Shown here: in pieces, positions 1 to 50,709 of the stretch | How the letters are laid out: each line of letters opens with the position of its first letter | How positions within the stretch are numbered: position 1 is the first letter of the stretch | Assembly: GCA_904063045.1 (NCBI GenBank) | Contig: CAJFCJ010000082.1 | Location: forward strand, 1 to 50,709 | Source: Dimorphilus gyrociliatus | Lineage: Eukaryota; Animalia; Annelida | Reading direction: 5' to 3' | Length of the DNA stretch: 50,709 nucleotides | The notes under the pieces: generated by a model | Databases searched by the model: none | What the model saw: the letters and a program-made list of their open reading frames with translations, nothing else | What the model was told of the DNA's origin: nothing | Made by a program: the position numbers and the translations under genes

Positions 1-236
1 TTAAACTTACTTGTTTAGAACTAGAAACTCATTTACTCAATACATATTCTTTACACGAAATACTGGCATTTTGTTAATTAATTTCTACCAAAAATACATT
101 TCTTAAGACTACTTGTGGACGAATTTGAAAGGTTCTATTTGTTTGAGTACTATGGTGAATTGATAAATGATTAGAAAGGACGAATACTGTTCTGAAAAAG
201 CAGAAATTCCTACAATTACAATACAACAAAGTACAT

Positions 237-1044
237 TTACCAAGTACCAAAATTAATTAAATACCATCCACTTGACAAAACTCGTATCCTTCTATTAAAA
301 AAGATTAAAGAAGCACCTCTTATAGTACCAATTTGTGTAAATGGGATTTCTCCCTGGTCTAAAATACCAGAGTTTCTACCAAAAAAGAATGCATTGTTTC
401 CTTCATGCATAAAACCTGACCAGGATGTTTCTAGTCCATCTTCACTGCTTACAGCCACAGTTTCATATCCAAAGTTTAAGAAAGGTTGAGGAGAAAGAGA
501 TGTTAAAGAAAAGATTCCCGATCTACAAAATGTATCTCTGTAATAAATTTTATCTTGAAACATGCCTACATTAATTCCTATGTTGCTGAAGGATAAGTCG
601 AAATTGGCTGTAATTGATGATGCTGTTGTAGCAGTTATTGAAAGGTAATAAAAACCATGTTTATTAATATTTAACCCATTTGTAGTTGTATTAAATAGAT
701 TTCCAGTGGCATAGTTTACTTTATGCCATGTGACTCTTCCAGTGTTGACTGATGTTGTTCTTGTCAATGATACCATAAATGCTGGATTTTTGTTTAGATT
801 ACACCGAGGATTTGAACATGGTTCTGTTTCAGCTGAATTTCCTTGACATTCCCCTCCACCATTGGATGGTTGAGGATTTGTACAATCACGAATATTTAAT
901 GTTGGAGTAAAATAGTTGCCAATTGGACACTGTTTGAGGCCAGGCAACTCCTTTATAACAAATGTAGTATTGTCTACAATCATTCTTATTTGGGAATGTT
1001 CCATTCTGACCTCCCTCACAACCATCATTTTTAATGTAGCATGG
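237..1044 (-). pseudogene. Exon encoding chitin-binding peritrophin-A (CBM14), half a TSP1 repeat and C1q-like domains; frameshifted, continues beyond the window start
   Basis: After the acceptor cttag| at 1044 the frame reads PCYIKNDGCEGGQNGTFPNKNDCRQYYICYKGVAWPQ. A +1 shift near 934 continues QCPIGNYFTPTLNI (CBM14 cysteine pattern), then runs into RDCTNPQPSNGGGECQGNSAETEPC (TSP1 C-terminal half). C1q-like strands follow: PAFMVSL, FNTTTNG, HGFYYLSITA, TSWSGFM, SGWYLINF. Confidence 0.6.
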
Positions 1045-1046
1045 CT

Positions 1047-1673
1047 AAGAAGGTGGACTATCAAAACAAAAAAACGAAGAAAAAATCTTGAAGACCTGCC
1101 GAGATCTGGTCATCCAAAGAGGCTAAGAAAGAGACTAAAAAGGACAAGGGCTGGGAAACAGATTACTTTACAAAATGATAATGCCAGACCCCAAGACCCC
1201 ATACCAGTCTGTACACAACTGATTTCATCAGAAATTAGGGATGGTCTGTCTGTCCCCATCCCCCATACAGCCCTGATTTGGCCCCATCTGATTTTTGCCT
1301 GTTTGGATGACTGAAAGATCATATCAAGGGAAATGATTACAGTGAGCTAAAAAAAAGACATTAGGGAATTTTTGAGGAGAAAACCATCCTCCTTTTATTG
1401 GAACAGGATAGATCTACTTCCATCCAAATGGCAGACATGCATAAACAATTGGGGGGGGACTATTAACGAATAAAACAGTTAATTTTTATAGAATAGACTA
1501 TAGGCTATTACAAAAAAAAATATTACAATAAGTTACATCTAAGGCTCATATACAGGCCCAGAAGCAAAAATGAAGGCCAAATTTCCTATTTCTTGGTGCC
1601 ATTGAATTCTCTTGTAAACAAAATTTTTGTTCTTAGGCCAAATGCTACATGTTTGAGGGTGAACTGTTCTGAC
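1047..1673 (+). mobile_element. Tc1/mariner transposon remnant, copy 1, internally deleted
   Basis: RRW...NLEDLPRSGHPK joins directly to RLRKRLKRTRAGKQITLQNDNARP, followed by HPPYSPDLAPSD-like DNA (catccccatacagccctgatttggccccatctgat). It shares about 500 bp of 3' sequence with 31000-31517. Confidence 0.85.
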
Positions 1674-2662
1674 AACTAAAATTCCAATCTTTTATTTTTC
1701 AGTTTATTTCTAGAGAAATAATAATGAAGATTATAAGTCTTTTTTTTAATTTTTTCATTTTGTAATGGCTTGACAGAACTGAATGAAAGTTTACAGATTA
1801 AGTAACATATTTGGAAAGTATCAATAGTATTAGTTAAGGCATTTTAAAATGACAGCAAAGTGTATGATACTTTTTGATTGTACCTAATATTTTGAAGTTG
1901 ATGATATTCTATCACACAACACAATCAAAATATTTACTTTTCTTGTTTAAAGAGATTTTATCCAAAAAATATAACAAATATCTGAATTAAAGCCTATTGT
2001 TTAAAGTTTGTTGTATTTTATGTAAACGTTAGGCTTTTTAATCATTTGAAAATATTTCAATAGAACTCAATGTAATTATTTTACCAGTTCCAAGATATTT
2101 GTTCACCTTAAAGATAATCTAAAGAGAGAGAAGGTTGTCAGTATATTGAAGTATTGGAGAATAGTTTTACTTGAAAGTATCCTCTAGATTGAAATTGGAT
2201 TATTGTACAAAAGGGTTTATTCGCAATAATAATACTTAAGCAAGTAGTAATATGAGAGTTCAATAGCAGAGTAGATAGTTCGTAATAGCAGGTTGCCAAA
2301 TTACCAAACTGTCTTCCAATGTTGAGGAGTAGATGGATGGTTCCAGTGGAGGTTGTTTCCAGGTTATCTTCCCAGGTCCTTGGGTCCAGATGGAAGCTGC
2401 AGAATGAGAATAGTGAGGATTTATATACTTTGAGGTTTGCCTCTGACATCCAATCATCACTTTACAGTTGCCAAAATGTGTAGTTCATATTTCTCTTTAG
2501 TAACAGATCCAACATTTAGGAAGTTCTGTCTTATCAATCTCTATCTATAAATTGTTTTTTAATTGTAATGTAAAGTATTTGATCAGAATATATCTTCTTG
2601 AAGATGTTCATTGTACTTGATAAAGATATCTACAAAATTACTATACACAAATATACATTTAC

Positions 2663-4660
2663 TCAGAAATGAATAATGTCAATATATGAGCAATTTATAA
2701 GTAACTTTTTCAACATAATAGCCTGTTGTTCATTTAAATTACAGTTTGTAATATCAACTTCTTGTAATGTATTTGAAGAAGATTGCAAAGCTTCAAAGAT
2801 TTTTATAATTCCTTTACCCATTGATTTATTCCATGATAACTTGATGTTGACTATACATGAACACTTTTCAAGTAATTTTGCCAAAGCAGAAGTCTGTTCT
2901 TCTGTTAAATTACAATTAGTGACATCCACATTTTGCAATGTATCTGAAGAAGTTTGTAATCCTTGAAAAATTTCTACTAGTGCTTTACCCATTGATCTGT
3001 TCCATGACAAATTAATGTTAACTAAATTTGAACACTTTTTAAGCAATTTTGCCAAAGAAAAACCTTGTTCTTCATTTAAATTACAAAGTATGACATCAAG
3101 TTTTCGTAATGTAAATGTAGAAGATTGTAACTCATCAAATATTTTTACAATTCCTTCACCCATACAAACATTTTCTGACAAATGAATTGTGTCTATATAA
3201 GAACACTTTCCAAGTAATTTTGCCAAAGAAATAGCCTGTTGTTCATTTAAATTACAATAACCAAAATCAATTTTTTTCAATTTGCATGAAGAAGATTGCA
3301 ATCCTTTGAATAATTTTATAATTCCTTTACTCATACAAACATTTTCTGACAAATGAATTGTATCTATATATGAACATTTTCCAAGTAGCTTTGCCAAAGA
3401 TATGGCCTCTTGTTCATTTAAATTACAACTAGTGACATCAACTTTTTTCAATGTATTTGAGGAACTTTGTAATCCATCAAATATTTCTTCTAATCCTTTT
3501 CCCATGAAAATATTACCTGACAAAGCAATAATATCAATATAGGAACAGTTTTTAAGTAATTTTGCCAAAGAATTAGCTTGTTGTTCATTTAAATTACAGT
3601 TTGTAATATCAACTTCTTGTAATGTATATGAAGAAGATTGTAAAGCTTCAAAGATTTTTATAATTCCTCTACCCATAGATTTATTTAATGACACATTGAT
3701 GTTGACTATATATGAACACTTTTTAAGTAGCTTTGCCAAAGAAATAGCTTGTTGTTCATTTAAATTGCAGTAGGAAAAATCAACTCTTTTCAATACAGCT
3801 GAACACATCTGTAATCCTTCAAGTACTCTGACAACTGTATTATTCATATATGGATTTTGTGACAAATTGATGCTAACTAGATGTGAACACTTTATAAGTA
3901 ACTTTGCAAAAGAAAATGACTGTTTTTCATTTAAATTACAGTTAGTGACATTGACATTTTGCAGTTTGTCTGAAGAATGTTGCAATTTTTCATATATTTC
4001 TGAAAGTGCTTTACCAATATTTGGATTGTGTGACATATTGATGTTGATAAAATTTGAACAGTGTTCAAGTAATTTTGCCAAAGAAAAAGCCCATTCTTCA
4101 TTTAAATTACAGTTAGTAATATCAAGTTTTTGCAATGTCTCTGAAGAAATTTGTAATCCTTCAAAAACTTCTACAATTGCCTCACCCATATTTCTGTTAT
4201 GTGACAAGTCAATGTAGACTAAGTTTGAACAATTACTGATTAATCTTCCCAAAGAAATGGTCTGCTCTGCATTTAAATTACATTGACTAAGACAGATTTG
4301 CTGTAATACATTTGAAGAAGATTGTAAACTTTGAAATATTTCTGAAACTGCTCTACCCATGCATGGATTCTCTGACAAATTGATATAGACTAAATGAGAA
4401 CAATCACTAATTAATTTTCCAAAGGCTGAGGCCTGTTTTTCATTTAAAGCACAATTTTTTACATCTATCTCCTGCAAAGTGTTGGAAGAAGTTTTCATTC
4501 CGAAACAAACAACTTCAAATCCATCTTTCATAAGTTTGTTGTTTGATAAATTAAGTTTGGTGAAATTATCAAATTGTTCCAAGACAAATGCCAAAGACTC
4601 TGCTTGGACTCCTGTTAAGTTGCATGATTCAACATTTATACCTTGTAAGATTGGACAAGA
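2663..4660 (-). repeat. Coding tandem array of about 171-bp units (57 aa, alternating 28+29 aa ribonuclease-inhibitor-type LRRs)
   Basis: Recurring LqxvDitnCnLneqQaxsLakLLxxCsxixxIxLSxNxxMgxgixxIfxxLqsSsxt. DNA matches occur at a 171-bp offset (3161 vs 3332) and an 855-bp offset (2725 vs 3580). Confidence 0.9.
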
Positions 4661-7441
4661 TCTAGGATTTATCTCTTTAAGAATTGTTTGTAAATTACTA
4701 TCCATAATTATGATTTTTGTTAAATTAATGTCAACCAAAGAAGGCATTTGTTTTATTGTTTTAATTAGATGACCCAAATCAGCATCACTTTTTATATTAA
4801 GGTCACTCAGATTTAATGCTTTGATGGATATAAAAAGTTCCTTGTTAGCTCTAATGAATTTGTCAATGATAGTTTTGCAATTGGAATAACATCCAACTAA
4901 GTTTAGAGAATCAATTTCCAAAAAATCATTTTTTATTAACCAACTGCTTAATAAAGAAAATACTTCCTTTGAAAGCAAGTTTTTCAAGAGACAAAACCAC
5001 ACTACTCTATTTTTGTTGTTGTAGTATTTAATAGTTAGAAGGTTTGCACTATTCACTTCAAAAGACAAAAAGTCTTTGGCACACTCTTCTTCATGTTTTC
5101 TTTGTTCAGATAATGTATGAACACATTGATTTGTCATTAATTTATGATAATCATTCAAAAAATGATGATCTATGTTGCTTATTTCACAATTATAAATTTC
5201 AAAATGTTTGAATCGTCTGTTTTGAAGTTTATCTTTTATCATTGTAAAGAAATTATCTCTACCTTCCACCTCAAATTTCTTATTTGCAATAACCAATTTT
5301 CTTAATTGAACTAAAGATTTGATGAATTGAAATTTCCATTTTGTAAAATAATTCTTTAAATTGAATGATTCATCAACAAACTCAGTGATGTATTTAGAAG
5401 AATAATTAATTGTAATTTGAGTATAATAGCCAAATAAATTGCCTGAAATATTTACAATGCAATTATCTTTGTGACATTTGCTGTTGTCTTTCACAGTAAT
5501 AAATTTATTTCCAATACATATTTTTTCAATATCTGTAAAAATTATTAAATGTAAAAGATCCTCTAATAAATAATCTTCTTTAACTAGGTCATTGTTGACA
5601 AAAAACAATTGACCTTTTAACCTTAAATATTTCAATTTTGTACAATATTCACAACAACAGGCAATTAATTGTTTTAAATTTACTGATGACTCAGCGAAAA
5701 AGATGTTTTTTAAATTTTTACCAAACTTATTAAAAATGATGTTAAGAGTATCATTATTTATAATTTCATCATGTATTTGCAATGTATTATCATTTTCTAA
5801 ACCATTTTCCAGCAGTTTCTTTATTTTATTACTAAAATTGAACATTTTTCTTGCAATTTCAGAATAAAGAAGAATTTTTTCAAAGAAAACTAAAGAATTT
5901 TGTTTAACAAACTCCATTACATTAAAAATATTAACATTATTTAATGTTTCAAAAAGTTTATTAATGTCATTTTTAAATGGTGTGAAGAGGTTAAATTGTA
6001 AATTTACTTTTCCATTTTTCCCCTCAATTCTACCAATTAGAAATTTAGCTGCAAAAAACTCTTGAAATGACAAATGATAAAATTGTACTTCAACTCTATC
6101 CATTTCTAAATGAATAATTTGAATTAGACCTTTAAAATTTATCCTAAGAAATTCAATTTTCTTTTCATCATTTTTTAAAATAATTTTACATTCTGATAGA
6201 TTTGTAAGGCAAAGTTGATAAAATGATTCAAGTTTATAATTGCTACTAATTCCAATACATCCACCATGTTTTTCTTGTATTATAGTAATTAAATCTTGAT
6301 AAATTTGATAAAGACTTTTATCATAGATAGAATCTCCTTTTTCCTTCCATACATGGAATAGTATCATAGCTAATAATGGAATATTGCATAGACTTTCTAT
6401 TTTTCTATTTCTATTGACAACTTTTTACAAAAATTCTAAACTCTTTTCAATATCTCCATCATTGAAGCATTTTTGAAAAAATGATTGCATTTGAGTAGTA
6501 TTCCATCCAGTTAATTCAAATGATATATCGCATTTGCATTTTAATTCTTTAGCTCTCCATTTACGAGACCATATTACAGTTTGAATATTACAATGTGGAT
6601 TTTCTAAAAGATTATAGAGAGGATGATCTTTTTGATAGAATTCATCAGCTCCATCGAGAAAAAGGACAACATCATCTCTCTTTTCATTAAATATTGATTC
6701 CACTATATTTTCAGTTATATAGGGAATATTTCGAAAATTTTGATCAATTATTTCTTCATAGATGCTTGTATCATTTCTAACTTTCCTTAATATGATGAAT
6801 AAGCATAATTTTTGAGAATTGACATTCCATTGCTCATTGGCCCATTTGTAAAGTAGATATTTAACGTGTACACTTTTTCCCATACCAGGTTCTCCTTGTA
6901 TTAAAATCTTTTTAAATCCTTTATAAAATATTTTATAAAAGTTTTCATAATCAAATTCTGTTTCTAGCAATTTAGAATCAATTATATCTATATTTTGTAC
7001 TTCAGATATTTCAATAGATGTTACAATATCAGAAATTTTAACTTCCGTTTTAGTAAAAGGAAGTAATGGAATTGTTGTAAATTCTTGTTTTCTTTGTATT
7101 TTACAATCCGAAATCAAGATCTGCCATATTGCTTTTGTATTTGATAAACATAAAGCTAATTTATCACAATGTTCAATTTGAATATCAAAGAGAATTGTGC
7201 AAATTTCCTTAAAATCTAGCAGGCATATTATGTTTAAAATTGAAGAAATTGCTAAATGTCTCTCCTCATAGTCATATTGTTTTTGAAGTGTACATTTCCT
7301 ATCATTATTTAATCTCCCCAATGATTCTAGTTTTATAGAAAATCTATCAAAGTTTAATTGATCTTCCAGTAATCTTTTAATATCATCTTTGAAGTAGTTA
7401 ATGCTTAATTTTTGTTCCGATGTCAGTGTATTTAAATTCAT
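2663..7441 (-). pseudogene. NLR-family receptor (death-fold-like N-terminus, NACHT, RI-type LRRs), single exon, interrupted by one in-frame TAA at 6425-6427
   Basis: Walker A ILIQGEPGMGKS (about 6873-6900), Walker B VVLFLDGADEF, LCNIPLLAMIL across the gap between the two listed ORFs, winged-helix FYHLSFQEFFAAKFL, then about 12 double LRR units. The two ORFs are in the same frame, separated by TAA plus 19 sense codons. Confidence 0.85.
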
Positions 7442-7899
7442 ATTTCCTTGTAAAAATTATTGTCGAGATGTAGTTAAATGGAAGCCAATTTGGTAGACTA
7501 AAGCATTTAGCTTATTTATATGGCCTACTATAATGTCTGATTCAATATAACAATGTGGTGTAGTCCTATCACCTTAACATTTATAGTATAAATCTAAAAA
7601 AAAAGGAAGTGTACTTTGTTGTATTGTAATTTTTAGCTTTTATTTATATTAAAATCTTGACAATGAGATCATTGTTTAAAATTATCTTAAAATCTACCTT
7701 TTTTCTGTTAGAACCAAAAGCTCCATCTAGTGAGAAATTTTTCTGCCTTTTGCTTTTAAGAGGCACTGGTTAACTGATTCTTTTTGGTGGGATTGTCTGT
7801 TCAATTTTTGAATAAGTTTTTTTGTTTTTTTTACCAAAATTATCTCTTTTTATCAAAACGTTAAAAAAAATAATTCTATTTTAATCTTTTTCTACAGAA

Positions 7900-8450
7900 A
7901 ATGTTGAAATGGCGAATGAGTTCAAAGAGAAAATATTTGTGATAATCAAAGAGATTGCTTTAATCAATTTGATGAAAAGTGCAAAAACTTTTTGATTCAA
8001 TATCCAATGAAAATAAAGAGAGTATAAAAACAATAAATTATTCATCTCTCTTTTGATAAAAACCATTCTGTTTTCTGTTCCATAAATAGAATGTAATTAG
8101 AAATACCAAAAAGATTGTGACACTTATTGTATACCAAATCAATTTGTTGATGATTTCAAATATGATTGTATTACTAAAAAATGATGAAACTGAACATAAT
8201 AGTTTAGAAACTCTAATCAAATCTAAGAAAAAATGAAGAATCATTTTTGCAGTGCCAAATATTCTCTACTGACAATCAATTCAATGAAAGAATATTTCAA
8301 GTGTAGTGATGAGAATAAACACTAGCTCATCAGTAAAGAATGCATTAAGGGCAGCAATGAAATATATTGCAAATTGCCTTGATTGTCCAATCCACACTGC
8401 AGAATTATCAATCATCTACGTCTGCAAAGCAATTTCAAGGAAAAGAGTAG
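7900..8450 (-). pseudogene. Degenerate 7TM GPCR fragment, probably LGR type (TM3-TM5 region)
   Basis: DNSAVWIGQSRQFAIYFIAALNAFFTDELVFILITTLE resembles the LGR TM3 pattern (W..S..C...G.L..FS.ELS.F.LT.ITLE). Hydrophobic stretches with stops follow. Confidence 0.35.
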
Positions 8451-10249
8451 ATTTGAAAATAGAACAATTGAGGAAGGATTCAAGAAAATTTCAATAACCT
8501 AAAGTAGGTAAACTCTTTTTAACTATGCCCAGTTACATCAATCCCTTTACAAATGCCTCTCTTAACATCTGTTTTCATCATTGAATTAGTGACCTTCACC
8601 TTTCAATGCATATATAGCTATTAAAGATGTTAGAGAAGTATATGATAGTGGAGACATAGTACTTGGCATATTATCATTCCTAAAAACTGATGTCATCCAT
8701 GCAACTATTTTTCAACAGATATTTTTTCATTTCAAATAAATGCTTTATTCAGAATAAGATACTTAAGCTAATGATTTATATGAAATTTTAAAATCAGGGT
8801 AGTCTAATGGCTAATATAGAGGACAGAGAAAGCCTTATTCCAATTGATATTGTTTCCATATAGCTGTCATTTAAGCACTACTCTTGAGTTTGTCTCCAAC
8901 ATCCAATCATCATTTTCAAGTTCAAGAACTGTCTAGTTGATATTTATGTTTAGCAAGATGATGTCACAATGTCAAATGGTCAAAGGCTAATTATATTATC
9001 TTAAGCATATTTTAAGCAGTTTCATACCAGTTTTCTAAAAAAAAACAAACAAAAAGAAATTGTATAAATAATAATTAAAACGAAACAAATAGAAATCTTA
9101 CATTCAACTTGAAAGTTTATTGTTCGACTATTAAAACGCAGAGCAGGTTTTGGCTTAGTTCTAATTAATACCACTTGACAATAGGTTTCTTATGTGTAAT
9201 AGATTATTCTTTGTTCATTCATCCAAATAGAACATGCCAATCAGGCATTACTATCTCTTTCCAGCCATCTATTTCTTTACTCTATCACTCTCTCTAATCT
9301 TCTATTTGTACCTATAACTAATTTTTGAATACTTACCTTTTCAACAGCTTTCTATAAAGAACTCTTTCAATTTTTCATAAGGTTTTCAGAAATTTGAAAA
9401 TCTACCAATGAAAGTTCCTGGTCATTTAGTGAAGCTCTCGCGGAACTAAATACTTACACATTTTTTGATAGGGTCATGTGATCGTATTGTATGCCAAAAA
9501 AAACGTTTCATTAAAACTCTAAAATTGTGTGATGGAGTCAATTAAATACTATCATATAAATATATAAATGTAATTTTCTAGGAAAGCTGACAACAAAATA
9601 TCATAGGATAATGCTCTAGGATTTTTGCTTGTCAGCATAATTGAGATAATCATTGCAAATTGCTGTTGTAGTTATTTAATGTCAATGACATAAGCAGGTT
9701 GGGATCAACAGAAAATGTCAGTCTTTTAATCATCTCTTTGATTATATTGAATTTTTGCAGGGATTGTTATATTTTTTATGTTTGACAAAAATTTTCTGCA
9801 GAATTTTTAATCAAACTGAATTGGCCTCCCTAATTCTGGTCTATTTATCAATTAGTTGTGAGAACAAAACATTGTGTTGAGGCCTGTCACTACATTATTA
9901 GACTATTATGACCTATTTAATTTTTGATTAAATGGTATGGTTGCCAATATTTCCTCATTGTTTAAGATGTTTATTGCCTTTTTAAAAGTGTATATGCATG
10001 TGCCATAGAAACATGAATACTTTTTGCTTATCTATAATTGAGAATTTGAGAAAGCTATTGTTATATTGTATCAAAAGACTGAAAAAAGGGTACAATTGCC
10101 AAAGTGTTCATACAAAAATATTTTCCAAGTACACTGCATTCTCTGTCAATATTCAAGCTTATTATTTATTATCAAAATATGTCTTTTATGGGAAGGTCAG
10201 CCAAGCATTGATGAACATGTTGTTCTGAAATAGTTATAAATTTAATTCT

Positions 10250-10790
10250 GGCTATTTGTCAACTTTATTAATAAAATGACTAAAAGTTTATACCAATATT
10301 TATGAGAAAATAATTTTAAGCTCTAATGAAAGAATTAAGAGAAGCTGAACAATTTTAGTTTCAAATATTTCATCTGTGGAGGAAATTTGAAGAGAGAGAA
10401 TTGAGTTTTGATGAATCATCAGATAGACTAATTTGTTTAAATAGCTTTCGAAAGGTTTTATTTTTTGTTCTGGATATTTTAAGACACTGGTCATGTTTCA
10501 AAAGAGCAATTCGCAACAAACAATGATCTGGGAGGCTTCCACCAAAAATTTAACTCATCTTTTGGGAATAGAACATCATTTTACACAATTGTTCAAAAGT
10601 TGAAACATGAAGCAAATCTAATCAATGTCTTTGAAAAGCTTCTATCTGAAAAGAAAATCTGCAGAAATCAGAGAAAAACTTATAGGCATCTACAAAAAAA
10701 ATCTTTGAGGCTTGGGAAAGTTTTGAAAGATCTGAAATGAATGTTTCTCAACTACTGCAACTTTGTTGTTCAATTTATCATCCATAATGT
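10250..10790 (+). mobile_element. Two degenerate Mutator (MULE) transposase C-terminal remnants
   Basis: RIKEAEQF*FQIFHLWRKFE at about 10330-10400 and WSCFKRAI/TNNDLGGFHQKFNSS...KLLSEKK...IFEAWESF at about 10485-10787. Both align by eye with the MULE ORF at 39003 (WSVYSMTIRTNNNVEGWHCRLN...KIFNLW). Confidence 0.7.
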
Positions 10791-11362
10791 GTGATTTTTG
10801 AAGTTTAAAATGTTAGTTTTTTGCACTGTTTACTTGACTTTTCTTGTAATGTAAAATTTTACTATTAGTTGCTAAATACATTTCTATAAGTTTGATAAGT
10901 TCAGGTTTACATTAAAATTTATCAATAATCTTAACTTTGTTTAAATATGAACTTTCTATAAATTTATAATGCAAGGGGTTCCCTGCAAACATACCCAAGG
11001 TGGGTGCAAAATAAGATCACTAGTTGCATTTGGATATGTTAAAATTGTCTGAGGAAAAATCAACAACAATTTTTTAACACATCAATGTTGGCTATATACA
11101 GTACCAAACAAAAATATCCATATATAGAAAAGAAAATTTTTTTTCAAAAACTCATTTTTCTCTAATTTTTAAGACAATTCCTTACACTTCTTTATCAAAA
11201 TAGAATATCAAACACAAATGAAAGACCTAGCTAGGCGGAAAAATGCCAAAATGACCTACAATGAACTTGAGGCTTTTTTGATTACAAGCTATTTTTTGCG
11301 GATGCAACAGAAAATGTTGATAAACTGAAAGAAAACTAATTTAATAATTATTTCAACTTTTT

Positions 11363-11640
11363 ATGTTATGTGGAAGTCAAGTAACAATTTTGAAAATGTC
11401 AAAATCTTATATTTCAATTGTCTATAATTATTTCCAAGATTACATTTACCTGTTAAAATCCACTAAATTTTTATCATCTTTCATACATTTTAAAATTGTA
11501 GATGATACTGAAATGAAGATTAATTTAATCAGTCCACTAGTTGTTAAAAAAGTAGAATTAAATAAAAGTGAAGATTTACTAAATGATTCAAATGCCAAAA
11601 TTTTATGGAAAAATCTGCTAATGTCAATAAGTTGCTGGTT
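11363..11640 (+). pseudogene. Fragment paralogous to the last exon of the discoidin/FAMeT gene at 43970-44397
   Basis: GSQVTILKMSKSYISIVYNYFQDYIYLLKSTKFLSSFIHFKIVDDTEMKINLISPLVVKK versus GRQVKILEFSKSHFSIVYNFFQEFIYLFVPKKSLSTFLHFEYITSNELKIALINPVVIKK. Confidence 0.75.
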
Positions 11641-12089
11641 TTTTTCTCTCACACCATTCTCTTACATTCACCTACTTTTGTAAAAGTTGTAGAAATGTAT
11701 AACTATTGGTAATGAAAAGAAAAAAGATAAACAAGACATTTTCATTTCTTTCATTAACATTATTTATTCAACATGGACGTCATTTTCAAAAATATAAAAT
11801 TTCCTACATTGGTCAGGATCTCTTTGTGAATACATATGATTAACAATAGTCATAATTTTCATTTGCTTTAATTTCATTGATTTTATAATCAAGTTTAAAA
11901 CCTTTGGAAATTACATAATTGTAAATTAGTTTTCTAGTCTGTTCAATATAGTTGCTTGCAAAACATCTTTTCGACTCTAAACTCATTGATTTAATGCAAG
12001 ATGCGTAATGTTCGTGATAAGCTCTTTCTGGGATATAATAAAAGGTCTATTTAGAAAATGTACTTGTGCTTGTAGAGGAAAATTCAAGA

Positions 12090-12340
12090 AATTAAAATTA
12101 AAAACAAATATCAACTAACATGGTTGGCAAAAATCCTGTTGTAGCTTATAACAATCACTATCCATTATGTAAATATCAAGTTTACATAGTTGGTAATTTC
12201 TCAAATGTTGACAAAGAGTAAATGGATCAAATATACCTTTAGATTCTCTTTTCAATTGATCATCCTATTCCATTATACAATCTCCATATAAGCCTTTTTG
12301 GATGCCAGATGCAGTCATTCTTGCGCAATACAATACAGGA
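12090..12340. repeat. Dispersed repeat, left arm (copy A); partner at about 41377-41630
   Basis: Near-identical DNA with scattered substitutions and small indels. The minus strand gives a decayed LGR hinge/TM1-like GIFDPFTLCQHLRNY.LCK..IYIM. Confidence 0.9.
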
Positions 12341-12349
12341 AAGAGAATG

Positions 12350-12628
12350 TTAGCTTCACAGAAAGACATATTATCAGGGATTATCATCATAGATAAAGTA
12401 GAAAATGCCTGTTATAGTTTCGATTTGAATGACTGGCTATCTCCAATACATTCCGATCGTCAAATAGAAAGAATACTTATCGCAACTGGCGGAAATGACA
12501 TCATAACAAAAATTGATGGATCATTTAAAAGAAATTTAGGGCAGAGATTAACAGATAATCATCTATGGATATCAGTTGGGGTTAAGAGAATTCGCAAGAA
12601 TCCATTAGAAATTTTTAACACAAACTGA
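12350..12628 (+). pseudogene. Polycystin-1-like (PKD1L) fragment: end of the PLAT domain plus the HLWxSV motif
   Basis: IIIIDKVENACYSFDLNDWLSPIHSDRQIERIL ... FKRNLGQRLTDNHLWISV matches the PKD1-family PLAT-to-HLW.SV..R junction; a stop follows. Confidence 0.6.
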
Positions 12629-12811
12629 AAACGTCCAGTTGGTTAGACTGTCAAAGCATGCTAAATGAGGAAACAGTCACCCAAGCAAGCCTGTATAGAT
12701 GATATACAGGAGTTGGTGGCCTAGTTATATATTTTCTTTGATGGTCTATCTGAAGGACAATTATTGAGGTGAAAGCTCTTATTGAAACAAAAATTGAGAA
12801 TTTGCAGAAAA

Positions 12812-12941
12812 TTAGTATTTGTTCAATAGATTTATTGAATAATAAATTATTTGCTGATATTCAAAACAAAGTGGTCGATCGTTTCTTTCTTAAGCGTTTT
12901 ATGTTCAGATATATTGAATGTTCTTTCTAAATAGTTACTGT
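12812..12941. repeat. 130-bp exact duplicate (right arm, copy A) of 42052-42181
   Basis: Base-by-base identity from ttagtatttgttcaataga to aatagttactgt. Confidence 0.95.
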
Positions 12942-13359
12942 TTTATGAGAGATGCAAAATGCCATAATATCAGTACTCATATTGTGTGTATCTTCTAGCT
13001 CCATTTTCTCTATCTTTAAGAAATACACAACCTAACTTTCCTATTTTCCTTCTAACATCACAAGCCATCCAGCAATTTTTTCAGTTTTGATATTAAGAGT
13101 GTAACACATGTTATGTTAACCCTGGCTCAAATGTAGATATGTTGGGTTGGATGATCTCTTATTTCAAATTCAGAATTCAAGAGGAGAGAGAAGTGCATTG
13201 AGCAAGAGAAGGAAAGAGAGAGAAAGATTAATTTCTCCTCTTCAAGTATTAATAATCATCTGGACTGAAGTTGGAGATATTTTCCATTAAAACTAGAAAT
13301 TTCACCTCTGAATTGTCCTAAAAGGAAAATATATAGAATAAACAAATAGTTTTTATTCT

Positions 13360-13522
13360 TCTTCTCTAACCTAACCCTAACCCTTAAGATGGGACCCTCC
13401 TAAGAACATATCAACAGTTATCTTATTCCTCCTAACCATTTCCTAGCCTGAAATCTAACTTTCAAATATTTCATTTATGGCCGTTGTCAACTGGTGGTTA
13501 TTTTGCCCCAATAACCACCCAG
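13360..13522. mobile_element. Short non-autonomous element with CCCTAA motifs and a terminal hairpin (HINE/MITE-like)
   Basis: ctaacctaaccctaaccc at 13366-13383; perfect 10-bp stem ggtggttatt/aataaccacc with a 7-nt loop at 13493-13519. Confidence 0.4.
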
Positions 13523-13623
13523 CAAAGGTTCGTGGTTATAGTAAACAGCAACAAAAAAAATCATGGCATCAATTAGTTATTCCAGTGTGTTTCTTTGTTC
13601 TTAAATAAGAAATAGGTCACGAA

Positions 13624-15210
13624 ATGATGAAATGCGAAGATAAAGTATTGAATTTAAGAGAAGCCGATAAAAATAAAGAAATAGAAGATGGACTATCAAA
13701 AATTTGTATTAGATTTATTGAATTGTCAATTAAAGTCAATTTGAAGATCATAGAATTTAAAAATTGCAATCTTAATGATAAAAAATGTTTTAATATTGGA
13801 AATATGTTGAAAAATTGTTACAATATCGAAAAATTCAGCCTATCTAAGGAGAGGAATACAGGTAAAAGTTTAATGTATATTTGTGATGGACTCGCCCAAT
13901 CGGCTAATACATTAAAATCGCTTAGATTCCCTTTTTGTCATCTAACCGGAAGTCAGTGTAGATATATTGGAAATTTAATAATTCAATGTAAACGAATAGA
14001 AATAGTTGAATTAATAGGAAATGATAAAATGGGAGACGGATTATCAAATATTTGCGCTAGTCTTATCCAATCATCGAATAGTTTGAAATCTCTTAATCTG
14101 AGTTGGTGTGATTTAGACGAGAATCAATGTAGTAGTATTGAAAATTTATTTGAAAATTGTTCCAAAATTGAGATAATCTCTTTTACCGGAAATGATCGGA
14201 TGGGAGATGGATTATCAAATATTTTTATCAAATTGATTAAATCGTGGAAATATTTAAAAAAAATCTATTTATGCAAATGTAAGCTATGGGAAAATCAGTG
14301 TAAAAGCTTGGGAATATTGTTAAGTAGTTGTTCAAATATTCAAAAACTGAATCTCAGTAAAAATGAAAATATGGGAAATGGTATAATGGAGATTTGTAAA
14401 GGTCTCGTCCAATCATCGACCAGTTTAGAAAGATTTATTCTATCCCATTGTAATTTGGATGAAATCCACGCAAAATCAATTGGAAGAATGTTAAAAATGT
14501 GTTCAAAACTAGAGAAAATTTCTCTAATTAGAAACAGTAAACTTGGTGACGAACTATCGGAAATTTGCGAAGGTTTAAATCAGTCGTTGCACACGTTGAA
14601 TAGCTTTCAATTCGGTTCAAGAAAATTGAACGAAATTCAATGCGTCTACATTGAAAATTTATTGAAAAAATGTTATAAAATTAAAAAAATAAAACTAAGC
14701 TATTCGACAAACATGAATAATGGAATTTTAAAAATTTGTAATGGATTAGAACAGTCGTTGAGTACAATTCAAATAATCTGTTTTGTGAATTGTAATTTGA
14801 ATGAAAATCACTGTTCAAGAATTGGATATCTGATAAAGAATTGTCCTAATATTCAGACATTAAATCTAAGTGGTAATAGAAATATGAAGAATGGAATAAT
14901 AGACATTTGCGATGGACTTGTTCAATCGTCAAAAACAATAAAACATATTGATTTTAGTAAATGTAAATTGACTATAGATAATTTTCAAACAATTGGAAAT
15001 ATGCTCAGAGTTTGCTTAAAACTTGAAACAGTTAAATTTCAAAAGAATAGACAAATGAAATACCAGTTTTTACACTTTTTTAATGGACTTTTTCATAATG
15101 GATATAATTTAAAATTTGCTGATTTTAGATTTTGTTTATTAACTTTACGTCAAATTCAAAACATTGAAAATACTTTAAAGAATTATGCAAATTTACAACT
15201 AATCACTTAG
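13624..15210 (+). CDS. Intronless LRR-only protein (RI/NLR-type 57-aa double repeats), 528 aa, no NACHT
   Basis: Open ATG-to-TAG frame with about 9 units such as LKSLNLSWCDLDENQCSSIENLFENCSKIEIISFTGNDRMGDGLSNIF. Same repeat geometry as the NLR at 2663; no P-loop in the ORF. Confidence 0.85.
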   Translation: MMKCEDKVLNLREADKNKEIEDGLSKICIRFIELSIKVNLKIIEFKNCNLNDKKCFNIGNMLKNCYNIEKFSLSKERNTGKSLMYICDGLAQSANTLKSLRFPFCHLTGSQCRYIGNLIIQCKRIEIVELIGNDKMGDGLSNICASLIQSSNSLKSLNLSWCDLDENQCSSIENLFENCSKIEIISFTGNDRMGDGLSNIFIKLIKSWKYLKKIYLCKCKLWENQCKSLGILLSSCSNIQKLNLSKNENMGNGIMEICKGLVQSSTSLERFILSHCNLDEIHAKSIGRMLKMCSKLEKISLIRNSKLGDELSEICEGLNQSLHTLNSFQFGSRKLNEIQCVYIENLLKKCYKIKKIKLSYSTNMNNGILKICNGLEQSLSTIQIICFVNCNLNENHCSRIGYLIKNCPNIQTLNLSGNRNMKNGIIDICDGLVQSSKTIKHIDFSKCKLTIDNFQTIGNMLRVCLKLETVKFQKNRQMKYQFLHFFNGLFHNGYNLKFADFRFCLLTLRQIQNIENTLKNYANLQLIT

Positions 15211-15737
15211 GCCTCTAAATGTCTCGTCTATTGGATACGATCTTAAAACGAGGTTGTAGTAGAAAGTTTTGCTGTGTTTCCTTTGTAGTAGCTTCTTTAT
15301 AAATGTACCTATTGAAACAATGTCCTCTTTTTCATTGACTTCCGTTTTATAGTAAATATTTCTAATGTTTAAAATATATTTCTGTGTAGGAAGCTTGTAA
15401 ATAAAAAAAGAGAAGAAAAAGAGAATTTTTTTTATAGGCTTATGCAAGCAAATATCTATTATTATAACTTTACTTCTATACAAAGGCTATTTATTGAAAA
15501 TTGCCCTTTGAATGAAAAATTTTGTGAATGAGTCATCATTATTCCAGTTGTTACACTTTTAATAGTTTTCAGCATTTCATTTCCACTGAGGAATATATTG
15601 GATAGTTTCACTTTCTTGTATGATAAGGGTAAAGTCACATTTCCCAGATTATAGTTTGTTAAATTACAATAAAACAGAGATGCTATACAAAAAAATTGAT
15701 TAGTTTGTCATTAGTTTATCCTAACCATAACTTTTCA

Positions 15738-15926
15738 GAGTATGGAAGAAAACGTCCCAATTTTTTTGATATTTTTGCCCTAACCCTAACCCTAACCCCC
15801 AACAAGATTCTTTCCACTTTTCTTCCTAATCTTCAGTTCATCAATTGTAAAATATTAAAGTAAAAATCTTCCTAGAAATTTTCAAAATCTTACCCTAACC
15901 CTACTGAACCGTTTTCTTCCAATCTC
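15738..15926. mobile_element. MITE-like element with about 17-bp inverted repeats and internal CCCTAA repeats
   Basis: gagtatggaagaaaacg (15738-15754) and cgttttcttccaatctc (15910-15926) are inverted; ccctaaccctaaccctaaccc lies inside at 15778. Confidence 0.55.
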
Positions 15927-16019
15927 AACTTTTTATACCTTTAACAAAGCTTTTATCCCTGATCTCTTCATCTCTACAATGTCTATACCATACAGATAAG
16001 ATAAGAATTCATTGATTAA

Positions 16020-19000
16020 CTAAAAAGAACTATACAACCTTCTCTCTCTAAACTTTTTCTTATAACTGAAATATTCATTAATCACAAACAGAAACGGATT
16101 TAAAATTGAATTTAACGGCAACAAAAGCGAAATGATCAAACTCATTTGACGATTACTCATTTCAATATCATAGAAGAGAGATGATATTCCTTTATAAAGA
16201 AAAAACAATTGCAAAATATCTTTTTGTTTTGTTTTGTTTTGATTTTTTTTACCTAAAATCGAAAAAACTATCCAAACAGTAACATTTGAAACTGTAATAA
16301 GTACAATACTAGTTTTTAACTTTTTCCCTTTATCGCTCTTTTGGCGATTGTTTAATATTTTAAATGATATTCTAATAGTTCTCGTAATATTTATATATAA
16401 AAGACCAATAATTAAACTTATACATGGTGAAAATATACTGAAAAGTGTGAACGATACTATCCAATCACTCGCTCTTTCTTTCCTCATATGAACATAAAAA
16501 CAGATTGGAGTATGATTGTAAATTATCTACAGGTGAAGGTGATGAGTTAATCCGTTAATCCTCCTAATTCGCTTACTAACCGGATTATAGGCTAATGGGA
16601 TTACCGATAGAATCAGGCAAAAGATTATTGCTGAAGGAATAAGGACAATGGCGTATTTTTGAAAAATTGATTTGTCAAATGGGCTAACAACAGCCTGGTG
16701 TCTCTCCAATGTAATGAGTAGTGTACTAATAGATGATAATACCAGTGAAAATGTCATAAATGTACCTAACATTTGGCAAAGTGAGCCGTTTCTCCAAGTG
16801 TCGTCATTCTCCAGATAGGAATTTGAAAAGTACATATCCACAATACCAATGATAAGAATATAGAGAGATATGCAAGAATCGCCAAATCTCATTAGTAATT
16901 GATAATATTTAAGCTCTTTAGAAAATTTGATATTGATAATAAATGATAACAGATTTCCAAATACACCAACAATTCCAAAAAACCAAAAGATAAATCTTAT
17001 CAAATTTGAACTTAGTAATCTATCGCAATTGAAAAATGCTTGTACAGATGGCGAACAGTCAACGTGTTTTCCAATAGTCTTCCATACTAGACAGCAAAAC
17101 TGGAATTTATCCCCAAAAATCCTCTTAATCCTTACTAAACCTACTAGACTATTCCTTAATTGTAATAATACAATATAAGATTTGTTTATGTAAAGATATT
17201 CAAGATTATTTAAATATTTAAATGATTGCACTTCAATGATTTGTATTTTACATTTAGAAATTTTGAAAGTGTTCAAGCGTTTCAAACTTTTGAAATAACT
17301 CTTTCTAATAATTGTTATATTTGTATAGGAAATGTCCAAATATCTTAAATTTCTACTAGAATTCATGTATTGTAGACCAACAATGTAATTGTGAGATATG
17401 TCAAGGTATTGTAAAAGGGTCAAGGACGAATTCAAACTGATAGCATTTTCCTCTGTACTTGCATTGCGAAGTGTTAAATTGAGTAGATTTGGGAAAAAGT
17501 TTAAAGAGAAATGAGAAGGATTTTCATCATTTTCAATATGCAAAGAGAACAAATGAATTGCTGTAGAGTTGTAACCAATTGGCATTGCGCCAAAAATTGT
17601 TATTTTCTTGAAAATACTTAAATAATTCATAGGCTTTTTAACAATTAAATTTGCGGTAAATTTGCAGTAAATTTCATCAATCGAAATAACATTACAATAT
17701 TCGTAATCATTCGTAATTTGGCTTAATGAACAGAGAAGTTCATCACTTCCCCAATTGCAGTCAACAATACCATTGCAAACATTTGTTACGGGGATAAAAC
17801 GATTTTGATTTCTGCATTTGAAATGTTGTTTTGGTAAGAAATTTTCTAAATGAAAAATGATTATAGATGATAAATTCTCTCTCTCTCTCTTTACAAACCG
17901 CAGTCACTCTCATCATCACCAAAGTAACAGTCACGAATACCGTCGCATATCTGTTGAATTAAAATGCAATAGTTTTCTCTATAACAAAGGTATTGGCTTG
18001 AAGGACAAGTTGTCCTAATACAAGAGGAATTTATCAAGAATAAATCAGTCAATGGAAGATTTAACGAGGTTTTATGAAAATAGCAAGAGCTCTTATTAGG
18101 CTGAAACGCTTTCCTCACTTCGCTTTCCTCATTTTGACAGTCAACTTTTCCATCATCCTTGGTTTGAATGGGTAAACATATATCGCGACATTTAAATTGA
18201 AAATTGCTGTTGCAACCTATAAATATAAACTTTTGGATTAGGATTATCTCGTCCTTACTCATCTCCATAACCTGTTTGATATTTTTTTAATAAAGATCCC
18301 CTTTGAAGACAAATTTCATCACTTTCGTCAAAACAATTTTTCTCATTATCGCATATTTTATAAGAATTGACGCATTGTTTGTTTTTACACTCTCTATATG
18401 TAAGAGAGAAAAAGGAGTGAGTAGTTTTAAAAATATAAACTGGTAATAAAAAACAGGTGAACTAACGTAAAATTTCCAAAACAGTCTTCTCTCTCTGCAG
18501 ATAGATAGATTTTCATTTGTTTAAACAGATGATATATATATTTGAAAACTACTCAACTGCAATAATACTCGTCAGAATTATCCGAACAGTCTTGTTGAAA
18601 ATTACAAACTTTCAAATAGTTGATTGATTGATTTATATTGAAACATTGAAAATTAAATATATTTTTCGAATTGCATTCTTCTTCATCCTCGTTCGTTACG
18701 CAATCGTTAACTCCATCACAAACGTACGCCATATTCACATAAATACGACTTTTATAACAAAAATACAAGTTTGAATGCTTGCTTGAATTTTTTAAATGAA
18801 CAATTTCCAAATTGTAATTGATTTTAATGTCTAAAAAAGAAGAAACAAATTTTTTTTTAGTTTTAATTTTCATATTTTTCCTTTTTGTTAATTTTTTTTT
18901 ACAAACTTTGAAATTTTTGACAAACAACAAAATAGTTGAATATTTTAAAACAATTTATAATTTTATGTTTTAAATTTTGATAGAAATTCTGTCTGGAAAA

Positions 19001-21657
19001 AACAGAAAAAAGATTTGAATTATTAGCTTTCTACGCCAACCACTCCACCCCCTCCACCCCTGGCTTGGGGGAATTGAAACAATTCAATAACTTACGCTTT
19101 TATCATAATCTCTTCTCTACTATATTTTGTTGCCAGGGAGGCGTAATAACCGTATAAATCATAATCAGACTGCAAAAAATTCCATTGAATAATATTAATA
19201 GGCCTATACTAAATGAAAGAGATTGTTCCTGACCGGATATTCGATTAGTAGGCATTTAGTTTCGCCAATTTTTGCGGTATCGTCATATTTTGTTAGTGAG
19301 TATTGTTGAGAATTGATGGTTTTAAAAATTTCAAGTTTCTTTGGCATAAAAGAAAGGAAGAGAAAGGAATATATTCAAGTGAAGAGAAGAGAGCTATAGC
19401 CTTAACACTTACATTCGTATTTATGTATAATGGTAAATTGGCACTTGTTCCACTAGTTGTTACATAAATTACTCTTCCTTTGAAGATTTTCATATTGAAA
19501 TTGACTGTTTTTTTTACCAATGGTATACCAGTTTTCATTAAATATATAATATAGTTTGTCTTTTGCATTAAACTTACCAACGAATGGTAGGAATATGTCG
19601 ATTTGTTTATCGAATTCCTTTATAAGTGAGGAGTTTAAAGACGCTTCTAAAACCTTTAGAACAAAAGCTTTCTTAATTGTTGGATAATCTGCTATAGTAA
19701 GATTTCTTTGTCGGCAAAATGATTCAATACCAATTGGACTTAATTTATAACTGTTATAGAAGATATAATAGCAAACATCGTATATAATTAATACATTTTC
19801 GCCTGAACATTCGTGTTGTTGTTTTTTAAAAAAAAAACTTTTTGAATTGTTTGAACATTGAATAAAATATTTAAAAAACATCCTTTCCTCCATATCTAAT
19901 TGTAGTATTTCCCTACAAAGACAAACATTTTAATATGCTACAACTATTCGTAACCTTGAACTTTGAATTATTTAACTCGTTAATAGAATAACAGTCGTAG
20001 AGCGTCTCCGCCTCGTTGCCGCATTGGAATGTTCTATAAGAGGCCCTTGACTTTGCTTCCCTGGCTCCAAAAAATCTATCAAATCTAAAAGCGTCCTCTT
20101 CTATTAACGTTCCGTATTGAAAATTGAATGACGAGCATATAAATTGCGTTTCGTGAAAGTATAAGAATCTAAAATCAGTCCAATTTGAGTAGTGTTTAAT
20201 CTGAAATCTTCCGGCAAACAATTGATAAGAGTGCTGAACGCCGTAATTTAAAATTACGCTATCGTTGGCAAATAATCTAAAAGCTATTAACGATTAACAT
20301 ATCACGTGACCAATTATATATCTGCTTGAATTCTATTATTATTAATAAATACAAACACATTTTAGGCTTATGACAAACTGGTTGAATGATAAATAAACTC
20401 CTGTTATCATTCGAGTAAGAAATTTCGCAATTTTTCAATTTATTATCAGCGAAATCACAGTTTTTCAAATATGGCATTATTCCTGTTTTCTATATTTAAA
20501 AATTTAAAATATGACAAACAAATAAACATGTAAACAAACCTCTTTATCGTATTTATGTATAGGGCAACCACTTTCATTAGATTGTAATATGAATTGTTGG
20601 CAGATGCTTGAACAATAGGCATTATGTTTATTGGAGTCATCATTGAGTAATAACAACGCTCCGTAGGTCTTTGACTCTATATAATACTGTACAGGAGACG
20701 CCGTAAGGAATGATAAGAAATAGCGAACCAAACTATTCGCTTCTTTAATGTTTTTAATTGAAAAATCTAGAGAGACGGTGATAATTTCAAAAAGTTTTTC
20801 TCATTTAGATAATCGAACATAAAGAACCTTGCAAATCGTAATAAGTACAAATGATTGGTTCGCCTATAAGTTGACCCGTTCTAATAAAGGTGTAACTCAA
20901 AATGCCATTATAAATCAACCCTCCTTCCGGTGATAATTTCCGTTCAAGTTCTATTGGATATTGTACGATAAAGTTGTAAAGTCTGCAGATTTTCTGTACT
21001 GGAACTTGAAAGGCGGTAACGTTGTAGTAGACTTCCTTTAGTTTAAAATATAATTTATAAACATTGTCTTTTAATTTAATGGCAAACATTGCTGGAAAAA
21101 AAAAGTGGTTTTTTTTTTGAATGAATGAATGAATGAATTAATTAACAAACGCAAAAGATAATGAAATTAGAAATTCTTATACTTTCATTTAGGCAATTTA
21201 AATACAATCCATCAACTGAGTTGGAATTGTTATAGATTCTTCTGAAAGAACTAAATTCTTAGTTTCACCTTGTTTTTTGTCTTACAATCGCTATTGTTTT
21301 TTTGACATACTTGTAGGAACAGCATGATTTTTCACCCTTGTACACTATTTCAAGGATATTCGCTCTACGATCGTTTATCTTCCAACGGTAAGATAGGGAA
21401 TGCATTGAATTGACACCGGCCATATTACACAACTTAGTAAGCCAGATAGTTGGAATATTACTCTTATACAATACTAGAAAAATTGTTGTATTCCCTCCAA
21501 AACTGGCTTTTAAAATTCCTTCATTCTTTGGATTTTTATTACTTGTACGTAATAGAGAAAACGTAATATTTGACGTTCTTTCTTCACTATTCAATTGATA
21601 AAATTGATTATAAATTACCAATAAAATAATGAACCAATTGAAAATTGGATAAACCAT
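16020..21657 (-). CDS. GRL101-like LGR receptor 1: signal peptide, SRCR-like and C-type-lectin-like modules, LDLa repeats, LRRs, 7TM (multi-exon)
   Basis: ATG at 21657 (MVYPIFNWFIILLVI). LDLa motifs VCDGVNDCVTNEDEEEC, ICDGIRDCYFGDDESDC and VCNGIVDCNWGSDELLC; LRRs LQYLDISHN and LRYLDISYT; hinge FGDKFQFCC...FFNCDRLL; TM1 GVFGN; TM3 ITLERH; TM7 LPLNSILNPFLF; stop at 16020. Not every exon junction was resolved. Confidence 0.85.
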
Positions 21658-22740
21658 GACAAATGTTACAATAAACAATTTTTGACAGCAAAAGAAGAAT
21701 AAAAGAAAATAAAGTGTGCAATATTTTAATTAGATTAATTGTTTTATTTTTTATTTTCGCATAGGCCTATCGTCGTTTCAAAAAAGTAAGAAATCATATA
21801 TGAAGTTTAAGGTTTTCATTACCATTTTACTTTAACTTAATTTAATTTTCTTTTTTTTTTTATTTTCTACTTTTATCTCATAAGACGTGATTTTTAAAAT
21901 GTAATACTTCAATAGGCCTAGATTTACTGCTGAGGTAGGTTATTGACCTAAATATTTTATAACTAAAAAATTATCATTTTCACATCAAATTCAGCCTAAC
22001 ACAATTTTCAATCGCAAAACTCTATTACAATTATATTATATAAAAAAAAAACAATTATTGTCACGTGACACTGTGTCGTGTTTTTTTCAACATTTTTTTA
22101 GCAATCAAATTATTATTTCATCTATATTTACACTTGTTAAATAGTAGAAATTCTGAATTTTTATGGACACTGTAAAATTAATATTTTTAGGAATAACTTT
22201 TGAAATGCTAACGGTAATTTTGTCATTACGCAGAGTAATTTTATCGTAACGATGTCAAAATCCATTAATTTAAATAACAACCCATTTGTTGGATTAGGAA
22301 AATTGATTGATTGATTGATTTTGTTTCATTGCTTATTAAATACAAACAAATTTAAACTTTACTATCATTATCTTTACATAGAATACAAATTGACTTTTCT
22401 TGAAATTACGTAATAATATTCTTATTTGATGCCATTTTTCTAAAACTTGAAACAACTTTCTTATTAATTTAAGCTGATTTTCAAAAATTTTTTCATTCTA
22501 TTATCAGAAATTTTATAATAATAGCTTAGCTCTTCACAATTCTCTTCAAAGAACATGCCTTCGTTAATCGATTTATTAAGTAGATTTAACACTGCAAAAA
22601 AATGTTTTCTACCGTTAAAATATCAATCGCAATTTTGAAAATTCAATGATTTTTTATTATTACTGACAATTCTGTTTAAAATCTTGAATTATAGCATTTT
22701 GAATTGATTTTCTATATTTAAAAACTAAACATTTGGCTTG

Positions 22741-25700
22741 TTAATTATGAAGAATTTTTGAAAGTTGAATCATATAAATGTACTGTTTTTCTCTCTGCTT
22801 CCTATCTACATGACCCAAATGAATAAATGGATTCAACAGTGGATTTACGGGTAAAAACATTACAAACAACCAGCTAGGTTGCTAGGAAACCTGAAAAAAT
22901 TGAATTTAATTGCATAGGCCTAGAAGAATAAATGCTCCTACCAATGAGTGATAAGGGAATCCATGAGAAAATATTTGACAGTATTATAACTGTGGCTATT
23001 TTTATCATTGTATTTCTTCTTTTCTCCTAACTCTCTTTCGTAAGGATTATACTTGAACTGTTCACTTGCCAAATAATTCTTCCGTAGAGGACAAGAATTA
23101 CTGTACATATTACAAAGGAAAATATTGAAAACAATAGAAAGGAATATTCCCAACCGGAAACTCTCTCATTAGTTAAATGTAACGAGAAGCAGAGTGAATA
23201 TCTCGAATAGTAATTCTGAAATGGCAGAGTTTAGCAAGAAAAAAAATTATTATTCAAGCAACTTGAATAAACATTGTTTTACATTATAAATAAAATATGG
23301 CAATATTGAAAGACAAATTGAGACTAGAAATGCAGTTGAAAGAATTGCAGACGTTTTAAAAAGCGTTAAATTTTGAAATTTTAAACCAGCTGTAACTATA
23401 TAATATTTTTCAACAGTCATTAGAAACAAACTAAAAATTGATAATAAACACGCCGTGTTTGCTAAAATACCAGAAAATAGGCATAGATTACTATTTCTCC
23501 ATTTAAAATCATTGTCTATATAATGTTTCAAATATTCAATATCTTTTATAGATATTACGACAAAATAGCTACAAAGCATCATATCTGAAATTGTTAGTGA
23601 CAAACTAAAAAGGTGTGAAGGCCTATTTAAATTTTTAATTTTTACAATCAAACAACAAATATTGAATAGTAACGCAAAAAAAGGTTATTGAGTAAAGGAA
23701 AACTGCAAATTTTCCATTCGTTACATTCAATTTTGTTACTGCAAAGTTTGTATCCTTTATTAAGAAGCTATTAAGAGATTTGAATACTGCAAAATTTGAT
23801 AGAGAAATCTTTTTCCAACTTTCATTAGAACGGTATTGAAAATTGTTTATTTCCGACAAACAAATCAGACTGATGTATCTTTCGCAAGTGCAGTTTATTG
23901 GACAATTAAATTTAGATCTCTGCGCATTTGGGTCGTCCTTATCCTTGCAAAGAGTATAAGGTTCTGTTAGCCAAAATCTCATAGGAAGGAATTTATTTGA
24001 CCTCCTCTATATTAATGTTAATTGATAGATTATTCCATAGGACAAAAAGCGTTTTCCCTACTATTTGCGCATCCTTCTGAAATTGAATGAGATTGAGAGA
24101 AAAAGTGTCAAAGAGATTCTCTTGTCACATTTTCTCCAACATTTTAAAAAATACTTTTCATTTTCAATACATTTTCTTCTATCTGTCTATTGAATTGAAT
24201 TGAAAAAAAGAACAACTTGAACAAACACAAACATAATTCTACAGACCGCAATCAATTTCGTCATTTCCATCGTTACAATCTACCGCAAAATCGCAAACAA
24301 ACCTGATTTCAATCCTGTGAGTATTGTCGGAACAATAGAAGAAATCTTGGTGAGAATATGTACAATTCAATTCGTCAGTTTTATCAAATAAGCATTGGAA
24401 TGCTCCCGCAAAATCTTCTTCTTTGCTGTTGCTTATATAGAAGAGTTTTGTTTCATTTTCCTTCTCTTTACTCAATATTTCAACTTTTCTTTCGTAAATT
24501 ATATATTTAAATATTGCGCTTGAACATTTGCCGTTAAAGAATCCGTAGTAATTGAAATGCGTATATTTCGTCATGTAGGCGCATTCATTTGGAATTTTAC
24601 AAGGAACCCTACAAAAAAAAACAGAGAAAGTAAAAAAATATCTGTGTGTATCTGTTTTTGTTTTCAGAAAATTTTGCAGTTGTTGTAGTGTCAACAACTG
24701 CAAAATTGTTGTGATTTTTAGATTCATAAGCATATTATCCGTATTTAGATAATCCTTTATGGTTTGATTATAATAATATCCTATTGGGATTGTTGTTTTT
24801 CTTAAAGAAATATTTAAATTGTTGAATAGGCTCGAGTTGATTTTCAATTCGTATGAATTTATTATTGAATCGATAAACATCGCTTCGTCTTGGTGTGATA
24901 TATCAACCAAGTACTTTTTAGCGTCTCGTCCAATGTCGTCATAGGATAATAGATTTGCAGAAGTGCAAAGGAAATAGCAACTGTTCATGTAAATATAGAC
25001 ATTACTCGAGCAGTTATTCACAATGTTTGAACAGTCTTACAGGTGGAAAGAAAATGGAGAAATGAATATAATAATAAGATTAACGCAAAGTTATTCAATT
25101 ATTTATTATCTAATTGAGTAGTTGTAGCATGTAAGAGAAATATCGGATACGTAGAATCTGTTTAACCATATCTCTTCGAAACGATCCACTTGGCATTCTT
25201 CCAATTTTTTTATACCTTTTCTATTACAATTAATAATAAACTTTTTCATACTATTTCCCCAACTTTCCTCGAAAATGTCAATAGTTCCACTTTGATATCC
25301 AAAATATTGACAAGTTAATTGTACTTGATGAAAATTGAAATTGAAATTTGAAATATAATAAATGACGTCATGTAAAATTGCTACCAGTTTTCCGCTAATT
25401 GAATTTTTATTTTCAGTTGGATTTTTCTCTTTCTCTTCTCTTTCAAGTTTCAATTTGAAATCTACAACGGAAAGAAAGTAATTTTTAAAAACAAACAAAC
25501 AAACAAAAACGAGTAATTAATACCAGTTAATTTTGGAGATTTTGAATTGGCATTGGCAACACTTTTAACGCATTTCAATCCAATTATTTTCTCGTATTAT
25601 TCTGAGAACAGGACTTGCGTTCTTTTGACTGAATTGTCTTTGACTCAAAATAACATTTAATTGCTTTGCATTCTCCAATAATTAAGTCTGTATTTTGGGA

Positions 25701-26277
25701 TTTTAAATATATTTAAAGACCCAAAAAAAAATTCACCAAAAATAGAAAACAATAGTTTACTTTCACTCCATTCATCTTTAAAGTTTAAACAATCTCTAAA
25801 ATCATTTTTAAATAATTTCTTATCAACGCAAGATCTTTGGGCGATAATGTAAGTTTTTATTGGACTATTTTACCTTTTTTATTTTTCCCTATGATTTTTA
25901 CCTTTCAGTTTTTGAACAGGTTTTGAAATCTTTAAAATAAAATTATTTTCTATTAGAAAGTAGGCCTAGACAAGACAATAATACGAAATTCTATCAAAGT
26001 ATTGAATTTGCTTATGACAGAAATTTTCGTCCGATCCATCGAAACAATCTTCAACGTAATCGCACACCAAATGAGATTGAATGAATTGAGTTGAATTGCT
26101 ACATTTAAATGTTGAAATATGATGACAATTTCTTTCATCGTAACCGTCGCTACAGTCATTAAATCCTTCGCAAACGGTCCTTTTATGTATGCAAATTGAG
26201 TTGAAATGACAAAAAAATCCATTATTTTGGCATTTTTCCAATTTTGGAATTTCCAGAATCAATGATTCTAAATTCAT
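22741..26277 (-). pseudogene. GRL101-like LGR receptor 2 (LDLa, SRCR-like, C-type lectin-like, LDLa, truncated LRR, 7TM), disabled
   Basis: LDLa TVCEGFNDCSDGYDERNC, LVCDYVEDCFDGSDENFC and FVCDFAVDCNDGNDEIDC; LRRNT CPINCTC; TM2 LSLTISD; TM3 LMTVEKY; TM6 ILSNIFSWIPLSLIG; TM7 FLPVNPLLNPFIH. Lesions: most of the LRR/hinge missing, +1 T in a T7 run near 23680, in-frame TAG at 23027-23029, and a frame break near 22880. Confidence 0.8.
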
Positions 26278-27020
26278 ATGTAACTCTATTCAACAGTAAA
26301 TACGATTGATTGAATTTCTAATATAATGAAAGTATTTATAATCACTTTTTATAATACTTTGACAAACTATGAAACTGGTAAGGACGGAATGGTCACAATT
26401 CCTTTCGTGAAACATTCCATTTTTAAAATCCATAGCACTGTTGCATTTAAAGATATAATAGATTTATATAGGCTTAATGAGAGAGCACTTACATGCCCTT
26501 AGATCTTTTATATTCATTATAGACTAGATGAAAGCATTTCTCTCCAAAACTGTATTCGTCTCTTCTGTACAAACTATATTATTTAAAAAAAAGTAAACCG
26601 GAAGTGGAAAATATTAGGAAAGAGAAGATATTTTAAATAATACGCTAAATTAAAAGATAATAAATCAATTGGTTGATTTTTCAATGTTGTAATACTAAGA
26701 GAATTTACTGGAGATTTTTGAATATTAAATGCTGAAATATTAAAATAGCAAATAGAGGAAGAACAGAAGCTAAAAATCAGGAATATTTTACTTTGTTCCA
26801 ATGTAAACATTGTATAATTTAAGTCATTTCTAACAATCTTAAGGATAAATATAGCAGTTTGAAAATTGGCTGGAGAAAAGACTTGTAAATTCTTCTCTTC
26901 GCAAAATCTTCTCCACTTTTTATGAGTAATGATTTTTTCCCTCGTGAATAGATAGTTATCGATAATTGGAGAGAGAATGGCATTTCAAATTTAACATTAA
27001 ACCCTATACTAAACAGGGAA

Positions 27021-27918
27021 TCAAAACCCAATGTTATAACTACTGTTTTTATAATGTATAGCTGTGAAACCATAACAATATTGTGTTGTACATCTGCTAA
27101 AATTACTTTTGAATTGCGCAATAGCATTTCCGGTATTGCAAATGAATTTTTTTGTTTCGAAATCAAAAAATAGTCCTTCACAATCGCCAAAATGACATAA
27201 TAAAATATACAAAATCATCTTTTCAACAAGGAAAGAAGAGAAATGTTAATGGAAGAGAGATTTAAGTTATTACTGACATGACTCAACTGATTGTATATTT
27301 AATGTAACAATACTCCTGTCTATTCCATATACAGCTACAAAATCTTGTATAGTTTCCTTTTCCATATACCTCACACGAGGTATAACGAAACTTTTTTCAG
27401 TGCGCATGCGCTTAAGATGAGGAAATAAATACTTTTTTTTTAAGTGTGCATATTTGTAAACAGCTCTATCAAACAGTAACAATATAATTATATTTGCCAC
27501 AGATACGGGAATTTTATTTCGCTATCCTTAACTCTAACTTATTTCGTGTGTGGTAGGTATTGTCCGCCAGATGGAGCTTTCCCTTTCAATTACCCTTTCT
27601 GGCGAAATTTACTTATATTCCTAGACTGACTATACAAGATTGCTTGGTAGTAATAATTGTTTATTGGATATACAATAGGTGTCACCACAGTACAAACATC
27701 GGAAACGACTGTACAAAAAGTGAGTTTTAATTCTTTAAGATGATGTACATTTGGCGCGAACAATCATCTCAAAATTTCGTCCACCAGTTTGGCTATATTC
27801 GAAATAATTGATATTTAAATCGCCATATCCTTCCACGTAATAAATTCTACGGAGCTGTGGAGGGTTTCTCGTGCTAGCAGTGAAAATTCCAACACGAGTA
27901 TCAAAGGAACTTGACAAG

Positions 27919-27949
<31 letters not shown>

Positions 27950-30154
27950 GTTTAAAAAAACTTATTAAAACTAAAAAAAGAACCGGAAATAGAACAATAC
28001 CTGTTTATAGTTGATTTTCCAGAAAATTGAATACTTTTCAATCCCTTTGTAAATGTAAGAGCGTCGTAATCGGTTCGAGTAAATTTTTTCAAATTGAATG
28101 ATAAAAATTCAAATTCAATTTCCTATGTGAATATTCAAAAAAAAAAGAAAAATTTTAATTTCAATAAAAAGAATGACACTACTCACTAAATTGCTGTTGG
28201 TTGTAGAAAAAGAAATTGAACACCATTTCTTATCACTACTATTTGGAACTGATATCGTAAAACTATTCATATTACAATACATTTGAACAGTTACTTTTTG
28301 CCAGTTGCAATCGATATGTCTAACAACTGGAAAAGTTGTTGGAATTGTTGGAATTGCAGTTGTAGTCTTTTCTGTTGTTTTATATTGTAAATTATCACAA
28401 ACGAAATAAGTCGTTAATCGAAATCCGGAATATTCTCTATCCTTATCAGTGTTCAAATTTACTTTGATAGTTTTATTACTTTTAATAAAATACGTCCAAT
28501 TCAAGTTTACTTTACTTCTATATCTATGATTTCTTATAGAACTGTTTCCTCTATTACCAATAACTGAATGACAAACATGAAAAATAATTGTTGTAAATAA
28601 CAACAAAATATGGTTTTTTTTTCTTACATTGTTCACCGCAAAAACTATAAATTTGCTTCGATTCGTCTATGATTCTTACTCGATCGTATAAACATATGCT
28701 GTTCAATTCGAGATGCATAGATTTAAATTTGAAATATATGACCTAGATAAAAAATAAGATTTTATTGTATTATATCAAATTAATAATGTATATAAGTGAC
28801 AAACATTTACCCCATTTTTCCCTTTTGGAGGTTTCAAGTATACTCGACAATTAGTTAAAGGTAAATATGGATTTTGCGATACGATATCGTAATCTTTTCT
28901 ATTACAATCGAAATTGATTTCAGAATTTGATTTTCCACTGCAAAGAATGACGTCATTGTCAGGTTTGGGTAATTTTGTTGACAAATGTATTGTAGGAGTA
29001 TTTGTTTCTTTAGCATCAGTAACATTGCTTCCATTTTTTACAGATGTACTGCCCTTGGCAGTACTCAAACCATTGTTAGTGGGACGAATTATCGTTTCCT
29101 CTTTACTAGTACTACTACTAATTGTAGTTAGTCCTACCCCATTATTGTTATTTGCAGTTGTTATTTGTATTCCACCAACATTAGAGTTGTTCTCACTTCG
29201 AAAATTTAATTTCAATGTAAAACCGGAAGTTATAGAATTTTTCCCACTTTTAAAATGGACGACTAAAGCGCCATTTGGTTTAATTTTATATTTTTTGTTT
29301 AATATCGGTTGATTGAGTCTATTTTTAAAAAATTCAGTATTATCCACAGAATTTCCTATTTCGAGGAATTACAGTATATTCATTGATAATGCCAATTAGA
29401 AATTGTTAGATAAGAAAGCCACATACCTTTATTTAGGCCTATCCCACAGAAATTTATTCTTCCGCTATCATCGGATATTGTTAGATAGTCGTAAAAGCAA
29501 TTTCTTGAATATTCAACATTGAATTCTTTAAATGTCAATTCTATAAACTGAATTATAGGTATTATAAAGATAGAGATTAGGATAATCCTAATTCTAACGC
29601 TAATCCCTGGATATTTTTCAAAATACAAACCCCGCCAATTGTTTCGTCAATATTCAAGATTATTAAACAATAATGATTAATCGGATAATCTGTTGGATTA
29701 TTCTTCGAATGGAGTAAATAATCCATATTAGTATTGAATTTTTGATTTAAAGTGACCTGACCAGAGCATTCTATTCTCTCTGAAAAAGTAAAAATGGTGT
29801 GTTTTTTTTATCATTTTCGCTATTCGAATCTCTTACTTTCTGTAATATTTCTCTGATTTTCTTTTTCCAATAAATCTATAAATTTGATAAATTGATAATA
29901 TTGTAAAAATACGAAAATGAGAAGACAATCTTAATACCAATAAATTTGTTCACTCTGTCCATAAGATCCATTTTTAGACCTTTAACTCTACTTGAATAAA
30001 AGCTTCTGCTGCATACATTAATTCTTATTGAAAAAGAGAATAGGAACCACTTTAAATAAAAAAAAGAAGAGTGTGAATTGTAGCTTGTATTTATGTAACT
30101 AATTTGAAAAATTACCAGAATAAGGAGGCAACTTTTAAGTGGAATTTTTACCAT
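27021..30154 (-). CDS. Signal peptide plus multiple CUB domains with Thr-rich linkers (multi-exon); may be the 5' part of LGR receptor 2
   Basis: ATG at 30154 (MVKIPLKSCLLILVIF). CUB motifs DYPINHYC, IELTFKEFNVEYSRNCFYDYLTI..FCG, VVHFKSG..ITSGFTLKL, FKSMHLELNSICLYDRVRI..FCG, TDKDREYSGFRL and GNAIAQFKSNFS..GFTAIHY. Confidence 0.7.
27916..27948 (+). repeat. (AAG)11 microsatellite; forms a (CTT)n pyrimidine tract before a minus-strand acceptor
   Basis: Counted directly from the sequence. Confidence 0.95.
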
Positions 30155-30480
30155 ATTTTCTTGTCACAAACTCTCTCTCTCTCTTCTCTCTCTGTCTCTC
30201 TATATTTATATACCATTTTGCTCTTCAATAGGATTATATCTTGTATTCCTTTTTTTTGTTAAAAACACCAATTTTTGCAATAGAATTTTTTCATTGTGTA
30301 GGCAAGACAAAACAACCTACGCAGTTTTTGCTGATTGTTGAACAATAATAATAGTATTATTAAACAAAATACAGCAATTCTCGGTTGGCTTGTCTTAAGT
30401 AATCAGTGAAGTGTTCTATGTTTTGAACACATCTTCGTATCTATAGATAAAGAAAGTTTGTTATATTTTCAAACAATAAC

Positions 30481-31517
30481 ATCTTGGCAGGTCTTCAAGA
30501 TCTGGTCATCAAAAGACAGCTTTAAAAGATCAAAATAGAGAAGCAGTTCACTGGCTTATCATGGAAGATCAAACCACATCTCAGAGAGCAATTGCCAAAA
30601 ATTTAGATATTGGTCAAGAGGCTTTTGTGAAGATGATTAAGGAGCTGGGGTACAGAAAAATTTGTGCTAAATGGATCCCCTATGATCTTAATCAGGGTCA
30701 AAAGAGGTAAGGGTGAGCCATTGCATTGAACTGCTTGATAGATATATGGCAGAAAAAGAAGCATTTTTGGAAAAAATAGTAATTGGAGATGAATCTTGGG
30801 TTTATCTCTATGATCCTGAATCAACGAGATTCCCTAACCTACGAACACACATCATCTCTACTCAAAACTAAAAATGACCAAATCAGCTGAAAAATGGGTG
30901 TATACAGTTTTTTGGGACTGCTCAGGATTAATACATGATGAATTTATGGATTATGGTGAAACAGTATGTGGAGATGCTAAAGATATTAAAGAGGAGACTA
31001 AATAGGATAAGGACTGGAAAACAGATTATTTTACAGCATGATAATGCCAGGCCCCATACCAGTCTGTACACAACTGATTTCATCAGAAATTAGGGATTGT
31101 CTGTCTGTCTCCATCGCCCATACAGCTCTGATTTGGCCCATCTGATTTTTACCTCTTTGGATGACTGAAAGATCATATCAAGGGAAATGATTACAATGAG
31201 CTAAAATAAAGACATTAGGGAATTTTTGAGGAGAAAATTTTATTGGAACAGGATAGATCTACTTCCATCCAAATGGCAGACATGTATAAACAATGAGGGG
31301 GGAGACTATTAAAGAATAAAACAGATAATTTTTACAGAGTAGACTATAGGCTATAATATAAAAATATATATAATAAGTTACATATTAGGCCCATATACAG
31401 GCCCAGAAGCAAAAATGAAGGCCAAATTTCCTATTTCTTGGTGCTGTTAAATTCTCTTGTAAACAAAATTTTTTTCTTTGGCCAAATGGTACATGTTTGA
31501 GGGTGAGCTGTCCTGAC
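30481..31517 (+). mobile_element. mariner (DD34D) transposon, copy 2, 5'-truncated transposase pseudogene
   Basis: ICAKWIP, IVIGDESWVYLYDPES, VFWDCSGLIH, LQHDNARPH and HRPYSSDLAPSD, with 34 residues between the second and third Asp. It contains stops and frameshifts and shares its 3' region with copy 1 up to gagggtga.ctgt.ctgac. Confidence 0.9.
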
Positions 31518-31596
31518 CCCCCACCTAATCCCTTTCTGTTTTGTGGCTTTTACTTCTAAACAAGGAAGTTCAAACAATGATATATGTGTTTGAAAC

Positions 31597-31937
31597 TGTA
31601 GCCATTGGTTTTATAGCATAATTTTTTATTAAACTAATGATGAGGACTCTTTCCTTATATTGGGTATCTTTTGATACTCTTTAGCTGGTGGCTAAATAAA
31701 TGTTCTTAAGTGATTAAAGTAAAACTAATGTAGTTCTATAGTTAATGCTAAATTCGTTGCATTTGTTTGCAAGAATTTTATATGTTCATGTGCATACATG
31801 CATCACAGCATATATGTATAATAGAATTGTGCATACCCAGCGCTCAATGCTATTGTTAAGTATTCATATTAAATAGCATTGAATTAAGTCTATGGTTTTC
31901 TAAAAGAGCATCTATATTGAACTGAAGTGCACAAACA
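31597..31937 (-). mobile_element. Putative 3' LTR (TGT...ACA, about 340 bp) preceded by a polypurine tract
   Basis: On the minus strand the ORF stop TGA overlaps GAAGGAGTGGGA (31949-31938), immediately followed by TGTTTGTG. It contains TATAAAA, AATAAA and a caatgctatt/aatagcattg hairpin. The right boundary at ggctACA (31597) is the best guess. Confidence 0.6.
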
Positions 31938-31947
31938 TCCCACTCCT

Positions 31948-32810
31948 TCAAGACCTTGCTTCCACAAAAGGTTTAGGGTTTGTAACAATTACTGAGTTGC
32001 CTTTCTTTGTGAATGTGGGATAAATTTGTAGTGGTACAGATTCTGGTTCAATTTCTAAGCTTGCTGGGTTGCCCTTTTTCCTTTGAAGCAATTGATAGAA
32101 TTTTCTGATAATCATTGTCTTCCAATCCTTTTTGTGAGCTATGTATAAAAGTATGCCAATGGATGTTGTTATTATTATTGGCAGAAGGAAATTGATTTGT
32201 GTTCTGAGATGGGTCTTTGCCCAAGAAGAGAATAAATGATCCTTTGCTGACATTGTTGAATCAATTCCCAATTTATTTGCATAGGTAATATGTTTATCAT
32301 GCTGGGTAAGTGTATCCTGGATAAAATCCAAAACTTGAAGGAACTGTTGATGCTTTTTTCCAACATCTTCCCTTATTCTAAGTTGTAATAAATCGGTTAA
32401 TCTTGCTACTTCCAGTTGGGGTTCTTCTATTTCATTGTTTATCTTCATTCTGAAAGATTGTGCAGGAGCAGTTTGAAATTTGCATCCATCCCTTGTATAG
32501 TATATAAAGGTTTTCTTTCCTGAATATTTTGCATGTCTATTCTTTTCTTCATCTAGTGGATTTTTCTTGATTATGAAGAGATGTTGTGCTTGATCACATT
32601 CTCCATATCTAATATCTTCCTTTGTTATATGGTGTGCATGGTTAAGTATTGGATCAATTGAGAATCGGAGGCTGTACTTTCCTGCTGAGGTTGTAGGTAA
32701 GTACTGGTCCAAATAGAACCAAATCAGAAGTAAGCCACTTAGAAGAGAGATGTAGAATTGAGGGAGGATGAATATAGAACCAAAACATAAGAATAATATA
32801 ACTGTATTCT
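31948..32810 (-). CDS. Env-like type I membrane protein ORF at the 3' end of an LTR element; no in-frame ATG
   Basis: The frame is open upstream of the listed TTG start and gives a signal-like ISLLSGLLLIWFYLDQYLPTTSA, an ectodomain with two Cys, a heptad-like EVARLTDLLQLRI..FLQVLDFIQDTL, a TM INFLLPIIITTSIGILLYIA and a basic tail. It ends at PPT + TGT. The nearest ATG (about 32788) is one base out of frame. Confidence 0.55.
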
Positions 32811-33107
32811 AAAGTAATACTAAACCTGTTCACTAAGGGAGTTGATTCAGGACTGAATGCCTGTTACTGCCTACGCCCTGCTTTTATACAATTCCTTATC
32901 AGTTGTTTATGCCTTAGCTGTCAACAACAAGGGTCTAACCCTAGATAAGGATTGTTCACAACAAACAGGGTCAAGGGTTATCAAATTATGCAATAGTGAT
33001 GTAAACAACAACAACTTTGTGTAGGTTACCCGTCAAGGGTCAATTCTTACATCATATTTATGTAAATAACCACTTTTTGTTGTTGTCAACATGTTTGTTA
33101 TGTAACA
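32751..33107 (-). promoter_or_regulatory. LTR-like segment or internal promoter with TATA box and initiator facing the env-like ORF
   Basis: Begins TGTTACA after the purine-rich aggcaaaggataaga. TATAAAAG at 32888-32881, CATTCAGT about 25 nt downstream, and a possible end at ctACA (32751). No similarity to the LTR at 31597-31937 and no target-site duplication. Confidence 0.45.
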
Positions 33108-34169
33108 TCTTATCCTTTGCCTATGAAAGGGGTTGATTCTGGCAGTTGGGTACCATCTACCCAAGAGGCAACATCTACTTCAACACTTCTACCATATAGT
33201 AAGTATCATTTATAAAATATCTATAAACTATAGTTCATAAGTGTACATTGTGTTCTTTTGGTTCATTGATGTTTTCTTTCTCTTTAAGGACATTTTCTGT
33301 TGCATCTACTGATATGGAATGTGTTGAAAGAGGAGAGAATAAATGGTACAATTGGAATGATTTGAAATTACTCGTTTCCTTTAGCTTACCACAATGAAAA
33401 TTGTCTAATCATATTCTATTGAAAGATGTTTAAGCACACAATGTTCAATTAACAATAAAATAGTAAGTACAGTCACTGTGAACATTACTTTTTATATTTA
33501 TGTAATAATTATAAATTGGGGGATCAACAGAAAACAGACCCAATTGGGACAAAAAGTGGACACAAAATTTTTTAATGTAAAATGCAAGTAAATATAATGG
33601 AATAAGGTAATTTAAGGTTTTTTTTAATAGTAATTAGTAAATGATTGGATAAAAAGTAACATTAAATTTTCTATCTGTTTTTCCCAAAAGATTGAATATT
33701 TTGGATAATAAGTTAAAGAAACTAAAAGGAAATTTTTGCCAAAATTCTACTATATTTTTTAGATGCAAGAAAGAGATTAATAAGCTAAAGCAAGGTTTTT
33801 CTGCTTATTCAGTGAACTTAATAAGTGAAAGGAAACTGCAAAAAAACAGTTTTAATCTTTGAGAGATACAGTATAGTCTGTAACTTTGTTGTAATGTCAG
33901 TTACATTTCATGCAATTCCAGAAGTTTGCTTGTATTAATAATTACAATAATAATAAGAATTTTTGGGAAATCTGAAGTAGTGTTTTACCTTTTTTCCTAC
34001 CATCTGATACCATACCTTTTTTTTAGAATAGGGCTGGGTTTTACCCTGAGTTTTGCTTGTCTCTAAAAATTAAGCCTAAAACCTCTAAAAATTCTCTTGC
34101 TATAATCATATAATCATTCAAGATGTTCATTAATTAGAAATATATTTTTTTAAACAAACATAAATAGAA

Positions 34170-37100
34170 TTAGCAATAATTTTTTCTCTTTTGCAAGATT
34201 TTCCTTGTTAGTTCCCCCAATGAATAAATGTTTTTCTTTGCATTGTCCTTGTCCAACCTGGCAAATTCTTTCCATTTTATGAAATATTTCTGTTCTTTAC
34301 TCTGAAAAGTAGGTTGTAATCTAACCGATAGAGTATTATTACCAGCTGGATGGTCGCTTTTATGTTGAATACTTAAGCATTTATTACCAATATTTCTTAA
34401 TAGCTTTGATTTAATTAGTGCAACTTTTCCAATAGTAATGTTATAATCTGTCACAGCTAAAGAGCAAGGGTTTGAAGAACCTTTATGGAAATGTGAAATT
34501 AATTTGTTTTGAAAATTGTTAACTTTTTTTTTTTTTTTTTATTTACATTTGTTACTAAATTTTGTTCTTGACCAAACAAAATCTGGATCTCCTATGTCAA
34601 AATTCTCATAGAAGCAATATCCATTTTCAAAATTACAATTATAGCCATCTGAGCAAAAAAAAAAAATTTTTTTTCTATTTTGACAACCATTCTGTTTGTT
34701 TAAAAGCAAAACAATTAAAGACAATAATACAAAACCATTTTTTTGACAGTGTCCAGGAAGAATTTGAATATCTTTAAGTAAATTGTTTGGGAATGTAATT
34801 CTGCTACTGGCCCAATCAAATCTCAACTTGAACTGTTAAAAAAAGAATTAATTGACCTCCTAGGTAAATCTGTACTCTATGAAATTTTTTTACTTGAATT
34901 ATATTCTCAGAAATTTCAAATTTAAAAATAGTAGTATTGCAATCTTGAAAGTGTTTTAATCTGTTTTCAACAATAGTTTACACCAGTGATTTTAGAACAA
35001 AATAATTTACTTAATAAAATTCTTATCATCATCATGATCACCATCTCCTACTCTTCTTACTAAGAAATCAACAGATTTAAATGATGGTCCAATAAATTTA
35101 ATACATTTTGTTTGATTTTGATAATCCAGAATTGGAGAGGTTAAATTATGATTTCCATAATAATAGGCATATTCATTTGAAACTTGAAGATATTTGAAAT
35201 TTTTACTGTATAAATAAAGATAAAAATGATAGATAAAAAAAAAATGATGTTATTTTTTAATATATGATGATCATACAATGTTTATTGAAATATAGATGAT
35301 AATTAGTCATCAGGGGATTATCAATTGTAAAATCGCAAAAATACTTATTCAAACAATTTGATGGTAAATCTAACAGCAACAAAAAAAAAATGACAAGACT
35401 AAATTTAAAAATGGCTGCCAAATGGATAAAGAAATTGTATATTATTTTACAATTACCAGACTTTGAAGTGATACTTTTACCATTAGTTAGAGCAATTTCA
35501 TCAAACATCATAAAATCGGTATAAAATCCTGACTTGTAACGAAATATTTTAAAAATTATCTAAAAGAAAGAGAAAGAAGAAGTGAATGAATATTAAATTG
35601 TTTTTTTTGTTATTATTTGTACCTTTACAGAAGAATTCGAATAGGAATTTATTCCTGTTATAGCATAACCATTCCATTGTAAACTGTTACCTTTATCAAC
35701 AATATTAAATGCTACATCTCCAAGTTGTTTTTGTTCACCCTTTGAATTTTCAATGAATATCTAAGAGAAAAAAAAAATGATGTTTTTTCACTAATCAACC
35801 AAAATCAAATTTAAACTAAACTGAAATGAAATCATGTATTCTGGCAATTATTGAAAAAGTTATGCAGAAATCTTTTTCAACATTTTCTATAAATGGAGTT
35901 TTAACAATAAAAAATCTTTCAAATTTTGAATTTAGTTCTAATTTGCCGACATAACCTATAAAAAGAATTTTTTTTTTCACTTCTACATCATTTGTTTTAA
36001 TACTCACAAATAGGATATTCTAAGATATTGTCTTTTTGATAAGAGCCTGTAGTTTCTAATGGAACAGTCCTTATCATATTACAAGTATCCAATAAAAAAT
36101 TGCAATAGAATTGATAATTCGATGGAGTTTTTTGAAATGGAAAATGTTTCCAATAAAATCTAGAAAATGTTTGTCTACAAAAATTTTCATTATTTTCCAA
36201 ATAAACAGTTTTGTTAGTTTGCCAAACATTTCCAACTGATATTGTCATTATATTCATTCTATCTAACACGTATTTTTTCTCAGGCTCATCGTTAAATTGA
36301 TAAATAGTATTTTCAATTTCATACTTTTCAATTTGTTTCTTGATTGGTTCTGATATTGTTTGAATATGTAAATTAAACTTTGCCAAAATCTTATCATTAT
36401 ATTTCTCGAAATTGAGATTATTTATTAATTGTACTGAATGGTAAGAATCAATTTCAAATGATTTTTGAAAAAAATATGAAATAGCTCCTTTATAAATTTC
36501 AAATATTTCTGAATTGTTATTTGTCATTTGATTATTAAAAGTTCTATCAATTTTCAAATTGATATTTATAAATAATTTTTAATTTTATAATTCCTTTGAT
36601 TAGAATTCTTATTTTCTAAGGATTCAAGAATTGAAATTTAATACAAACAATAACAATTAAAAAAAAACAAAGAAAATTTATGACACCTGAGAAAATGTGT
36701 GAGGTTTTGTTAAATTGATAAAAATCATATTCCATTGATAATTATTAAATTCTGTTGTTTTTGTTATTTTTGTAATTTCACCATGATCATCATTTTCAGA
36801 TTGTAAATAAATTGAAAAATAACTTTTAGAATGATAACTACTTTGAAAAATTAAACAGAAATGTTTGCCATCTATTTTGATGTTTGGTATTTCAAATATA
36901 GAATATTGTGTTTTAGAATTAAATTTTGTATTCTTCTGCATTGTAAGATAATAGTTTGGTTTACCTGAAATTAATTAATTAACTGATTCATTTCTATTGG
37001 AAAAATTTATTCCTAAAAAGTTTACTTACATAGGCCATTTTGTTTTTGCATTTTCCTTGTCCAATCAAAGCCAGTTTCTGTTAGGGAATTATTTTCATTT

Positions 37101-37347
37101 CTGGGTTGAAATTGCAGTAGACAGAAATATTATATGGTCTCTCTCTAAATGGAAAATATTTTCTATAGAAATTAGAAACTGTTGGCTTACAGAAATTTTC
37201 TGTTACAAAATTCAATTCATTAATTGAGTAGTGTTTTTTAATTCTCCAAATATCTTTGACAGTCAGTTGAATATGAAATTTGTTTTTATAAAAATGTAAT
37301 TCTTTCAAAGATTGGTCAAAAAATTTTTGAATATAAATAATTTCCAA
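34170..37347 (-). pseudogene. Multi-MAM-domain extracellular protein exons (partial, at least one frame disruption)
   Basis: MAM motifs CNFENGYC...FVWSR, ALIKSKLL..KCLSI, LTSPILDY..KCIKF, GNSLQW, MMFDEIALTNG, LKDIQILPGHC and HFCLIFQ..FSIYL..QWN. An internal repeat links 37081-37230 and 36100-36220 (ENFC...F..K.FPF...P.N...YCNF). Stops occur near 35000. Confidence 0.55.
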
Positions 37348-37589
37348 TGGTTGCTTTTCTAATTTTTCATTGACAATATTAATATGAAAAGTAGAGAAGA
37401 TACTTTCGGGAGAAAATTTAAATTTATTACTTGCTGTAATTTTATCAGCTTTGAACTTTTCTCATATTGCCAAGATTTCCTTTTAAATTCTTTAACAAGT
37501 CTTTTTTTGACATCTTACAATTTTTCTCTCATTTAATAATTTTTCATAAATAGAAATTAGGTCAGCTTCTCCTTTTAGTTCATCAACAA

Positions 37590-37913
37590 CTAACTAAAAT
37601 GACAAGTTTGAACCATATTTTTATTTAATCTATGATGAAAACCCTCTAAATCATTGTTAGTTTTTATTGCGTGGTTGAAGACAGACCAAGTCTCTGGAGG
37701 CCAAAAGCTACTTTTAATCCAGTTGTCTTCAATATATTCCATCAAATCAACAAGTTTATTTCTATCCAGTAAGTCATATTTTATGTTGTTGAATTGATTT
37801 GCAATCAAAGTATGAGGGAGGTAGGGTAAAGCCAAAGTCATTTTCATCAATTTCCATTCTCCTTCTTTCTTTTTAAATTCTGAACTGTAGCCCAGATCCT
37901 TTAAATCAAACAA
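37590..37913 (-). mobile_element. MULE transposase C-terminal fragment
   Basis: MTLALPYLP...LMEYIEDNWIKSSFWPPETWSVFNHAIKTNNDLEGFHHRLN. Confidence 0.8.
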
Positions 37914-38059
37914 TAAAGTTAGATTACATTTTTACAGGGTTAGTTGGGTGCGTTGTCTACACATAGGTATAATGGTATATCTATAATTAGATGTTAGATA
38001 CAAAGGAACTTTAGAACTGGTAAAAGATACATGTCAAAGTTGTTTTTATCTAAGACATC

Positions 38060-39990
38060 TGTCTGCAAATACAGACATGTTGACCATTCATTCTCCTCAG
38101 AAATTCCCTGATGTCTTTTTTTAGGTCATCTAAATTATCATAGTCAACACCTTTCATATAATCTTTTAGTTGTCCAAACAAGAAATTAGTCAGATGGAGC
38201 CAAATCAGGGCTATATGGGGGATGTGGACATATAGACAGGGTCAGGACAATTCGGTCTGGGACAATTCGGCCTGTTTTGGGACAATTCAGTCTGTTTTGG
38301 AACAATTCAGTCTGTTTTTGGGACAATTCAGCCTGTATTTAAATTAAGAATATTACACTTTTTTTAAAACTCAAACAATATATAACATACAATACTGTTG
38401 AAAAGTGACAATAATCTAAAAACTCCAAATATAAATAGAATAGTGGAAGATATAATTAATATTCATTAAATATGATGTGTATAATAATTTGGGTTAACAT
38501 CTAAGTTGTAAAATACTTTTACAACTTAGTTTAAATAGTGTATGTTGTAGTTTTAGGCATGTAGAGTACTCTATAATACTCTTTCAATATTGCTTTCCAT
38601 TGATGAATGAAATGTAACAATTTGGGTGTATTGTGTGAATTTGTGAGCCTGGTTATAAGGTTATGTATTTAGTACCTACGAACTGCCTAAATGTGTACAA
38701 TGAAGCAAATGAAAATGATTTTGAAATTATCAAGAATGGAAGTAAAAGAGGAAAAGATATTTTATTTCATAATAATTTTTCCTTCTCACTAAAAACAAAA
38801 AGCTCTAACATTTGGAGGTGTTCACAAAGATCTAAAAATGAGACCTGTAATGCTTATATTATTCAAAAAGGTTCAAAATTTCTAATAAAAATCCTGAAGT
38901 TGATTTACAAGGATGTGCTTTCCATTTTAAGCAATCAATTTTCAGAAACATTCAGGTATAATTAATTCAAAATTAAAGTATAAATAATTTTTAGCCTTTT
39001 TTTTGCAGAAGCTGGGTTATATCAATGACTATAATAATAAAAACTATGGAGGAAAAATGCTGAGAAAACTCATGTGTCTCTCATATATCCCACATAAATG
39101 CATTGTTTCAACATTTAATGAAATAAAGTATGAACTCTTAGAGAAAAATTTATATGGAGATTTATTAGATTATATGGAAAGGACCTATATCTATAGCAAC
39201 ATTTGGAAACCAAAGTATTGGTCTGTGTACAGCATGACCATCAGAACTAACAATAATGTTGAAGGATGGCACTGCAGACTAAATACAGCAGTAAGAGCAA
39301 ATGAAAATTTCTACAATCTTGTAAATGAATTAGCCAGAGAAGCTGATTTAATTACAATTTATAAGAAGCTACTTTCTGAAAACAAGTTAAAGGGAATGCA
39401 GAGAATAAAACAAGCCTACCAACAATATAAAATATTTAATTTATGGGACAACTTGGAAACTAATAAAATCACTTTAGATAATCTTTTAGATGGATTAGTG
39501 GAGTTTAATAGTAGTTGTTTGTAATTTTGTGTTTTTTTTGTATTTTTTGCTTGTAGTGTTTTGATATTTAACATTCTATACATCAATAGCAAATGTTAAT
39601 AAAGATAAACATTGTTCAAATTACAGTTTTGAATATAAATTTATAGGTTAAATTGTCCTGAAAAGGCTGAATTGTCTCAAAATTCGCTGAATTGCAAATA
39701 GGCCGAATTGTCCCAAAAACAGGCCGAATTGTCTCAAAAACAGGCCGAACTGTTCCAGGCCGAATTGTCCCTACATCAATGATCTGTTTTCTGGGCCATA
39801 TCCTATGTAGTGTCTTCCTTAATATCTTCAGCATCTCCACATGCTGAATGGAGTTGACTGTTTTGACATAATCAATAAATTCAACACAGATTAAACGTGA
39901 ACAGTCCCACAAAACAGTACACATCAGTTTCTCTGCTGATATTTTTAGCTTTTTTTCAGGTGGAGATGATGTGTGTTTATATGTCAAAGA
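38060..39990 (-). mobile_element. mariner copy 3, split by a nested MULE: N-terminal part 39772-39990, C-terminal part 38060-38243
   Basis: 39990-39775 reads SAEKLMCTVLWDC...LKILRKTLHRIWPRKQII. 38235-38095 reads HPPYSPDLAPSD*FLFGQLKDYMKG..DDLKKDIREFLRR. DNA is similar to copy 2; the DNARPH segment is missing at the junction. Confidence 0.85.
38244..39771 (+). mobile_element. Non-autonomous MULE (FLYWCH plus C-terminal remnant) with inverted termini built from about 20-21-bp subrepeats
   Basis: The left end has about 5 copies of ggGACAATTCgGcCTGtttt; the right end has the reverse complement. 38663-38965 encodes a FLYWCH-like finger (SKRGKDILFHNNFSF...NIWRCSQRSKNETCNAYI). 39003-39524 encodes the MULE C-terminus (RTNNNVEGWH). 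The DDE core is absent. Confidence 0.85.
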
Positions 39991-40378
39991 ACTCTTTTCT
40001 AAACTTCCAGTCTAAATATCATTACATTATTATTTCTTAAAAATTTTAAAAAGGAACAAATAGACCTAATAATGACAGGCAAGGGAGACATAAAAACAGC
40101 TAGAGTATTGATGAAAACAGAGAGAGAGAGATGATTTATAAGGGGTAACCTTTAGCAAAAATTTTCTTGTTTCTACCACCAAATTCATATTAAAAGGAAA
40201 TGAGATATTTTCAAATAGTTGTAAACAAATTTTTCACAATTATTCAATTGAATGACAGAAAAATTTTCATATAATTCAACTGGGTGCAAATTTTTCTGAA
40301 AATAAATTCAGAAAACCTGTTTTAATATTAAAAATATTTAAAAAATGGAATATTTAACTTTTACTTTGATAAAAGAAA

Positions 40379-40570
40379 TTGGATGAAACAGAAAATGGCC
40401 CAAAATGCATGGTTTTTACCCTAACCCTAACTCTTTTCATTACCCTTAAAAGTTAGATTGGACTCTTCTAACTGCAAATCAATAGATGTTTCTTTTTTTT
40501 CTAACCCTTTCTTAGCCAAAATATGCTGCCTTTTTAACTCCTACTTGAGGCCATTTTCTATCGATCCCAA
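40379..40570. mobile_element. MITE-like element with about 22-bp inverted repeats and internal CCCTAA
   Basis: ttggatgaaacagaaaatggcc (40379-40400) and ggccattttctatcgatcccaa (40549-40570); agaaa flanks both sides. The related end motif gggatcaacagaaaa occurs near 9700 and 33520, and ggagaaaatggccc at 47772. Confidence 0.55.
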
Positions 40571-40817
40571 AGAAACCTATGTCATTTATTAATAAATAAG
40601 TTTTATATTTTTTTCTTTTTATGTCAATATAGTCTTGCATATAGTGGGATAAAATCTAGTTTAAAAAGAATGAAAATCCAGTTTGACTGGTTGAACCTGT
40701 TTTTTTTTCTGAAAGAACTTATCCCAAGTGAATACAAAGCTTTATTTTTCATATAAAAGGAGTGCTGTTTAGTAAACAACATCATATTTTTGGAGTTTGG
40801 TGTGCAAATTTTTAGAA

Positions 40818-41318
40818 ATGATGAAATACTCTCTTGCAATTATTTTCATTGGAACTCTTCTTCTAAATGTGTCTTCAGGATTCCATTCCAACCTGTTACA
40901 AGAGCTAATGGAGAGAGAAGAATTACTAAGTAAAAGAGGGGTAATTATCCAAAATTAGATTTTAAAGACTTGTCTCTCTAATTATTATTTACTTGCAGAG
41001 TAACGATATGGGAGGTTTAGAAGCATCAATAGCGTGCGAATGGATGTTGAAAGGACTAACTGGTTCAACTGCAAATGCTGCATCTTTCTGTAATGCTCCA
41101 ATGAATCCAAGAACTTCGGATATAAAAATTGTGAGAACATTTTACAAATCAATTATAATGAATAACAAAAACAAAAATTTTTTTTCCCTATTATTTAGTT
41201 AAAGAACATAAAAAATCTGGAAAAGCTTTGTTATGCCGCCTGCAGAGCTGATCGTAATACTGGAATATGCGTAGATAGATGTGATGTTTCTCGTTCATTC
41301 ACTCTCGGAAAGAATTAA
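40818..41318 (+). CDS. Small secreted cysteine-rich prepropeptide, 124 aa, 3 exons (40818-40940, 40999-41130, 41199-41318)
   Basis: MMKYSLAIIFIGTLLLNVSSG-FHSNLLQELMEREELLSKR-GSNDMGGLEASIACEWMLKGLTGSTANAASFCNAPMNPRTSDIKILKNIKNLEKLCYAACRADRNTGICVDRCDVSRSFTLGKN*. Both introns are GT-AG and phase 0 (58 and 68 nt); AATAAA lies about 25 nt after the stop. Confidence 0.85.
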
Positions 41319-41376
41319 AATTAATGTTTAAAAGTTTATTAATAATAAAAAGAAATATAATTTTGAAATTCAATAA

Positions 41377-42181
41377 ATTAAAATTAAAAACAAAATATCA
41401 ACTAACATGGTTGGCAAAAATCCTGTTGGAGCTTACAACAATCATTATCCATTATGTAAATACCAAATTTACATAGTTTGTAATTTCTTAAATGTTGACA
41501 AAGAGTAAATGGATCAAATATACCTTTAGATTCTCTTTTCAATTGATCATCCTATTCTATTATACAATATCTCCATAGAAGCCCTGTCGATCATTTTTGG
41601 ATGCCAAATGCAATCATTCTTGCGCAATACAGGGGAATCTGAGTTTATTAGTCAACACTCCAGTTCAAAAAGTATTCTACAAATTTCCATTATAATACAA
41701 GTCATGAGAAAAATTAAATGTGTCCAGGATAGGTGATTTAGGCTAATATTATATACTTTGCTCATTCTGATGTCAGTGGGTAGATGGTTATTTTTACAAT
41801 GAATATGTTATGTGTCACGATCGCTAACTAGTATTTGATAAGCACCAGTCATTGGGTCATAAATCCATCTCAACTGAAGCAGACATCAACAGTATACGCC
41901 CTTCTAGTCAACAAGATTGGAGAAAGTGTTTGGAAAGTAATCATTTGACAAAAGATTCAATATAATGGAATGAATCTGTTGACATAACTCTTTTCTTTGG
42001 TTGGATTAACAGCATAAAAAAATCTATTGATTCTCAGAAATACAAAAAATTTTAGTATTTGTTCAATAGATTTATTGAATAATAAATTATTTGCTGATAT
42101 TCAAAACAAAGTGGTCGATCGTTTCTTTCTTAAGCGTTTTATGTTCAGATATATTGAATGTTCTTTCTAAATAGTTACTGT
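41377..42181. repeat. Copy B of the composite repeat: left arm about 41377-41630, right arm 42052-42181, with an unrelated middle
   Basis: The arms match 12090-12340 and 12812-12941 in the same order and orientation with similar spacing. Confidence 0.9.
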
Positions 42182-42278
42182 ATTTATCAATAATTGCAAG
42201 TTGTAACAGATAGTTTTAATATTTGAAATATAGATACAAATAGAAAAGGGTGATTTGTTAATTATTCAATTAATCACA

Positions 42279-44397
42279 ATGCTTTCACTTCAAATCTTCT
42301 TCGTATCCTTATCAATTTGCTTTATTAATGGATTTATAACAAGTAAGCCTAATTCTAGTGTTAAATTCAAAAAAATTATGGATTATCTCTTTAAATCTAG
42401 ACATTGGAAAATTGTTGAATGTAGCCAATAAAAAATATTTAGCCAAGTGTCAAGTGTCATCCTTTGCCCCTGGTTATTATGGTCATTATACTTATGAATG
42501 TGAAAATGCTCTTGTACCCACTTGGATTAGTAATTATGAATGGTCTGCCCAATGTTTTAGTTTAGATTGCTTGAATGAGTGGTATCAAGTGGAATTTAGG
42601 AAAAAGTACAATATAACTCACTATTGTCTCAATCAAAGATATGGTCGTAATTCGTCTAAAATGAAGAAGATATCTGTTAATTTTGGAACAAATAGTAACT
42701 ATTTCTACGAAATAAATCTCTACGAAACGTGCCTTTTATTGGAAAGAGAGCAGAGTTCAATAGAAGTTCAAATTATACGAATAACAGTAACTGAATTACT
42801 CCATTTTCCCAACTATATAGGATTTCAAACAGTTTCTTTTTATGCCTTTGATGGTATCTATCTATTCTTTTTTATTATATTACCTTTAAAATGTAGTTTA
42901 TCTATATGTCTAGATGGCGCCACTAGCGATGATGTATTTTTTGAAAATGTTGCCAAATCTTCGTTGGGTGCAACGTGCACATCGTCGGCAGGAAATGACT
43001 GTATTTTCTGTTTAGATGAATTAATCAACACTGATTGGATACCTCAATGCATTATCAGCTGTACAGGGCAGCATATTAGAGTATCATTTGCTTATCCAAT
43101 GAAACCAGAGTTTTTTTGCATTTCCAACAGGTATCTTTATTCCATTTAGAAGAAAAAACTATGATCTAAACTTTCTATTAAACAGACTAAATACAGGTAA
43201 TAGCGTAAAACGGATCTCTGTAACATGGAGCTCTGGTATTCAATTTAATTCAATCACTCTACCTTCAAATTTGAATACTGAATGTTATAATTATACTAAT
43301 AATTTTACTGAATATTGGATTCAATTGGAAATTTTGGATATTTATTCAACATTAGACGTGGCTATAGGCTCAATTGATGTTTATACAAAAAGTAATCAAT
43401 TATAATTATTTTTCCAAAAATGATTTTTCTATTTAAATTCTCTCTCTTTTGGCAGAAATTGACAATTTTATATTTAGTATTCAATCTACTGACTCATTCA
43501 TTTATCAATTATCTAGCGATATCCAATCAAATCTTTCTCTAGTGAGTTTCAAAGTGAAAGATGTCAAGGGAATATGTTCAAGTTTTAATATTGAATTTGA
43601 AAACTTTGAGAAAAGATTAATGGTGACAATAGAACTTGAGAAAAATGGCTTCTCTTTCCTCTCATCAACCTATCCATCCAAAAAAATTGCTCCATTTAAT
43701 CAAACTACTTTGATAAACTGCAATGACTGGAATCATTATTGGTTTGAGTTTACAACTACTCAAATTAAATTTGGTATTTTTGAACAGAATAGAACTCAAT
43801 TGGCATTCATCAATACTGATACAACTGATTATAATATCACTCATTTTGTAATAAGGAATTTAGCATCAAATTCAAATAATAATCTCCATTTTCAGTTTAT
43901 AGGTATTAGTAATCTCTTTTTACAATTTTGAATAATTTTAATTTGAAACTATTTCCGCTTCCGTTTTAGGTGGAAGACAAGTTAAAATTTTAGAATTTTC
44001 AAAAAGTCATTTCTCAATTGTCTATAATTTTTTCCAAGAGTTCATTTACCTGTTTGTACCAAAGAAATCCTTATCAACATTCCTCCATTTTGAATATATT
44101 ACCAGCAATGAATTGAAGATAGCTTTAATTAATCCAGTGGTTATTAAGAAAGAAGAAATGACAACAAATGAAATGTTAAAAAATGATTTAAATGCAGAAA
44201 TAACTACTAGAAATTTTACCAATTTTGGAACCATCTGCAAAGATCAAGCAGTTAATATAATAAAATCAAAAGTAATATTCAAGTGTCAACACAACACCAA
44301 AAATGTATTTCTAGATATCATATTCAAAATTGTATTCAAACTAATCAGCAACATAAATAATGAAATAATATGTGAACTATTCTATTCAAATATTTGA
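42279..44397 (+). CDS. Secreted protein: signal peptide, two F5/8C (discoidin)-like domains, a FAMeT-like domain and an unassigned domain; possibly a truncated PKD1-like ectodomain
   Basis: Exon 1 is 42279-42342 (MLSLQIFFVSLSICFING). Exon 2 starts at 42401 (NVA..Y.AKC.VSS...CENAL...EWSA...EWYQVEF...IT..QR...IRITV..GF). Further GT-AG introns lie at 42853-42913, 43131-43185 and 43902-43969. LINCNDWNHYWFEF resembles the Methyltransf_FA domain. Stop at 44395-44397. Confidence 0.7.
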
Positions 44398-45669
44398 ATA
44401 ACAAATCTCTGTGTTTTGTTCATTTTGTGTACAAAAAATTAATTCAACTCTTCAAATAATGATGAAAAATGAAAGAGTTTTTTTATTATTTTTCAATCAA
44501 TTTCTATTAAGTTTGTCTGTAGAACCATACCATTCCACGCTGGGTCTAGATGTATCCTAAACTTTAAAATGTTAAGAATTTATATACTAAATTCGGCCTA
44601 TATCTGGGATTTATCTGCATATTTTATCAATTGAATTATGCTAACTCTACAACAATTAACAACATTGTTAAAGTAGCCCTATGTATGAAATACTATTTAA
44701 ACTTAACCCTGAAAAATAAGGAGCAAACATACCCAGGTACTAAGCCTTACCTGACTGATGTATGATAAATGTTCGTCATGCAATAGTTTGACTAATAGAT
44801 ATTGTCTTATTAGTTCATCAGAAGTTGTTTAAACATCAAACCATTTTGAAAATTGTTCCAAGTTGATTTCAGGCACAATGAATTGTTTGTGGAAAATCTA
44901 ATTGTGGATACTATTTCACCTGAAATGTCTTTCTAATGTGCCTTGTTTACTTGTATAGGTCGGATATTGTATATGTTTGAAAACACAGGCAAAATAGAGG
45001 TAAACTGAGTATTTTATCATTGAAATGGCTATTTAAAAACTAAGATCTTTAGCCTTGAAAAAACATATTAATTGTGAAATATATTGATAAAACTGTTTTT
45101 TATCATTCTTTAATTATTCATTATTTTCCCTCTTAATTAGTTTATTTTTCAATCCATAAACGCCGTTTTTCTAACTAAAAGGTTTACCTTTTATGAGGAA
45201 AACTTTCCATGTGAGAATTTAATATTGAAATTGAATAGTAAAATTTCACACATTTGTCATTTTACTTGTAACTAATTTAGATCTACTTCTAATTGAAGTA
45301 TAACGTTCACTTGGCCAAATTGCCCCTGTAGATCATCATTGAAATCTCCTTTGATTTTTACAATTGGATTTTTTATGACTGATTAGAAAAGAGCTTACTA
45401 TACAGTGGCATAAAAACTTACAGAGCAATTACAAAATTATTGGACCTCATATATTTGTATTATGATTTATATATTGAGTATTGGAGAAAATTATGATAAA
45501 AGATTTATGAAGGAAATATTATCCTGGGTTAGCTTTATCACAAAGCTAACACGATTTAGCAGAAAGTTTGCTTAGTTTGAAATCTTATAGATGACTTAGT
45601 ATAACCATGAATTATTGGATTTATCATTGAATTCGAAAGGACAAAAGAATATTTAAATTAGCATTCCAA

Positions 45670-46305
45670 TTATCTCCATTTTGCACTATGTGCAAATTGA
45701 TAATAGTAGTTGATGATAGTACAATCCAATAGATACAAATTCACTATCAATAAAGATGATAGAACGCCTATACTACTCCCTTGAGCTTCTATATTAGCAG
45801 CGTTCCAGACATCAGACACTACTCTTCTCCTATTTTTCTTAATTGCTCTCACTACTGGAACGTATAACAATAGATTGATAATGGAATTTGGTACAACGGT
45901 CACGAATGACCAAAAGTACAGAAACGAAACAGGAAATACATTGGCAATTTCACATTCAACAGTAATATTCTCTTTCAAACCAGTCTCGTATAGATTCCAA
46001 CCCATAACTATGGGTTATGTAATTAGTGTCAAGATTAAAGATGACATTCCAACTGTCATAAAAACAAACTGGGTTAAAATGAGACAACCATAGAAATTGG
46101 TTTGTCTGCTTTTCAGAAGAAAATAAACTGATATGCCAATTGAGAAAAAAAAATCTGTACAAGTCATTGCAGTTACACCAAAATTATGTATTTTCTTTAT
46201 ATCTTTATTTATTATACGAATTACGATTAAATTACAGTTTAAAATCAAACCAACAAACTGATTAAAGTGCGTGAGCGATAATATAGCAATTTTAATAATA
46301 TTCAT
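45670..46305 (-). pseudogene. Rhodopsin-class GPCR pseudogene with an internal deletion
   Basis: TM1 GLILN, TM2 AMTCTDFFFSI, C in GCLILTQF and TM3 SSLILTLIT, then TAA in frame with PIVMGWN (end of TM4), ECEI (ECL2 Cys) and TM5 LLLYVPVV. The DRY motif, ICL2 and most of TM4 are missing. Confidence 0.75.
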
Positions 46306-46753
46306 CTTTACACTTCAGTCTTCGAATGAAGAAAATGAAAAGATGGACCTGACAAAGAACAAATGGAACGTATTTGCATAATACATTAATTGCACAAATG
46401 TAACTCTACACTTAATATGGAAATAGTGATTATTAATTCAATTTTCATCAAACAATTTTTTCAAGCAAACCTTGATGATTTATTTTAAATTCATTTGTTA
46501 AAGAACTCTGATTATTTCTTAATAAAACTTGATCAACGTGTACAAAATAAGACTGATTACTATTTCGGAAATGAAAAACTAGGGAAGAACAATCATTGTC
46601 TTGATTCCTAATTTGACCTTTAACCTGGAAGCTAAAGGTCGTGAAGCGTTACGTTTCAAGCTGAAATGTCCTGGCTCAAACTGTGAAGCAACCCTTTGAA
46701 TTAGAATTAGGATTTAAGTACATTTTTGTGTGAATTGCTATTAAAAATTTCTG

Positions 46754-47518
46754 TCAATATATTTTCCTGTCTGAGGGAAAGAAAAAATAATCTTTACAAT
46801 TTGTTCCACTTGTTATTGGTATTTGCTGGAATTCACAGTTTTCTTCTGATTCTCTCATGAAGTATTTTATGTAGATTTCAACATTTCTTAAAGTTCTTTT
46901 TTTACTATTTTGCAGGAATAACATTGAAAACATAAATGCTCTTATAAAAATACTTCCTTTATCTGTTCTCCAAGCCGCTCTATCTGGTATTGTTGAGTTT
47001 AAATGGAATATATCAACTAAGTTGGATGACTTTTCCGAAGATGAGGACAGGGTTATGAAATTTTCATTTGAAGAATTGCTTTTGCCTGAAAGTTAGATAT
47101 TTTAAAGCTAAATTAAAGAGAAAAACAACTATATACCTCGACAACATTGAGTTAAAAAGATTTTAGGTTTATCCTTTAAACAATCCATACTGAATTTCTC
47201 ATACAATTTATCAAATGACATCATATTGTCATCAATTTCAGTCAATGATCTTAATTTAAAACTATCATCACTTCCGTGTGCTAAAATGCAGACAATAACA
47301 GATTTTATTTCATTTTCTTCTTTTGATATTTTTTCCTCGAGATCAGCTATTTTGTCACATAAAGCCAATTTTGTACAATTATACCACTCTTCACTGTTGT
47401 AGTTCAAGCTACTAATCATTGATCTTAGATTTTTCAAATCTGTATTTGTTCCCAATTCTCTATTCTCCAACATTGCAATGATGATAACCATGTTCCTGCC
47501 TCTGGTGTCATATAGTTC
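46754..47518 (-). CDS. Caspase catalytic domain (p20 exon 47137-47518, p10 exon 46754-47085) of the fusion gene
   Basis: Catalytic His codon at 47276-47278 and catalytic Cys codon at 47141-47143; S1-pocket Gln (QCCRG) and Arg (AWR) are present. Confidence 0.92.
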
Positions 47519-50500
47519 CTGTGATAAAAAATCAATAAATCCTCATCATCTCTAGTGGATAGTATGATTTCCCTCACAATTGAGGCCAACAGTGAATTGT
47601 ACTCGAAATGAGACACTGTTGTTGAGATAAAATGGCAATATACCCTAATAACTTACTTCATTATCAATCTTAGCAATCAAATTGCTATTAGTCAAAAATT
47701 TTTGGTCAACAGGCTGAAGAGGAAAACTGTAAAGTGATTCTGAAAATAAAAAATAACATGAACTAGAGTCTGGGAGAAAATGGCCCATGTTTTCATTCTC
47801 TACCCTAACCCACAAACTACCCAGCTTCTTGCCCTTTATTCTTTCTAACCCTCAGCTCAGCCTTGAATGAACTTAAAAAGAGCTAAATTAAAATTTTCCC
47901 AACCTTGGAAATGTCCCAAAAATATTAAACTAAACTTTACTTGGTCTTTCTCTCCCTAACCAAAAAAAACTAACCCTGCTCTGTGAAAAAGTTCACAAAT
48001 GTTTTAGGACTTAATTCAATATCCTTATTATTCTCATTACTCTCAAGGCAATAGTAAAGAAAGTCATCACTCCACAATCGTTTTTCTTCAGATTCTGATT
48101 CTAAATAGAATTCCAAACTGGATCTAAAATTATTGATATTTGATATTTCTCTTTTAAACCTTAAAAAGCATTTTGCATCTGAAAATTATTGCATTAACTT
48201 TATATATTTGTTAAACATCAATTGTTTATTCATTTATTAAACTTACTGTTTTCAAATTTGTTAATTAAATCTTTAATGCTTGTTGTTATAGTATCCTGAA
48301 CAATGTCATTAGATTTTAATTCACAAAATAAACGAGTTTCAGAAATATTGTCTTTGAATTTTATCTTAAATCCACCATTTATTAATGAAACATTGCCTTT
48401 CTAAAATTATAATCTTTTTATTGAATAGTATGTTGTGTAATATATTTTTCATACCTGTTTTACTTCTAAATCTTTTCCTAGCTTGTAATAAATATATAAA
48501 TAATATTTATCTATTTCCTTTTCTAAATTTATATAATATGTCAGCCACACTTCATCACCTTTTTTCAACTTTTCCTCTATACCAGCATTGCAAAAGTGGT
48601 CAATTCTCATTTTAACTTTATTAAAAGAATATTCCAAAATGTTTACATTATCTGTTGTCTGAATTTTGTTCATAAAGTCAGTTTTGGAATTGTAATGCAA
48701 TATTGTGGTCATTTCCAGAGTTGGTTTATTATTTCCATGAAAGGTGACATTTTCAGGTTCACACAAAATAAAATTATGAAATAAAATTTCCTTTCCACTG
48801 TCATTCAAATTAACATTTTGTCTTATTGAAATGACTGTTATTTCATCAAAACTTTTCATTGGAAAAGACAATTTAGCATTGTCAATTTTTAAATCTATCT
48901 CTTTTCCAGTCCAGATCCAAGTGTCATATATTTTCTGATTATGTCTAAATCTGCTCTGTGGTTCAAATGAAAAATTCTCTTCATTCTTTCTTATACCATT
49001 GAGATTAAATTGTAGTGATATATTCAATTCATGATCAAGGTCTTCAACCAAGAAATTATCTTTAAAAACAAATCCTTTTAGTGTAAAGAATGTATTGAAT
49101 TTATTTTTGGATAAATTTAATTCTTTTCTTTTAATTATAAATTCAACTTCAGTATCTGGTTGTAAAGTTGGCTTTAACTTTTCCAAAAATATAATGTGTG
49201 ATGCAGAATTAATGCATTTAATATCTGATGTTATCAACAATTCAATTTGATTTACATTTTTGAAAGATTTTAATATTCTTAAACATAAGAAAAGAAAAGT
49301 TGGTTTATCTGATTGCTTTATAGGCCAATACCATTTTTTTGCGGTGTTTGCATATAAATCACTTGTTAACCTATCAGCTTCTATTAAGAAGTTACTACTT
49401 AAATCCCAATGAATGCCTAAATTATGTTTAAAGTATGGAATAGTTATCCAACCAATTTTTTTAGTATGTTTTAATGTGCTAAAAAACCTGACAGAAGTTT
49501 TCATTACTTCAATGCAAATGAAGCAATCTTTTGTTATAGCATTTTCTTTCAAAACCAAATTTAAACCAACAAAAGTTTTAATTATTCTATCACTCTTCCT
49601 TAAATGAAGATATATTATCATTGAAGAATTAGACCAAATTACAAGTGGGTAAGCTCCTGTTCCTAATTTGCAGACATTATCATCCATAAACACTTTTCTA
49701 TTAATGTCATTAAAATAATCAATTGCTGTAGAAATTAAAAAAAATGACAATCAAAATTTACTAAACTTTCATTGAGAATTATATATTATACATTTTTTAC
49801 TAATCAAACAAAATAAATGAAAAAAATCATAGATACCTTTAGAGTCAAAGTATTTATACATTTTGTAAAGTATATTAAAATCTTCACTTGGTTTTGGACA
49901 ATCTTTTGTTGACCTAACAAATGAGATTGATCTACAACAAAAATGTTGCTTCATTAAATTCTTTATAACAGCTTTCCTATTATCAAATTCATATGTATTG
50001 TTAATGTTAAGTTTCGTCACTAAAAACTGTAAATGGATATTATGTCCCAGATCAAAATGGTCATTACCATTAAATGAAAATTCAAACAACCAAATTGAAT
50101 TCTTTTTGAAAAATTCATTCATATTTTTGAATATTGAATTTACATCACACAATTCAAACTTATTCCCTTGGAGGTTCACTATCTCAAGATTAGGGTTGCT
50201 CTTCATTGCATCAATAACTAAAATTCCAACTTCATGACTGAATGAACATTGAGGGAAATATAAGACTCTTAATTTCAAACAATTTCTCTTAATACTCTGA
50301 AATATATCTTTGGCCATACGTGATCCAAAACTATTGAATCCTAGGTATAATTCTTCCAGATTTGAATTAAAACCAATAACTTGATCACTTGATGATTCGT
50401 TATCTTTAAAAGAACAGTTTGAAAAATTTAGTACTTTTAATGAAAGACAGTGATACTGAAGATTTATAAATAATAAATTCCCAACAGTGGAACCAAAACT

Positions 50501-50709
50501 ATTATTAGATAATGATAATTCTTCAATATATGAACTTTTTCGAATTGCATCACCAACAATATCACCAATACTTTCATCAAAACCACAATTTGATAAATTC
50601 AAAATTCTTAAATTAGAATAACTTTGAGAAATACTGTCAAAAATTCTTTGACCAACTTTTGAACCAAATTTATTGTCTTGTAAATATAATTCTTGAAGAT
50701 ATGAACTTT
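46754..50709 (-). CDS. LRR - ZU5/UPA (FIIND/PIDD-like) - caspase fusion protein, 5'-partial. Exons: >50709-49837, 49725-48455, 48400-48247, 48178-47975, 47739-47657, 47518-47137, 47085-46754
   Basis: All six introns are GT-AG and the splice phases match (1,0,1,1,0,1), giving about 1,098 codons without a stop up to TGA at 46754. RI-type LRRs (LQELYLQDNKFG, LEELYLGFNSFG); ZU5-like AKLSFPMKSF..ITVISI..FILCEPENVTF..IDHFC; caspase p20 ILAHG and KPKIFLTQCCRG; p10 DIF..STIPDRAAWRTDKGSIFI..QIP..KDYFFFP. Confidence 0.85.

Follow-up and report, generated by a model that had tools for sequence, protein, structure and literature searches.

The window analysed here, a stretch of 50,709 nucleotides from the annelid Dimorphilus gyrociliatus (contig CAJFCJ010000082.1), carries at one end the 3' part (1098 codons or more) of an expressed LRR-caspase gene. 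Seven exons on the minus strand within 50707..46754 are joined to a single reading frame of 1098 codons (3297 nt) without internal stop, and this frame remains open where the window ends (50709). All introns are of the GT..AG type, and the phases agree at 6/6 junctions.

50707-49837, 49725-48455, 48400-48247, 48178-47975, 47739-47657, 47518-47137 and 47085-46754, minus strand: the seven-exon model
47740..47974, minus strand: intron 4 (235 nt), removed from the majority of transcripts and kept in a smaller share

Intron-less transcript contigs from two independent public transcript runs, X1 (2017) and X3 (2020), contain 6/6 junctions at the predicted coordinates. A contig of 2350 nt extends from the LRR exon through exon 4, and one of 1318 nt covers exons 5-7 together with the 3' UTR. 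The joint between exons 4 and 5 (47739/47975) is found at a depth of 232.8 in X1 and 49.2 in X3, and an unspliced contig over intron 4 (47711-48004) at 76.2 and 21.1, respectively; retention of this intron leads to a stop immediately after exon 4. In X1, k-mer depths are 316.6 for the 3' contig with exons 5-7 and 153 for the 5' contig, a roughly twofold difference, so that an extra caspase-only transcript starting from or after intron 4 is not excluded. A DNA contig (X2) is collinear with the window.

A first-pass annotation, made from the sequence alone, had claimed that the disconnected open reading frame pieces of this region are one spliced seven-exon frame, which held with regard to phases, splice sites and transcript contigs. 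It had proposed a search for transcripts across 49837/49725, 48455/48400, 47657/47518 and 47137/47085, all of which are seen in X1 and X3, and had named transcripts ending or starting between 48247 and 47518 as evidence of separate genes; the spliced joint 47739/47975 was found in both runs.

Elsewhere in the window, a second NLR is located at 7441..2663. Downstream of it, no ZU5 or caspase similarity was detected by tblastn, and the next ORF (237-1064) gives weak TSP_1/C1q matches only.

The LRR exon and the relatives of the gene

49837..50709, minus strand: exon 1, reading frame open up to the end of the window; RI/NLR-type LRRs and a C-terminal extension of ~90 amino acids

Exon 1 has Pfam matches to LRR_1 (7.9e-11), LRR_6 (8.9e-8) and LRR_4 (2.1e-7), and its splice donor at 49837 is present in transcripts. 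Its LRRs are 31-38% identical to those of the relative P0002, which are located after the NACHT encoded by L009. In two relatives a NACHT is found directly upstream: in L003/L004 its score is 27.7 bits (cut-off 26.7), and in L009 it is recognised with an E value of 2.5e-13 and joins in frame via an 84-nt GT..AG intron. Identity of the window gene with the L009 locus was considered and rejected, as blastn of the window against L009 was empty and the protein identity is ~23%.

The family set used for the site counts consists of 15 sequences, with 14 relatives found among 1.84 billion representatives; the exon pieces of the relatives, taken from Logan loci, were trimmed by hand and are approximate. 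Over exon 2, family members are 19-31% identical to the window protein. Linkage of the middle region with the caspase is seen in all relatives with contigs of sufficient reach, a linked downstream caspase ORF being present at six loci (L001, L005, L006, L008, P0002 and P0004). The catalytic His and Cys are kept in 6/7 family caspases; P0002 has lost both, and therefore the family also includes a member that is not a protease. Upstream of P0004 no long ORF is present; P0004 apparently lacks a sensor or NACHT part, while it keeps an HFS site and an intact caspase. A word-indexed protein search with the family alignment returned only P0007, a relative already known, and one with P0004:235-745 only the query itself and one DED-caspase.

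The middle region and the caspase

As derived from a structure model together with the sequence, the LRR exon is followed by a ZU5-UPA-like module, a ZU5 ending in H667-F668/C669 (the slash marking the putative scissile bond), a beta-rich region and the caspase.

48455..49725, minus strand: exon 2 (aa 291-714), predicted to comprise a ZU5-like and a UPA-like domain, a second ZU5 and the first post-site strands
49334..49651, minus strand: predicted ZU5-like beta-sandwich of module 1 (exon-2 residues 25-130), without F-S/C site at its end
48959..49297, minus strand: predicted UPA-like beta-sandwich of module 1 (exon-2 residues 143-255)
48593..48934, minus strand: predicted ZU5 of module 2 (exon-2 residues 264-377, spliced aa 555-668)
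48590..48598, minus strand: codons of His667-Phe668-Cys669 (cac ttt tgc), putative site of autoproteolysis, which would break the Phe/Cys bond
48247..48400, minus strand: exon 3 (aa 715-765), beta-rich post-site region, candidate UPA; junctions in transcripts
47975..48178, minus strand: exon 4 (aa 766-833), last part of the candidate UPA with a terminal conserved F-x-x-F; junctions in transcripts

Pfam finds nothing in the 570 amino acids separating the LRRs from the caspase, the middle exons being empty even at E values up to 1; none of the ZU5, UPA and FIIND models matches the window protein, and phmmer of exon 2 against the PDB sequences gave no match. Presence of a ZU5 fold is predicted by the AlphaFold (AF2) model of exon 2 (pLDDT 83), which matches the ZU5-ZU5-UPA of ankyrin, the FIINDs of CARD8 and NLRP1, and single ZU5 domains; Pfam ZU5 matches in 4/15 relatives support this assignment. 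Model residues 21-260 align to the FIINDs of CARD8 and NLRP1, and module 1 matches NLRP1, UNC-5 and SH3BP4 with a probability of ~1.0. The best structural matches of the exon 2 model include the non-cleaving ZU5-UPA modules of ankyrin and UNC5b. Between the two modules (ZU5 against ZU5, UPA against candidate UPA), no similarity was detectable by hhalign, a result uninformative as to an internal duplication.

Support for a UPA after the HFC site is partial; such a domain is possible, and its fold is not established. The first three strands of the post-site region are modelled, and the UNC5b alignment extends to residue 414. In the AF2 model of the paralogue P0004 (235-530) only the ZU5 and the next 2-3 strands are confident, the post-site region having a pLDDT below 50. 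A language-model search links this region to UPA/FIIND, which is a weak lead only, and an ESM-Atlas feature search with exon 4 returned only chance-like EF-hand matches. Exons 3 and 4 are alignable with those of relatives.

At the end of module 2, Phe is found in 15/15 sequences, followed by Ser in 9/15 and by Cys in 6/15; a His stands at -2 in just 10/15. In the family alignment, only 14 of 296 well-filled columns contain two or fewer residue types. If the site works by an acyl shift, exchanges should be confined to the two residues that can act as nucleophile, as is the case here, and the alternation of Ser and Cys amounts to a natural experiment on the nucleophile. The site is considered a putative autoproteolytic site; cleavage itself is inferred and has not been shown. 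No conserved F followed by S or C is seen at the boundary of module 1 in alignment A1. In ankyrin and UNC5, the ZU5-UPA modules do not cut themselves.

The C-terminal part of the protein is encoded by three exons.

47657..47739, minus strand: exon 5 (aa 834-861), short pre-caspase linker; junctions in transcripts, Pfam empty
47137..47518, minus strand: exon 6 (aa 862-988), large-subunit part of the caspase with His942 (47276-47278) and the Cys987 of QCCRG (47141-47143)
46754..47085, minus strand: exon 7 (aa 989-1098 and TGA), inter-subunit linker and small-subunit part (AAWR...GSIFIRAF)

Exons 6 and 7 encode a caspase of peptidase family C14A with an intact catalytic dyad, as shown by profile and alignment; enzymatic activity is inferred. 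Pfam Peptidase_C14 matches exon 6 with 2.7e-12 (profile 20-128) and exon 7 with 7e-4 (profile 152-231). By phmmer, the caspase-3 p17 subunit is found with an E value of 3e-5, QCCR being paired with QACR, and AHG standing opposite SHGE. The dyad consists of His942 (AHG) and Cys987 (QCCRG), the second residue of the pentapeptide being Cys, not Ala. An Asp-specific P1 pocket is inferred from sequence alone, Arg881 (NRELGT), Gln985 and Arg1028 (AAWR) being read at the expected motifs. Exon 7 alone gave no phmmer match in the PDB that would anchor the small subunit. The only Asp in the inter-subunit linker is that of NLVD1013.

At E values up to 1, Pfam detects no family in exons 3, 4 and 5, and none in P0002 and P0004 over the stretch from the site to the caspase. 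The distance from the HFC site to the caspase is ~200 amino acids, which is too short to hold a UPA together with a death-fold domain, so that no death-fold domain fits.

From these results the domain assignments of the first-pass annotation can be judged. RI-type LRRs held, by the Pfam matches and by identity to the LRRs after the L009 NACHT, and an upstream NACHT, offered as a possibility, is supported by the relatives L003 and L009 only, the window ending at 50709. A degenerate first ZU5-UPA held by structure (AF2 model, FIIND and UNC-5 matches). The clear ZU5 ending in HFC held via the AF2 model, structure matches and relatives, Pfam being empty on the window itself; the UPA-like region after it held in part, with only the first strands modelled and no Pfam UPA. 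Failure of profile searches to find a ZU5/UPA fold in 48247-48925 had been named as a refutation; Pfam is indeed empty there, yet structure matching gives a ZU5 for module 2. The intact caspase held (Peptidase_C14, His942, Cys987), as did the absence of the death-fold adaptor layer, in the sense that none is detected by Pfam and the space is too small.

Proposed activation and rival readings

The reading preferred here, with a rough probability of 0.6, is that of an NLRP1/CARD8-like innate immune sensor in which a cis-fused caspase replaces the CARD and which is activated via self-cleavage; cleavage, the UPA fold and activation are inferred. How NLRP1, CARD8 and PIDD1 operate is established (for example PMC7794386). 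By analogy, an N-to-S acyl shift would break the protein's own Phe668/Cys669 bond, in the manner of PIDD1, NLRP1 and CARD8 at HF/S or SF/S, and both fragments would remain associated non-covalently. A ligand, or pathogen-driven destruction of the LRR part (and probably of a NACHT, too), would free the ~50-kDa fragment 669-1098. This fragment would oligomerise via its UPA-like region and bring the caspase domains together, which would then dimerise, process the linker at NLVD1013 and cleave downstream death substrates. An adaptor step through CARD, DD, DED or PYD would be unnecessary. In favour of this reading are the gene model with its expression, the LRR and caspase matches, the conservation of the site, the empty Pfam result from site to caspase, the conserved linkage to a caspase and the NACHT upstream in relatives. 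Against it count the variable His at -2, the unestablished post-site fold, the non-cleaving modules of ankyrin and UNC5, the Cys at the second pentapeptide position and the loss of both catalytic residues in P0002. Overall, the first-pass reading is supported, its testable parts having held; release, oligomerisation and self-activation of a UPA-caspase fragment remain inference.

A cis-caspase NLR without self-cleavage is a possible alternative, in which the ZU5-UPA would serve as rigid spacer or autoinhibitory clamp in the style of UNC5b and ankyrin, and ligand-driven oligomerisation of NACHT-LRR would gather the attached caspases as in Apaf-1 or NLRC4, with a built-in protease. In its favour are the non-cleaving ankyrin and UNC5b modules among the best structural matches, the NACHT upstream in two relatives, the variable His at -2 and a first module clearly without cleavage motif. 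However, a Phe strictly followed by Ser or Cys in 15/15 sequences is hard to explain as purely structural, and the apparently sensor-less P0004 with its HFS and caspase is easier to reconcile with licensing by cleavage, as in CARD8, than with activation through a NACHT. A fast-turnover, lineage-specific family, acting as decoy or regulator or consisting of decaying genes, with a caspase not activated through the ZU5 module, is regarded as unlikely. It would be consistent with the 19-31% identity to the window exon 2, the loss of both catalytic residues in P0002, the caspase-less product that the intron-retaining form would yield, and the very small family (14 relatives among 1.84 billion representatives). 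Against it stand 1098 codons intact over seven exons, correct splicing with good coverage in two independent transcript data sets, the preserved dyad and P1 pocket residues, and His plus Cys kept in 6/7 family caspases.

Least probable of all, and very unlikely, is that two neighbouring genes, one for an LRR-ZU5 protein and one for a caspase, were misjoined, or that the assembly is in error. The ~2-fold k-mer depth of the 3' contig in X1 (316.6 versus 153), by which a caspase-only transcript is not excluded, would speak for two genes; the in-frame joint 47739/47975 with canonical splice sites in X1 and X3, fitting phases at all six junctions, the same order of parts at six other loci and the collinear X2 DNA contig speak against them.

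Beyond the preferred reading of a self-cleaving sensor with a cis-fused caspase, a bolder one can be formulated, which is compatible with the evidence but somewhat less likely than not: that dinophilids possess one-protein inflammasomes of the type NACHT-LRR-(ZU5-UPA)-(ZU5/UPA)-caspase, plus a sensor-less CARD8-like form, licensed by self-cleavage with Ser or Cys. If so, a UPA-caspase fragment freed by N-terminal degradation or by ligand would activate itself, FIIND-based sensing would not be confined to vertebrates, and its coupling to a caspase would not require death-fold adaptors.

Comparison with known systems

Judging from its architecture, the protein seems to combine danger sensing with a built-in death protease, so that none would have to be recruited via adaptor domains; this function is inferred. 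In the full-text literature searched, no description of a ZU5/UPA/FIIND-caspase fusion was found, and a lophotrochozoan caspase survey including D. gyrociliatus contains no mention of ZU5 or LRR. The module is undetected by Pfam in most members and would therefore be missed by domain-architecture surveys. Besides NLRP1 and CARD8, no other well-studied sensors combining self-cleavage with "functional degradation" are known to us. If the proposed mechanism is true, the protein would offer a natural minimal system for asking if oligomerisation through the UPA is by itself sufficient for caspase activation, the sensing principle would have an earlier origin or a wider distribution than assumed so far, or would have evolved twice, and a rewiring of animal cell-death signalling without death-fold adaptors would be demonstrated.

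The claim of the first-pass annotation that no characterised protein has such an architecture needs the qualification that the general idea of sensor-caspase fusions has already been proposed for amphioxus, where "shortcut" hybrid genes of the types LRRs-caspase and TNFR-caspase were described (Zhang et al. 2008, PMC2575513). As in the window protein, a receptor-type domain is fused to a caspase with the active-site pentapeptide kept, and adaptor hubs are bypassed, but a ZU5, UPA or FIIND module or a self-cleavage site is not described for them. The cDNA-verified list in the supplement of that study contains TNFR-caspase and Death-caspase, not LRRs-caspase.

The annotation had drawn parallels to PIDD1, NLRP1 and CARD8, which are corrected in that the architecture is closer to the FIIND proteins NLRP1 and CARD8 than to PIDD1. 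PIDD1 (LRR-ZU5-ZU5-UPA-DD), the core of the caspase-2 PIDDosome, shares N-terminal LRRs, tandem ZU5-type domains, an HF/S-type motif and, as proposed for the window protein, caspase activation as output. However, it contains no caspase and needs its death domain and RAIDD, while the window protein ends in a caspase and a death domain is undetected. The window LRRs are of the RI/NLR type, and relatives have a NACHT, which is absent from PIDD1; the order is ZU5-ZU5-UPA in PIDD1 and ZU5-UPA-ZU5-(UPA?) in the predicted window protein, where one ZU5 out of two bears the site.

With NLRP1 (NACHT-LRR-FIIND-CARD) and CARD8 (FIIND-CARD), the window protein shares a predicted ZU5-UPA with an F/S-type site at the ZU5 end, LRRs before it, and an effector C-terminal of the site that would be freed with the UPA; its relatives resemble either NLRP1, with a NACHT upstream, or CARD8, as the sensor-less P0004 does. 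In contrast to the CARD recruiting caspase-1, the effector is the caspase domain itself. Further differences are two tandem ZU5-UPA-like modules, the first without site, a Cys instead of Ser as the putative nucleophile, the PIDD/Nup98-like motif HF/C instead of SF/S, and a sequence too diverged for the Pfam FIIND, ZU5 and UPA models. FIIND-CARD NLRs are listed for humans and fish only in a recent survey (PMC11508797), whereas the present gene is from an annelid. Finally, ankyrin (ZU5-ZU5-UPA-DD) and UNC5 (ZU5-UPA-DD) are non-cleaving scaffolds ending in a death domain; in the family described here, the F[S/C] site, often preceded by His, is kept, and a caspase follows.

Gene structure and expression

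The LRR-caspase gene lies on the minus strand in AT-rich surroundings (G+C 24-35%). Its seven exons join to 3297 nt without internal stops; all introns are GT..AG with consistent phases, the stop codon is TGA (46754-46756), and the reading frame is still open at the window edge. In the public transcript runs X1 (2017) and X3 (2020), intron-less contigs contain all six junctions exactly at the predicted coordinates.

Splice junctions seen in X1 and X3 transcript contigs
49837/49725, 48455/48400, 48247/48178, 47975/47739, 47657/47518, 47137/47085; minus strand; public transcript contigs

A spliced contig of 2350 nt leads from the LRR exon to exon 4, and a contig of 1318 nt comprises exons 5-7 and the 3' UTR; the joint linking the two has a depth of 233 in X1 and 49 in X3. 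The DNA run X2 contains one contig collinear with the window. The first-pass annotation had read the seven exons as a single gene, to be refuted by transcripts of separate genes. The reading held, with introns, phases, stop codon and all six transcript junctions matching, and the refutation did not materialize, since the intron-less contigs show every junction as well as the joint between the two contigs. An additional caspase-only transcript remains possible, because the depth of the 3' contig is about twice that of the 5' contig. The LRR-ZU5-caspase architecture is real, is expressed and had been read correctly. The gene is probably unannotated, given that the window's own protein is missing from the protein libraries searched (1.84 billion representatives).

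Several side observations concern transcript forms. An unspliced contig (47711-48004) crosses intron 4 (47740-47974); in X1 its depth is 76 and that of the spliced joint 233, and in X3 the corresponding values are 21 and 49. If this intron is retained, a stop comes immediately behind exon 4 (...FFTEQG*), and the product would be an LRR-ZU5 protein without caspase; this may be a regulatory isoform or merely pre-mRNA. In X3, a further GT..AG intron of 58 nt within the LRR exon (50238-50295; depth 19 versus about 36-46) would shift the frame and is regarded as a minor or aberrant splice form. Every run shows a 4- to 30-fold increase in k-mer depth across 50448-50709, where several positions are variant; many other loci or transcripts share the LRR units at the window edge, suggesting a large paralogous LRR family.

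Domains and the putative cleavage site

Exon 1 matches Pfam LRR_1, LRR_6 and LRR_4. Peptidase_C14 is matched by exon 6 (profile positions 20-128) and exon 7 (152-231); the splice site therefore lies inside the domain and the halves are complementary. In the alignment with caspase-3, QACR is paired with QCCR, and SHGE stands opposite AHG, the catalytic dyad being His942 and Cys987. As read from the sequence, Arg881, Gln985 and Arg1028 occupy the places where the Asp pocket is expected. The sole Asp of the inter-subunit linker is that of NLVD1013.

For the 570-residue stretch that separates LRR from caspase there is neither a Pfam match nor a PDB sequence match, and when 1.84 billion representatives were searched exhaustively with HMMER, only 14 relatives emerged (best identity 28%). 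With these relatives as alignment, AlphaFold modelled exon 2 confidently as all-beta (pLDDT 82.8, pTM 0.82). Foldseek assigned the model to FIIND (ZU5+UPA) and NLRP1-like clusters of the AlphaFold DB and, among reviewed proteins, to SH3BP4, MACC1, many NLRP1s and UNC-5 at a probability of about 1.0. Pfam ZU5 is matched by four of the 15 family ZU5 segments (best 9.5e-6), and the top PDB match of the family profile is the ZO-1 ZU5 signature (E 0.0077).

Domain layout of exon 2 (AlphaFold model and structure matches)
Exon-2 residues 25-130, minus strand: ZU5-like
Exon-2 residues 143-255, minus strand: UPA-like
Exon-2 residues 264-377, minus strand: ZU5, then first strands of the next domain

By this layout, the proposals of a degenerate first ZU5-UPA and of a clear ZU5 ending in HFC were both upheld.

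The HFC site is located exactly at the ZU5 end. PIDD1 cuts itself at HF|S, and NLRP1 and CARD8 at SF|S, at the end of ZU5, which is the same place. In the alignment of the window protein with its 14 relatives, only three columns are invariant, the Phe of the site among them, and the column after this Phe holds Ser (9/15) or Cys (6/15) and no other residue; columns with at most two residue types number only 14 among 296 well-filled ones.

Site motifs in the 15-sequence alignment
HFS 5; HFC 5; GFS 2; NFS 1; SFC 1; KFS 1

Exchange restricted to Ser and Cys, the two nucleophiles capable of an acyl shift, is the strongest indirect sign of bond cleavage; it is inferred from sequence conservation, and cleavage itself is untested. 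Module 1, the first ZU5-UPA-like pair, contains no equivalent F-[S/C]-type motif.

From Cys669 to the first caspase strand, about 200 residues with a beta-type hydrophobic pattern are alignable with the relatives; Pfam recognised no domain there in the window protein or in its annotated relatives P0002 and P0004. AlphaFold of P0004 (residues 235-530) was confident for ZU5 and for the two or three strands that follow it but no further, hhalign found no similarity between module 1 and module 2 (the second ZU5 and the region following it), and a language-model search with the equivalent part of P0002 leaned weakly to UPA, FIIND and UNC5 families. The post-site region may be a UPA, as had been suggested earlier; with support of this weak kind, the fold is not demonstrated. 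The suggested absence of a death-fold adaptor layer held, because the space available is too short for a UPA (about 150 residues) together with a death-fold domain (about 90).

Relatives and genomic context

Two relatives are annotated proteins of the annelid Dimorphilus gyrociliatus, and the remainder are ORFs on contigs from AT-rich samples. P0002 (DgyrCDS14372, 1962 aa; locus L009) comprises LRRs, the middle region and a caspase in which the fold is kept and both catalytic residues are gone: at residues about 1800-1860, ADG replaces [SA]HG, and FQVHNQ occupies the position of the active-site Cys present in the other members (window: QCCRG). P0004 (859 aa) combines a middle region bearing HFS with an intact caspase (NCCRG); it and four contig-only loci keep both residues. 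On every contig long enough (L001, L005, L006, L008), a same-strand Peptidase_C14 ORF lies downstream of the middle region. An extra ORF in L008 (2237-2614), between ZU5 region and catalytic caspase ORF, resembles by eye a caspase large-subunit start without catalytic motifs, possibly a pseudo-caspase domain ahead of the real one.

In L003/L004, a 767-aa ORF with NACHT (27.7 bits, above cut-off) directly precedes the middle region. In L009 (G+C 29.5%; window 28.8%), a 696-aa ORF with NACHT (E 2.5e-13) and LRR_6 (7676-9766) lies just upstream of the annotated P0002 start. As both are in the same frame, with a single stop codon between them that sits within a plausible 84-nt GT..AG intron (9684-9767), the P0002 model is likely truncated at its N-terminus. 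No long ORF was found upstream of P0004. The family therefore includes NLRP1-like members, which are NACHT-LRR-FIIND-like, and CARD8-like members, which are FIIND-like only, both kinds with a caspase at the C-terminus. The NACHT that had been guessed upstream is thus seen in relatives; the window gene's own 5' end is beyond the window edge. Origin of the window from D. gyrociliatus (formerly Dinophilus gyrociliatus) is inferred from four points: no other species is named among the relatives, L009 and the window agree in G+C, the same transcripts occur under two organism labels (2017 and 2020), and two NCBI taxids exist for this worm.

The window also holds a second NLR-type gene (2663-7441, minus strand), in which an ORF with NACHT (6425-7441; E 8.9e-13) is followed by a 1234-aa LRR ORF (2663-6367); downstream of this gene, tblastn gave no match to ZU5 or caspase. 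Upstream of it, an ORF with LRR_8 and 7tm_1 (16527-17630, minus strand) resembles an LGR-like GPCR exon, and the arrangement recurs in L009, where an LDLa-LRR-7tm_1 gene (2394-6516) is found upstream of the NACHT-LRR-ZU5-pseudo-caspase gene; the pair could be a duplicated two-gene block. A 275-aa ORF (237-1064, minus strand) matches TSP_1 (E 0.007) and C1q (E 0.017) weakly and could be one exon of a gene for a secreted protein with a C1q domain.

Proposed mechanism and comparison with known systems

The best-supported reading, to which we assign a probability of about 0.6, is an NLRP1/CARD8-type sensor carrying a caspase in cis in place of CARD and recruited caspase. The protein would cleave itself at F668|C669, and the C-terminal fragment would stay bound non-covalently until ligand binding or N-terminal destruction freed the 50.6-kDa fragment 669-1098; this fragment would then oligomerise, its caspase would be activated by proximity, and the linker would be processed (NLVD1013). 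These steps are inferred by analogy and are untested, with only architecture, expression and site conservation shown; the earlier idea that a released UPA-caspase fragment oligomerises and activates itself is plausible to that extent. In the main rival reading, the protein would be a scaffold that does not cleave itself, and the attached caspases would be activated directly when the NACHT part oligomerises. This is considered less likely, as P0004 has no sensor part yet bears the site.

The idea of a sensor-caspase fusion is already known from the amphioxus receptor-caspase 'shortcuts', LRRs-caspase and TNFR-caspase, for which, unlike the window protein, no ZU5/UPA module is described (PMC2575513). 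A ZU5/UPA/FIIND-caspase fusion was not found described in the full-text literature searched; in a lophotrochozoan caspase survey covering D. gyrociliatus, ZU5 and LRR both go unmentioned, and humans and fish are the only animals for which a metazoan NLR survey lists FIIND-CARD NLRs (PMC11508797). The earlier statement that no protein of this architecture had been characterised holds, within that literature, for the ZU5/UPA-caspase fusion; the general idea predates it. PIDD1 (LRR-ZU5-ZU5-UPA-DD) possesses a death domain, none of which is detected in the window protein, so that membership of the PIDD1 type fails on that feature; it ranks behind NLRP1 and CARD8, which are the closest characterised systems.

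Follow-up and report, generated by a model that had tools for sequence, protein, structure and literature searches.

A His-Phe-Cys motif at a predicted self-cleavage position in a ZU5-fold domain of a Dimorphilus gyrociliatus caspase gene

PIDD1, NLRP1 and CARD8 are armed by autoproteolysis of a ZU5-UPA module. In the window (the whole 50,709-nt stretch of Dimorphilus gyrociliatus contig CAJFCJ010000082.1 that was analysed), a minus-strand gene encodes His-Phe-Cys (HFC) at what a first-pass annotation took for the end of a ZU5 domain, where His-Phe-Ser would be expected. This raises the question of whether the domain is an autoproteolytic module of the same type, with Cys in place of Ser as its nucleophile.

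The gene, its transcript and the His-Phe-Cys site

The host gene is AT-rich and intron-bearing, and is composed of seven exons with GT-AG introns. Its 5′ end lies beyond the window, upstream of the LRR exon, and 1098 residues fall within the window. The exons and the site, which lies in the 424-residue exon, are as follows.

50707-49837, minus strand: LRR exon (Pfam LRR_1, E 7.9e-11, LRR_6 and LRR_4; joint 49725/49837 in a spliced contig)
49725-48455, minus strand: 424-residue ZU5/UPA exon (gene model and spliced contigs)
48598-48590, minus strand: HFC (P2-P1-P1′) with the predicted scissile bond Phe/Cys (codons, family conservation and structural alignments)
48400-48247, minus strand: exon 3, within the putative UPA(2) (gene model and spliced contigs)
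48178-47975, minus strand: exon 4, within the putative UPA(2) (gene model and spliced contigs)
47739-47657, minus strand: short linker exon before the caspase (gene model; joints 47739/47975 and 47517/47656)
47518-47137 and 47085-46754 (stop included), minus strand: caspase exons (Pfam Peptidase_C14; intron confirmed by contigs)

A Pfam search of the protein encoded in the window assigned LRRs to the first exon and Peptidase_C14 to the sixth (E 2.7e-12). Both caspase catalytic residues are present: the His in AHG (47281-47273) and the Cys in QCCRG (47149-47084, spanning the intron).

HFC is encoded by CAC TTT TGC at 48598-48590, with TGC at 48592-48590, in the minus-strand context AAA ATG AGA ATT GAC CAC TTT TGC AAT GCT GGT (KMRIDHFCNAG). 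It is embedded in KVKMRIDHFCNAGIEEK, and an uncleaved chain would read RIDHFCNAGIEEK across the predicted Phe/Cys bond. The three residues are His377-Phe378-Cys379 of the exon and H667, F668 and Cys669 of the gene model. The span that had been claimed for the ZU5 domain, 48575-48925, corresponds to exon residues 268-384 and matches almost exactly the second of the ZU5-fold domains that AlphaFold modelled (262-388).

All six predicted introns, each CT..AC on the plus strand, are exactly skipped by contigs of runs X2 and X3 from two studies, while contigs of the genomic run X1 retain them. This skipping, as modelled, reveals that the gene is transcribed and spliced and that the Cys codon is present in the transcript. 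The spliced contigs of the two studies cover 48455-49725 with zero differences, TGC codon included. The placement of HFC within the claimed ZU5 span in the first-pass annotation is thus verified by the codons and by these contigs. The fragment that it had predicted from CNAGI, with a UPA-like start and running through the caspase, is likewise continuous on one verified transcript.

The contigs also revealed further features of the locus. X2 and X3 each contain a 294-nt contig (47711-48004) that reads through the intron 47740-47974, indicating that an intron-retaining transcript form coexists with the spliced form. In the LRR exon, the joint of an X3 contig at 50237-50296 omits 58 nt (CT..AC), where the X2 contig is continuous; the skipped segment may be an alternative, frame-shifting intron. 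Across 50452-50709, all four runs show a 10- to 40-fold increase in summed contig depth, along with several variant letters, implying that the LRR-coding unit is multi-copy in both genome and transcriptome. Just downstream of the caspase gene, the minus-strand ORFs at 45670-46305 are hydrophobic-rich and resemble pieces of a multi-pass membrane protein. In tblastx comparisons, these ORFs did not resemble the 7tm_1 gene that follows the homologue at locus L001, and the downstream region showed no synteny with that locus.

Fold of the 424-residue exon and position of the site

AlphaFold2 models of the exon were built from its alignment with 14 distant homologues. The whole-exon model (m84eb32d23618) has a pLDDT of 82.5 and a pTM of 0.82, and a separate domain model of exon residues 255-424 (md385ee8b7f18) has a pLDDT of 85.6. 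The structural search was performed with VIA-align against 48,161 PDB representatives. The top matches of the exon model were ankyrin-B ZU5-ZU5-UPA (Z 10.7) and ankyrin-R ZU5A-ZU5B (3ud1, Z 10.1). The same search aligned model residues 47-261 with the rat NLRP1 FIIND (7crv_B, Z 9.0), 23-260 with the CARD8 FIIND (7jkq_B, Z 8.9), 115-254 with the NLRP1 UPA (6x6a_G, Z 7.6), 265-387 with ZU5-ANK (Z 8.2) and 265-417 with UNC5b (Z 7.4, rmsd 2.5); ZO-1 ZU5 matched at Z 7.0.

For the domain model, all of the eight best structural rows were ZU5 domains. They include the AnkB ZU5 4d8o (Z 11.2, rmsd 2.9 over 116 residues), ankyrin-R 3ud2 (Z 10.4), UNC5b 3g5b (Z 8.7 over 153 residues), 3f59 (Z 8.8) and ZO-1 2kxs (Z 8.0). 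GAIN domains (Z 5.4-8.3) and Nup116 (Z 5.1) followed, and the neighbours of the fold in the ESM Atlas are ZU5 and Ankyrin-3 clusters (TM 0.55-0.59). In the models, therefore, the second domain of the exon has a ZU5 fold and superposes on solved ZU5 domains. Taken together, the structural matches resolve the exon into ZU5(1)-UPA(1)-ZU5(2), followed by the opening strands of another UPA:

49654-49322, minus strand: ZU5(1), beta sandwich, exon residues ~25-135 (m84eb32d23618; covered by the 7jkq_B, Z 8.9, and 3ud1, Z 10.1, alignments)
49303-48947, minus strand: UPA(1), UPA-like, exon residues ~142-260 (6x6a_G, Z 7.6; 7crv_B, Z 9.0, extending into ZU5(1))
48943-48593, minus strand: ZU5(2), exon residues 262-378, ending in His377-Phe378 (md385ee8b7f18 and the ZU5 structural matches)
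48592-48455 with exon 3 (48400-48247) and exon 4 (48178-47975), minus strand: putative UPA(2), from Cys379 (partial model and exon borders)

The first three strands of the putative UPA(2) (exon residues 381-416) were modelled, and ~120 further residues lie in other exons. These first strands align with the regions that follow ZU5 in UNC5b (to 728), rat NLRP1 (to 1018) and AnkG. In a MAFFT alignment with the homologues P0002 and P0004, the region after the site aligned poorly.

Upstream of the HFC-bearing domain, a complete ZU5-UPA module, missed in the first-pass annotation, occupies 49654-48947 on the minus strand (exon residues ~25-260). Of the two modules, it is the closer one to the FIIND structures of CARD8 and NLRP1 (Z ~9), and the family alignment A1 contains no conserved F-S/C cleavage motif at the end of its ZU5. 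Since this first module is complete, the protein has the predicted order ZU5-UPA-ZU5-UPA, which is not seen in PIDD1 or ankyrin. Comparisons of ZU5(1) with ZU5(2) and of UPA(1) with the putative UPA(2) by hhalign gave no signal (probabilities of 0.2%), so that the internal duplication is apparent in structure only.

At the sequence level, the fold is difficult to detect. Pfam gave zero matches to the 424-residue exon at E up to 1, and the ZU5 family (PF00791) scored 19.5 bits in the homologue P0001 and 17.2 bits in P0009, below its cut-off of 21 bits. FIIND (PF13553) was absent at E up to 1 from the window exon and from P0001, P0002, P0004, P0007, P0009 and P0010, and phmmer of the exon against PDB sequences returned no match. 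The family profile matched the C-x-P-x-G strand of the ZO-1 ZU5 (E 0.0067), a weak yet correctly placed sequence signal for ZU5. With the 424-residue multi-domain model, Foldseek returned nothing at E <= 0.001, and ZU5 entries appeared solely by high 'prob'; VIA-align and the single-domain model resolve this blank. The assignment of the HFC-bearing domain to ZU5 is thus borne out by the structural matches, although Pfam missed it.

We then located the predicted scissile bond on the fold. The Phe of HFC is residue 124 of the domain model, and seven alignments, to chains ending at P1 (cleaved GAIN fragments) or to the truncated ZO-1 ZU5, all stop at this Phe:

latrophilin-1, 4dlq, chain end 837: alignment stops at model residue 124
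GPR110, 8hc0, chain end 566: alignment stops at model residue 124
GPR56, 5kvm, chain end 382: alignment stops at model residue 124
GPR97, 7qu8, chain end 249: alignment stops at model residue 124
Gpr126, 6v55, chain end 827: alignment stops at model residue 124
latrophilin-3, 8vti, chain end 854: alignment stops at model residue 124
ZO-1, 2kxr, chain end 118: alignment stops at model residue 124

The chain ends of the GPR56, GPR110 and GPR97 structures correspond to their cleavage sites. For latrophilin-1 (CL1), the published cleavage site is L837/T838 (PMC3321182). With the uncleaved or single-chain targets BAI2, CD97, ankyrin, UNC5b and NLRP1, the alignment continues through the next strand. 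Rat NLRP1 (7crw_A, Z 6.2) aligns across HFC, with residues 12-170 of the domain model matching its residues 852-1018. The alignments that end at Phe identify Phe as P1, Cys as P1′ and AGIEEKL as the first UPA strand or GAIN Stachel, an equivalence read from the end points of the alignment ranges, not from superposed coordinates. By these end points, and with the rat NLRP1 alignment spanning the site, the motif falls where known scissile bonds lie in the fold. The proposal that HFC sits at a ZU5/UPA junction, in a position of the PIDD1 or NLRP1 type, accordingly holds: its Phe falls on the P1 of cleaved relatives.

Ser and Cys at the predicted nucleophile position

An exhaustive HMMER search yielded 14 cluster representatives (E 9e-21 to 9e-4, 23-37% identity), and a profile search of the homologue loci added one more member (at locus L005, with NFC). 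The census comprises 16 sequences from two or three genomes, at ~25% identity. P0002 (1962 aa) and P0004 (859 aa) are annotated D. gyrociliatus proteins, both of which continue into a caspase. The other traced homologues are ORFs from runs SRR23372216, 228, 229 and 231, several of them arranged in tandem or head to head and lying beside caspase ORFs. Caspase ORFs also adjoin other Cys-type members (L009 and L005). In a word-index protein search over a restricted length range and with a capped number of candidates, the exon had no match and the family profile matched P0007 only, blanks that are uninformative.

Two loci hold neighbouring copies. At L002:507-4677, P0014 (HFS) stands in tandem with P0011 (HFC), and at L005:138-7942, P0008 (HFC) is head to head with the NFC member, which has its own caspase ORF. 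Such arrangements indicate a locally duplicating gene family, whose neighbours differ at the predicted nucleophile.

Alignment A1 contains 15 sequences and 312 columns, with a mean column identity of 30%. Only three of the 312 columns are invariant (C322, P324 and F378), and column 379, with Ser in nine sequences and Cys in six, is among the 12 that hold no more than two residue types. Across all 16 members, P1 is Phe without exception and P1′ is Ser in nine and Cys in seven; Ala, Gly and Thr are absent from P1′. At P2, ten members have His. The relatives therefore conserve, at the C-terminal end of ZU5, an aromatic P1 and a P1′ residue with a hydroxyl or thiol group. The check that the first-pass annotation had called for, whether homologues keep Ser, Thr or Cys at P1′, thus came out as Ser or Cys exclusively, without a single non-nucleophilic residue.

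In a maximum-likelihood tree of 15 members, whose terminal branches exceed one change per site, six interchanges of Ser and Cys are required, and at least four of these changes are forced by well-supported branches. The Ser and Cys labels are as scattered on the tree as shuffled labels. Ser is encoded by TCC or TCA and Cys by TGC or TGT, placing the two residues one transversion apart (TCY to TGY). Since P1′ is limited to two side chains capable of an acyl shift despite this divergence, we read it as a nucleophile and not as a packing residue.

A ZU5 fold whose site does not cleave, with Phe and a small Ser or Cys retained for the tight packing of the ZU5-UPA turn, is an unlikely explanation of this pattern. 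A steric constraint should admit Ala and Gly as well, and neither occurs in any of the 16 sequences at ~25% identity; moreover, Ser/Cys exchange is rare outside nucleophile positions, yet the family has undergone at least four swaps. In addition, the P1 residue of UNC5b is Leu, not Phe (PMC3210808). What speaks for such a site is that the ZU5 domains heading the structural matches do not cleave, that Pfam FIIND was not matched and that the His at P2 is unconserved, with 6 of the 16 members carrying G, N, K or S there.

The protein contains a further HFC tripeptide, encoded at 49945-49937 on the minus strand (LMKQHFCCRSISF) between the LRRs and ZU5(1). Its conservation is not visible in P0001 or P0002, and it probably arose by chance. 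The tripeptide by itself consequently proves nothing, and the second copy would fit the notion that the HFC of ZU5(2) is also a chance occurrence in a decaying or mis-assembled gene. This notion is hardly credible, and is refuted as far as sequence data can refute it, by the frame that stays open through seven exons, by the GT-AG introns that contigs of two studies confirm with no differences at the site, and by the conservation of the column across the family.

A predicted Cys-dependent self-cleavage and its relatives

We consider it reasonably probable that ZU5(2) is a cis-autoproteolytic module of the PIDD1/NLRP1/CARD8 type, with Cys379 (model residue 669) as the nucleophile in place of Ser. 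Folding would bury Phe378 in the beta sandwich and strain the Phe-Cys bond. The thiol, deprotonated by His377 or another base, would attack the Phe carbonyl, and the resulting N-to-S acyl shift would produce a thioester that is hydrolysed by water. The N-terminal product would be LRR-ZU5-UPA-ZU5, ending in RIDHF, and the C-terminal product would consist of 430 residues from CNAGI, comprising the UPA and the caspase. With the first UPA strand supplying the strand that completes the ZU5 sandwich, the two products would stay together, and by analogy with NLRP1, CARD8 and PIDD1 they would remain associated until the N-terminal piece is removed. Its loss or degradation would leave the UPA-caspase fragment free to oligomerise and to be activated by proximity, allowing caspase activation without a CARD or a death-domain adaptor.

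PIDD1, an LRR-ZU5-ZU5-UPA-death domain protein that self-cleaves at HF/S446 and HF/S588, shares with the present protein the upstream LRRs, the tandem ZU5-type modules, the H-F-nucleophile motif at the end of ZU5 and, as predicted here, a caspase-activating fragment as the output. In contrast to PIDD1, the present protein would use Cys instead of Ser, has the predicted order ZU5-UPA-ZU5-UPA with a single motif-bearing site, and is fused to its caspase, whereas the death domain of PIDD1 recruits RAIDD and caspase-2. Sequence similarity to PIDD1 was undetectable by Pfam and by phmmer against PDB sequences.

The FIIND of NLRP1 and CARD8, a ZU5-UPA unit with autoproteolysis at SF/S, resembles the present module in fold (7crw_A over the site, Z 6.2; 7jkq_B and 7crv_B to the first module, Z ~9), in the buried Phe at P1, in the variable P2 and in a predicted C-terminal fragment that starts with UPA and carries a death effector. 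The P2 residue of CARD8 and NLRP1 is Ser, and its mutation barely affects cleavage (PMC3210808). The present protein differs from both in the Cys at P1′, in the putative UPA joined straight to a caspase and not to a CARD, in the additional motif-less ZU5-UPA module upstream and in the unmatched Pfam FIIND. Neither the window nor P0002 showed a NACHT domain.

The GPS sites of GAIN domains in adhesion GPCRs and PKD1 (HL/T, HL/S and HL/C) and the HF/S site of Nup98/Nup116 provide a further comparison, with fold matches at Z 5-8.3. The N-terminal fragments of cleaved GAIN domains end where the Phe of HFC lies, and the strand that comes next corresponds to the Stachel. Unlike GAIN, the present domain has no GPS disulfides and no subdomain A, and its context is of a cytosolic type; at P1 it shares Phe with ZU5 and Nup98, where GAIN has Leu. 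Liao et al. (2014), cited in PMC11697300, reportedly treat GAIN, ZU5 and Nup98 as one autoproteolytic superfamily. The GAIN and Nup98 structural matches are to be expected, given that the three domains have been described as such a superfamily (PMC3482391). The closest structures, the ZU5 domains of ankyrin, UNC5 and ZO-1 (Z 8-11.2), have the C-x-P-x-G strand motif in common with the present domain, but lack the H-F-S/C motif and, like most known ZU5 domains, do not cleave.

The Ser-type paralogues could be the only members that cleave themselves, the Cys-type forms, including the present gene, being slow, redox-gated or dead, and serving as uncleaved regulators or decoys. Ser-to-Cys swaps often slow other cis-autoproteolytic proteins, and this background counts for such an impairment, as does the fact that the documented nucleophile in PIDD1, NLRP1 and CARD8 is Ser only. 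Indeed, Ser alone has been demonstrated as the nucleophile among the ZU5-UPA death-signalling proteins, although Cys is well known in general as a cis-autoproteolytic nucleophile (PMC3210808). We nevertheless hold an impaired Cys type to be rather unlikely. Cys forms have appeared several times in the family and have been retained, with Phe, His and the caspase ORFs downstream all intact, and the gene in the window is transcribed and correctly spliced. Furthermore, cleavage at L/T, L/S or L/C has been described for the related GAIN domains, whose GPS sites thus include cases of Cys at P1′ (PMC3321182), a precedent missing from the first-pass annotation.

Less probable still is that the Ser/Cys alternation is a functional switch and not neutral drift, in which the Cys type would require a reducing cytosol for its cleavage through a thioester, and the lifetime of its caspase fragment with an N-terminal Cys would be tied to redox or oxygen. 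Animal proteins that begin with Cys are substrates of the Cys branch of the Arg/N-degron pathway, which depends on oxygen and NO. If this were true, a death signal would be coupled to the redox or oxygen state via the lifetime of the freed UPA-caspase, and the family would consist of self-cleaving sensor-caspases with two tunings.

In the literature that we searched, Cys at a ZU5-UPA site was not reported, and a 2024 survey of lophotrochozoan caspases leaves ZU5 unmentioned. On this literature, the Cys variant at this site would be new, whereas the mechanism itself is already known. On the reading that we favour, self-cleavage at Phe/Cys, the invertebrate family has a ZU5-UPA module directly before a caspase, and its predicted nucleophile has changed repeatedly between Ser and Cys, a natural mutagenesis series in support of the acyl-shift mechanism. 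A thiol nucleophile would permit trapping of the thioester intermediate, which is hard with the serine forms. Uniting sensor, switch and protease in a single chain, the family would provide a simple system for adaptor-free caspase activation by release of a UPA fragment.
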